64,000 nucleotides of DNA. It comes from the human T2T-CHM13v2.0 reference genome, Homo sapiens. The notes below the pieces were generated by a model. It searched no databases and was not told the DNA's origin. It was given only the letters and a program-made list of their open reading frames with translations. Each line of letters begins with the position of its first letter. Within the stretch, counting starts at the first letter, position 1. Below, in pieces: positions 1 to 64,000 of the stretch. The stretch lies in assembly GCF_009914755.1 (NCBI RefSeq), contig NC_060927.1; one strand, 5' to 3'. A program made the position numbers and the translations under genes.

Positions 1-18
1 TATTCTATCACATACGGA

Positions 19-166
19 ATACCATACCATATACAATGAAATAGTATTCCATTGATTAAATACATACATACCTATGTACATATATATATACACACACACA
101 TATATGTATGTAAATATGTATGTATTGAATCAATGGAATACTGTTTCATTATATACGGTATAGTAT
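19..166. repeat. Fold-back inverted repeat (52-bp arms) around a TA/CA microsatellite
   Basis: 19-70 matches the reverse complement of 115-166 with 5 mismatches; 44-bp TA/CA spacer. Confidence 0.9.
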
Positions 167-680
167 TATATAGATGATGAAATACTACTTGGGGCATAGA
201 ACAGAATGAAATAGTGTTATTCACAGCAACGTTGACTGTGGAAGACAATGTTAAATGAAATAAGCCAGGCACAGAAAGACACTGTATTATCATTAATCCG
301 TGGAATCTGAACAAGTGGATTGCATAAAAGTAGAGAATAGAATAGTGTGTACCAAAGACTGGGGATGGGGGTAGAAGGTGGGTGTACTGGGAGAGGTTGA
401 TCAAAGGGTACAAAATAAAAGTCGAACAGGAAGAATAGTTATTGCATTCTATTACATAGTAGGGTGACTGTAGCTAATAACACTGTGGTGTACATTTCCA
501 GACAGCTAGAAGAAAAAATTTCAAATATTATCACCAGAAAGAAATGATAAATATTTACAGTGTTGGATGTGGTAATTACTCTGATTTGATCATTACATGA
601 TGTATACATGCATTAAAGCATAATATTGTACCCCATAAATATGCAAAATTATGTCAATTATAATTTTTTTAAATAACTAA
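131..680 (+). mobile_element. L1MA-type LINE-1 3' end
   Basis: caatggaatact..., aaatgaaataagccaggcacagaaagac, gtaccccataaatat, A-rich end. Confidence 0.85.
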
Positions 681-3600
681 AAACTTTATTTTATACTCAG
701 CAGTAATGTCAACTGAACATGAAGGTGATCAAAATAAAGGATCATATTTGAGAATAGTCAGGTAAATAATACAGATATTGTTAACTCAGGGAGCATTTTT
801 CATTTGTGATTTATTCATCTTAAACATACTGTATTTCTTCCTTGAGATTAAACCTGAAAACTTCTACCTAAACACATTTTTCTTTCTATTAGCTCATTGA
901 ATGAATAGAAATGGAGAGACATTCTTAATATATAATTGATAATCATTTTTCAACTTTATTATTTCTAGAAATTTCTTCTTTCATGTATGCTTAAAATGCT
1001 ACAGAAAAGATGGTTAAACTTTCTGTCTTTGGCCTTGAAACAAATGGTGCTTGTGATAGGGACAAGCTGGAAGATATGTATCTTATCAATACTGTTGTGA
1101 CTCTGCTGTACCATCCAGATTGGTGCAGCTAGCTCATCTAGATAATACATGCATTTTAATCAATAATTTAATTAAGCCTTATGTTGAAAAGCAATAAGTT
1201 CAAATAATATTCTAGAAAATTTTTCATTTGCAACTTAGAAATATGTCAGTTCATTTAAAATGATTTTTACAAGTATTATGACATTTTAATCTCAAATTCC
1301 CATTTGGATAAACTACCTGTCCTGTCAGAGCCTGGTTTACCTTGGGCCACCATAACACCCTTATACAAGTAACATAATTACATCCTGAACTCAGCTGCCA
1401 GCTGATTACATTTCCATTCATAACCTATCTTGACTGCTGTACTCATTATTCTAGGTTAAAAAGGCTTTCGATAAAGAAAATCTTCATTTACTTACATAAA
1501 ATTATATCTGAGTTTTGCATTCTAACCTTCATTAACCATTCTTTAGCTTACCTAATATTGGCATATAAAATCATTTAAAACTAATTGATACTCATTCTAT
1601 ATGAAGGAAAATATGTACATAAAATAGTTTTAGGGCTTTAAGATGTCACATGGCCACAGCAGTTTTAAGATGCTGTATCTATTCCTTTCTTGCAAAGAAA
1701 AAATACTTTTCTTTACTAGACATAGCATTTTTTTTTTTTATTTTTCACTACCTCTCTTCATTTCGCAATATCTGTCATCAAACTGAGCTAGTAATCTCTT
1801 TTACCAGGATTTATTTTTTCTCATTAACAGTGCCATTCTCAAGGAAATGATTATATATAGTGTTTAAAATGGAAGACTTTGTAAGAAATAGAGATTATGT
1901 GATTCTCCTTCTATCATGCCTTGTTGATAAAACAAAATGTAAATTTACACATTCTATTTTGGGTATTCAGAAAAAAATAAAGTCACATGCCACTTTGTTT
2001 CCTACATATATATTAGGGTCAGCACTTTCAGATGACCTTAGTGGCTTGACTAAATTTCAACTTGCATAATTACTATTTGCTTATGCAAATTCTCTCTTTA
2101 ATTAAAATCACTTAATGCAGCCACAGTTTCACAACCTAAATTATTCCATTTTTCTGAGTCATTAAATTTATTAAGAATCAGCCTTGCTTTACTACTGAAG
2201 TTTCATAGATTAACTTCTCAATCATGTAAGTGAAAAATTGAGAAGAAAAGCAGCCATTTTGGTGCAGCAGCTTTTTCTAACTGATCTTATGATAATATAA
2301 AAGCTTACTCTCTTATAACCAGTAATATACATAAGAAGTATCTATCATTCATATCCCCATTCTCACCAAATGGTGACGATTCTACTTTCTTAATGTATAT
2401 TTTTTATAGAAATGTGTTATATATTTAAGCAGAGCAGTAATTGCATTTAATTATGTTAGAATTAGGCTAATTTCTAAGATATCATGAGCTCTAAGTCATT
2501 ATATAAGAATCACGGCATTGATATTAAATATAATTTGGAATTCAAGCATAGCACAACATTTATCCAGTCTTAAATATGTGTCATGTCCAGTAGAAAACAA
2601 ATATGTAGATAATTACTTCACAAAAACAAAAGCAAAATTTCCAAACAACCCTCTATAACTCTCTTTCCTGCCAAAGTGTTGTGCCACATAGCATCAAATC
2701 CTGTCACTCTGCACACTCTAATTATACTCCTGTTGCCCTTATTCTTTCATTTTCTCTCTTTTTCCCGTTCACACGGGCCCATACACCTGCCTCTGCCCCT
2801 GTTCCAGTTCCTCTTTACTCAAGTCTCAGATACCTTTCCAGTCTCATTGACATCCCTCTTTATCTACCATATTTGCTACTTACAGAGTAATCTTTCAGTA
2901 TTGTCACATTCCTATTATAAAATTGAGAGTGGTAAATATTCTTTGTTTCCTCATTTTTTAACTTGTTTCTCAGGAATATGAAGTCTTGGAATTACTTACA
3001 CATATTAAGATGTAAAAGCCAATAGAATTTGAACAACTGAAAATATAAATGAGAAAGGTAAAAAAAAAGATAAAAGAAGATCCCAGAGGAAAATGAAAGA
3101 GAAAGCATCATGTACTTTGATGAAAAATTAGCTTTAAAAGCAGGGTAGAATGTATGATCATATTGACCCTACACAGAAAGGAAGGGGAAAAGCTCACATA
3201 AGATATTCTTGATCGTTTTAGGGAGACAGAAAGACCTGTGTTCTCTCAGGATTGAAGAAAAGAGTAGTAGATTTTTGTTGACTTGTAACAAACCAACTAG
3301 ACCTTTGAAGCGTATTAATAAAATTATTATAATGATGAGATAAATGCTCATTCCACACTCGATAGGCCAATTTGTCCTGAACAAACTAAATATGCCCTTC
3401 TCATAGCAAAGACAACCGTGAAAATAGCTGATTATCTGATATGCACCAAAAAGGAAGACAAGTAAAGGGCAGGGAGGCATGGTAGCCTGTGAGTATAGGG
3501 AAGAGAGGTAAAAAAAGCAAAAGCAAAACAACAACAAAACCTTTGTTGTCAAAGATAAAGTCCAATAAACCTGAGGAATCATTATAAGAAGAAGAGGAAA

Positions 3601-4399
3601 ATCATGATTTTAAGCTTTAAATTGAAGAGTTTCTGCTGGGTTATGAGAGCTTATTGTGGCTTACGTATAATTGGCTGACAGAGTAGGGAGGAGTCATTGA
3701 AGTTAAGGAGAATGAGGCACTGTGCATATTAAGGAGACTATACTATGCCTGTTAACACACCAACAATGAATGGTGGCAATTATAACTCCTCCCCAGTGAG
3801 GCTGGAAGAAATATTTGTGGGCTCCAGACAGCCACAGACAATATTCCATTCAGAAAACTGATATATTTAGTGTGTATACAAGTTTCCTTTGTGGCATGTA
3901 CCCATGTTAAATCTGATTTCTCTTTTTTATTTGTATATTCTCCTTATTGTGATAGCTCAATCCACTTTGTTTTCCCTGTGCCATATGTAATCTAATTTTC
4001 CTATCCCTTGGCAGTCTGTAGGTAGTGATAGAAATACATTTACTGTATATATTTGTTAGAGTTCAGTTTCGAAGTGTTAGTGCCTCTTTAGAAAATGTAG
4101 GCATAGATTGATCCTCGGGGTATAAATCGGATTACAGAATCACAGGAAAGACTAAGATGCAGATTCATGGATGAGCTCACAGAAAGCATACTACCAACAT
4201 CACGTTATGAAATCAGACAGAAATGTCACTGTTGTTCCTGTAACCATCTCAAATCCTCAGCTTGGGAAAACAAGATCACTGCTGTTGGCCTCATCACTAG
4301 ACCAGTTCTGCCTCACATTTCACTTCTTATTTCACTGTATTTAATTTCAGAATCAAAATCAAATTTACAAATTCAGGGACACAAAAATACAGGAAAGGT

Positions 4400-4759
<360 letters not shown>

Positions 4760-5259
4760 TCAATATTGAACATCTATATGATATAGTTTAAATTTCAATA
4801 ACCTTCACCTTCAATTGCTACTTTAGACTCTATAACATTATACAAAATCCTCAACAAGCATTTCTACAAGAAATCCATCTGGCGCTTTTATTTCTACTTA
4901 AGTAGTCCAAGTTCTCTCTCCAATTGCTGTGTCTTTCCAACTTGATGGCAGTACATACCCATGTATAAAAGCCTTTATGGTAACAAAGCTTTGCAGTAAA
5001 GAAAGTTCAAAGAAATACAATTGCTCCTATTTTTGGGGTCCCTGAAAAGAATTTTTCAGACACCTTTTTGTAGGGTCCAGCAGAGAAACGTAATAGTCTG
5101 TTTTCATGTGGTTAGGGCAGAAATAGAGGTTGATGATAGTACTATACTGCACTCAGCATCAGTACCTATTTGTATGTCTAAAGCATTTCTGCTGACTTAA
5201 AGCTCATTCTACTTGGCTACTTCTTGTATTTGAATGGCTGCTCCAGCAGTCACATTAGA

Positions 5260-5345
5260 GTGTGTGTGTATGTGTGTTTGTGTCTATGTATGGATGTGTG
5301 TGTGTGTGTGTTTGTATATATATATATGTACACACACATATATGT
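5260..5345. repeat. (TG)n/(TA)n microsatellite; TA-rich low complexity continues to about 5812
   Basis: direct inspection. Confidence 0.9.
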
Positions 5346-5883
5346 ATCTATATATCCTTACATACTTCTATTTGTTTATAAAGTCTCAGAGTACTTACAT
5401 ATGTAAATTTATACACAGAGAATTTATATATGCATACTCTATATAGATATAAATTTTACATATATACTTACAAAAGTATAAAGAACCCTGAAACATCAAT
5501 AATATAAAAATAAAGTCTAAATATATACTTAGTATATTTTAGTGTTAAAGCATAAAAATGTGATATGCACTTTATTTAAATGATATATTGTAAAGTTTAG
5601 ATATATAAACTGCAACTTCAGGGACATAGCAATTCAGAAAAGGTACTATTTAGCACTCCAATCTGCCTCTATATACATATAAACTTTAGGTATAACTTTG
5701 TAAATCTTATGTATATTTATATATATAAAGATTATAGAAACAAACTTTATGTATATAAATGTTTTATGTATTTATATATATACACACACATACACATATA
5801 TACATATATATAAAGTTCTGTCAAACCTATTCTACCTGTGTGCCAGTTATCAATAGAAATGTGATTTAGCAATGTGATTTATT

Positions 5884-6272
<389 letters not shown>

Positions 6273-6836
6273 CTATCAAATTTTTACAGCGGGTTTTCAG
6301 CGTCCCTATATTTATACTCCCTGTTTGTTTGTTTGTTTTTAGTCTTTTGCTAAACTTGAACCAAAAATAAACCATGTGGTCGTCAGGCTAGACAAAGGAA
6401 AGGCAGGTTAAAGAGCTGTAGCACTCAAGAAATTGTGAACACTGAGAGAACGCCAAACCTGGGGACACAGGAGGTAATCTATGTAATTCAGGGGTCCTAA
6501 CATCCAGGAGGCAGGTTGAGTTTAGCTCTGTTACTAATGTGTCACCCTTAAAAGAAAAGTAAACAAAAGTATAGAAATCAAAAAGGAAACTTTCTTCTCA
6601 CAGGGGATGTTAGAAGGTGTGTTTTGTGTTCTTTTGTTTTTCGTTATTAGGCAAAGAAGCAATTAAGCAGGTGAGAAACAACCCCATGGAAACATGAAAA
6701 GTAGAGAAAACCTGTCCAAAACATCTGCTTAAAAATTCTGAAGTGGGAAGATTAGAGGTTGATAAAAAGAAATATATTCTGCAATAGGTTTAACACCTGC
6801 TCACTGAATCCCCTAATGCTCTGGGCTGTGTGGTGT

Positions 6837-7000
6837 TCTCCAAATCATGGCTAAGTCTGTCAATCAGGAAATCATTTAAATGAGGCCAAAACACCTTGTG
6901 GCAAAAACAACAGTAATAAAAACTTCAGGGACCAAAGAACTCTGGAACATGGAAGATGTACATACAGAACAAAAGCACAGATTTTCATTTATGTTTCTTG
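6837..7000 (+). repeat. Copy A (probable donor) of a 164-bp inverted duplication
   Basis: reverse complement aligns without gaps to 8685-8848 with 6 mismatches. Confidence 0.97.
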
Positions 7001-7476
7001 CAGTCATGACTTGGATATTCCTTGACTTCTTAATTTATTTTCAACAGAAAACACAGATTTTATTTTTCCATTGAGACTTTTTTGTTCCCTTCCTCTCTTG
7101 AACTTTTTATTAGAATTTATTCCTAGGTTTACAAACTTAGACTATAAAAATATTATTTTCTTCATGCTATGATCATTTTCAACTCTTTCTTTCTATAATT
7201 TTGGCCTGCTGACACACTGTATCATTATTATTTCAAAGTAGTTACAGCAGAAACAATGTTCAGCTTTTAAAATTTATTTCTATTTAAATACCATATATGA
7301 GTTTTAAAGACAACTTACAAATTTAAATTCCCAGAGTTCAATATTTCCTTTCTGGCAAAAGATTTATTTTAAAAAATTTATGTTTGCTGGCAGTTTTACT
7401 TATTTATGTTTTCTATTCTAGAATAAGTGATAATTTGAATTTTTATGACTGCCACTTTAGAGTAAATATAAATACA

Positions 7477-7580
7477 ATTTTTTTTCTGCTTCAACTTTTA
7501 TTTCAGGTTCAAGAGCTACATGTGTAGATTTGTTACATGGGTAAATTGCGTGTCACTGAAGTTTGGTGCACAAGTGATTT
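7477..7580 (-). mobile_element. Short L1 3' end fragment (old L1PA/L1PB type)
   Basis: T-tail then caacttttatttcaggttcaagagctacatgtgtagatttgttacatgggtaaattgcgtg. Confidence 0.8.
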
Positions 7581-8610
7581 AAATTGTACATCAAATGAAA
7601 TTATATTGAAGTATCTTTCCATACCTTATTACTGCTTTGATTGTTTTAATACTGTTCAAATATATTTTTTTGTTGTTAGATACTCTCAGTAAATGGTTTC
7701 TAAGTAGCAGTACAAAAACCAAAAAAAAATTGTAATATAAAGGTTAAAAATTTAATAAAATTATATTTTGAGTTTCATATTTGATTATGTAAATAATGTT
7801 ACCAATTTTCTTACAAAAGATGAGTATATATTTAAATAAATTCTATTTAAATAGATAGCATTTGGAGTTTGTATTTTAGATATAAAAAAGGCAATTATAG
7901 AAAATAGCAAAATTATTTACTTTTAAGCATAAATTATTTCAAGTTGTCTTAGTTGTTTCAGTGGCTGCAACAGTGGTTGAGTGAGTGTAAGACTATTATC
8001 TTTTGGTTTTCAGTGGCCCTATATTTTTACTTCCTATTTGGAGTACAGAAAAATTGTCTTAAACCAGCACCTTTCCTTTTTCTAACCTGATGACCACAAG
8101 GTTTCTTTTTATGTCTATCTAGCAACAGACTAAAAACAAAAACAGGGAGTATAAACATAGGGATGCTAAAAACCTGAAAACCGAAAGATAATAGTCTTAC
8201 ATTTTTAAAATTTTAAATGTGTCCATTTATTTAAATCTCCAAGATTCTTAGCAATGCTTGTTAATAATGTCTTGTATCACTAGAAGGAATTATGTTCTCC
8301 CTAAATAGTTAGGTGCTTCAGTGACATAAATGTGGTAATGAGTCAACTGTCAGCTAATGCAACACACACCGAACCTGATATCAGAATCACTGTGTTCTGG
8401 TCACTGTGTTTTGATTTCTCTGAATCTTATTTCATCAGCAGCAAAAGTGAAAGATTAAAGTGAAGTTTGGTTTTACACCATGTCAATTTTGTATGTATTT
8501 ATTTCCCTCAAGTTGCCCATTCTAGACGATGTCCTGGCATGTGTATTCAAAATGAGCCCACAGATAATACACAGAGAGCCACATTAGTCCACTAAATCAT
8601 GGAGGAATCA

Positions 8611-8613
<3 letters not shown>

Positions 8614-8679
<66 letters not shown>
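8614..8679. repeat. Compound (CT)n(AT)n microsatellite
   Basis: direct inspection; TA-type repeat resumes at 8850-8863 after the inserted segment. Confidence 0.95.
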
Positions 8680-8684
8680 AACAA

Positions 8685-8848
8685 CAAGAAACATAAATGA
8701 AAACCTGTGCTTTTGTTCTGTATTTACATCTCCCATGTTCCAGAGTTCTTTGGTCCCTGAAGTTTTTATTACTGTTGTTTTGGCCACAAGCTGTTTTGGC
8801 CTCATTTAAATGATTTCCTGATTGACAGACTTAGCCATGGTTTGGAGA
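8685..8848 (-). repeat. Copy B (probable inserted copy) of the 164-bp inverted duplication
   Basis: reverse complement of 6837-7000; flanked on both sides by TA repeats. Confidence 0.97.
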
Positions 8849-8870
8849 CATATACATATATATCACTGGA

Positions 8871-9073
8871 CTGCTACCTGACATACCTTCTGCTCAGCTC
8901 TGTCCTCTCTTCATCCTGACTAATATTCCAGGAATCTGGAATCTGGTCCTATTCCAGGCTAGGACCTACTTCCTGCTACCTGACATACCTTCTGCTCAGC
9001 TCTGTCCTCTCTTCATCCTGACTAATATCCAGGAAACTGGAATCTGGTCCTATTCCAGGCTAGGACCTACTTC
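8871..9073. repeat. Tandem duplication, 102 + 101 bp
   Basis: 8871-8972 vs 8973-9073: one substitution and one 1-bp indel. Confidence 0.97.
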
Positions 9074-9539
9074 TGCCTCAATGTAGTCATCTTCTCAAGA
9101 TATCATTTATCAAGTTTTAATATAAAAGGGCTCCTCCTAGGTAAGAAGGGAAACCTGGATTGTGTGTACTCTTAAGGACCTTTCCATTCATTGGCATTGC
9201 GATTGGTAGCCCGTTAATCAGAATTATGCTTCTGATTGTGTGTACCTTTATTATACAAGAAAATCTCATGAAATGTCAGACATTTTTATAGTAAGAATAG
9301 TGGGAGATGGGAAACTTTTTATCACCATCTTTGTTTTACCTCTTAAAAAACTTGATGTGGCAAAATGGAAGTTCAGCCCTGATACTTTTTGGTTTCTTCA
9401 TGAGTTTGGGACTGTGACAGCAGCTTATTCTCCAGTAAAATCCTTAATTAGATTACAAAAGAAAATTTAATGATATAATTTATTGTATATGTCTACATAC
9501 TCTCTTCAACTATTAGAATGTCTCCAATATTTACATAAC

Positions 9540-9700
9540 TCTTTCAAAGTAGGTATTATTAAGTCAGTTGATGCTCAGATAAATGAAGTCAGCAGACCTT
9601 GTTTGCAAAGCTAGTTGGTTGCAAAGCTAATTGCTTGCAAAGCTAGTTGGTTGCAAAGCTAGTTAGTGGCAAAGTATTAGCACCCAGTTCTTCTAATATA
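9540..9700 (-). mobile_element. MIR fragment
   Basis: aggtattatt...agctagttagtggcaaag resembles the reverse MIR core (cagctagtaagtggcagagc). Confidence 0.55.
9603..9674. repeat. 16-bp minisatellite (ttgcaaagctagttgg), about 4.5 copies
   Basis: units start at 9603, 9619, 9635, 9651 and (partial) 9667. Confidence 0.9.
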
Positions 9701-10696
9701 TAATTTTTGTTTGTTTTTTTCTACCACCTGTTACTCATTTAAATAAGAGAAAATCTTGGCTAAAGTAGTTCTTCCTAAAGCAGATTCATTAAGGAGCTCT
9801 CCAGTAAGCAGAGTCCTGATGGTGACCACCCTCTCTGAATCACATGAAGCCATCCCACTAAAATTCCTACAACCAGTCCAATCAGAGCCCTTCTGTGTGC
9901 AAGGTAGCCTCTAATTCTTGAGATCTTGCTTTGCTGCCTGGAAAAGGAATGGGTACCAGGAGCTTCTCTTCTACTTAGAGATATACAACTAAAGTCAAGT
10001 AATTTCATCTGTCTGGACTCAAGAGTTCTTGTGTGCATGATACAGGGAATGAGCTGGATTTTCAGTAGAATTGCTTTCCCTTCTGTACATCTGTGCAAGT
10101 TCTCTGCAGAGCACCATGAGCAGTGATCAAATAATTGCATTTGAGTTTCTCCTCACCTACATTTATCTTATGTCTTTACTTCTTCTAGGTGTCTTCTCTA
10201 GATTTAGGATCTATTTTCTTTCTTAATAGATTACAATCAATATCACAGTGCAAAATACTATTTAAGTTGATGTGGCAAAGTTGTGGAGGGAATTGGAAAT
10301 ACTGAAGAAGGGACTATTTGCATAGTCAGATATAGTTATTTTTAAAAAGTTACTGTTTATCTAATTTAACTTACAATAAACTTATCTCTTGTTTAGACTA
10401 AATTAGAGGTTTGGGGCAGTAGGAAAGGTGACAGTACCAAGATTTAATATAAATAACAGAGTAGATTGGGAAACAAAATGTCCACAAATTATTTTTAAAA
10501 GAGGAATCATGAGTGGATCAAGCTTGAAGCCATATATAAAATCAACAGTCAATTTGACATTTTAACAATTCACCTGTGGTCTTTTCTCTAGAAATTTCAG
10601 TAGGTATGGTGCAGTGAAGTAAAGGCAGCTCAGTGTAGTAGAGTGTTCAGGCTTTAAAATTCAGAAGTGGCCTTCCTCAGATGAAGAATTCAGAGT

Positions 10697-11445
10697 TTCT
10701 TATTTTAGGGCTGCAATAACAAATTATCACACATTGGGTGGCTTAACACACGAGAAAAATATTATCTTACAGTTCTGGAGGTCAGAGTTCCAAATCAAGG
10801 CATCATTAGAGCCAAACTCCCTCTAAAGCAGGGGTCCCCAACACTGGGACGTGGACAGGTGGCTGGGTATTGGTCTGTTGCCTATTAGGTACTGGGCCTC
10901 ACAGAAGGAGGTAAGCAGTGGGCAAGAGAGAATTACCGCCTGAGCTCCACCTCCTGTCAAATCAGCAGGTGCATTAGATTCTCATAGGAGCATGAAGCCT
11001 ATTGTGAACTGTGCATATGAGGGATCTAGGTTGCACACTCCTTATGATAAGCTAATGCCTGATAATCTGACGTGGAACAGTTTCATCCCCAAGCCCTCCA
11101 CCCCCAACTTCTTCCAGGAAACCAGTCCCTGGTGACTAAAAGTTTGGGGACCACTGCTCTAAAGGCTTTAGAGGAGAATTCTTCCTTGCTTTTTCTGGTC
11201 TTTGGTGGTGCCAATCATTCCTTATCTGGCAGCTGCATAACTCCAACTCTGCCTCCACTTTCACATAACCTTCTCCTTCTCTCTGTGTGTCTCTTCTCCT
11301 TTTAAGGACACGTTGGATTTAGGGTCCATGTGGATTATCCAGAATGATTTCCTTTTGAGATTCTTAATTTAATTATATTAACAAAAATTATTTTCCTAAG
11401 TAAGCTCACACTCACAAGTTTTGGAGATTAAGACATAGATTTCTT
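10697..11445 (-). mobile_element. MaLR LTR (MLT1C-like), interrupted by MER1B
   Basis: gggctgcaataacaaattatcacacattgggtggctt...cagttctggaggtcagag; continues after 11164. Confidence 0.8.
10829..11156 (+). mobile_element. MER1B (hAT-Charlie non-autonomous DNA transposon)
   Basis: caggggtccccaac...gtttggggaccactg termini; perfect 8-bp TSD ctctaaag at 10821 and 11157. Confidence 0.92.
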
Positions 11446-11468
11446 TTTTTTTTTTTTTTTTTGTCTAC

Positions 11469-11855
11469 TGTCTTAGTTTTCTTAGGCTGTCTTAATAAAG
11501 TATCACAGGCAAGTGACTTAAGAGAAATGCATTCTGTTATCCTTCTGGAAGCTAGAAATTAGATTGAATTTCTTTGGAAATTAGAGTTGGTTTCTTCAGA
11601 GCTCGCTTTCCTTGGCTTTTAAGATGGCTGTTTTCTCCCTGTGTTTTCACATGGTCTTCCCTCATTACCTGTTTCTAAATTTCCTCTTTGTATAAGGATA
11701 TCAGTCAAATTGGTTTAGGGACAACTCTATTGACCTTATCCCAATTTAATTACTTCTTTAAAGTGTCTGTCTTCTAATACAGTCACATTCGGAAGTAGTG
11801 GGTATTAGACCATTAACATATAAATTTGGTGGGAAACACAATTCAAACTGTGATA
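11469..11855 (-). mobile_element. MaLR LTR (MLT1B/MLT1A-like)
   Basis: tgtcttagtttt...ttcacatggtcttccctc...taatacagtcacattc...acacaattcaa. Confidence 0.8.
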
Positions 11856-12074
11856 GTCACCCTCCAAATACAGAGCCTAATTAAAAATCCTCGCTACTTT
11901 ATTTTATATTGAAATGACTTAGCAGACATTTATGAAGAGCTGAATGAGGATAGGGTAAGAATAATGATATGCTTATGTTGGAGAGATTCTGCAAAGATAG
12001 AGTAAGAGATTTAGTGTGATGCAAGCTCTGTCAGAAGAAGAAATCCTCTCTGTGTTGAAACTTAGAGCTGTTTT

Positions 12075-12128
12075 CATGCATGGTATATTATAGGTGCTCA
12101 ATAAATACTTGTTGTAGAATGAATGAGA
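12075..12128 (+). mobile_element. L2 3' end fragment
   Basis: taggtgctcaataaatacttgttgtagaatgaatga. Confidence 0.6.
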
Positions 12129-13053
12129 GATGTGCCTCACAAATATTCATGCTTCATAAATAAAAACAACATGCAGGGTATAGCTGAACCTGTTTCCTTA
12201 TATTCACTATACCAGCAAACTAGCTGGGAGCTGCATAACATAAGAAAAAAGCTACCTGTGTTGATTAGGCAAGAAGTATAAGATATGACACTTTCCAAAG
12301 TATATCTTTATATATTTAATTCATCAGCAATCCTTTTGGGTAAGTGCATTCTTTTCTTATGTTACAAATTATTTTAAAATGGCTCACCCAGTAACTTATA
12401 TTTATGTCAACAGTTTTATAAAGTGAATGCAAATATGGGGTCAATTTCACTGGATATGGAAAGGGAAGAAGAATGAATATGGTTTCCAAATATTTCTTTT
12501 ATTTCATCATTGTTAGAATTACTTTATAGATTTTCCTTCTCCAAAGAATCCATAGACGTTACCTCTAGAATCTCATACAGAATTTGTTGTGACAGTATCA
12601 ACAAATAATTTAATATTCTTCCTGTGTCATATATAAGATGAATAAAGTCATAAAGACCAACATTTCCTATAAAAGGGGATACATTGCTATGGAAGTAAGG
12701 GTTCACAAAGCTTAACTTACACATATGGAAAAATAATTGCAAGATGATATATTTTGGGAAGAATAAACCAAGACAGGCCTATCTGAATTCCATTTTGAAT
12801 TAAATGCCAGGATCTCAGTAACAATTGGTCTTATCGACTTCTTTGGATGGACAACTTTCTAAGTATATAGAAAAATCTTTATTTATATATCTGACTAGAT
12901 ATGGTAATTTAATTCCATCAAGTGAAACTTATGAGACATTCTCAAATCATTTCTTCATTTATTGATAATTATTTAATGAGCATTAATAACATGTTTAGAG
13001 ATGAAATATGTTACAGGGAAATAGATCACTTCCACCTTCACAAGTTGCCCTTT

Positions 13054-14628
13054 TGTCACAGGATCCTTAGGGTGTTGCTTCACCAGGCAGAAACCTCTGT
13101 GGCTGGTGGCACCTATGCTTGTGTTTCACTTGCATGTGCTAAGCTTGTTCTGTCCACTTGGTTGGGCAGGCTGCGCTCAGCTTGTGCTAACTGCTTGGAT
13201 CCCATGTCTGCAAAGGGTGAGCCAGGCACAGAGTGCCAAGGGGTGTGTGAGTGAGTGAATGTGGGATCCAGCCACTGTGCACACCCTTGTAGGCCAGCTG
13301 TGGTGGCATGGGCAGCTCCAGGCACTGGCGCAGGTGCTGGCTCTGTGTGAGGCTGTGGCTGGACCAGATGTAACACAAGCAGCTTCCACTGTGGGCAGCA
13401 ATGTCCGGACAAGGGGAACATGATGGAACCCAAAAGTTCAGAGACACTAGGAAAAGCAGAGCCCCAGAGGGTGTTACAATGTGTCACAGTCCTGGGTCAG
13501 GGCATCCTGAGGTTTGGGCTCCCAGAGGGTAGCAGCTCTTCTCTCCTTGTAGTCCACAAGGTGGCAAGCAGGGGACAAGTTTTAGTCCTGTTTGTGTTAC
13601 AGCTCTTTCATTTCTGCCATTTGGAGGGTCCCAAGTTCTTGCCTCATATCCAGGAAGAATAAGGTATGCAGACAACTGGAAGATGTGCAAGGCAGAGAGG
13701 AGCTGCATTGAGCAGCAGAATAGCTCTCAGGAGACCTGAAGTGGGTGGCTACTTTCCACAGGATGGTCATCCCAAAAGACTGTCCACCTCTCAGCTCAGA
13801 GGAAACTTATTCAGAGGAGTAAGTAGCTCCTTTCCCAATTTGTGTGTTAGTCTGGCTGAGTCTGGGGTTTTTATGTGCTCAGAATGAAGATTGTGTGTAC
13901 TGATTGGTCCATGGGCAGCCATGGGAGGGCCTGAAGAAAGCACCATCTGATTGGCCAAATGGTCATCAATGAAGTCCTGACTCTGAGCTACAGACTTGGC
14001 CCAGAACTAGCATCCCAGCCTCCAGGCTTCAGGCTGTCTCTGGCCTGAAGCTGGGGTTTCACTGGGGAGACCTTCTCATTCCTGCCTAGGAACTTGTCTA
14101 CCTTTAACATGCTTACATGGCACCCAGGCTGTCCATGCCAAGAGGCGCTTGCAGTTCCCTGCTGAGCCACACTCACCACTCCCAGCTCCCCTCCCATGCT
14201 CATGTGCTCCTAAAGTCCAGAGGGGTCTGAGGCAGCAGCCGGTGGGTGTATCAGAACCACCCTGAGCATGCACACCCAGCTGGGTTCCAGCAGCATCCAG
14301 GCTCAGCCATAACTTTGTTCTGACCCACAGCGGGTGCTGGGAGAGGGTAGAGGCCAGGAAGGGGGAGCAGGCACTTTCACGTATGCAGGGGTTAGGAGCT
14401 TCCTGGGCCCCTGACAGTGAAGGGATGCTCAGGTCTGGATCCCAGCTGGGCAACTGCAGCTGTGCCGAGGAGCTCAGGGCTCCCCCTCAGCCAACTCAGT
14501 AGGTGGCAGGGCTCTCACCTGTCCCCAGCCCCCATGGGCTCCACAGAGCACACAGGTCCAGCCATGCATCCATCACTGCAGCTGGTGTCCCTGCAACAGC
14601 TACTCCAGATGGGCTGCCACCAACATCA
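13054..14628 (-). mobile_element. ERV1 solo LTR, MER52 family (about 1.57 kb)
   Basis: TG...CA termini (tgtcacaggatcc ... caacatca); near 4-bp TSD cttt/cttg; GC-rich island in AT-rich background; matches recalled MER52 ends. Confidence 0.85.
13868..13954 (-). promoter_or_regulatory. LTR promoter motifs: two CCAAT boxes upstream of a TATA-like CATAAAAA
   Basis: ATTGG at 13950-13954 and 13903-13907, TTTTTATG at 13868-13875, all in LTR sense orientation; activity not shown. Confidence 0.45.
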
Positions 14629-15134
14629 CTTGTAACCAAGAAATACAGATACTGTTATTCTACTCTAAGAGTGTGCCATATGAAGGCCATTGATTCAGAA
14701 TTTAATTCATTTTCCTGTGAACAGTTTCCCAGGTTATAAAAATATGGGAGTTTGGTAGTATGCTACAATTATTTTTCAGTTAGACTCGTGAGTAGTTCTG
14801 CATGAATTCTTATGCAGAGAAGCTGCAAAAAACAAGTCCACAGGACAAAAGTAGCTTGAGTGTGTTTTGTGTAAGATTTTCTCTCCAAGCAGGGAAGAAG
14901 AGATTCAGGACTTCTGCAGGACAGAGTAAGCAGTGCCATCTCAACAGGGTGATTGTCATTACTCCCCATTCCAAAACCTCAGGGGGTTTCTAGTGAATCA
15001 CAGAGTAAAAGTAGGATGTGTCCACTGCTGCCCTGACTCATGGGTAATTTTTCAACTGGTTATACTCATCTCCACTTCGTGTCACCAGTCTTTCCTTTTA
15101 TGCATTTATTGAGATGAAAGTTGTCCTGCCTTTA

Positions 15135-15153
15135 ACACACACACACACACACA

Positions 15154-15191
<38 letters not shown>
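15135..15191. repeat. (CA)n microsatellite, about 28 units with one interruption
   Basis: direct inspection. Confidence 0.97.
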
Positions 15192-15192
<1 letters not shown>

Positions 15193-17635
15193 TTTTAGGA
15201 GCCTTAAGTCAAGCTTGAAAATTGACAAGGCTTGACAACCAGACTTGTCAAATGTAAATTGTTCATATCTAAGAATCAAAATAGAAAATGTTAAATGGAG
15301 AATCTCATCTCTGTTCCCTGGTTCTCTTGATAGGAGCTTCTTTCATCTTGCATTTTGAGAACTGTAGTCGCTCCTCACCAAACTTTTCTAGTTTACGAAG
15401 CCTTTTTATTTCTCTCATTGTCCTCATTTCAAGTCTAATCTAAATTTCACCAAGTTCTCTGATCTTGATTCTGAATCGTTCTGCCCTGAGAACACTCATC
15501 ATCTTCTTAGTATCAGTGTGGCCTTGGAAGGAGCAAAATTACAAAATAACAGTATTAGTAAGAGAGCAGAGGAGAAAAGACATATGCAGAGGGTGTACAA
15601 TTTAATCAATTCAACTGTAAGAAGCTGCCGCAGCATATTTTCCCAAGCTGATCACATCCTTGGCCTCAGATTCCTTCTTATACCATCTTCATTCATTTTT
15701 TAAACAACGACTTAACATTATTTAAGTGACTGAATATCACTTTTTAGATTCCAGAAGAAGAATCAAAAGAAGTAAAATAAATCATCTCTCAATGAAGGCA
15801 ATAAATCAACATGGCTACAAGGCAGTAAGGGATAATTCCTCAGGAGACTATTAGCAAATATGTAATAGTTTAAAGATAATACCAATGTGTGTTTGTGTGT
15901 GTGTGTGTGTAATTGCTTTTAAAATGTAAAGAAATTGGTGCAGAACGATGAAATATTCAGCGTTAAAGCAACCTTATCAGTGAGACCTTCTCCAAACACT
16001 AAATCTAAATATGTCTCACCCCATATTTTTTATTTTAATTTATTGTTTGTTCCTTTTAATGTATTTCACATTTTTAAAATACTCTTTACTTCTCTCTGGT
16101 TTGCCTCCTCCACTTGATAAACTCTTAAAGTGAGGATTTTGTTTCATTCACCACTAGCCACATAAAGCCTAGCAAAACGCTTGTTGCAAATAATGTTTAA
16201 GTGATTAATTAAACTAACAAAGATACGAAATTTGAAATTTCACTGAGTTTTCTCCCTTATTTAAACTTGTTATACTCCAATTAAAGGTTCAGAATACTCT
16301 TTTTTTAAAAAAGTGTGCAGTATTTATGTGAGTAGGGAAAAATAGTTACAGATTTAGATAGAGCTGGAAAGTCATTGTTTAGGGAGAATGGAAGTGTGCA
16401 TTAAATTACTTATTAAGTCCTCACTAATCTGCAGGGATACATGCTCAATTCTGGGTAAAGTGACTTCCTGTCATAAAATGATCCATAATTAATGGGGAAG
16501 ATTGGCATTTAAACAACTCCAAGACATGTTACTCTGTTGCACGAGCAAGAACAAGGGGAAGACTCTTAGGATAAGACAGAAATGTTTTTGCAGGGATGAC
16601 CTTTAGTTTTGATCATTAATATTGAGCTAACATTGTACTTGTGGAAAGAAAGAGAAAACACTCTCTAGAAAGACAAAGAGTGAAAGGGCATAGTGTTGTC
16701 AGGAATACCAAAGAGTTAGATGCAACATTCATGGCATGTGCAGGGTAGGTGAGGACAAACGGGGGCAAGGAACGGGCAATTTCTGGTCCTCAATTGCATT
16801 GAAGGTGTTGATCTACTATTTTCTGTCTTCACCAAGATTATAGTAAATAGAGATGATTTAGGTGGAAGCTAGTGAAATTTAAATAAGAATTTCAAGGAAG
16901 ATGTTAGACTTTCCATCATTGATAATCTTGCAGACAACTAGTCTCTTTCTATAGTCTAGATTAGTTTGATAATGGAGAAATAGAAGAGATACTATCAGGG
17001 TCATTTTGTTTCTTCCGAATATAATGTCTTGTGAGGAAATAACTGTTTTTGTAATTTAATATGTGAAACTGGAGGTTGAGATTACAACTGTAGAAATGGG
17101 AATTTTGAAAACTTAAATTCCTACTACAAATGTTTTTCTATAGTTCTCATTTATGTATAAATTTATAATTTACTGATTACAGCCCAAAGATAAAGCTTTA
17201 TTTGGAACAAATATAAATATTCATCTCGCTTGTCTCCTTTTACATGGTAGGTAAAATCACTGAAATTTCAGAGACATGCACAGTTGTTTCTATAATACTG
17301 TAAAAGATAAAATGTTACTATTTTTGTCAAGACTTTTAAACCTTACACTGATTTCTGGGTAATAAAGGTAATAAATCATTTAATTTATCATGTATTTTTA
17401 AAAACCTTTTTGATAGATAAGGATCACCATGAAGATAACTTAAATATTCCTAATTTACTACTTGGAGAAACACCCTGAAGGCTGAGAGAAAAATGTAGCA
17501 TTTAATACCACAACACGCTAACTTGGTAGAAATAAGCAGAGGCAATGAGGAGGGGAGCTGGGACCTCCAGGAATGCACCACAGGCTCACATTTCAAATGC
17601 CGAAATCTGGAGGCAGAGCCATGGTCTTTATAAGG

Positions 17636-18287
<652 letters not shown>

Positions 18288-18761
18288 CAAAGTGACAGTG
18301 CCTTCTATTTCCCTGAGATTATGTATGCCATGCACACTGTGGTCATGTTCTGTATTCTTCACATGGCTATTCTAATGATCATATTCTCCACTATTATACT
18401 ATACTTTCCTCAAATCTCACACATATCTTGCAATGGGAAATGAACCTTATAGTGGGAAAGTCTACAAGGCCTTCTTTCTCCTGCACATTTAGCTATCAAA
18501 ATGATTCCCTCATCTCAATCTTTCTGAGCCATTTTTCTCAAGACACTCTATCGTTGTTTTTTTAATATTCATGGTAAGAAAATAGTTAGCATTTCTGTCT
18601 TTAAAGTTATTCCCAAGAGATCCAAAATAAATTAAAATGAGGGCTCTGTTTATGGGCAATCAATTGGGCCCATGTACTGTTTGGGTTCCCCAGCCTCATA
18701 TCCTTCTAGGCCTGGCCCTATCTTAACATAAATATTTATTCTCCCTTAAAAGTACCAGACC

Positions 18762-18830
18762 TCACCACTATGCAATATATCTGTGTAACAAAATTGCACT
18801 TGCACCCCTTAAATTTATACAATTTTTAAA
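18762..18830 (+). mobile_element. Tiny L1 3' end fragment
   Basis: caccactatgcaatatatctgtgtaacaaaattgcacttgcacccc. Confidence 0.65.
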
Positions 18831-18911
18831 ATGCCCATTTTGTTTATTACTCTCTCCTTTTCAACATTCTCTGGACTTTGCCCACTCTAGTATTCCTTTA
18901 ATTGATTGCAT

Positions 18912-19121
18912 TTCCTTTCTTCTTTTTTTTTAAATTGTACTTTAAGTTCTGGGGTACATATGCAGGATATGCAGTTTTGTTACATAGGTATACACATGCC
19001 ATGGTGGTTTGATGCACCCATCAACCCATCACCTATATTAGGTATTTCTCCTAATGCTATCCCTTCCCTAGCCCCTCATCCCCCGACAATCCCCAGTGTG
19101 TGATGTGCCCCTCCCTGTGTC
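18912..19121 (-). mobile_element. 5'-truncated L1PA (L1PA7/8-like) 3' end
   Basis: tttaagttctggggtacat...gccatggtggttt...aggtatttctcctaatgctatccct. Confidence 0.9.
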
Positions 19122-19334
19122 TAGGAACTCTCATTTTTTCCTAAGAGTTTCATGTCTATATAAACTCACACACATGTGTGTACACATCTCCCTTTCCACG
19201 CTTTCTATCTTCCTTATATCATTCAATTCCTCATAGCTGAACTTCTCAAAAGATACTCACTGTCTCTCTTTTTTTTACCATCCATGAGCTTCTTAGTCCT
19301 CACCTTAGTTCCTCTGATTCTTGCATGAAAAAAA

Positions 19335-19397
19335 AAAGACAGTGATACAAACTGAAAAGACAGTGATACAAACTGAAAAGACAGTGATACAAACTGA
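19335..19397. repeat. Perfect 3 x 21-bp tandem repeat (aaagacagtgatacaaactga)
   Basis: units at 19335, 19356 and 19377 are identical. Confidence 0.97.
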
Positions 19398-20532
19398 AAT
19401 TTAGTGCACTCCATGTCTCTGTGGCAGTTTTCTGACTTCATTTCAAATTCAACATATTCTTTATATGACATTTCCTTGTGCTTGTGTTACTATTCTATAC
19501 TAGACTCTGACCACTGGAGGTGGTACCAGTGGTCCCTTACCTTCACATTCTAAGAGAAAGCATACAAACATGATTTTATCTCCGTTAGGTTTCTTCTAAC
19601 TCTCCTCTTCCTTTGAGAACAGTGCCAAATTTAGGCTTTGGAGGCTCAAGCCTAAGCTTCCGTAATTCTATAATCATATAACAATTTTTTTCTGAGTACT
19701 GTATAACCAAAACAATGCCATGACAAAATTAATTATTGCACCAATATACTTTCTTGCTCAGTTTATCTGTGTTGACTCGTCTTCTCGACCAAAAACCTTC
19801 ATCAGTAGAAATTTGAAAGATAGATTCTGCAACTCCATGTGCCTCTATGACAGTATTATATTAACAACGGTCTACTCCGGGTCATTTATATCCTCATCTA
19901 TTAATTTGTTCCAACAGAAGACAGTGTACATGTCAATTTCCCTGCTCTGAGGTGAAATGTAAGGAGCACAAACACACACACAAATCAAGACTGTAAACAA
20001 GATCGAGATAATCAAATGGCTTCCAGAGAGGAAATGTGTGCTGTAAAGTTTGGGTGACCAGGAACACTAACAACTAAGAACAATTTTTATAACATTTTCT
20101 CTCGTCTTTAAAACAAATTCTTGCTTTTGAAACTTGATTAGAAAGAAGTTCTTTCCAATCAACATTCTAGATATATAAATTTTACAATGGTATCAATACA
20201 CTAATTTATTATTACAGAGAAACCAATTAACTAAGGCCTATTTTTCATTGTGACCCAAGCCGCCTTGCAGGCAGAGAGCTGTGTAGCTGGCTAGCATACT
20301 GAAGATCAGTTATTTTGTTATTGCTACTAAGTCCCTGTGGAAGATAAGGTTTTATTTGTTGGAAAATGCTCTAAGATACTTGTTACAAGTGAAACATAAA
20401 AAAAAAACTTAGCAGATATTAGAAAAAGCCATTCCACTCTTATCTTTTATTCTTTAAATGGCTCAAAATAGGATTAATTTTATATATATATATAAAAAAC
20501 TAATTATACTTTTAGCATCAAATAAATACATC

Positions 20533-22525
20533 TTTTTAAAGACTTGTTTAGAGCAGTTTCAGGTTTACAGCAGAATTGACTGGAAGGTACAGAGATGTCT
20601 GATAAAACTCTTACCTCTACACATGCATAGTCTCAGCAATTATCAATATCCCCAACCAGAGTGGAACATGTTACAACTGATGAATCTACATTAGCATATC
20701 ATTGCCACTCAGAGTCCACAGTTCACCTCAGAGTTCACTCTTTGTTTTGTATGTCCTATGAGATTAGACAAACGTATATTGACATGTTTCCACCATTTTG
20801 GTATTCCACACAGTATTTTCACAAAGGTAAAATATCCTCTATGCGTCGCCTATTCATTCCTCCCTCTCTGCAAATCCCTCACTGTTTTACTGTCTCCATG
20901 GTTCTTGCCTTGTCCAGAATGTCATATACAGTCGTCTCTTGGTTTGCATGGGGGAATGGTTTCAGGACGCAGCTTGTTTACCAACATCTGTGCCTACTGA
21001 AGCATCACTTGAATACTGCATTTTCAATATGCGTTTGCTTGAAAATGAATTCTTTGTCTAAGTGGACCCACGCAGTTTAAACCCATGTTGTTCAAAGGTC
21101 AGCTGTAGTTGGAATCATATCATATGTAACTTTTTCAGATTGACTTCTTTCACTTAATAGTAACCATTTAAGTTTTCCCCATGTCTTTTCATGGCTTAAT
21201 AGCTTATTTCTTTTTAGCATTGCCTAACATTGTATTGCCTAAATATATCACAGCTTATTTATCTATTTACCTACTGAAGAGCATCTTGGTTGCTTCCAAG
21301 TTTGGCAGTTATGAACAAAGCTGCTATAAACATCCATGTGCAGCTTTTGAGTGGACGTATGTTTTTAACCTCTTTGGGTAAATATAAAGGAGTATGATTG
21401 CTGGAATGTGTGGTAAGGGCATGTTTAGTTCTATAAGAGGAAGCCAAACTGTCTTCAAAAGTAGCTCTACCATTTTCCATTCTACCAGCAATAAATGAGA
21501 ACTACCGTTGTTCCACATCCTTGCCAGCATTTGATGTCATCACTGTTCTGGATTTTGGCTATTCTAATAGATAGGTATTGGAATCTCATTGTTTAAATCT
21601 GCATTTCCCTGATGACATATGATGTACAGCATGTTTTTCTATGTTTATTTGCCATCTGTATGTCTGTTTTGATGATATATGTCTGTGGGTCTTTGGCCTA
21701 TTTTAATGAAATTGTTTCTTTTCTTACTGAATTTTCAGAGCATGTTATACATTTTGGAAATGTATAAATACATTTATCAGATATGTATTTAAAATATTTC
21801 CCTTATTCTGCAACTTGTCTATTTATCATCTTGATGGTTTCTTTCTCAGAGCAGAGTTTGTTTTTAATTTTAATGAAGTCCCTCATCAATTATTTTTCAT
21901 GGATTGTGCCTATGGTGTCATATCTAAAACGTCATCACAAATCTGAAAGTCATTATCGACTTTCTCCTGTGTTCCCTTCTAGAGTTTTATAGTTTTGCAT
22001 TTTATATTTAGGTGTGCAATCCATTTTCAGTTTTTTTTTGTTAAGGGTGTTAGAGTATGTGTCTGGATTTATTTTATTTATTTGTTTATTTTTTTTACAT
22101 GTGGATCTCTACTTGCTGAGGACCATTGATTAAAAGAAGTATCTTTGCTCTATTGTATTGTCTTTGCTTCTTTATGAAAGATCAGTTGAGTATATTTATG
22201 TGAATTTATTTCTGGGATTTCCATTCTGTTCTATTGATCTGTCTATTCTTTCACCAAAACCTCACTGTCTTGATTACTACATCTTTGCAACATATGATAT
22301 AGTAAATAAGTCAAAGTTGTGTATTCTCAGTCCGCCAACTTTGTTGTTTTTCATTCTTGTGCTGGCTATTCTGGGTCTTTTGCCTTTTCATGTAAACTTT
22401 AGTATCAGTTTGTCAATACCCACAAAACAGCTCATTGGGATTTTTATTGGGATTGTATTGATGCTATGGGTCAAATTGGAAAGAACTAATATCTTAACAA
22501 TAACAATTCTTCTTATACATGAAAT
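20533..22525 (-). mobile_element. L1MC-type LINE-1 (3' UTR and ORF2 end), interrupted by MER8
   Basis: tttagagcagtttcaggtttacagcagaattg...; ttggttgcttccaagtttggc; ttgggattgtattg. Confidence 0.85.
20929..21105 (-). mobile_element. MER8-like TcMar-Tigger element, internally deleted
   Basis: cagtcgtctcttgg...ttgttcaaaggtcagctg termini; TA TSD; host L1 rejoins across it. Confidence 0.8.
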
Positions 22526-23300
22526 TTAAATATCTTTATTTAATGATTTGTACCACCATTTTTTAAATTCAATCTGTAGTACTGTAAAATCTTTTGAAAA
22601 TCTCTAATTTTGGTAGATTTTATCCTTAAATTTTCTGGGTCTTTTAAACAAAAAATTAGGCAGGTTATATACAACTTCTATGATATTGTAAAACAGAAAT
22701 GTTACCGAGAACTTGTTCTTCTTTTTCTTGGAAAATATTATAGATTTTAGGGAAAACATATTCTATGTATAATCATTTTTTATTTTTCAAGTAAGTTGGC
22801 ATCACCATGGGTATTCCTGAGTTTCAATTAGAATAGTAAAAATATTCAGTACTATCTCAAGGAGAAATTTATTTATTTGAGACTAAGAATTTTAAAAAAT
22901 ATTTCCAAAGTTACATGGACACCATATTTAGACAAAACACATAATAATCCATGACTTGATTATATTCGGTTATTACATTAGTGCTTACTTTGTCATTAAT
23001 CCTAACATTCTTTTATATAAAGAAATGGTACAAAAAAAGATGAGATGCTTTTCTGAATGCGTGTAATTAGGGAATACTATTATCTGTTTAGGCTAAGTAA
23101 GTATGAATTTGGCACATTGCATAGGATCACACTTAAAATATACTATAACAGCTTGTCTTATGTAAAGTAATCAAGGACATTGTGTGAATTGTGTGTTCAG
23201 CCGTCTCTTTTCATGCACTCCAATTTTGATATGATTCTCTTGTCCACACACGTTTCTTGCGCCACTCATAGGATTTTCTCAATGTTGACCTATCTTAGTT

Positions 23301-23384
23301 TATATATATATATACACATATATATATACACATATATATACACATATATACACATATATATACACATATATACACATATATATA
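23301..23384. repeat. (TA)n/(TATACACA)n microsatellite
   Basis: direct inspection. Confidence 0.9.
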
Positions 23385-25133
23385 AACATTTGCTTCGTGC
23401 TAGTACATAGTAATTATTCACTTTGTAGTTTATATTTTATTAACAGGAATTTAACTCAATGCTATGGCTATTTAACTACATGGAAACGATTTACTGATAA
23501 ATACAATGTTACTGACAAATATTCTCAGCATTGTCTTATAAATAATACATATGTATTTTAGTTTATTCATTAGGAAATATAAATATAGCACTGGAAAGTA
23601 TTTATATTTCCATGGCTGTTATTTGCTACAAATGAATTTAATCCAATTTAATCCAACGTTGGCTTCATTTAATAATAACTATTTCTAGTGAAAAGACATT
23701 ATTTCAATAACTATTATTTTCATAATGAAATTTACAGAAACGTTAAGCATCGTATGAAAGTTAAAAACAAAAGCTATATTTGTCCTGCTTTTGGTAGCAG
23801 CAGTGTTGAAAGACAGAGAATGGTCAATCTTCAGATGAGTCATAAGAAGAATTAAATTCAAGGACTATTGCACTCCATATGTGACCCAATTGTCTCAAAC
23901 CCCTATTGTAACTGAAGCCAAAAAGGGATAAAACAGATATTGAAAATGAAATTAGAAATACTGATATTTGAAGTGAAAAATTAGCTTTTCAGACTCAGAG
24001 CATGTATTGGTAGCAGTGAAATGGATGAAGGCAATGCTCTCTGTGTATCTTGGAGAGGAAGATGCTATATTGTTTGGTTCTGTTTTTTGTTTGTTTTTTA
24101 ACTTACAAAATTTTCATTCTTTCCTACCCGAATGTTTTAAAACAAAGGTAAACAAAGCTATTTATTTGAATATTCAATGCTAAAATAGTAATGTGGCATT
24201 TGTGATATTCCAGTTGAATGCAATTTCTTCTATCCTCTTCTCTCTTATTCACTATCTATATACCTACTATATCTCTCTTTTCATTATTAAAATGCCACTC
24301 AGCAGAAAGAAGATAGAAGTTGTCAACATGACTTTTCAAAGCTATAAAGTTGGAAGTGTTGCTTGTTAGGATAAAACCTCTAGAGTAAAAAGTGAAATGT
24401 AAGGATGTTATTGTACCAGCTTGTTGAATGCATATGAGAACAGAGGCTATATTGTCAATTTATGGCATCAAAGTGGGAGTGAGGAGCACTAAAATTTGTC
24501 ATTTCAGACCTCAGTACATTTTCAGGGGAGAAGATACTGAACCCAGGGAACCTGACCACTCAGTTGCTAGCAAAATAGAAATGTATTTTAAATATTTGAA
24601 CTAGCAGCACTTTTAAAATAATTTTAGATGTGCCAAGAAATTTTATGAATGAAGCTTGGCTCCCTTTGTTTTATTTATAATTATAACTTAATAATTTATA
24701 ATTCTCGTTTATTGAAGAAAATATTAGTAGAGAGGAGTTTTCTATCCCAATGTGTTGCTCATGTTAGTCATTGTTCCTCAATTTCTTATTCCACTTTTAT
24801 CTGTCTGAAAAGTCACTTCCTTTCTTTAGTCCCACTCTTTGTGCTTTTTTTCAATAAGTGAAGCCCAAAATTCCCAGAGTTTATAACTTCTGATTTATTG
24901 TGAATACAACAATTTTTATGTATTCTATTATAGCATGGATCACAATGAGGTATAATTATATGGTTAAATGGCTGACTGCCATAACTCAAGGTGAGCTTTT
25001 CAAGAAGTGGGCCAATATTTTATTTTATTTTTTTAATTCTTAAAACTTAACATTTGTTCAGTTAGTCAATTGTTATTGTTGAGTTCCCAAATGAATGTTG
25101 AATGATGGCTGTTGAAAATACATTACAATATAC

Positions 25134-25531
25134 TTTCTTTTATATTTCTTAATTTTTGTGGGTCCACAGTAGGTGTATATATTTATGGGGTACATGATAT
25201 ATTTTGATATGGTCACGCTATGTGAAATAAGCACATCATGGAGAATGGGGTATCCATCCCCTCAAGCATTTTCCCATTGGATTACAAACAAATTACACTC
25301 TTTAAGTGATTTTAAAATGTACAATTAAATTATTATTAACTATAGTCATGCTATTGTGCTATCAAATAGTTGGGTCTTATTCATTCTATTATTTTTTATA
25401 CCCAACTCCTCCCCACATTTCCCACTAGCCTTCCAAGCCTGTGTTAACCATTCTTCTACTCTCTACATCCATGAGTTCAACTGTTTTGATTTTTAGATTT
25501 CACAAATAAATGAGAACAAATGATGTTTGTC
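25134..25531 (-). mobile_element. L1MA (L1MA2/3-like) 3' end
   Basis: tttatggggtacatga...gagaatggggtatccatcccctcaagcattt. Confidence 0.88.
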
Positions 25532-25931
25532 TAAGAGTGTAAAATTAATTTAGAAAACAAAATAATTATTGAAAATAGTATAATGCCATTTGTTTCTATG
25601 ATTTTAAGTACTAGAATTAAAGTAAGCACAATAATAGTGGCACAAGATGCTGTAAGGACAAGAAGGGTAAAATTTCATCAGAAATAGTAAGAAATGTCAA
25701 GATACAGTTTTCCTAAGTAAAAATTAGTGAACAATCCACAGAAAAGTATATTGTGTTATGAGCTCCTTTTATCTAGTGAAAAGTAATACTCTATGGTTGG
25801 ATTTTGAAGCGCATGATCTTGATTTTGCTTTAAAGATATTAATATGATGGTTCTGAGCAAAATTTAACCAACAAGGTAGGGAATGAAAACAGTCCAACTT
25901 AAAGGGTTGTTTAAGATTTAGAAAGACTTTA

Positions 25932-26218
25932 GCTCATGCCTGTAATCCCAGCACTTTGGGAGGCCGAGGCAGGCGGATCACCTGAGGTCAGAAGTTCAAG
26001 ACCAGCCTGGCCAACAAGGTGAAACCCGTCCCTATTACAAATACAAACAGTAGTTGGGCATGGTGGTGTGCCTGTAATCCCAGCTATTTGGGAGGCTGAT
26101 ATACAATAATCTCTGGAACCCGGGAGGCTGACGTTGCAGTGAGCCTAGATGGTGTCACTGTACTCCAACCTGGGCAACACAACCAGACTCTCTGTCTAAA
26201 AATAAAAATAAAAATAAA
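25932..26218 (+). mobile_element. Alu (AluSx-like), slightly 5' truncated
   Basis: gctcatgcctgtaatccc...; TSD aagatttagaaagactttag/aagatttggtaagattttag. Confidence 0.93.
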
Positions 26219-26576
26219 GATTTGGTAAGATTTTAGAATTTGGAACCATCAAAAATAATAGCTAAGGGATGAATTTTAAATTAGACCATACAGCCTAGTT
26301 AGACTATGCAACAAAAACTTTAAAAAGTATTACAGATAAAAGAAGAGTTTTGTTGTGCTTTGATATGTGATTTGCTTATCCTAGAAGACCTTAAACATTT
26401 TAATAAACTGAAGTGAAGAATGAATATACATTAAATGTTTTCAGTGCCAACGCTTTTTAAAATGTTGTGTTTACTATTTAAATTTTTGATATAAAGTCTT
26501 AATTACTAAGAAAGAAATTATTTTTTTCATAGAAAAAAATGACAAAATTACATTAGCTCTTGGATTGTGTAGTCTA

Positions 26577-27068
<492 letters not shown>

Positions 27069-28227
27069 TTAATGGAAGAATTTAGAATATGAATTATAAT
27101 TCCTTTATAGTGTATCTCTATTGCATTTTTTTATGTAAGTTGATTGCAGCCTAGGGCAATGGGTGCACAGTTAATTGTTCATTTGTTTTTTTGTCTCTCA
27201 AGGGTTACCTCAAACCTCCATATACCAGCCTAAGAATTTTTGTTTTGTTTTGTTTCATTGCATATTAAGTTTTAATTCCCTTTTCCTGTCCATCATGTAA
27301 CTTCATGGAGAAACTGGAATTGATAACAATCATTAATTAATTATTTTATCAAACTCAAAGTTAATTTTGTTTATCTTCTCACCAAATAATAAATAAAATT
27401 AGATCAACTGTAACAATAAAAATATACTTGTCTCTTTAATTAAGGATCCATATCTTAGGGAGCTATAGTATTAGGAAATAATTCAACTTTAATTTTACCA
27501 CTGTATTAATTCAAGATATTAATATGCATGCATGTGTACCATACATACAAGTTAATCACATTTCTCTTCTGTGAACCATTTTATTTTTCTGAGCAATCAT
27601 TCAAATGTAGAATAAAACCTGTGATCTCATTTCAAAATAACTATACAATTAACTTCAAGTATCATGAGTTTGAAACTGGATGGTCAGTAAGTTGGAAAAC
27701 CAAGTGGAATAAGGCTGCATTTAAAATTTAAAAAGAGAAAGAGATAGTCTGATATGCCTTCACAATGAAAAGTAATTCAGTACTGTAACATTTAAAATCT
27801 CATTAAAGAGCTCCAAGTTTTCCAGATATTAAAACAATCATCCTGCAGAAGAAAAGTATTATTTAAACTACTGATGGGTGTAGTAAGAAGCTTTCACATT
27901 TAATGGTTCAGAAGCATCATTCCTGTGTGCAAACAAGAACAATTAGTAAATCCAAATTTTCATGAATCATAATTAAGAAAAAATAGTAAGGAAAAAATTG
28001 CAATTCAGTTAGAGGACAAAAATGAAGTATAAGAAAGCTCTACAATTGTTATCTTAGGTTTGTAACAATGAAAAGTAAGAGGTAGGAAAATGTAATCCTG
28101 ATAGACTGACAACAATCAACAATAAAAATATAATTATATGTACTATTGCATACATATGTATGTATATGTATTACATATGTTTGCATGTAAGTGTAAACCT
28201 ACATATACATGTATGCACACACATATA

Positions 28228-29411
28228 TAGTCATATGCCACATAACAATATTTCGGTCAACAATGGACCACATATATGATTATGGTCCTGTAAGATTATA
28301 ATGGAGCTGAAAAAATGCTATCACCTAGTGGCATTTTAGCTATTGCAATGTCATAGCTCAACCCATTACTCACAGGTTTGTGGTGATGCTGGTGTAAGCA
28401 AACCTATTGTACTGCCAGTAGTAAAAATTTGTCGTACATACAATTGTGTACAGTATAATAGTACTTGATAATGATGATAAACAACTATGTTACTGGTTTG
28501 TGTATTTACTATACTATGATTTTTATTATTATTTTAGAATGTACTCTTTGTACTTAAAAAAAAATAACTGCAAAACAGCCTCAGGCAGTTCCTTCAAGAA
28601 ATGTTCCAGAAGTCACCATTATTATAGGAGATGACAGCTCCATGAGCGTTATTGCCCCTGAAGAGCTTCCAGTGGGACAAGATGTGGAGGTGGAAGACAG
28701 TGATATTGATGATCCTGACCCTGTGCAGGCCTAGGCTAATGTGTATGTGTCTTAGTTTTTAACAAAAATATAAAAAGTAATAAATAAATTGAAATACATT
28801 TAAAATTTTTAAAAAGCTTATTGAATAAGGACATCAAAAATAATTTTGCACAGCTACACAATGTGTTTTTGTTTCAAGCTGTTTTATTACAAAAGAGTTA
28901 AAAAGTTTTAAAAAAGTTTATAAAATAAAAAGTTAAAACCAGCTAAGGTTAATTTATTATTAAATAAAGAAAAATGTTTTTAATAAATTTAGCCTAAGGG
29001 TAGAGTATTTATAAAATCTTCAGTCTTTTATAGTAATGTACTAGGGCTTCACATTCACCCACCACTCACTCACTTACCCACTCAGAGCAACCTCTAGTCC
29101 TGCAAGCTCCATTTATGTCAAGTACAATTTTTTACCTTTTATGCTGTATTTTTACTGTACCTTCTCTGCATTTAGATGTTTCTATGCATGAATACTTATC
29201 ATTGTGTTATAATTCCCTGCAGTATTTAGTACAGTACCATGCTGAATAGGTTTGGAACCTAAGAGCAATCGGTTATACCATATAGCCTAGGTGTGTAGTA
29301 AGCTATACCATCTATATTTGTGTAAGTGCACTCATGTTGTTGTACAGTGATGAAATTGCTTAAGGATGCATTTCTCAGAACATATATTCATTTTTAAGTG
29401 ATGCATGACTA
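28228..29411 (+). mobile_element. Tigger3b-like (Golem) DNA transposon, about 1.18 kb
   Basis: tagtcatatgccacataac...gcatgacta termini; gagcttccagtgggacaagatgtggaggtggaagacagtgatattgatgatcctgaccctgtg. Confidence 0.88.
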
Positions 29412-31599
29412 TTCCAAAAGTGAAATGCCAGATAAACACTTTAGTATGGTACTCAGGAACCTCCATAATATTGGCCTGATAAAATGTCTTACCAGCTTCA
29501 TATTTACTATTTTTTTTCCAATTTCATAATCCAGTTATTTTATTCTGGATTTCCTTAATAGAAATATTTGTTCACATCCATTGTTAAAATTTTCTTTTAC
29601 AATTCTGTGAAATAAAAAAAAATCCATGTTGTTTAAACTATTTTTTTGCATGTTTTCAAATGAATTTCTTTCCACTTTGACGGTACTTCCTGTTGAATTT
29701 TTATTTTAATGTTTCAGCTTACTTGTAAAAATCTCACTTTATTTATGCTTGTAGATTTTTTTTCTGATTGTGCCAGTCCCTTTCACAATCATTTCATATA
29801 TTTATAATCAATCCTATTAAAATTAATGAACAAATAATTTAATAAAATAAAATCTCAAATGATAACAGGGAAGATACTGCCTCTCAAGGGGACTAAATAT
29901 TTTCCAGTAGAGAGAAAATAGACTCAAGATAGGGAAGTGTAGGAAGTTGGGTATTAATGAGCACTCTATTAACTAAGGGTACTAGTTGATTATAGTAACT
30001 TTATTAGGGTTTTGTGTGAGTTGTACTTGAAAAGACTAGAGTTTTTTTTTTAGGTTAGTGAACAGGGAGATTCAAAATTTTTAAAAGATTAATGAAATAG
30101 AACACTTTTTTTTCAAAATTTTCTATTCCCGGGCACACTCCATTTATCTTAATTTTCTCTAATATAGCTGAGGCTCAAAGTAGAATACATTATAATCACA
30201 TGTTCTTAAATGTGATTGTTACAGGCATTTTGTGATTAATGGAAGTGGGCATTACAGCTATGGAAATGCTGGTGAGCGGTTGGTATTTGAAAAGGATATT
30301 CTTCATTATCATAATAAAGAACAAACAAATGTCTCAAAAGGTCATCCAGTAATTTGTAAATGTTTGGCATTTTTGTTCAATTAAAGAATCACTTGTTAGA
30401 TAAAGTTTTAAATATATATGAAGGTTTAATGTTTTTCAAGTTTTCTTACAACGTGATTGGTCTTAAATACCTTTACATAACTGACAGTACCCGTTCGATG
30501 CATACTGACAGGACCCACTAAGTGCATACGTCTGGTGCTGGGCACCATAGGACCTGTTCACAGTTTTGTCTCATCTCCCATCCTGCACCTTCTCTTCGCG
30601 ACATCAAAGCGGTTGGACGGTTACTAGGAATATTCCTGAAAGTTATTCTTATTCTTGCATGTTTAGCTATAATCTAGCTGAAATATAAGAGACTATGAAT
30701 CACATAAATATGCAACACGAAATTCAAACTAAATGAACAGCCAGCTCACATCAGCCATAGTCTCTCTCATACCATATAGAGTTATAGAAAGTGTAAAACA
30801 TGGAAAATTAGAGTTTGAAGAATATGTCTTAAACAATTGCCATTATTATCTTACTTTTGCAAATTTCACAAAAAATATATGACCATGAGAGTATATTGTT
30901 ATAGCGATTCTCTAGGCCTAGAAAAGAACCCTTATAAAAGTGAGGGGCTTGGTAGGTTAAGCTTCGTTAATCCATATGCCTTTGAACAGCAGCTGGCCAT
31001 AGCCAAGCTATGAAACAAACGGAGGGAAAAGCAACAGATAAAAAGCTGAAATAGACAAGTCTGGATTTAAAGATACTGAGAATGAGTATCACGATTTAGG
31101 CATTTTAATTTGTGCTCCTCTGCAAAATTGCTTGGACAACTGAGACATCTGAATTAGTGAGAATCACTTTACCTTTCAGATATGTATTGAGTGCCTATTA
31201 TGTTCAATGCACTGGTTATTTTCCCTCAATCTATATAGCGGTTTAGAATAATGACAGTACATCTTACAGGGATTATAAAAACAAGCTACTATGTTATGAG
31301 AAACATAAAATATCAATTAGGTGGGACAGAACTGATATAATGGAGCAAATTATTTTATCTGTTTGAGAGGATCAATTTTCAAGTAGTTTATAAGGTTTGA
31401 GGGGTCTTGAAAGTTAACAGGTTTAAGAGGAAAAAAAAATCCAATGAGGATAGGAGACACCAACATGAAAAAATGTGTTTTGAAAGGTAAAATTTATGAA
31501 GATAATAGCCTAGCATGCAAGATCTTTGATGATCTCTGAGCAAGTTTTATTTGGCCAACTTAACTCCCTCCATTTATCCCACACACATGAGCGCTAGGT

Positions 31600-31968
31600 G
31601 AATCGGTATTCCCAAACCATGAATCACCTCCCAATTCCTGTGTCTTTCACCTGCAGTTCCGTGTACCAGACATGGCTTTTGCCATTTGCTTCCAATGACC
31701 TCCTGTTCGTCTTTAAGTTCCACCTCATTGTTGCTCTCCCGTAAACTCCTTTCTCTTCGCTCATAGCATAATGAATTACTCTTCCCTTTGTGTTTTCATA
31801 GCATTTTGCATATTACATTTTATTGCGGTGATTTTGTGTCTGATGCTGCTTATTAAACTGAAGTATTTCAGGTTTAGGATAAAGACTAATTTATCTTTGT
31901 GGCCTGTATGTGCTTTTCACAGTACACTGCATATAGTGGTTTTCAATAAACATTTGATGAATGAAGGA
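31600..31968 (+). mobile_element. L2 3' region
   Basis: ends catatagtggttttcaataaacatttgatgaatgaag. Confidence 0.55.
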
Positions 31969-32789
31969 AGATAGTTTTTAAAATATGCAATGGCATTGTC
32001 AATCCCTTCAAGGTATTCTTTTATTACTATTGTATTCCTGAGAAAAATTGCAGGTAAATTCATTCTATTTTACAGTGTATCTTAGTTTAAATTGAAAACT
32101 TACCCCAAAAAAAGCAAAGAAGCAAACATTGAGGATACACACACATATACACATGCATAAATATACGTATATATTTATAGCCTAAATGTATATAGAGAAC
32201 ACATTTTATCTAAACTAAGAGAATACAAATATATAAATCTGTTGAAACTGCTAAATACTACAAATTCTCCATCTCATCCATATTTATTGACTTGCCTTTT
32301 TATGAACATTGTAAAAAGAATAGGAAAGTAACAGTGAGTTTTAATATAGTCTACCTAATATGCCAGCCAATTGCTTTCCTTTTTTGATATACAATTAAGG
32401 TGGTAAAAATTGATTGCTGAATTATGGTAAACTGTATTAGGTGATGAATTGATAAGTTCTACAGAATGATAATAAATTATATGAATGTTATCACCAGCTT
32501 TACCAAAAAGAGAATAATCTTCAATTTTACTGGAACTACTCTGATAAAGACATCAATGTGCAAATCCTTTTAAAATTCAGTGTGAATTTGAAAACATAAT
32601 TTAAGTATTAGCTGTACTACATAAAGATTCTTCTTCTAAAAATTTAAGACAAAACACACTTTTTGCAATCTATGCAAGAAACAATAGAAAATCATTTCGT
32701 GGGCAGAAGGAAGGACATTCTGATATTTAGGAGACTAGTGTTGATTACTTAATATGATTACATTATTCTTTCTTACTAGTTCAAATTTA

Positions 32790-32911
32790 TTAGGATGGTG
32801 CAAAAGTAATGGCAGTTTTTAACATTACTTTTAATGGGATATGTAACCAGAATTTGAAACAAATACATTAAAAGTAATGGCAAAACCACAATTACTTTTG
32901 TGCCAACCTAA
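32790..32911. mobile_element. MADE1 (Hsmar1-derived MITE) variant with extended palindrome and 29-bp insert
   Basis: ttaggatggtgcaaaagtaat ... attacttttgtgccaacctaa TIRs; TA TSDs. Confidence 0.9.
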
Positions 32912-33901
32912 TAATTGTAAAACTTTGTATTAGAAATAATAATTTACGACATCATATACTATAACTGAGTAGACAGGATAGTATAACCATTACTATTTCT
33001 TAATGCAAGTGTAAATTCTTAAAACTATAATCAAAATGTCCATAGACCCTTATTCCTGTTTACTAGATAAGAAGTAGCATTAACTTTATAAACAAATATT
33101 GTTCACGTGTTGCTCTTGCCACTGCCTGGACCTGAGAGTCTTTATTAGTAAACTTTCTCCACTTATTTTTGTTTGCAACTTGGGGATGTCATGTCATTTA
33201 GCCTGAATCTTCTCATTGAAGATTTGCTTCCAACCTGAATGAACTGTTTTACTTTCACAGCTTCCAGTCCCCTATGAAAAACAGTCAGTCCTCTGATGTT
33301 TCTAGTTCCTCACCTCCATCTGCTAAGAGCTGTAGCTTTCCCAGGACACCACCTGGGCTCCCAGTGTACAGAGCAGGACAGAAGGAAGGAATGGCCCCGT
33401 ATTCAACTCTTGCCATCAGCACACAGATCAACAATGCTTGAAATATACTCATTTGTAAGTTCACCCTTTTAACCAGCTGCCATATCTCAAGCCTCTGTAA
33501 TGAGGCTCAAAAGACACCTCAGAGATAAAACTGGCAGAATACCCTTTCCTTCACTGTCCTTATCTCCATTATCCTTCCTTCCAGACTCCTGTATACACAG
33601 ACATGCACACACATGCACAAACACACATGACCCCAGGCACACAAACAGACAAAAGCTTAACCATCTAACAATATTTTTTTAAATTTTATTTATTTCTTTT
33701 CTCAATCCAAACAAAAGCCCTCTTACCTGCCAACACACGCAAATGATAATTTGGAAAATTTTCCTGCCCATTAGTTCGGCAAACTGCTAGACTTGGAACC
33801 CAAACAACCATATCATATTCCTCACGTTGTGTACTGGGCATCAAAAGGTAAATACTTATCATTTATACATATTGTTTTTACTTGTTCCAGTGTTTGAATT
33901 A

Positions 33902-33985
33902 TTTTACATAAATTAGCAAAGAACAATTAACAATTTTTACACAAATTAGCAGAGAACAATTTTACATAAATTAACAAAGAACAAT
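33902..33985. repeat. Imperfect 3-copy tandem repeat (ttttacataaattagcaaagaacaat)
   Basis: direct inspection. Confidence 0.85.
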
Positions 33986-34019
33986 GCAAGGAAAGAGAAG
34001 TCAACCTCACTTAGGTTCA

Positions 34020-34105
34020 TATTTATAACAACTACATCATAGAATTTATTAAAGGATTGAATGAGTTAATATTTATAAAGTAACTATCATAGTGTCTGGC
34101 TATCA
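34020..34105 (+). mobile_element. MIR fragment
   Basis: catagaatttattaaaggattgaatgagttaatatttataaag...agtgtctggc. Confidence 0.6.
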
Positions 34106-36909
34106 TAAGGGTCATGATAAACATAGCAATAGTCTGATTTGTGTTCATAAAATGTGCCTGGAGGGAAATAATTTTTTAACAGAAAACTACACTTCCTAGC
34201 AAGCCTGATTTCTTTATTTCTATCTATTATTCAATATCATTCCTCCTTTCTAAGGATTTTGTGATTGCTTCTATCAGACATCTTGCTATGGTTCAGATCC
34301 AGGCTTATGACGGCTGCCTCATCACAATATGTGGAATATTGTTTATACAGCTGCAGTTCCTTGTCTTCTGATTACAATTTTTTATTAATTTTGCTTCTGT
34401 GACTTTTCATAAATCTAATCTTAGATATCAGATGTAATGTTTGTTTTAATTAAACATTCAGCCTCTGACTTGACGGAGGCAATTTGAGTTACATCCAAAT
34501 ATTTCTAAGTAAATTTAAACTTAAAAAAACTTCAAGTTTTCACAGCAGCTGCACCAGTCTACAATCCCACCAGGTGTGTAGGAAAGTTCTAGTTGCCCTG
34601 CATTTTCTATATAAACTATTTGATTACATAGTTTTCATTTTCGATGTTTATTTTTTAAATCACACTATTATATAGTATCCCTCATTGCTGAGTTTGGAGC
34701 AGATGTGGAACCTCAAAGTATAAACTTGAAAAAAGTCATATCTAGAATAAGTACAAATAACTCATACATTGAATGATATTTATTTAAAAACTATATAATT
34801 CTCCTAATCCTTCTTTTGAATATGTTGCCCATGATATGAAAACAATAATGTTATAATTTTTTTCATGAAAGGACTTTTAAGTCTGAAAGATTATTGCTTT
34901 TTTAATTCCAAAGCAAATTCATTTTTCAAATCAGATGATCATAATACTGTATTATAGAATATTTGCATACACATGTCACAATATTATGCTCAAGACTCAT
35001 ATACTTATATTTAGGAAACTTGCAGAAATTAACACTGAATTTTTTTTACATGAGGAGTACTCAGGAATGATGTAGTTTTTATTGCAATGATTTCTAAAGG
35101 ACATGTACTGGGAAGTACTATTAGTTAAAGGTTTTTAAGAATGGTATTAATGCTTCATATCGATCAGATCCAAAGTAGTAAAAGATATGTAATAGAATGT
35201 AAGTGAGGGGATGAATCTATGAAAATAAACCAAATATTGAAAACTATCTTGGAAATGAAAAGTTATTTAATTAAGTCAAATAGTTGAAAAAAGTTCTTAG
35301 ACTGGTGACATAGTTCATCTCAATTGACTTGTAAACCTTTCTGGCATTTTTTACTGAAAATTCTCATTCCTGCAAAACATATCTTGACGTAATATATTTT
35401 TGCTGTATGAATATAAATGTAATATTATATACACACACATACACAAATACAAGTGTAAATAATATACTTTCAATATATTCACATTTTCTCCCACGGGTAG
35501 ATATGCCAGAACAAGTAATGAGGAATCCAAATCATTCCCTCTTGGGGGTGAAGTAGGAAAGAACAACTGTGTCACATGCATAGAATCATACAGTAGTTTC
35601 CAAGAAGACACCTGGAAACTTGCTGTTAGAGTCATCAGAGGTCGCCTAGAAATGTAGTTGATGTGAATGATCTCAAGTTATCTCCCACATGACATGTTTA
35701 ACGGGTCTTGAGAGCTTGACACACTTGTCACCTGAGCTGTTTTGAAAATAATGATTTACTTCTCTGAGTCAAAAAGGAATGCCTTTAATTTTATTTCAAG
35801 AGATTTTGTGATGTTTGCGAGACGGAATGGACAACAGCATTCAGAAAAAGAATAACACAGAAGTCTGTCCATGTATCTTTGAATGCATGAAGAGAAAATT
35901 GATCTATACTAGATACAGTTATATGGAGGCAATTATTTCCTAAGGCAATTATTTCATTTGTAAAGGGATAGGAGAAAAGGGAAAGTAATTATAGTATACT
36001 GTCATGTAGTCTAATAATGTAAAGGCCACTATATCAGCAGTGATGAAGATAGCCATCACTTCATTTGCAGTCAAATGGCATAGAGAAGTGCATTAGTAAA
36101 CTTTCCTTCTTGAACATTTATTGGCAGTTTATCTTGTTTTCTTAGTCAATTTATGTCCCTCGTTAGTCATTCATTTTGATACATGAGAATATCTTATTTC
36201 AAGCACTGCCGACGTCGGCTAATATTGTAAAGGTGTAGTTTCTTGCATGACCATGAAAATATTAGAAGTATTATATATTTCATTTTATTATTTCTAAAAA
36301 ATGCATGCGGTTCTGCAATAAAACAAAATTAAAATACTGTGTTAATACTGAGTCACTAAAATAAATTCATAAATTTCCCAAGTCAAATTTTTATTAAAAA
36401 TAAAAATATATATATATGAGTCTCCCCTTCTCCTTACTTGGGAAAAAGGCCTGGCCTACAATATATATAATAACCACATTGAAAAAATTTAGGTTCCTTC
36501 CCTCTGGCAACCAGTTTTTCATTTCCTAAAGATGCCAGGCTGAATTCTTTTGCTGTGTGAAAAGAATATCAGTTTGTCTATAAATTGAATGTGGGTGAAA
36601 ATTGCACAAAAGTCTCATTTCTAATAATATGCTTAGCTATTCTACAGAGTATGATATGTAAACCATAAAAAGTAAGACTTAAATCCAGAGTATTATAACA
36701 TGACTGTAAGTAAAAAGATTTAGATTGTGATATTGTATGGTTTGAATGGATTTCATACACAAATGGTCACGGGAGGCTATACATACTTAAGAGTTAATAC
36801 GTGTTCAATTGTGGAATGTTTTAATATAATATCAGTTAAAGGAAAAAATTCTACTACCACAATGTTAAAATTGATTTTAAATGATTGATAGGGAGAATAA
36901 TTGGGTCCA

Positions 36910-37230
36910 GGAACAATCAAACTATTAACTTGTAAATAGTTCGTGAAATTTAAATGATCCTTTGAGACAGTCTTTATACATGGAAAAAGGTCTGCTCGGG
37001 TGTAGCCACATCTTGGTCTTCTTTTCTGCTACAGATAATGAGATAACGTGGAGGGGAAGAAAAGAAAAACACTGTCGTCCTCCTTGGTGGGTCTGGATCG
37101 TAGGCAGATACAGGAACTTCAGCTTCTTTGGAAGAGAAAATGAAGAGAGAGGTCAGAGAGACCTTGAGGCTTCTTCAGTTTAGCATGTCAAAATGGCATA
37201 TTTGGCGGTCTTGCTTTCTGAATCCCAACA
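36910..37230 (-). mobile_element. ERV1 LTR fragment (MER39/MER34 family)
   Basis: aggtcagagagaccttgaggcttcttcagtttagcatgtcaaaatggcatattt...tttctgaatcccaaca. Confidence 0.65.
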
Positions 37231-37285
37231 CTTACAACATGGTGGCTGGGTTAAAGAACACGCATCCTAATAAAGAAATGGTGCT

Positions 37286-37639
<354 letters not shown>

Positions 37640-38567
37640 CTATTTTGCCCTTTAGTTTTCTGGTTTTCAGGCTAGAAGGCAGACTTTTCCACTAGTGCTT
37701 CCTCTGTAGCTGTAAAGCCCCCAGCAAAGAGAAACATACTGTAATGGCTCCTCACCTCCTCTCCTCCAAGCAAGCACATACTTCCTACCAGGGTCAGTTT
37801 GCTTCTCTTCACTCTTCAGCTCTTTCAGAGAGTCAGGGCATTTTTGTTTGTTTTTGTATCCCATGCAGGTTTTATTGTTTAATTTGCAGGGTTTGTCATC
37901 TGGTACTTTATTTCATCATGCTTGGAAGCAGACACAATAAAACCTGTAATATTGGATTTTGAGCATGTGACAGACATGGGTTTTATCTGTGGGAATCTTT
38001 TTGGGAACCTCTAGAGGTGTTTTATATATATTTCTATTAGATTTTCTGGGGCACTACCAATCTTGGAAAAATTATTACATTTTCAGTTTGTAATTTACTA
38101 GATTATGCAAATTTAAATTATAAAATAGTACAGAAGTAAGTCTCAGTTACATATTTCCAGGGAAGACTTTGTTTTCTGCCTAGAACCCACATGAAGGCAG
38201 ACAGGCTTCTTTGTCCTGTTCCTCTGTGATTTTTATTTTAAAAATAATTCCATTATTTCACTAGGGATTTGACATTTGAAAGCCCCCACTTTGAATATTG
38301 TATTGTTTTCAAATTCATCCAAGGCAACATCAGCTGTTATTTTTGGTCCTTAATATACCAGTTTACTATTTCTTGATACTAGCAAAATTCTCCAATGGCA
38401 AAAATGCCTTCAGAGTTAGCTTACCGCTCTGATACTTTTAACTCACATTATTTTTTTTTCCCAAGGGTTTTTTTTTTACTCTCTCCTGATCAAAAGTGTT
38501 TATGTAACAGAAAATTATACATTTCAATATTTTGAGGTATCTTTTCAAGATAAATCCTTTTGCTAAA

Positions 38568-39072
38568 AATGGAATACTATTCAGCCTTAAGAAGGGGGAA
38601 AATCCTGTCATTGGCAATAACATGGATGGATCTACAGGATATTATGACAAATGAAATAAGCCAGACACATAAAAGACATTTCCTATAACAACTCACTCGT
38701 GTGAAATCTAGAAAATTGGAAGTCATAGAAACAAAAAGTAGAATGGGGTTTGCTAGAGTCTGGGGGGTCAAGGGAGATGGGAAGATGTACGTCAAAGCAC
38801 ATAAAGTTTCCATTAGACAACGGCTGGAGATCTATTATAGAGCGCAGTGTCTACAGTTAGTAATAATGTATTGTATACTTGAAAATTGCTGACAGAAGAT
38901 CATAACTTTTCTCAACACAGAAATGATGCATATGTCTGATGAAGGATATGTTAATTAGCTTGATTTAACTATTGCACAATGCATTTATATATAAGGGTAT
39001 CATGTTGTACTCTGTAAATACATGTGTTTTTATTTGTCAAGGATACCTCAATACAAATAAACAATTAAAAAA
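38568..39072 (+). mobile_element. L1MA-type 3' end
   Basis: aatggaatactattcagcctt...aaatgaaataagccagacac...ggatatgttaattagcttgatt. Confidence 0.85.
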
Positions 39073-39269
39073 ACAGAAGTTATGGCATTGTTTAAAAAAT
39101 CAACAGTATTCCACTGTACCAAATGAGGAGCTACTTTACATAATTCTGAGTGGTGGTGATGGGGTTGGAATCCTTCAACCAAAGACTGAATGGCATAAGC
39201 GTATAAATGTAGTGAACTCCTTGCTTTAATGTGAAATTAATTCTATGGTACAATTCATGCTTCAGAGCA

Positions 39270-39444
39270 CCCTGCACGATAAACCTGAAGCCAGATTCTA
39301 GCTGGAATCCCATTTTCGCTGATTGTCCTTTCTTTCTTTATCCTGTTTTCCTCGACCACTTTTTCGTGGGAGCATTCCTTCAACAAATCACATGCACCCG
39401 AGTCCCTAAATCAGGCTCTTTTCTAGGAGCCCTAACTTAAGATA
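39270..39444 (+). mobile_element. ERVL LTR16-family 3' part
   Basis: gggagcattccttcaacaaatcacatgcac...ttctaggagccctaacttaagata. Confidence 0.55.
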
Positions 39445-40330
39445 CTGACTGCAAATTCCTGATTTTAATCTCTTCCTTTTCTTCCTCTTCATGAAAAGAA
39501 ATAAACCTTGGGTATCAGAGAGAATATTGTTTATTAATATATCACGCTTTCTAAGAAACTGTGAGGTTTTTTTTTTTTTGTCATAATGGGATATAGAAGT
39601 ATACTTCACCCATAGGGGAATGGGAAAAATAGTGATCATTTGCTGAACGATATTAAGTAGTATAAAAACTTTATCTGAAGATAGTCTTAAATAGAAGAGG
39701 GTGCATAACATTCCTAAGTAAGGAGGAACCATTAATGGAAGAAACTAGGCAATATTTAGAAAACTTTGGCTGTTGCACATCTAAAAGTTCAAGGGCTTGG
39801 GAGAATTTACAACAACTAGAATTCCTTTACTTGATGTCACTAGTCAGCTTGCTAAAAGTAGACTGATCAGAATGGACTTTTTGTGAGCCAGTAGCGAATC
39901 AACTCATTGTAATATACAAACCAAGACTTACTATTCCCAAGTCGTCTTTGGGTTATATTTTTCTCTTCTCTCTATTCAAGTTGAGATCTTTTCTTTTATT
40001 CTGTAGTTATTACTGTTTTCCTCTTTTCCTTCTATTTTGGAATTCCCCTCAATTTGCAAATGGTTGAGCTATTTTTTAAACAAACTTCTTGTGTGACAAA
40101 AGTCCTGAATGAAGCTTGAGCATAAATACACGAATATTATTGAAATAAATAAACCTCAACACAGTTTGTAATTAGCTATAGATTTTAGCAAGCATGTGAA
40201 AATAATCCTGTCAGAAAGTAAATTCTTATTAAATAGGGTACTAAAATATCATGAGTGGCTATCAGTCTTATAGGATGGAGATATTTTGGGGGGAGAAGTT
40301 CTCAAAATTCTGTCCTTATAAACAAATTTA

Positions 40331-40642
40331 TTTTCTTTTTCTTTTTCATTTTTTTTTTTTTAGATGGAGTTTTGCTCTTTTGCCCAGGCTTGAGTGAAGT
40401 GGTACAATCTCAGCTCACTGCAACCTCTGCCCCCCAGGTTCAAGTGATTCTCCTGCCTCAGCCTCCTGAGTAGCTGGGATTACAGGTGCCCGCCACCATG
40501 CCCAGCTAATTTTTTGCATTTTTAGTAAAGACGGGGTTTCGCCATGTGGGCCAGGCTGGTCTTGAACTCCTGACCTCAGGTGATCCACCTGCCTTGGCCT
40601 ACCAAAGTGTTAGGATTACAAGCATGAGCCAACGCGCACGGC
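40331..40642 (-). mobile_element. Alu (AluSq/Sx-like)
   Basis: full dimer; TSD caaatttatttt/caactttatttt. Confidence 0.95.
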
Positions 40643-43245
40643 ATCAACTTTATTTTAAAAATCAATGAGAAAGAGAAAAATGGAAAGAGGAAAAAGTTGA
40701 AAACAGATTAAAACAGGGAAGAACAGAAGGGATGAAATAGACCCTGATTATTCCTTAGCAGTGTTGAAATATTTGAAACTTAACTTCTATGGAAAGAAGG
40801 AAGTATATCATCTCAAAGAAAGTTAGAGAAGGTTTAAATCCGTCAAATTAGTATGTCTTTATATTTTGATAATCAAGAATATGAGCTGATTTTTTTGAGC
40901 CAGCCAAGAGAAAAGTTAACTAGTCCACTGTTCAATTATCTTTATATATTTTCCTTTATTTGGAAAGAGTGAAATATCATGAGATTAATACTATATAACA
41001 TATTATGTGGTGAAAGACATGTTATCATTTTAGCAACAAAATTTTTGGTAAAATTTGCTATGAATAGCTACTCTATTTTCATATATGTTGAACTAGTAAG
41101 AATGTATGCATTAATTTCTAATTGTAGTTGCCAAGACAATGATACATTTTAACTTTAGATGAGTATTCTACCATCAGTAGAGATTTAACGTACTGAAAAA
41201 TATTGTTCGCTGGTAACACTGGTAATATGCATCCTCTTTTTAGAAAAACAAGAGTAATAAAATAAACTTTGATTTTGATCTATAATTATGGCAGTTATTG
41301 CATACCTTTAGATTTTACAACATATTGAATTTTAAAAAGTTAATATTCTCTAATTTCATAAATATTTCGCATTCATATAAGAACTAATATTGTAAAAGCA
41401 ATTAACAATAAGGATTATTGGAAAGGCAAATAAATAAATGTTAAATAAGCCTCCTTTATGTCAATTTTCTTCTATTTCCTTATTTTATTAGAGGTACCAA
41501 TATTGGAAATGAAATAGGTTTTGTAAGTCACGTAATTTCTGCACACAGAAAGGTAACACTCCACAGAAAAATACTGGCACTAATTCTTAATACATTTTCT
41601 AACATGAAGTTTCCTCAGGGAAATGTAATGTCAGTTGACAAAAATATTCAAGAACCACATACAGGGAATGCCTGAATCCATATAGGCTAATTGCACCATA
41701 TAATGTAATTTTTGAATTATGTTTTGCTGATGAAGTCACTGTAATAATTTTAGTTTCATTTTATCTTATTTTGATTTATGGATTCTGCTTATATGATGCC
41801 TATTACCATTATTTCTTGCCAGCTGAGGCAAAAATATGATTTTCCATTGAAATTATCTTCTATTTCACTTCCCAGAGTGGAAAGTAGCAGTGAATGCATG
41901 AATTATAATTGGAAAAATGTGTTATTATGATAATATGGTAAAACAACAGTAGTAGCGTCTTCTGAGGATCTGAGCACTCACTGTACTATGCAGAAATAAG
42001 TGAAATAATATATTAAAAAACAATATAAAAGTGAACAGTGGATTGATATTACTAAAAATGGCAGAATAGGGAACTCTAGGGCTCTATCTCTGCACTTTTG
42101 CAACTAATAAGTGAGGAAAATCTCTGAATTTGCTTCTGCAGACTCTGGAATCCAGTCAGAAAATTACACAGACAATACCAAACTTAATGAAGAAAGAAGC
42201 TTTTGCATTGTAGTAAGAGTTCTGTTGCTCTTAAAAATGACTGCCTACTATTTCACTCTTCTCAGATGGGCAGAAGCTATGAAGACAGCAGCCTATACTC
42301 TTGGTGCAGTTTTTGAGTATCAGAGTTAGCAAGACAGACCATCTTCTCAAAGAATTGTGGCTGTGTGCTTCTGCCTGTTTTCTGGAGGCTCCCTTCAGGA
42401 AGGACACAAGTGATTGCCTTTGTTTCACCTAATTTGAAACATTCACAGGGCTGGCGTGTCTTTCTGGGGACTTTTTGCTGAAAACATTCAAATGCTAAAT
42501 AAATTATTGACTGTAGTAGCCTGGGGACAGGGAGAAACAGAACTGGACAAATAATAGACAGACCAAAAATTTTGAAAAGAGGTTAGAGAAGGAGAATCAT
42601 TAGAAATAAGGGACTTATAAAGCTCCCAGGTATATTAGGAAATAACAGAAGGCAACATGCATGCCCAAGGCTAGGCACATGCTCATAAAAGACCTGAGAA
42701 GATCTTAAATGTTCACCTCTGTGAACCTTCAATCTCTAAGCAAGCTATAAGTAAAGGTTAAGGCAGATTTGTAAATGGCCTGATAAGCAGTAAAGATATG
42801 CTCAGACACAGATCCAATATGCAAAGATTAAGAGAGTACTGTATTTTTGTTTTGCTTTGTTTTCTTTTCTGGAAAAAAAAGGAAACTATCGAAACAATAG
42901 GTGGCGCTAAGCTAAAGAACAGACTTCCATGGCCGCATTGACAAAATACAGACTTTGCAAAATAGCTTAGTAGGACTCTAAACAAACAAGAAAAAACAAC
43001 CACCACCCACAACAAGCAGCAAAAATATACTTCTTGGGGATGAATAATCTGATTTTCAGAGTCTTCATATTATAATATTCAAAAAGTCCACAGAACACAG
43101 CGTGAACATTCAGTATTGTATAAAGTTCACATTATAATATTCCCAAAAAAAAGCCAACGCAGTATGGCACATTCACAGGGAATAAAAGAAACTAATAAAA
43201 ACAGTCAGGGAAGTGCAGACATTAGATTTATTAGATAAAGACACC

Positions 43246-43601
43246 TCCTATGGTGTGAATATTTGTGTCCTCCCAAAATTCACAAGTCTAAATCTAATCC
43301 CCAGTGTGATGGTATTAACAGGTAAAGTAATTGAAGGTGATTCAGTCATGGGGATGGAGGCTTTAGGAATGGGATTGGTGGGCTCATAAAAGAGGCCCCA
43401 GCAAAATGCCTTGTCTCTTTCACCATGTGAGGACATAGTAGGTTCTATTCCATGAAGCAGGAAGTAGAGCCAGACACTGAATCTGCCAGCACCTTCGTCT
43501 TGGACCTCCTAGCCTCTAGAGCTGTAAGATATAAATTTCTGTTGTTTATAAGCCACCCAGTTTATGATATTTTATTACAGCAGCCTGAATAGACTAAAAC
43601 A
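43246..43601 (+). mobile_element. MaLR LTR (MLT1A-like)
   Basis: tcctatggtgtgaatatttgtgtcctcccaaaattc...gcagcctgaatagactaaaaca; TSD acacc/acact. Confidence 0.88.
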
Positions 43602-44421
43602 ACACTAAATCAACTGTCCTAAATACCTTCAAAGAGCTAACAGAACTATAAAGAAAGGACTCGATGAAACTAGAAAATCAATGGCTTATTAAATAGAAAA
43701 TATCAATTAAACAAACAGAAATTATAAAAATGAACCAAAAATTCTGAAGCTAGAAAGTCCAACTAAAATTAAAACATTCACTAGAGAGGTTTAACAAAAG
43801 ATGTGAAAACAAGAAAGAATGAGCAAACTTGATGGTAAGTTATTTGAGATCATCTAGTCTGAGGACAAAGGTTAAAAACAACAGCAAACATAACAACAAA
43901 AAAGAATAATATATGGAGGTTTAGAGGGCTGTGGAAAACTATCAAGCATAATGGTATATGTATAATGAAAGTCCTAGAAAGAGAGAAGAAAAACAAAAGG
44001 TTAAAAATATTTGAAAAGTAGTGCTCAAAAAATTCCAAAATTTAATGAAAGACAGGAAGCTATGCATCCAAGAAACTCAGCAAACTCCTAGCAGTATAAA
44101 CCCAAAGATACCCACTTCAAGAAACATTATAGTCAAAAATTGTCAAAAGCCAAAGACAGAGAATCTTGAAATGCCAGGAGAGAATTGACTCTTAATGTAC
44201 AATGGATCCTCAAATGATTAATGGCTAATTTCTCAATGAAAATATTAAGGCCAAAAATAAGTGGAATAATGTATAAATGCTGAAAGAAAAAAAACTATGA
44301 ACTGAGAATTCTTATATCTGGCAAAACTAAAATTCAAAAATGAAGGAGAAATTAAGACATTCCCAGATAAAGAATAAATGAGAAATTTCATCATGAATAG
44401 ACCTGCTTTCCACAAAATACT

Positions 44422-44848
44422 TGTTAAAATAAAACTCGAGACAAATTCAATTTAATGGAGTTTAACTGAGCCAAAAAATAATAATTCAGGCAGCTTCCAG
44501 AATAATAGCAGATTCAGAGGGACTCTAGGGATGCCTCATGGACAGAACAAATTTATAGACAAAAAAGGGAAAGTGACATATAGAAATCAGAAGTGAGGTA
44601 CAAAAACAGCTGAATTGGTTACAGGTTGGTGTTTGCTGTATTTGGACACAGTGTGAACACTCAGTAGTGTATGAGTGGTTGAAGTATGGCTGTTGTGATT
44701 GGCCAGACTCAGCTGTTGTTACAGGTGCATACTCCTGAATTATGTTTTCAATCTTGTCTACCTATTAAGTTAGGTTGCAGTTTGTCCACAAGAACTCAAA
44801 TATGGAATTACAGATTCCTTCTCAGGTCATATTTAGTTTGATTTAACA
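44422..44848 (-). mobile_element. ERV1 solo LTR, MER57A-like
   Basis: TG...CA ends; ccttctcaggtcatatttagtttgatttaaca; TSD tact/tatt. Confidence 0.82.
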
Positions 44849-45093
44849 TATTAAAGATAGTTCTTCAGATAGAAATGAAGGGACACTCAACAATAACTTC
44901 AATCCAAATGAAGAAATATAAAAACAATAATGGTAAATACAAAGATAAATTTAAAAGGTAGCAAATATTATTGCATATTGGCTTTTTAATCCTGTGGTAA
45001 CTAACATTTTACTATTACAATAATCAAGTTTGAATTAATACTAAATAGGTTCAATAGTATACAAAAGCTCTTCTCCTTTACAGATTTATTCCC

Positions 45094-45448
45094 TGTATTA
45101 GTTTGTTTTCATGCTGCTAATAAAGATATACCTGAGACTGGTTAATTTATACAAGAGGAAGGTTTAATAGACTCACAGTTCCACATAGCTGGGGAGGCCT
45201 CACAATCATGGTGGAAGGCAAGGAGGAGCAAGTCACATCTTACATGGATGGCAGCAGGCAAAAAGTGAGCTTGTGCAGGAAAACTTCCCCTTATAATACC
45301 ATCAAGCTGTCCTGAGACTTACTCACTATCACCAGAACAGCATGGGAAAGCCCTGCCCCCATGATTCAATTACCTCCCACCAAGTCCCTCCTACAACACC
45401 TGGAAAGTCAAGATGAGATTTGTGTAGGGACACAGCCCAACCATATCA
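45094..45448 (-). mobile_element. THE1B-like MaLR solo LTR
   Basis: tgtattagtttgttttcatgctgctaataaag...ggaggcctcacaatcatggtggaaggc...gggacacagcccaaccatatca. Confidence 0.9.
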
Positions 45449-46315
45449 CCACCTTTTATGTTGTTATTGTCACAAATTATATACATTGTGTGTCTACTAA
45501 TATGTTTTAATTATGATTTTATGCATTTGTTTTAAATCAAATAGAAAAGAAAAATTACAATGTGATAATTAAGCAGAAATCTTTTAAACAACCAATGAGT
45601 AAAGGAAAATATTGCAAGTAAAATTGTTAAATACTTTTACTTGAATAAAAAAGAAAACAAAAGCATGATATTCCAAAGCTAATGGAATCTAGTGGAAATA
45701 ATGCTCAGAGAGAAATTTGGAGCTTCAAATACCTATATTAAAAGAAAATTAAGATCTGAAATGGACAACCTAAAAATTTCTGCCTCTAGAAACTAGAATA
45801 TGAAGGTCAAGATAAACCACAAGAGGGAAATAATAATTAGAGCTCAGATAAAAGAAATATGAAATATAAAAAACATTAAAGAGATAAAGTTTGGTTCTTT
45901 GAAAAGATGAACAAAATTGGTAAATTTAGCTAGACTGACAAAGAAAAAAAGAGAAGAATCAAGTGACCAACATCGGAATTTAAAGCAAGGCCATGAATAC
46001 AGAGTAGAGAATACTATGAAAAGTTTTATGCCAACAGATTAAATAACCTGTATGAAATTGACAGCTTTCAAGAAACACAAAATCCATCTAAAACTGAGTC
46101 AAAAAGAAATAGAAAATCTGAGCAGAAGTATAACTGATTCAAGAAATTGAATCAGTATTCAGAAGTTATCTGTTAAGAAAAGTCCAGAACCAGATGGCTT
46201 CACATCTGAATGCTAACGATGATTTAAATAATTTAAATCCAAACTTCTCAAACTCTTTCAAAAAATAGAAAAGGAGGGAACACCTCCTAACATTAACTGA
46301 GTTAAGCATTGCCTT

Positions 46316-47009
46316 TGAAATCTCCGTTGCAAAATTATAACTGTGACAGTGAAAGAGATCTGACCTAACAATCTCCATCTTGCCTCTAACCTCCAAGCTG
46401 TCCTTGTTCATTCCTGGGTGTAGGCTGAATTAACTTTGAGAGGAACTTTATTTATAGTTCATACGTTGAAACAAAGATTATAATAAACCTTGCTGCAAAC
46501 AAACCCTCTTCTTGTCTGGAGACTAGACTGCCTTTGTAGGACTAACAAATTAGCCAAAAGATTAGAAATTATAGTTTAGGAGCTGAAGGCTGCAAGATTC
46601 GAAACCTCTGCAAATTGGTCCTGGGATAACATCATTATTGTAAAACCGAAAATTAGTGCTTGAGAGATTTTGCACACCCTGCACTTGATGGATCAGCTGG
46701 CACCACCCAGATCAATAAACTGGCTCATGTGATCTTGTGGCCCCCACCCAGGAACTGACTCAGCACTTCAACTCCCTGTGATTTCATCTCCGGAACAACC
46801 AATTAGCACTACTGACTCACTGACCCCTACCCACCAAATTACCCTTGATTCCTGAATGCTTGGGGAGACAGATTTCGGTAGTAAATACAACTCTGGTCTC
46901 CCACACAGGGGGCTCTGCATGAATAACTCTTTGTCTATTGCAATTCCCCCATCTTGATAAATCGATTCCGTCTAGGCAGTGGGCAAGGTGAACCCACTGG
47001 GTGGGTACA
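46316..47009 (+). mobile_element. LTR8 (ERV1) solo LTR
   Basis: tgaaatctccgttgcaaaattataactg...ctccaagctgtccttgttcattcctggg...gggcaaggtgaacccactgggtgggtaca. Confidence 0.88.
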
Positions 47010-48744
47010 CTCTGATAACAAAGACATCATAAGAAAAGAAAGCTGTATTTAAATTCCTCTCATTAATGCAGGTTTAAAATTTTTCAACAAAATGCAAATT
47101 GATTCCAGCAGAATAATAAGAAGATTACAGACTATGACCAAGTTGGATTCCAGGGGTGTAAAGGTGGCTCAACATACAAAAATAATTAATGTAATACAAC
47201 ACGTTAATATATAGAAGGAGGGTGAAAGATTACTGCAATTAATGTATAAAAATGTATTTCACACAAATCAATGACATTTCATTACAAAAATACTCAAGAA
47301 GCTAGAACTATAAAAACAAAAATTTCCTCATTATGATAAAGGTATAATTATTTTTTTAAAAACCCCAGCTAACATTATACTTAATGGTAAAACATTGAAA
47401 GCTTCCCCTTAAATCATGAATAGACAAGTATGGCCATTTTGCCCCTTCTCTGCAACATTTTGCTTGACATTCTTGATAGAACAATTAAGAAAGTGAAATA
47501 AATAAAATTCCTCCAAATTAGAAGGGAAAAATTAAAATGATCTGTATTTACAAATGAGATATTATATATAAGAAAATCACAAGGAATTCATAAACTGTTA
47601 GAAATAATAAATGATTTTACCAAAGTTGCCTTTTAAAAGATCAGCACACAAGAATCAGTTGTATTTCTATAAAACTAAAAGTAGACATTCTATAATTAAA
47701 AATAAGAAAATAATTCTGTTTTCAATAGTATCTAAAGAAATAAAATAATAATAAATTTAACAAGTGAAGTGCAAGACTTATATTGTGAAAATAAAATATT
47801 GCTAATTAGAAGTGACAGGGTTCACTATGTGGAAAACTTCAAGGAATCTATAAAAAAAGCTTATAAATAACGAGTGTAGAAAAATTGCAGGTTACATAAG
47901 CATAAAAATATTTTGTAGTTATATATGGCAGTAATGAACGCATAGACATAGAAATTAATGTATCATAGCATTTATAATCACTAAAAATCAAAATAGTCAC
48001 GTATAAATCTAATAAAACATGTTTAGAAATTTTACATTAAAATCTATGCAATGCTGATAAAAAATCAAAGAAGTTCTAAATAAATAGAGAAACCTACTAT
48101 GTTCTTATATTAGAATACTCAGTGTAGTAAAGATAAAAGTTATCCTGAAACTGGCATACAAATTAACACATTTTTTATCACTGCTAGAATTTTATGACAT
48201 AGAAAATACTATTATAAATTTTATATGAAAGACAAAAGAAGTAAAATTACTAAAACAACTTTCAAAAAGAATAAAGTAAGAAGAATCCTTCTGCCTGATT
48301 CCAAGGTTTATTATATAGCTATAGTAATTTTAAGAATTTAAATACACATAAGTTAAAGCAACTTTATTCATAATAGTAAAAAGTAGAAAACAAGCCAATT
48401 TCCTTAAATGAACAAATGACCTAAAACACTGTGGGACACACATACCATGAATTACTCCTTAGTGTTTAAAAAGGAACTGACTATTGACATGACATGGATG
48501 AATTTTCGTAGAATTATACTGCGTGTAACAAAGCCAACCTTCATGTTACATACTGCATAGTATTACTTATATAACATACTTGGAATGATAATTTATAGAT
48601 GAAGAACAGGTTAGTGGTTGCCAATGATTAAGGGGGAAGGAAATAAGTAGATGAAGCTATACAAGGGTGACTTGCAGGAATTCTGTGGTGAAGAAAATGT
48701 GGTTTATCTTTTTTGGTTTTATTTATTTATTTATTTAATGTTAT

Positions 48745-49040
48745 TTTTTTTTTTTTTTTGGAGACAGAGTCTCACTCTGTCATCTGGGCTGGAATGTAGT
48801 GGCATGATCTTGGCTCATTGCAACCTCTGCCTCCTGGGTTCAAGTGATTCTCCTGCCTTAGCCTCCGGAGTATTTGGGATTACAGACATGTGCCACCACA
48901 CCCAGCTAATTTTTGTATATTTAGTAAAGATGGGATTTCACTATGTTGGCCAGGCTGGTCTCGAACTCCTGACCTCGTGATTAGCCCACCTCGACCTCCC
49001 AATGTGCTGGGATTACAGATGTGATCCACTGTGCCCAGCC
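48745..49040 (-). mobile_element. Alu (AluSg/Sx-like)
   Basis: full dimer. Confidence 0.93.
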
Positions 49041-49054
49041 TAAGATAATATTGA

Positions 49055-49518
<464 letters not shown>

Positions 49519-49661
49519 GTGTTATTTATCTTAACTGTATCAATATTAACACCCTGGTTGTGATATTGTAGTATAAATTTGCAAGATGTTAACACTTAAT
49601 GAATTTGAGTAAAGGTACACTTTTGAGATTTCCGTATTATTTCTTATACCTGCATGTGGAT

Positions 49662-50143
49662 TGTGGTGGTTAATTTTATGTGTCAATTTGAGTGGGTTAT
49701 GGAATGCTCAGGTAGCTGGTAAAACATTATTCCTGTGTGTGTCTGTGAGTGCTTCTAGAAGAGATTACTGTTTGAATCAGTAAACTGAATAAAGATGACC
49801 CTTACCTAGAGAGTGGGCACATTCAATCTGTGGAGGGTTTTCATAGAAGAAAATGGAAAGGAAGGGGAAATCTGTTCTCTGCATGAGCTAGGGCATCATC
49901 TTCTCCTGCCCACAGGCATTGGTACTCTTGGTTCTTGGGTCTTTAGACTTGGACCAGAATTTATACCATTGACTCCCAGGCCTGTAGGTTTTGACTAGAA
50001 CTACACCACTGTCTTTCCTGTGCCTCCAGTGACATCATGGGACTTCTTAGCCTTTATAACCACCTGAGCCAATCTCTTATAAAATACATCTCTTTTTATA
50101 AGTCCAAATATTTATCTTATTGGCTCTGCTTCTCTGGAGACCA
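49662..50143 (+). mobile_element. MLT2-family (ERVL) LTR
   Basis: tgtggtggttaattttatgtgtcaattt...attggctctgcttctctggaga. Confidence 0.85.
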
Positions 50144-50371
50144 TTTGTACATGAATCTATAATTATCTCAAAATTAAAGGTTTAATTTTTAAAAAGGGAA
50201 ACATTTGTTGATGTCTCAATCAGTGGATGAATGATTCATCATTGGTCAATCATTAGGAATGAAATTCTTTGGCAAAAAACTAAGTTGCAACTTGTCATAT
50301 GTACGCAAAAAGAGTTTTGAGTTTCCCGGGAAGAAAACTATTTATAGTCTATTGCTCAGTAACAGCATGAC

Positions 50372-51051
<680 letters not shown>

Positions 51052-51249
51052 ATAACAGTTCACAGTTTACAGTTCCTCTGAGCAAGGACTCTTACATAAC
51101 AGCCACATTGGTATGCCATGAATATTATCCCAGGATTTCTCCAGAAAAACTTGGAAGTTATCAGAGGAATTTTGCACAGAGACAAGAAAAAACAAAAATT
51201 TCTGGTAATTTTCAGATACTAGCTTTAACTGATTCTAATTTATGATGCC

Positions 51250-52790
51250 TTAAAAAAATCACTGTAATCCACTAAAGATGAACTTATTAAAGTCAAATTT
51301 GATTAAATGGACTGCAGTCATGCATCTGTCTTTCTCTCTATTTGGGACCACGGACTTATCTCATGGTTTATTTTCCAATCAGAGAATATACAATGGAATA
51401 AATGTACCTAATAGTTGGCAGAATTATTGCATCAAACTCCTGACCTCAGAAATGGCAGGAAGGGAGAAATGAAAGCCCCAAAAAATGCTCCCCCCTCAAA
51501 CAGAATAATAAAAACAGTTCTGTCTCTAGGGAGGTTATTGTAGGATTTAATGAGATCATGAAATGCTGGAAATTGCAGGATTGTTCAATATGACCAAATA
51601 CCCATTTAACTTGACTATTTGGCAGTGAAAAAAAAAATAACAACAGGTAGCTTGTGAATAAATTCTAGTAATTATTGAAACTCTTATTTGGTGACACCAT
51701 TTCAAACTGAATTTAGAAAGGAGGTATATATATTAGAGCAAATTAAGCAAACTCTGGGATGAAGAATGAAGTTATCATCAACCTATTAATATTTTTTCCC
51801 TATCACTATTAGGAAAAAAAAATCAGAAGTGGTTTGTTTTCATGTAGTAAGGACAACAGTATGCCTTTATATATTTACCTCAAGGATATGCCCAGTTGGC
51901 TCAGTGTTATATTCCAAAGGGATCTTGATTATCACAATATCCCAAAAAGCATCATGAAAGTCAATTTCATTGATGAGATTATGCTAATTCCTAGTGAGCG
52001 GAAAGTAGGAGATGCTTTAAATACCCTTCTAAAATACATGTCTGACAGAGGATCAGAAATAATCCCCAGGGAACTAAAGCAGCTTGACACATTAATTAAG
52101 TTGCCCAGGCTCCAGTGTTTTGTAGAATGTTATAATATTACTTCTAAGGTAAGAGGGAGGTTGATAAATCTTACAGTGTTCACTATGAAGAAAGAGGCTC
52201 TTTTTGTATTTTGATGGCAATATATATCACATTTGAAATAGCCTGAAAGGTTGCAACTTTAAAAAGGTGTTCGGAGGGAGAAAGAAAAAGAAGAAATGTT
52301 TTCGCCTGCTGACCTTGAGTACTAATTATTCTGCCACATGTGCTATGTGATATAATAGATCCAGTGTTTTCAGATATATAACATGTTACAGATAGGGATG
52401 TTCAGTGTTGCCTTTGTCAAGACCCCAAAATAATATTCCATTGTGAAGAACTGGAATTTTGGATTCATGCCATTTCAAATTCTATGACAAACTGCATTTA
52501 TTGCAAAGCAATTCTACACCGTCTACTAGTCTCTTGGAAAAATTGCATACCTAAGTGAAGGACACAAAGTGGTTACCCTAAGTGAGTATTATCTGATCCA
52601 CCACACCATAAAATTAGACTCAAACAACATAATTTCATTGTGCATTGAAATGATACATATAAGGCTAAGCCAAATCTTGTCTAGGAGGCACCATTATTTT
52701 TATACAAAAATGTTATTAGAACATTCATGATATGTCCTCCTACTCTCTCAGTATTTGTTTCCTATCACAACCCTCTGGCATTATGGGTGT
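51250..52790 (+). mobile_element. Degenerate ERVL-class internal pol (RT and connection region) remnant
   Basis: ORF 51834-52214 has QRDLD..VNFIDEIMLI..ITSKVRGRL..KKEA, matching recalled ERVL RT RRDLD..VHYIDDIMLI..IPSKVKDKL..KKEA; upstream PFN..IW motif near 51600. Confidence 0.8.
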
Positions 52791-52829
52791 TGGATACCAA
52801 AGATGATGGCTCTTATTAGATACCTCTCC

Positions 52830-53020
52830 TCTTGGAGGTGCTAGCTCTGTATTCAGTTTCCCACATTGTGGCATCGTGCCTAAGTGTGGTTAGTCCTCCA
52901 CTGCCACTGCTCTTAGGGTATGATACTATTACTATTGGTTCCTTATATTCTATCCACACTTTTGCAAATTATTAAACACCCTTTAAAATATGAGCTTTCA
53001 ATGTTGTGTCTTGCCATAAT
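52830..53020 (+). mobile_element. Possible ERVL LTR33-like 3' part
   Basis: ccacacttttgcaaattattaaacaccc resembles the LTR33 3' end; weak. Confidence 0.35.
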
Positions 53021-53039
53021 CACATAAATAAAAAAGAGG

Positions 53040-53960
53040 AATACTGAATTTTTCCTGTGAAACTGGGAATGATAAAAGTATTTTACTACAAGTGCCAGCC
53101 ATCACAACTATACAAGAAAATAAACAAAAGTTAAAAAATTTTGCTCTGCAGAGAGACAAAAAATAAAAGTGGCATTATTACAGATATGATTGTATATTCA
53201 CATGATCTAAAATAATATACAGATAAATTATTGAAATTTAGCAAATTTATTAAGCATGAAGATTATATATGAAAATTAGTTGTTACTTATATTACCAACA
53301 AACAGAAAATTAAAATAATGTTATGTACTATAGCATCAAAAATGTCAAATATGAATGAATCTAACATAAATTGTGCAAGATTTCCATGTATTACAACATA
53401 ATATATGATTGATCTAAATAATAACTATATAAATGAAGAATAAGCCATATTCATTAATTGCAATGCCTAATATTGTAAAAATGTCATTTTCCCAAATTGA
53501 TATACAGATTTAATGTATTTCATTCAGAAATTCCAAAAGGTTTTTTGAAGACCTAAAAAAACTTTCCTAAGCTGTGTGTATAAATGCAAAAACCAAGAAA
53601 TGCCCAGAAGAAACACTTGAGGATGAACAAGTTATAGAACTTTATTAATAGAATTTACAAAAGAGATTTAATGTTATGGTATGGTAAAAGTAGCAGTGTG
53701 TTATTGGTGTAAATGTAAGAGAAAAGATAGAATTAATCTATATACATACAGATCTATACATTTGCATGTACATACACACAACAATATATACACACATATC
53801 TTTGCTTTATGAAAAATTACACTGAAAATGAGGGGAGCCAAAATTATCTAAGATGTAGTATTGGAGAATCTGAATAATCTCAGGGAAAATGGCATACACA
53901 AAAGTCTATTTGAAATAGATTACAGTCATAATTGTCAACAGTAAAATTAGATTTTATAAA
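53040..53960 (+). mobile_element. Old L1M ORF2 fragments
   Basis: taatattgtaaaaatgtcattttcccaaattgatatacagatttaatg. Confidence 0.7.
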
Positions 53961-53986
53961 GTATAAAATAAGATTTTAGAAAGTAA

Positions 53987-54176
53987 CTCTACTAAAAATA
54001 CAAAAATTAGTTGGGCGTGGTGACGGGCGCCTATAATCCCAGCTACTCAGGAGGCTGAGGTAGGAGAATTGTTTGAACCTGGCGGGGTGGAGATTGCAGT
54101 GAGCCGAGATTGTGCCACTGCACTTCAGCCTGGGCAACAGAGTGAGACTCCGTCTCAAAAAAAGAAAAAAAAAAAA
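53987..54176 (+). mobile_element. Alu right arm only (5' truncated)
   Basis: begins at ctctactaaaaatacaaaaattag. Confidence 0.92.
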
Positions 54177-54294
54177 GGCATACAATGAATTATCAGAAAG
54201 AACTATACAAAAGTGAAGAATTCTGTCCATCTAAGTTGCTATTAAGACAGTGAGAGAAACGACATGAGTGGGACTAGGGATTTGTTCCCACACA

Positions 54295-54710
54295 TATTAG
54301 TCCAGTCCGTTAGTCCATTTGAGTTGCTATAAAGGAATTACCTGAGGCTGAGTAATTTATGAGGAAGAAGTTTATTTGGCTCACAGTTCCACAGGCTGTA
54401 TAAGAAGCATGGTTTCAGCATCTGCTCTGGTGAGGGCCTCAGGAAACTTCCACATTTGGGGGAAGGGGAACTGGCATCATGTGGTGACAGAGGGAGGAAG
54501 AGAGAGGGGAGGGAGGTGACACACTTTGTAACAATCAGATCGCATGAGAACTAGGAGTGAGAACTCGCCCAATCCAGTGAGACTGGCACCCAGCCATTCA
54601 TGAGGGATCTGCCTCCAGGACCCAAACTCCTCCCACTAGGCCAGACCTCCAATATTGGGGATCACATTTCAGCATGAGATTTGGAGGGTACGAATTTCGA
54701 GATTATATCA
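54295..54710 (-). mobile_element. MSTB-like MaLR LTR
   Basis: ttgctataaaggaattacctgaggctg...gaagcatgg...catgagatttggaggg...tatatca. Confidence 0.85.
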
Positions 54711-54832
54711 CCTAGAACATAGACTATGTTTTGGAGCATTCACAGCCTAAGTAACTGAGACCAATCTCCTGCTTAAAATAGTAGAAAATTTAGAAAATAA
54801 TATACACTATTTTGGAAATATTTTGAAAGAAT

Positions 54833-54913
54833 ATATGTACATATATATTTTATACATACACATATTTATATGTACAAATACATATACATCTATATATGTG
54901 TAGATATGTTACA

Positions 54914-54954
<41 letters not shown>

Positions 54955-54987
54955 AACACACACCTGTATATATGCTGTATCATATCT
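54833..54987. repeat. (TA)n tract with flanking 21-bp inverted repeat
   Basis: pure (AT)n at about 54916-54951; 54902-54922 vs reverse complement of 54967-54987, 1 mismatch. Confidence 0.9.
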
Positions 54988-55137
54988 GAGAGACATCAAG
55001 GGAATACGGAATTATGCAATCAACCTCAAAGAGAAGAAACCATAAAGAAATATGGCAAATATTTGGGGCTCTTTATTCTGTAGTTTCACTAGATAGATAG
55101 ATACTAAATAGAAATTTCTAGTTTAAGAATTCAATAT

Positions 55138-55400
<263 letters not shown>

Positions 55401-56212
55401 TCAGTATACAAAACAAGAGCTGAAGTAGAATTATTTAATAATAGATCAGGTCCTGTTGAAGAGAGAATTTGGAATTTGTGAACTAAATATATCAGGACAA
55501 AATATCCAGAACTTTGTACAGTGAAAAAAAGGATGAGGAGTTCAGGAATCAGTCCAGGAGATACGAGACATAGAGTGAGAAGGTCCAGAAGGAGAGGAGA
55601 GACCACACGATAGAACATATACATAAAAATGTAACTTTGAGAAAATTTAAAAACTGATGAAAGATTTTAAGCTATGTATTCAAGAGGCCCTCCATCTCCA
55701 ATCAAGAGAAGTAAAAAGAAACACAGAGATATACTTGGAACACGTAGACAAAGAATTGAAAACCAGAGATAAAGAAATAACAATGCCAAAAATTTTGGAG
55801 AAAAGGACAGACGACACTTATAGAAGCAAGAGAGTGACAGCAAACTTTCCAACAACAAAAACAATGGAAGCAAGAGAGCAATGACAGAATGTCTTCTAAG
55901 CAGAAAATTCATTACTGAAAACCTAGACTTCTATTTATATCCAGAGAAAATATTCATCACGAATACATGTAAATTAATGATGTTTTCAAATAACAAAAAC
56001 ACAACTTGTCATCTGTGGTTGCGTTTCAAGGAACATACCAAGTTATTTTTCAGGAAGAATATATCTGACACTAAGGAGTAGTTCAGCTAATGGAAAGGAA
56101 TGAAGGACAATGAAAGTTTTAAACATATGGATAAATATAACTTAGTATTGACTATCATAAGTAACATTGTATTGTTCATTCATTGATGGTTTATTAAAAT
56201 AGATTTGGACAA

Positions 56213-56540
<328 letters not shown>

Positions 56541-58184
56541 TAGTTGTATTATTAGGAAAAAAAGTAAATATAATTAATTATTGAGATATACATATTCTAG
56601 GATAAGCAGTAAATAGTAAAATAATGCACAAATGTGCTAATGGAAGGAAACTATTCCACTAAAAATATTATTTGGTCAAAACCAAAGAAGGTTAAGAAAA
56701 TGAAGAATTAAAAAGAACATAGAACAGACAGAATAAATATGGAAAGCAAATAGCAAAATGGTAGATTTAAGACAAAATATGTCTATAAATGGATGAATTG
56801 CTCCAAATAATAGATAAGTACTGTCAAGTATGCATTTTAAAAAAAATCTCCTACATGCTCCTTACGTGAGCTACATCTAAAATATAAAGGTAATCTAAGA
56901 TTTAAAATAAACAGGAGGAAAATATTTACTATGCAAACAATAATCAAAAAAGCAGGTGTAACTATTTTAACGTGGGAGGGTGGTTGACTTTTAGGGAAAA
57001 GGCTATAAGAAATGCAAGGAAACTTTCACAATCACAAAAGGTTGGGCTCACCAGGAAGACGCAACAATTTTAAATTGGTATGCAACAACAACAACAGCAA
57101 CAAAAGTCTTTGCTTAAGACAGTAAAAGGTCAAGCCAGAGTTGAAAAAAAAGATGTTTGTAACAGATAAACTCAAAAAGACTCTTATCTTAAATGTATAT
57201 TAACTACTATAAAATAATAGCAAAAGCCTGACAATCCAAAAACATTGGTCAAGGTATGTGAATAAGCTATTTACAAGATAGGTTATCCCCACAATGAGAA
57301 ATATATGAAGGAGCACTCACTCTCATTGCTACTTAGATAAATAAAAATTAAAATCTCTGCAAGATAACTCTATGTTCCTACCTGAAAAACTAATGAAGAA
57401 ATCTGAAAGCAGTGTTGTTGAAAATCCAGTACAATAGGAACACTAATACTCTGCAAGTACGAGTGTAAAATGCTAAAATATATTTTTGATTCAACAATTT
57501 ATAAAATATAAATATTTTTCCTATGTTAATATCTTTTTTTACCTTGAATAATATATAACTTAATATATATAAGGAAATTAGTATATATCCTCTTTTTCCC
57601 ATTCCATTTTCATATCAACTTTTATGCATTATATCTACTAAAGGTGTGCATATACATCTTCTTTGAGCCAGGAATCCCCTAGTAGATTTAGACCCAAAAG
57701 AAATAAGCACATTTGTACCAAGAGACATGTATGAGAATACTCAAAGAGAAGCTATATTCTTCATAGCCAAAATCTGGAAACCACTTATGGGTCCATTAGG
57801 AGTAGAATTGGTAAATAAAGTCTGGGCTATTCATACAATAGAATACTATGCGATACTGAAACTAAATGAAATCATCTATTGGCAACATGATGGCAGGTAA
57901 ACCTGGGGACTCTGAAGGCTCACTTACTTCCCTCTTTTGGTAACTTAGCAGAGAGTTGGCTTACTCAGACTAAGAAATCTGGAGACCGGGAAGTTGATTT
58001 CAATATACCTGCCATTTAAGACTGTTCCCTTAAATGGGCCCTTGGTGTGCAGACTTTGCCACAAGAGCTGCTTAGTTCCTGGTATTGTTCCTGGCCTTAG
58101 GACCCCTCACTATAGCTCTTGTTACTTACAGAAGGACAGTATTCCCTACTCTATTTTCAGCTAGCCTATAAAAAAAGCAAGGTG

Positions 58185-58383
58185 AGCCACCATGGTAGTG
58201 AATGCCTGTAGTCCTGCTACTGGAAAGGCCAAGGCAGGGAGATCACTTGTGCCCAGGAGTTCAAAGCTGTAGTTCATCATGACTGCACCTGTGAACAGCC
58301 ACTGTGCTTCAGCCTGGGCAACACAGCAAGACTCTGTCTCTAAAATAAACAAACAAACAAACAAACAAACAAACAAATAAAGC
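58185..58383 (+). mobile_element. FAM (fossil Alu monomer, 7SL-derived) with (AAAC)n tail
   Basis: gcacctgtgaacagccactgtgcttcagcctgggcaacacagc retains the 7SL-type cctgtgaatagccactg segment. Confidence 0.8.
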
Positions 58384-59059
58384 AAAGAGGTGTGGGGAAC
58401 CATTTGTGTTGTCTCTTGCTGTTTTTTTGTTGCATGCCTGGCCTGCTGGCCAAACCTGAACTTTTCTGCTTAAATTTTGGTCACAATACACGCAGAACAT
58501 GTAGCCCCTGCTTATGCTTCTAAAAATATAAGCATTCATGAGACTGCTTGTGCTTTCCCACTTCTCTGGATGTTAAGTTTCCCCCCTAGTATACCCTATG
58601 TTATATCCACACTGTATGTGATTAGAGTTTCATAGCTGTAATGCACTTGCCTGCCATAGCAACATGGAGAAAACTTATATGCATAATGTTAAGCAAAATA
58701 AGCCGCTCACAAAAATATACAAATGGGATTATACTGTTTACATAAGTTCTAAAACAAGCAAAGCTAAATTATAGTATTTGACATCAAGATATCTGTGCCT
58801 CCAGAAAGGGGAGAATGAGTAGCGATTGATTGTGGGCACAAAGGGAGCCCTAGGGTGCCAATAATGTACTAATTTTTGATCTATGGTGGTTACATGTATG
58901 GTTGATGTGACGATTCATTCATTAGTGTATACATCTTCAGTGCATTTTTACCTTGGCATCAAAAGATGCTGTTTGAAGTTAATACATTAAACAATAAGGT
59001 TTTAAGTATATTTAGCATAACAAACATGTTGCAGAGACTATTTTTGCTCACTAAATATT

Positions 59060-59365
59060 CCCTGCTTTTGTCTACTTTTCCCAGCCTGACTTGCAGTTAA
59101 TTTTGAGACTTGTGAGCAGAGTAGACAGTGAGCAGAATTAGTGTGTGCCACTTCTGGGCTGAGGCTTTTAAGACCTAGTGTCTTCTTGTGTCTTTCTTTT
59201 CTACTGCCATGGTGTCCTTGGAGGCCACATATTCCAGATGATGTCACTTCCAGATGGAAGGAGGCTTCCCAACCCCCATCAATCTTTATGTGTGTGGGAA
59301 ATGAACCTGTGTTGCATTAAGCAGCTGAGATTTTTCTTTAAGAAACCAGAACTAATTACCTTAAT
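59060..59365 (+). mobile_element. Old MaLR LTR (MLT1I/J-like)
   Basis: tgtgtgccacttctgggctgaggc...aaatgaacctgtgttgcattaagcagctgagatt. Confidence 0.65.
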
Positions 59366-60376
59366 ACCAAATGTCAACATTACAAACCATAAACAAATCA
59401 ATACAAATTGGTGGTTAAAAGGAACAGGATAAAAGGATATATACTGTTTTCCCTTACTACTCAGGGTAAGGAGTAAAATATATTAATATAGAAAACTTTT
59501 ACACAATTTTATTTTAAAAGTTACTGTTAGATAAAGCATATGTCTTTCAAATTATATGAAACATCTACAAAGAAAAGATCGTTTTTTTGTGTATGCATAG
59601 AATGTATATGGAAAAAAAACACAAGAAAATATTAACATTGGTTGTCTCCAGATATAGGAACATGTGAATGTATTAAATGTACAAGCCATGAATAAGAATT
59701 ACATTTATGAAATGTTATAGCCAATTTCAATAGAAATAATAAAGCATTTTCTTTAGATATGCACTTTGCATTTAAAAAATTATTTGCAATGTTTATTGAA
59801 GTACCACCTTAAATATGTCAGTCTATCCTTCCTAAAATGGTCTTGAAAATATCAGTGAAGTATAGATAGAGAGATAAGCAGCATCTGATTTTATATCTGG
59901 TCTCAGGAAGTGGTTAATTCAATTTATCAAATACTCCAGATTCAATAAGTAAAGCATTACATGACAAACTCTGCTGTTTTCTTTCTTTCGTGACAGCTCA
60001 CATGCTCCATGAAGTTAACGTTTCCAAGGTTCTGTGAGATTTCACATGCAAGGGTAGGATTCCTTTTTTTGGACCATTCTTATTTCTTCCAGATAAAATT
60101 TAGTGATAGTATTAATTCTGGAAGCAGAAAAGGGTAAATGAAATATAAACAGAATTTTATGAATAATATAATGGTTTTGACTTTGCCTCGGTGAAGACAT
60201 AAAATAGACATTTAAATATATGTTGTACTCTGTCAGAGTTTGATCTTCCAATTCAACACAGTATTCTCAAATTCACTCCTTTGCCAGGGAACCAAATATA
60301 CATTTTATGTGTGTATCTCCCACCATAAAAATGACCTTAGCAGATCAATGATAAGTTCTTCAATAACCAGACTCTT

Positions 60377-60507
60377 TTATATATATATATATATATATAA
60401 TATCTTTATATATATATAAAATATCTTTATATATATATAAAATATCTTTACATATATATAAAATATCTTTACATATATATAAAATATCTTTATATATATT
60501 TTATATA
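60377..60507. repeat. (TA)n-derived 21-bp minisatellite (aaaatatctttatatatatat), about 5 copies
   Basis: direct inspection. Confidence 0.9.
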
Positions 60508-61273
60508 CAGTGAGGAAAATATCAGCCATACTTTCATATGATCTTATCAATACTTTCTATAGATACCTCCCCTTGGGATAATAATAACTGCACCACTCAT
60601 AAAGACACTTTTAGTAATGTGCCTTCAAAATGCATTTTAATCGTGAAAGCATGCATTGAATTTTTAATATTATAAAACTTGGAGAACATACTGTCCTCTT
60701 CAACACTTTTCTTGACTTTAAATAGCCTTTGGACTCTTGAAAAAGTTAAGCCTAAGTCACATTATGACTAGATGATTTAGTTTAAACTCATATGAAAGCC
60801 ACTTCATCCCCTTCATCATCCTGGCTGCCCTTTTCTGACCCTTCTCAACTCTATTACATTTGTCTGATGATGTGGTGTTAGTTCATAGCTTGATTGAGGT
60901 GTTTATTGATTTCAGCTACTGCTCTCTACTATATATAAATAAGTCTAAAAGTGAGAAGGTTTAAATTTGATAATGAAAGAGAAGGTTATTTCATGACATC
61001 CACGATTTCTTTGATGGTTTATCTGATGGGCTGTCAAAAGAGGGCATATCCAGAAAACTCAGCACCTATGAAAGAAAATGACCCAGCCAGTGGAGTCCAG
61101 AGATACAGACCTAGGAATTCATAATCTCTAATGGGGAACTGAAAGATTGTTTGAGATGGTATTTTCATTTCTTTCACATAAGAGTAAACATTTGAGAGAG
61201 AAAAGGCTTGCAAGAAGTGAATAGTTGAACATGAACACGCTTTACACACACACACACACACAAAAAAAAAAAA

Positions 61274-61604
61274 CAGTTACATGTTACTTAATGACAGGAG
61301 TTTGCTCTAGGAAATGCATAGGTCATTTTGTCATTGTGCAAATATCACAGAGTGCACTTACACAAACCTATATAGTGTAGCCTACTACACACCTAGGTTA
61401 TGTGGCACAGCCTATTGTTCCTAGGCTGCAGACCTATACAACATATTACTGTACTGAATACTATAGCCAGCTGTAATACAATGGTTAACTATTTGTGCAT
61501 CTAAACATAGAAAATGTGCAGTAAAATATATTATAAGCTTATGAGACAATTGTTGCATACGCAGTTCATCATTGACCAAAATGTTGTTATGTGGTTCATG
61601 ACTG
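61274..61604 (-). mobile_element. Tigger3a (MER7A)-like DNA transposon
   Basis: cagttacatg...ttcatgactg termini; reverse-homologous to the ends of the 28228-29411 element. Confidence 0.88.
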
Positions 61605-61608
61605 TATA

Positions 61609-62130
61609 TGTTTTCTGTATTCACTGAAAGCAGACCCCAAAACAAAGGGTTTAATACAGATAGTTTATTTAAAAAGTGATCCAAGGAATCATGAGTGACA
61701 AACATAGGGAAGTAGAAAGAGAAGGGAGCAGGGTAAGACAGGAGGATGTGTAATCCAATTTGCACCTGTTACGTGTAACTGGTGCTTGATGTGATTGGAT
61801 GGTCTGAGGAGACTTGTAAAATGTATTTCAGAATAGTTGACCAGGGAGGCAAAAGTGAAAAGCATTTATTTCTTGATTTCAGTTCCTCCATTAAATAAAG
61901 GTTGCCTATTGAACTTGATTTTCCTATCTTTTAAGGTGTCTATAAAAGAGCACTGAGCTGGTTCCCTGGGTGTCCCTCACTGCAGGGTCATAATAACCTT
62001 GGAATAGGAATGAATATTTGTTCCACAAAAGACCAGAGCTGACCCTGTGCTCAACTGTTCAAAGCCTCCTTGGCACCGCTTTGCTGCAACAGTGGCCTGA
62101 GCAAGAGTGGGGCCAAGAGGATTTTATAAG
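61609..62130 (-). mobile_element. ERVL LTR16A-like LTR
   Basis: aagcagaccccaaaacaaagggttt...tagtttatttaaaaagtgatccaaggaa. Confidence 0.55.
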
Positions 62131-62554
62131 CAATCTTGTGTATCTGATAGATTTTTTTATATTATAAAATTAAATACATACCTGATTGTAGTCATTATCA
62201 ATATTTATTGATAATTATTCAAATAATTGATTATTGGAAGGATCCTCGTTATACTTTATAATCTACAGGTGATCTGAAATGTTTTAAAATATTTAATACA
62301 TATACCCTTATTAAATCATTATATTATAAAGTAATAATTAACTGAATTAACCTAATAATATTTTACATTTAGAAGAGTATTAGTGAGTGGATTTTTTTTA
62401 GTATCTGGGATAAGCTAATTGGTCATCTTGGCCATGGACCCTGTTTTCAACACATAAATCCTGATGGAATATTTAGAAAAAGTTTATATATGGCTTTCTA
62501 GCAATTATTAACAATAACTGATAAAATATTAGCAGTTTTAGATGTGTATTCTTC

Positions 62555-62955
<401 letters not shown>

Positions 62956-63354
62956 TGAAGGGTAAAAACAAAGGCTGTGTAAAGACTTCCCTAGTACAAA
63001 GACTTGCTAGAGTGTTTTGGAAAGCTCTAATCTTTAGAAAAGATTATCTCTTACTAATGTGAAAAAGATAATTTATAGCATGAAATTAGATATAAACATG
63101 AGTTTAGAACTGTAGCTAAGTTTGTGCAATGTTCACAATTGTGATGTTGTCTTTATTAAACTTTTTCCACTGGATCTTTGTTATTAATAGTTCTTTTTGC
63201 TCTTTTTCTCACTCTATTTTCACTTTAGTCATTATGGTCCCTGTTAATTCTTTTGTTGTAACTCTTGGTTATTATTTTCATTCTTTATTTGATTTCCTTG
63301 TTTCATTAGTATTTGTTCAATATGTCTCAGATTCTTGCAATTCTGTCCTTACAT

Positions 63355-63829
63355 TTCTTTTTTATCTTTTTAATTTTTAAATTTTATTTTATTTTTATTT
63401 ATTACTATTTTTATATTTTTAAAAATGTTTGTGGGTACGTAATAGGTATATAAATTTATGGGGTACATGAGACATTTTGATACAGGCATGCAATGTGAAA
63501 TAAGCATGTCATGGAGAATGGGGTATCCATACCCTCAAGCATTTATCCTTTGAGTTACAAAGAACCCAATTACACACTTTAAGTAATTTTAAAATGTAGT
63601 TATTGTTGACTATAGTCACCTTATTGTGCTACCTAATAGTAGGTCTTAATCGTTCTTTCTGACTATTTTTTCTGTACCCATTAACCATCCCCACTCCACC
63701 CCACTAAGCTTCCCAGCCTCTGGTAACCATCCTTCTACTGCCTATGTTCATGAGTTCAATTGTTTTTGGCTTTTGGATCCCACAAATAAGTGAGAACCTA
63801 TGATGTTTGCCTTTCTGTGCCTAGCTTAT
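63355..63829 (-). mobile_element. L1MA (L1MA2/3-like) 3' end
   Basis: same family as 25134-25531: tttatggggtacatgag...gagaatggggtatccat. Confidence 0.88.
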
Positions 63830-64000
63830 CACTTCTTGGATTTCTTAAAATTTTGAAGATTTGATTCAGAAACAAATGGATGGATCTACATGTACCACAA
63901 ACAAAATATCATTTCTGTCATTAACCAGTGTTAACATTTCACAGTTAATATGTGTATTTTTATGTGGCCATTTGATATCATACATTCGTGGGCTTGCATA

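What the first reader, a model, noticed from the sequence alone, without database searches (positions are those of the whole stretch)
6837..8848. 164-bp inverted copy of local unique DNA inserted into a (TA)n microsatellite 1.7 kb away
Seen: 8685-8848 is the ungapped reverse complement of 6837-7000 with only 6 mismatches (96%). Copy B splits a TA tract (repeat before 8680 and again at 8850-8863), has a short acaa filler at its left junction, and shows no poly-A, TSD or TIR. I recognise no transposon in it. Established: long (TA)n tracts form secondary structures that stall forks and break, and repair by template switching (FoSTeS/MMBIR or polymerase theta) copies nearby sequence, often inverted. 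Inference: this is a fixed templated-insertion scar. The 3.7% divergence between copies would roughly fit an ape-ancestor origin, with wide uncertainty from only 6 differences.
Basis: partly seen in the sequence, partly recalled or inferred. Interest (0 to 1): 0.8.

Follow-up and report, generated by a model that had tools for sequence, protein, structure and literature searches.

The report
Inverted 164-bp copy in TA repeat
A 164-base stretch of unique human DNA was copied backwards into a fragile TA repeat 1.7 kb away, most likely as a repair patch made millions of years ago; it is a clean example of a known and fairly common kind of scar.

Summary
8685-8848 is the ungapped reverse complement of 6837-7000, with 6 mismatches in 164. 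The whole T2T genome holds exactly these two copies, whereas a masked repeat used as a control gave 1682 candidates. Homology stops dead at both ends. Copy B lies between (TC)14.5(TA)19 plus AACAA on the left and C plus a 14-nt TA tract on the right. Only 0.5% of window positions touch such a tract. I found no TSD, poly-A, long ORF, Pfam or Rfam signal.

Best reading (0.7): a break or stalled fork in the TA tract was patched by a template switch that copied local DNA in reverse. Main rival (0.12): a template switch or staggered-break inversion that also flipped the 1.7-kb spacer. Only outgroup genomes can separate the two, and none was available here.

The divergence of 3.7% (95% range 1.3-8.0%) allows an ape-ancestor date but does not prove it.

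Small inverted duplications are already a catalogued class in humans: 277 polymorphic events, median 284 bp (PMC12350158). This is therefore a new member of a known kind, of low to moderate interest.

New here: a 102-bp tandem duplication lies 22 bp from copy B, and the window holds two older local inverted pairs.

The parts
6837..7000 (+). Copy A, the presumed template (donor). It is unique DNA with unique flanks on both sides.
   Evidence: A 741-nt query over 6560-7300 finds only itself and copy B in the genome (2 of 2 matches).
7001..8684 (.). 1684-nt spacer between the arms. It is AT-rich (GC 0.287) and includes the microsatellite at its right end.
   Evidence: No ORF over 83 aa across 6837-8848, and no Pfam hit above cut-off.
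8614..8642 (.). (TC)14.5, the left part of the compound microsatellite.
   Evidence: TRF: 100% matches.
8642..8679 (.). (TA)19 with one G interruption. This is the left half of the TA tract that was split. On its own it folds into a 16-bp hairpin.
   Evidence: TRF. DNA fold of 8600-8700: -9.0 kcal/mol, z -4.0, 0 of 200 shuffles as good.
8680..8684 (.). 5-nt filler AACAA at the left junction. It does not continue the template.
   Evidence: identical suffix with the template context is 0 nt. The last three bases (CAA) repeat the first three of the insert.
8685..8848 (-). Copy B, the inverted 164-nt insert.
8849..8849 (.). Single C at the right junction. It is not templated in register.
   Evidence: identical prefix with the template context is 0 nt.
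8850..8863 (.). ATATACATATATAT, the right-hand remainder of the TA tract.
   Evidence: one of 14 TA tracts in the window.
8871..9073 (+). Tandem duplication of a unique 102-nt unit (102 + 101 nt; 1 mismatch and 1 indel), 22 bp right of copy B. It may belong to the same event or reflect the same fragile site.
   Evidence: Only 3 of 15 TRF rows in the window have period 50 or more. The other two are 78-80% arrays at 48745 and 60393. Apart from the two units matching each other, the unit has no other match in the genome.

Best explanation
This is a copy-and-paste repair scar. A compound (TC)n(TA)n microsatellite suffered a double-strand break or a stalled fork. TA tracts of this length can fold into hairpins or cruciforms. 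A free 3' end on the left side of the lesion, the + strand ending in the TA tract, left its proper template. It primed on + strand DNA about 1.7 kb behind it, at position 7000. It did this either by folding back on itself or by switching to the other arm of the fork. It was extended for 164 nt down to 6837, which necessarily writes the reverse complement. It then came off and was rejoined to the other half of the TA tract by end joining with little or no microhomology. This left 5 nt and 1 nt of filler. The donor stayed in place, so the result is a 164-nt inverted repeat with a 1684-nt spacer. No function is implied. Shown: the geometry, the two-copy status, the sharp ends and the TA tract on both sides. 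Inferred: which copy is derived, the trigger, and the enzymes.
For: (1) The pair is real, E 5.4e-70 genome-wide. (2) The genome holds exactly 2 matches, from 2 of 2 first-look candidates scored, for the 164-mer. The same two are found with 741-nt queries around each copy. In one search the other 26 of 28 matches lie only on the TC/TA tract. The control repeat 4501-4702 gave 1682 candidates, so a repeat of that kind (copies about 90% alike) is detectable by this search. (3) Homology ends abruptly. Flanks beyond both ends score no better than shuffles (174 of 300 and 268 of 300 shuffles reach the observed score), and there is 0 nt of extension at both junctions. (4) Copy B has a TA tract 5 nt to its left and 1 nt to its right, while only 0.50% of window positions lie in or within 2 nt of such a tract (14 tracts). 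An insertion into one tract predicts this directly. (5) Copy A has ordinary unique flanks. (6) The (TA)19 tract folds into a 16-bp hairpin (z -4.0). AT/TA repeats stalling replication and breaking is established (abstracts of PMC11797062 and PMC12972899 in the listing). (7) The 6 mismatches show the copy is old and not an assembly chimera. (8) Matching known processes exist. One is fold-back priming at a DSB with capture by the other end, 2 to about 150 bp (PMC11724301, passages). Another is four-point template switch type 3-2-1-4, which creates an inverted repeat (PMC5453318, passages). A third is polymorphic human inverted duplications, median 284 bp, of suggested replicative origin (PMC12350158, passages). 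(9) It is the only inverted pair in the window with 90% complementarity or more (1 of 25 pairs of at least 60 nt within 10 kb; the others are 71-85%).
Against: No outgroup or second human genome could be consulted, so neither polarity nor the orientation of the spacer in the ancestor is shown. Strict microhomology is 0 nt at both junctions, whereas most catalogued inverted duplications show 1-15 bp. The fillers may hide it. A 1.7-kb jump and a 164-nt copy exceed the ranges surveyed systematically. MMB-TI templates were sought only within 100 bp. Yeast fold-backs are mostly under 14 bp with a 41-nt loop, and extensive resection suppressed them. TA tracts on both sides could also arise if two separate TA tracts were the two breakpoints of an inversion.
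Confidence: 0.7

Rival explanations
1. A 1.85-kb inversion duplicated one breakpoint. In one version a template switch copied the whole spacer plus A backwards (four-point type 3-1-2-4). In the other, two breaks, one staggered by 164 nt, were filled in and rejoined after the segment flipped. The ancestor would then have had one copy, the spacer in the opposite orientation, and two separate TA tracts at the breakpoints.
For: The present structure, a - spacer - reverse complement of a, is exactly what this produces. [quoted passage not shown] Under this model the 7000/7001 junction has a 2-nt TG microhomology (my reading of the flank sequences printed). Both breakpoints would lie at TA tracts, which are break-prone.
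Against: It needs a second, short (14-nt) TA tract to sit exactly at the second breakpoint. Only 0.5% of positions qualify by chance. It also needs either 1.85 kb of synthesis on the wrong template with a return exactly next to the entry point, or two breaks. The simple insertion explains TA on both sides of B with one lesion.
Confidence: 0.12
2. The polarity is reversed. Copy B, which by chance lies beside TA tracts, is the original, and copy A is the templated insertion.
For: The pair itself is symmetric, and no outgroup polarises it.
Against: Copy A's flanks show no microsatellite, filler or other junction feature. Copy B is bracketed by TA tracts plus fillers (p about 0.005 for the second tract).
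Confidence: 0.05
3. An RNA- or L1-mediated patch: a transcript of the A region was reverse-transcribed into a break (class 2 TSIP) or inserted by L1 machinery (class 1).
For: Class 2 TSIPs lack TSD and poly-A and show NHEJ features such as fillers (PMC5110952, passages). TA-rich sites are good L1 endonuclease targets (recalled).
Against: There is no poly-A and no recognisable TSD. TSIP donors are distant loci, whereas here the donor is 1.7 kb away in cis out of 3.1 Gb, which points to a DNA template close in space. No annotated transcript covers A (hub gene table; the nearest lncRNA starts at 30909).
Confidence: 0.03
4. The two copies are terminal inverted repeats of one 2-kb transposon, or members of an unrecognised interspersed repeat family.
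For: 164-nt inverted termini enclosing about 1.7 kb resemble a foldback-type element on the surface.
Against: The genome holds 2 copies only, and the interior is unique. There is no TSD outside the arms. No ORF exceeds 83 aa (12 ORFs of at least 50 aa). In the 8 of those 12 ORFs that I scanned, 4 families matched at E up to 1, none reaching its curated cut-off. 96% identity with only two copies does not fit a family.
Confidence: 0.01
5. Assembly artefact in T2T-CHM13.
For: TA tracts are hard to sequence, and fold-back chimeric reads exist.
Against: A chimeric artefact would give an identical copy directly adjacent. This one is 3.7% diverged and lies 1.7 kb away with clean unique flanks. It cannot be tested with reads here.
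Confidence: 0.01

Closest known systems
Small inverted duplications in human long-read SV catalogues (Schloissnig et al. 2025, PMC12350158; passages read)
   Same: Insertion-type variants whose sequence is an inverted copy of existing DNA. 277 events, median length 284 bp. Homology at breakpoints is rare (8.8%), and a replicative origin is suggested. The size (164 bp) and the lack of breakpoint homology fit.
   Different: Those are polymorphic calls. This one is seen in a single reference genome and is old (3.7% diverged). Most of them show 1-15 bp of microhomology, whereas here the strict junctions show 0 nt plus fillers. I did not see whether their donors lie kilobases from the insertion or whether they favour microsatellites.
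Short-range template switch mutations, four-point model type 3-2-1-4 (Loytynoja and Goldman 2017, PMC5453318; passages read)
   Same: The nascent strand leaves at point 1, copies a fragment 2 to 3 in reverse complement from upstream, and returns at point 4. This creates a new inverted repeat, and the geometry is identical.
   Different: Their screen kept fragments of at least 10 bp (at least 14 bp in another filter) within local mutation clusters, and the authors explicitly do not model long-range switches. Here the jump is 1.7 kb and the fragment 164 nt.
MMBIR templated insertions (MMB-TI; Osia et al. 2021, PMC8421209; passages read)
   Same: An inverted copy of a nearby template is inserted, and the donor is kept.
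   Different: MMB-TI is defined with flanking microhomologies, and templates were searched only within 100 bp. Neither holds here.
Fold-back inverted insertions at double-strand breaks in yeast (PMC11724301; passages read)
   Same: One end primes synthesis on its own strand. The new DNA unwinds and the other end captures it by NHEJ with 0-5 bp of microhomology. Insert sizes run from 2 to about 150 bp.
   Different: The yeast loop is 41 nt and priming uses a 10-nt inverted microhomology next to the break. Here the loop would be about 1.7 kb and no priming homology is visible.
Class 2 templated sequence insertion polymorphisms (Onozawa and Aplan 2016, PMC5110952; passages read)
   Same: A patch at a break without TSD or poly-A, with fillers.
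   Different: TSIP donors are distant and thought to be RNA-derived. Here the donor is 1.7 kb away in cis.

Membership tests
Templated inverted insertion / small inverted duplication (template switch, MMBIR/FoSTeS or fold-back type) | The insert is the reverse complement of a nearby sequence that is retained (copy-paste). | tested here: met
   164 nt, 96%, donor 1684 nt away and intact.
Templated inverted insertion / small inverted duplication (template switch, MMBIR/FoSTeS or fold-back type) | It is not a mobile element: single donor, no family, no TSD, poly-A or TIR signature. | tested here: met
   2 genomic copies. Control repeat gave 1682 candidates. Junctions read.
Templated inverted insertion / small inverted duplication (template switch, MMBIR/FoSTeS or fold-back type) | Microhomology at the switch junctions. 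| tested here: inconclusive
   0 nt at both strict junctions. A 5-nt and a 1-nt filler intervene. CAA is repeated across the left junction.
Templated inverted insertion / small inverted duplication (template switch, MMBIR/FoSTeS or fold-back type) | An empty site (uninterrupted recipient sequence) exists in an ancestor or another allele. | not testable with these tools
   No primate or other human genome is held (one search states that G000 has no relatives here). The indirect sign is a TA tract on both sides.
Inversion with duplicated breakpoint (four-point type 3-1-2-4 / staggered breaks) | The spacer is inverted relative to the ancestor. | not testable with these tools
   This needs an outgroup. 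No repeat element spans the breakpoints that could serve as an internal marker.
DNA transposon with terminal inverted repeats | Multiple copies in the genome. | tested here: not met
   Arms and interior are found only at this locus.
DNA transposon with terminal inverted repeats | A target-site duplication flanks the outer ends. | tested here: not met
   The 20 nt left of 6837 and the 20 nt right of 8848 share nothing.
DNA transposon with terminal inverted repeats | A transposase remnant lies inside. | tested here: not met
   The longest ORF is 83 aa. Among the 8 of 12 ORFs scanned, no Pfam match reached its cut-off. Decayed remnants below detection cannot be excluded.
L1-mediated insertion (class 1 TSIP / retrocopy) | Poly-A tail and a TSD of at least 5 bp. 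| tested here: not met
   No A or T run at either end of copy B. A TSD made only of TA units would be invisible.
Structured RNA gene or retro-pseudogene of one | A match to an Rfam family. | tested here: not met
   A scan of 6000-9500 at E up to 1 gave 2 matches, both in the Alu at 6006-6148 and far below gathering scores.

The most novel reading that the evidence does not exclude
The locus may record one complex germline replication accident at a TA microsatellite, not a simple patch. It would be a multi-switch MMBIR-type event that wrote a 164-nt inverted copy from 1.7 kb behind the fork and, 22 bp further on, slipped back to make the 102-nt tandem duplication. The 164-nt copy is Okazaki-fragment-sized, as expected if the nascent leading strand filled a gap on the lagging-strand template. 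TA-rich tracts in this gene desert may also seed such events repeatedly. The window holds two older inverted pairs confined to this locus, at 6292-6414 / 8057-8174 and at 1-187, the latter centred on a TA/CA tract. If so, dated scars of this kind could give a germline rate and spectrum for microsatellite-triggered template switching at the 100-bp / kb scale, which current screens do not cover.
Probability: 0.2. Interest if true: 0.45.

Novelty: new member of a known kind. Interest (0 to 1): 0.25.

Why it matters
This is a tidy, datable natural example linking a structure-prone TA microsatellite to a templated inverted insertion in the human germline. Its scale (164 nt copied from 1.7 kb away) falls between the short-range template switches screened by pair-HMM or short-read tools and the large rearrangements of genomic disorders. 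The new 164-nt inverted repeat could in principle mediate inversion of the 1.7-kb spacer. It lies in a gene desert, with no annotated gene or enhancer within about 5 kb (hub table), so no phenotypic consequence is expected. Its value is as a data point for mutational mechanism, not as a functional element.

Tried and rejected
A second call failed on a formality, and I did not pursue it.

(2) Outgroup or population evidence. No primate or other human genome is searchable here. A search of the held supplementary text of PMC12350169 for coordinates near the locus found only unrelated numbers and one unrelated chr3 insertion identifier. One file was unreadable and one was cut when stored. So nothing can be said about polymorphism.

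(3) Transposon reading. It is rejected on copy number, missing TSD and missing ORFs. The Pfam hits (MASE6, Orf78, DUF2721, CENP-F_C) are all below their cut-offs on low-complexity translations, and I regard them as noise.

(4) RNA gene. Rfam gave only sub-threshold Alu-derived hits.

(5) Homology hidden beyond the 164 nt, which would have meant an older and larger inverted duplication. Local alignment of both pairs of flanks scored no better than shuffles.

(6) Templated origin of the filler. The junction 8-mer AAACAACA recurs inside copy A at 6905. About 0.26 such matches are expected by chance in 3.5 kb on both strands (my estimate from base composition), so this is not evidence.

(7) A single larger inverted duplication covering both local pairs (6292-6414 / 8057-8174 and 6837-7000 / 8685-8848). 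I rejected it because the two pairs are not collinear in inverted order and differ in age (80% against 96%).

(8) Compositional skew as a marker of spacer orientation. I considered this and did not run it, because 1.7 kb is too short for the weak skews of intergenic human DNA.

Full report
**Observation.** The repeat finder reports arms 6837-7000 and 8685-8848: 164 nt, 96% complementary, 1684 nt apart. A script counts 6 mismatches of 164, of which 3 are transitions and 3 transversions, none in a CpG context. Gapped blastn of 5000-11000 against itself returns the same ungapped block at E 1.9e-74. Within the 64-kb window the next best match to the 164-mer is 19 nt long. Among 25 inverted pairs of at least 60 nt lying within 10 kb of each other in the window, this is the only one at 90% or more. 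The rest are 71-85% and mostly coincide with the stretches the hub lists as masked repeats.

**Copy number.** The window's own genome (3.1 Gb, 24 contigs) could be searched.
- The 164-mer has 2 matches, from 2 of 2 first-look candidates scored: itself and the inverted copy at E 5.4e-70.
- A 741-nt query around copy A finds the same two places and nothing else at E up to 1.
- A 741-nt query around copy B gives 28 matches: itself, copy A, and 26 that cover only the TC/TA microsatellite part of the query.
- As a positive control, the masked repeat at 4501-4702 gave 1682 first-look candidates, of which 40 were scored, at about 90% identity.

The tool warns that very common words are skipped and that counts are lower bounds. 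Still, a family whose members were 96% alike would not be missed. The search also picked up an 80%, 125-nt local match, so it reaches that depth.

**Anatomy of the junctions.** On the left of copy B lie (TC)14.5 at 8614-8642 and (TA)19 at 8642-8679, then the 5 nt AACAA. On the right lie one C and then ATATACATATATAT at 8850-8863. Homology to the template stops at once at both ends: 0 nt of extension. Local alignment of the next 200 nt on each side is no better than shuffled sequence (174 of 300 and 268 of 300 shuffles reach the observed score). There is no poly-A and no TSD outside either copy or outside the pair. A TSD made only of TA units would be invisible. The last three filler bases (CAA) repeat the first three bases of the insert. 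This may be a stutter of the polymerase, but it is too short to count as evidence.

**Why insertion into one TA tract is the best reading.** Only 14 TA tracts (14-mers within one mismatch of pure TA) exist in the window, and 0.50% of positions lie in or within 2 nt of one. Copy B has one on each side, while copy A has ordinary unique flanks. An insertion into a single tract explains this with one lesion. The (TA)19 remnant alone folds into a 16-bp hairpin (-9.0 kcal/mol, z -4.0). That AT/TA repeats stall replication and break is established (abstracts of PMC11797062 and PMC12972899, listing).

**Mechanism.** Because B lies to the right of A and is its reverse complement, the simplest path is as follows.
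1. The + strand 3' end left of the lesion primes on + strand DNA at 7000.
2. It is extended down to 6837.
3. It is then released and joined to the other half of the tract.

The template strand could be the same strand folded back after resection, or the lagging-strand template or sister behind a fork. Both versions have precedents.
- In yeast, fold-back priming by Pol delta with NHEJ capture by the second end gives inverted insertions of 2 to about 150 bp, with 0-5 bp of junction microhomology (PMC11724301, passages).
- In human-chimpanzee comparisons, four-point type 3-2-1-4 creates new inverted repeats (PMC5453318, passages).

The geometry is shown. The trigger, the strand and the enzymes are inferred. 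Polymerase theta alone seems unlikely for 164 nt (recalled: its templated inserts are mostly tens of bases).

**Main rival.** The same present-day structure arises if the whole spacer was flipped and one breakpoint duplicated. [quoted passage not shown] Here it would require a second, short TA tract exactly at the second breakpoint, plus either 1.85 kb of synthesis on the wrong template or two breaks. I rate it 0.12. Junction microhomology does not discriminate: from the flank sequences printed I read 0 and 1 nt under the insertion model and 2 and 0 nt under the inversion model.

**Other rivals.**
- Transposon or repeat family. This is rejected by copy number, by the absence of a TSD, by the absence of ORFs over 83 aa (12 ORFs of at least 50 aa), and by Pfam (8 of the 12 scanned, 4 families matched at E up to 1, none reaching its cut-off).
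- RNA gene. Rfam at E up to 1 gives 2 matches in 6000-9500, both sub-threshold and inside the Alu at 6006-6148.
- RNA-derived patch (class 2 TSIP, PMC5110952). This fits the lack of TSD and poly-A. However, TSIP donors are distant, whereas here the donor is 1.7 kb away in cis.
- Assembly artefact. This is unlikely because the copy is 3.7% diverged and not adjacent to its source, but reads could not be inspected.

**Age.** 6 of 164 is 3.66% (Jukes-Cantor 3.75%), with a Poisson 95% range of 2.2-13.1 differences, or 1.3-8.0%. Against recalled species divergences (human-chimpanzee about 1.2%, human-orangutan about 3%, human-macaque about 6%), the point estimate lies near or just before the great-ape ancestor. 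The range, however, runs from about the human-chimpanzee split to beyond the Old World monkey split. Error-prone synthesis could add at most about one of the six differences (recalled error rates). Gene conversion between the arms would make the pair look younger.

- A 102-nt unit is tandemly duplicated 22 bp right of copy B (8871-8972 and 8973-9073, 1 mismatch and 1 indel). Apart from the two units matching each other, it has no other match in the genome. Of 15 TRF rows scoring at least 80 in the window, 3 have period 50 or more, and the other two are 78-80% arrays. The juxtaposition is therefore unlikely to be chance, although this is a post hoc observation. Its divergence (about 2%) is statistically indistinguishable from that of the inverted pair. 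It may be a second template switch of the same event or a later accident at the same fragile tract.
- The neighbourhood holds an older inverted pair. 6292-6414 matches 8174-8057 at 80% over 125 nt. That copy sits inside a 216-nt hairpin-like palindrome at 7986-8201 (outer 28 nt 96% complementary; DNA fold -39.1 kcal/mol, z -6.4). Both are found only at this locus.
- At the left edge of the window, 88-nt arms at 82% lie 14 nt apart around a (TA)n(CA)n tract. The arms match only each other in the genome.

Together these suggest recurrent local inverted copying here, part of it at TA-rich tracts. Without Dfam, ancient repeat families cannot be excluded for the two older structures.

**Comparison with what is known.** Small inverted duplications are a recognised class. 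In 1,019 long-read human genomes, 311 insertions were reclassified as inverted duplications. Among 733 non-MEI inversion-type variants, 277 were inverted duplications with a median length of 284 bp. Breakpoint homology was rare (8.8%), microhomology was mostly 1-15 bp, and a replicative origin was suggested (PMC12350158, passages). The present case fits in size and in its lack of homology. It differs in being old and in showing fillers in place of microhomology. It lies outside the search space of the systematic template-switch screens. MMB-TI templates were sought within 100 bp (PMC8421209), and the four-point model explicitly leaves out long-range switches. I found no paper describing this locus, and I did not search for it by name, since it has none.

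**Verdict.** This is a real, non-random, two-copy inverted pair. It is best explained as a templated inverted insertion into a broken or stalled TA microsatellite (0.7). It is a new member of a known kind with no sign of function. Interest is 0.25. The adjacent tandem duplication and the older local inverted pairs are the parts most worth following up once ape genomes can be aligned.

Noticed in passing
window 8871-9073: A unique 102-nt unit is tandemly duplicated (102 + 101 nt, 1 mismatch and 1 indel), starting 22 bp right of copy B. Three TRF rows in the 64-kb window have period 50 or more, and this is the only one above 80% matches. It may be part of the same repair event.
   Followed up: partly
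window 6292-6414 and 7986-8201: A 216-nt hairpin-like palindrome lies at 7986-8201 (outer 28 nt 96% complementary; DNA fold z -6.4). Its right arm and loop (8057-8174) are an 80% inverted copy of 6292-6414. Both are found only at this locus in the genome search. This is either an older local inverted duplication or an ancient MITE-like element the search cannot see.
   Followed up: partly
window 1-187 (L003 1498-1687): A quasi-palindrome with 88-nt arms, 82% complementary and 14 nt apart, is centred on a (TA)n(CA)n tract. The arms match only each other in the genome. More TA/TG tracts and short inverted copies of a CAATGGAAT motif lie just left of the window. From memory the area looks like a rearranged old L1 fragment, but this was not tested.
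   Followed up: partly
window 54831-54951 and 60378-60522: Two much longer but impure TA tracts lie here (about 61 and 68 units at 71-73% matches). The second has 21- and 63-nt higher-order periods. I did not examine them for inserted unique sequence.
   Followed up: no
window 9599-9674: A 16-nt minisatellite of 4.8 copies at 88% matches lies about 750 bp right of copy B.
   Followed up: no
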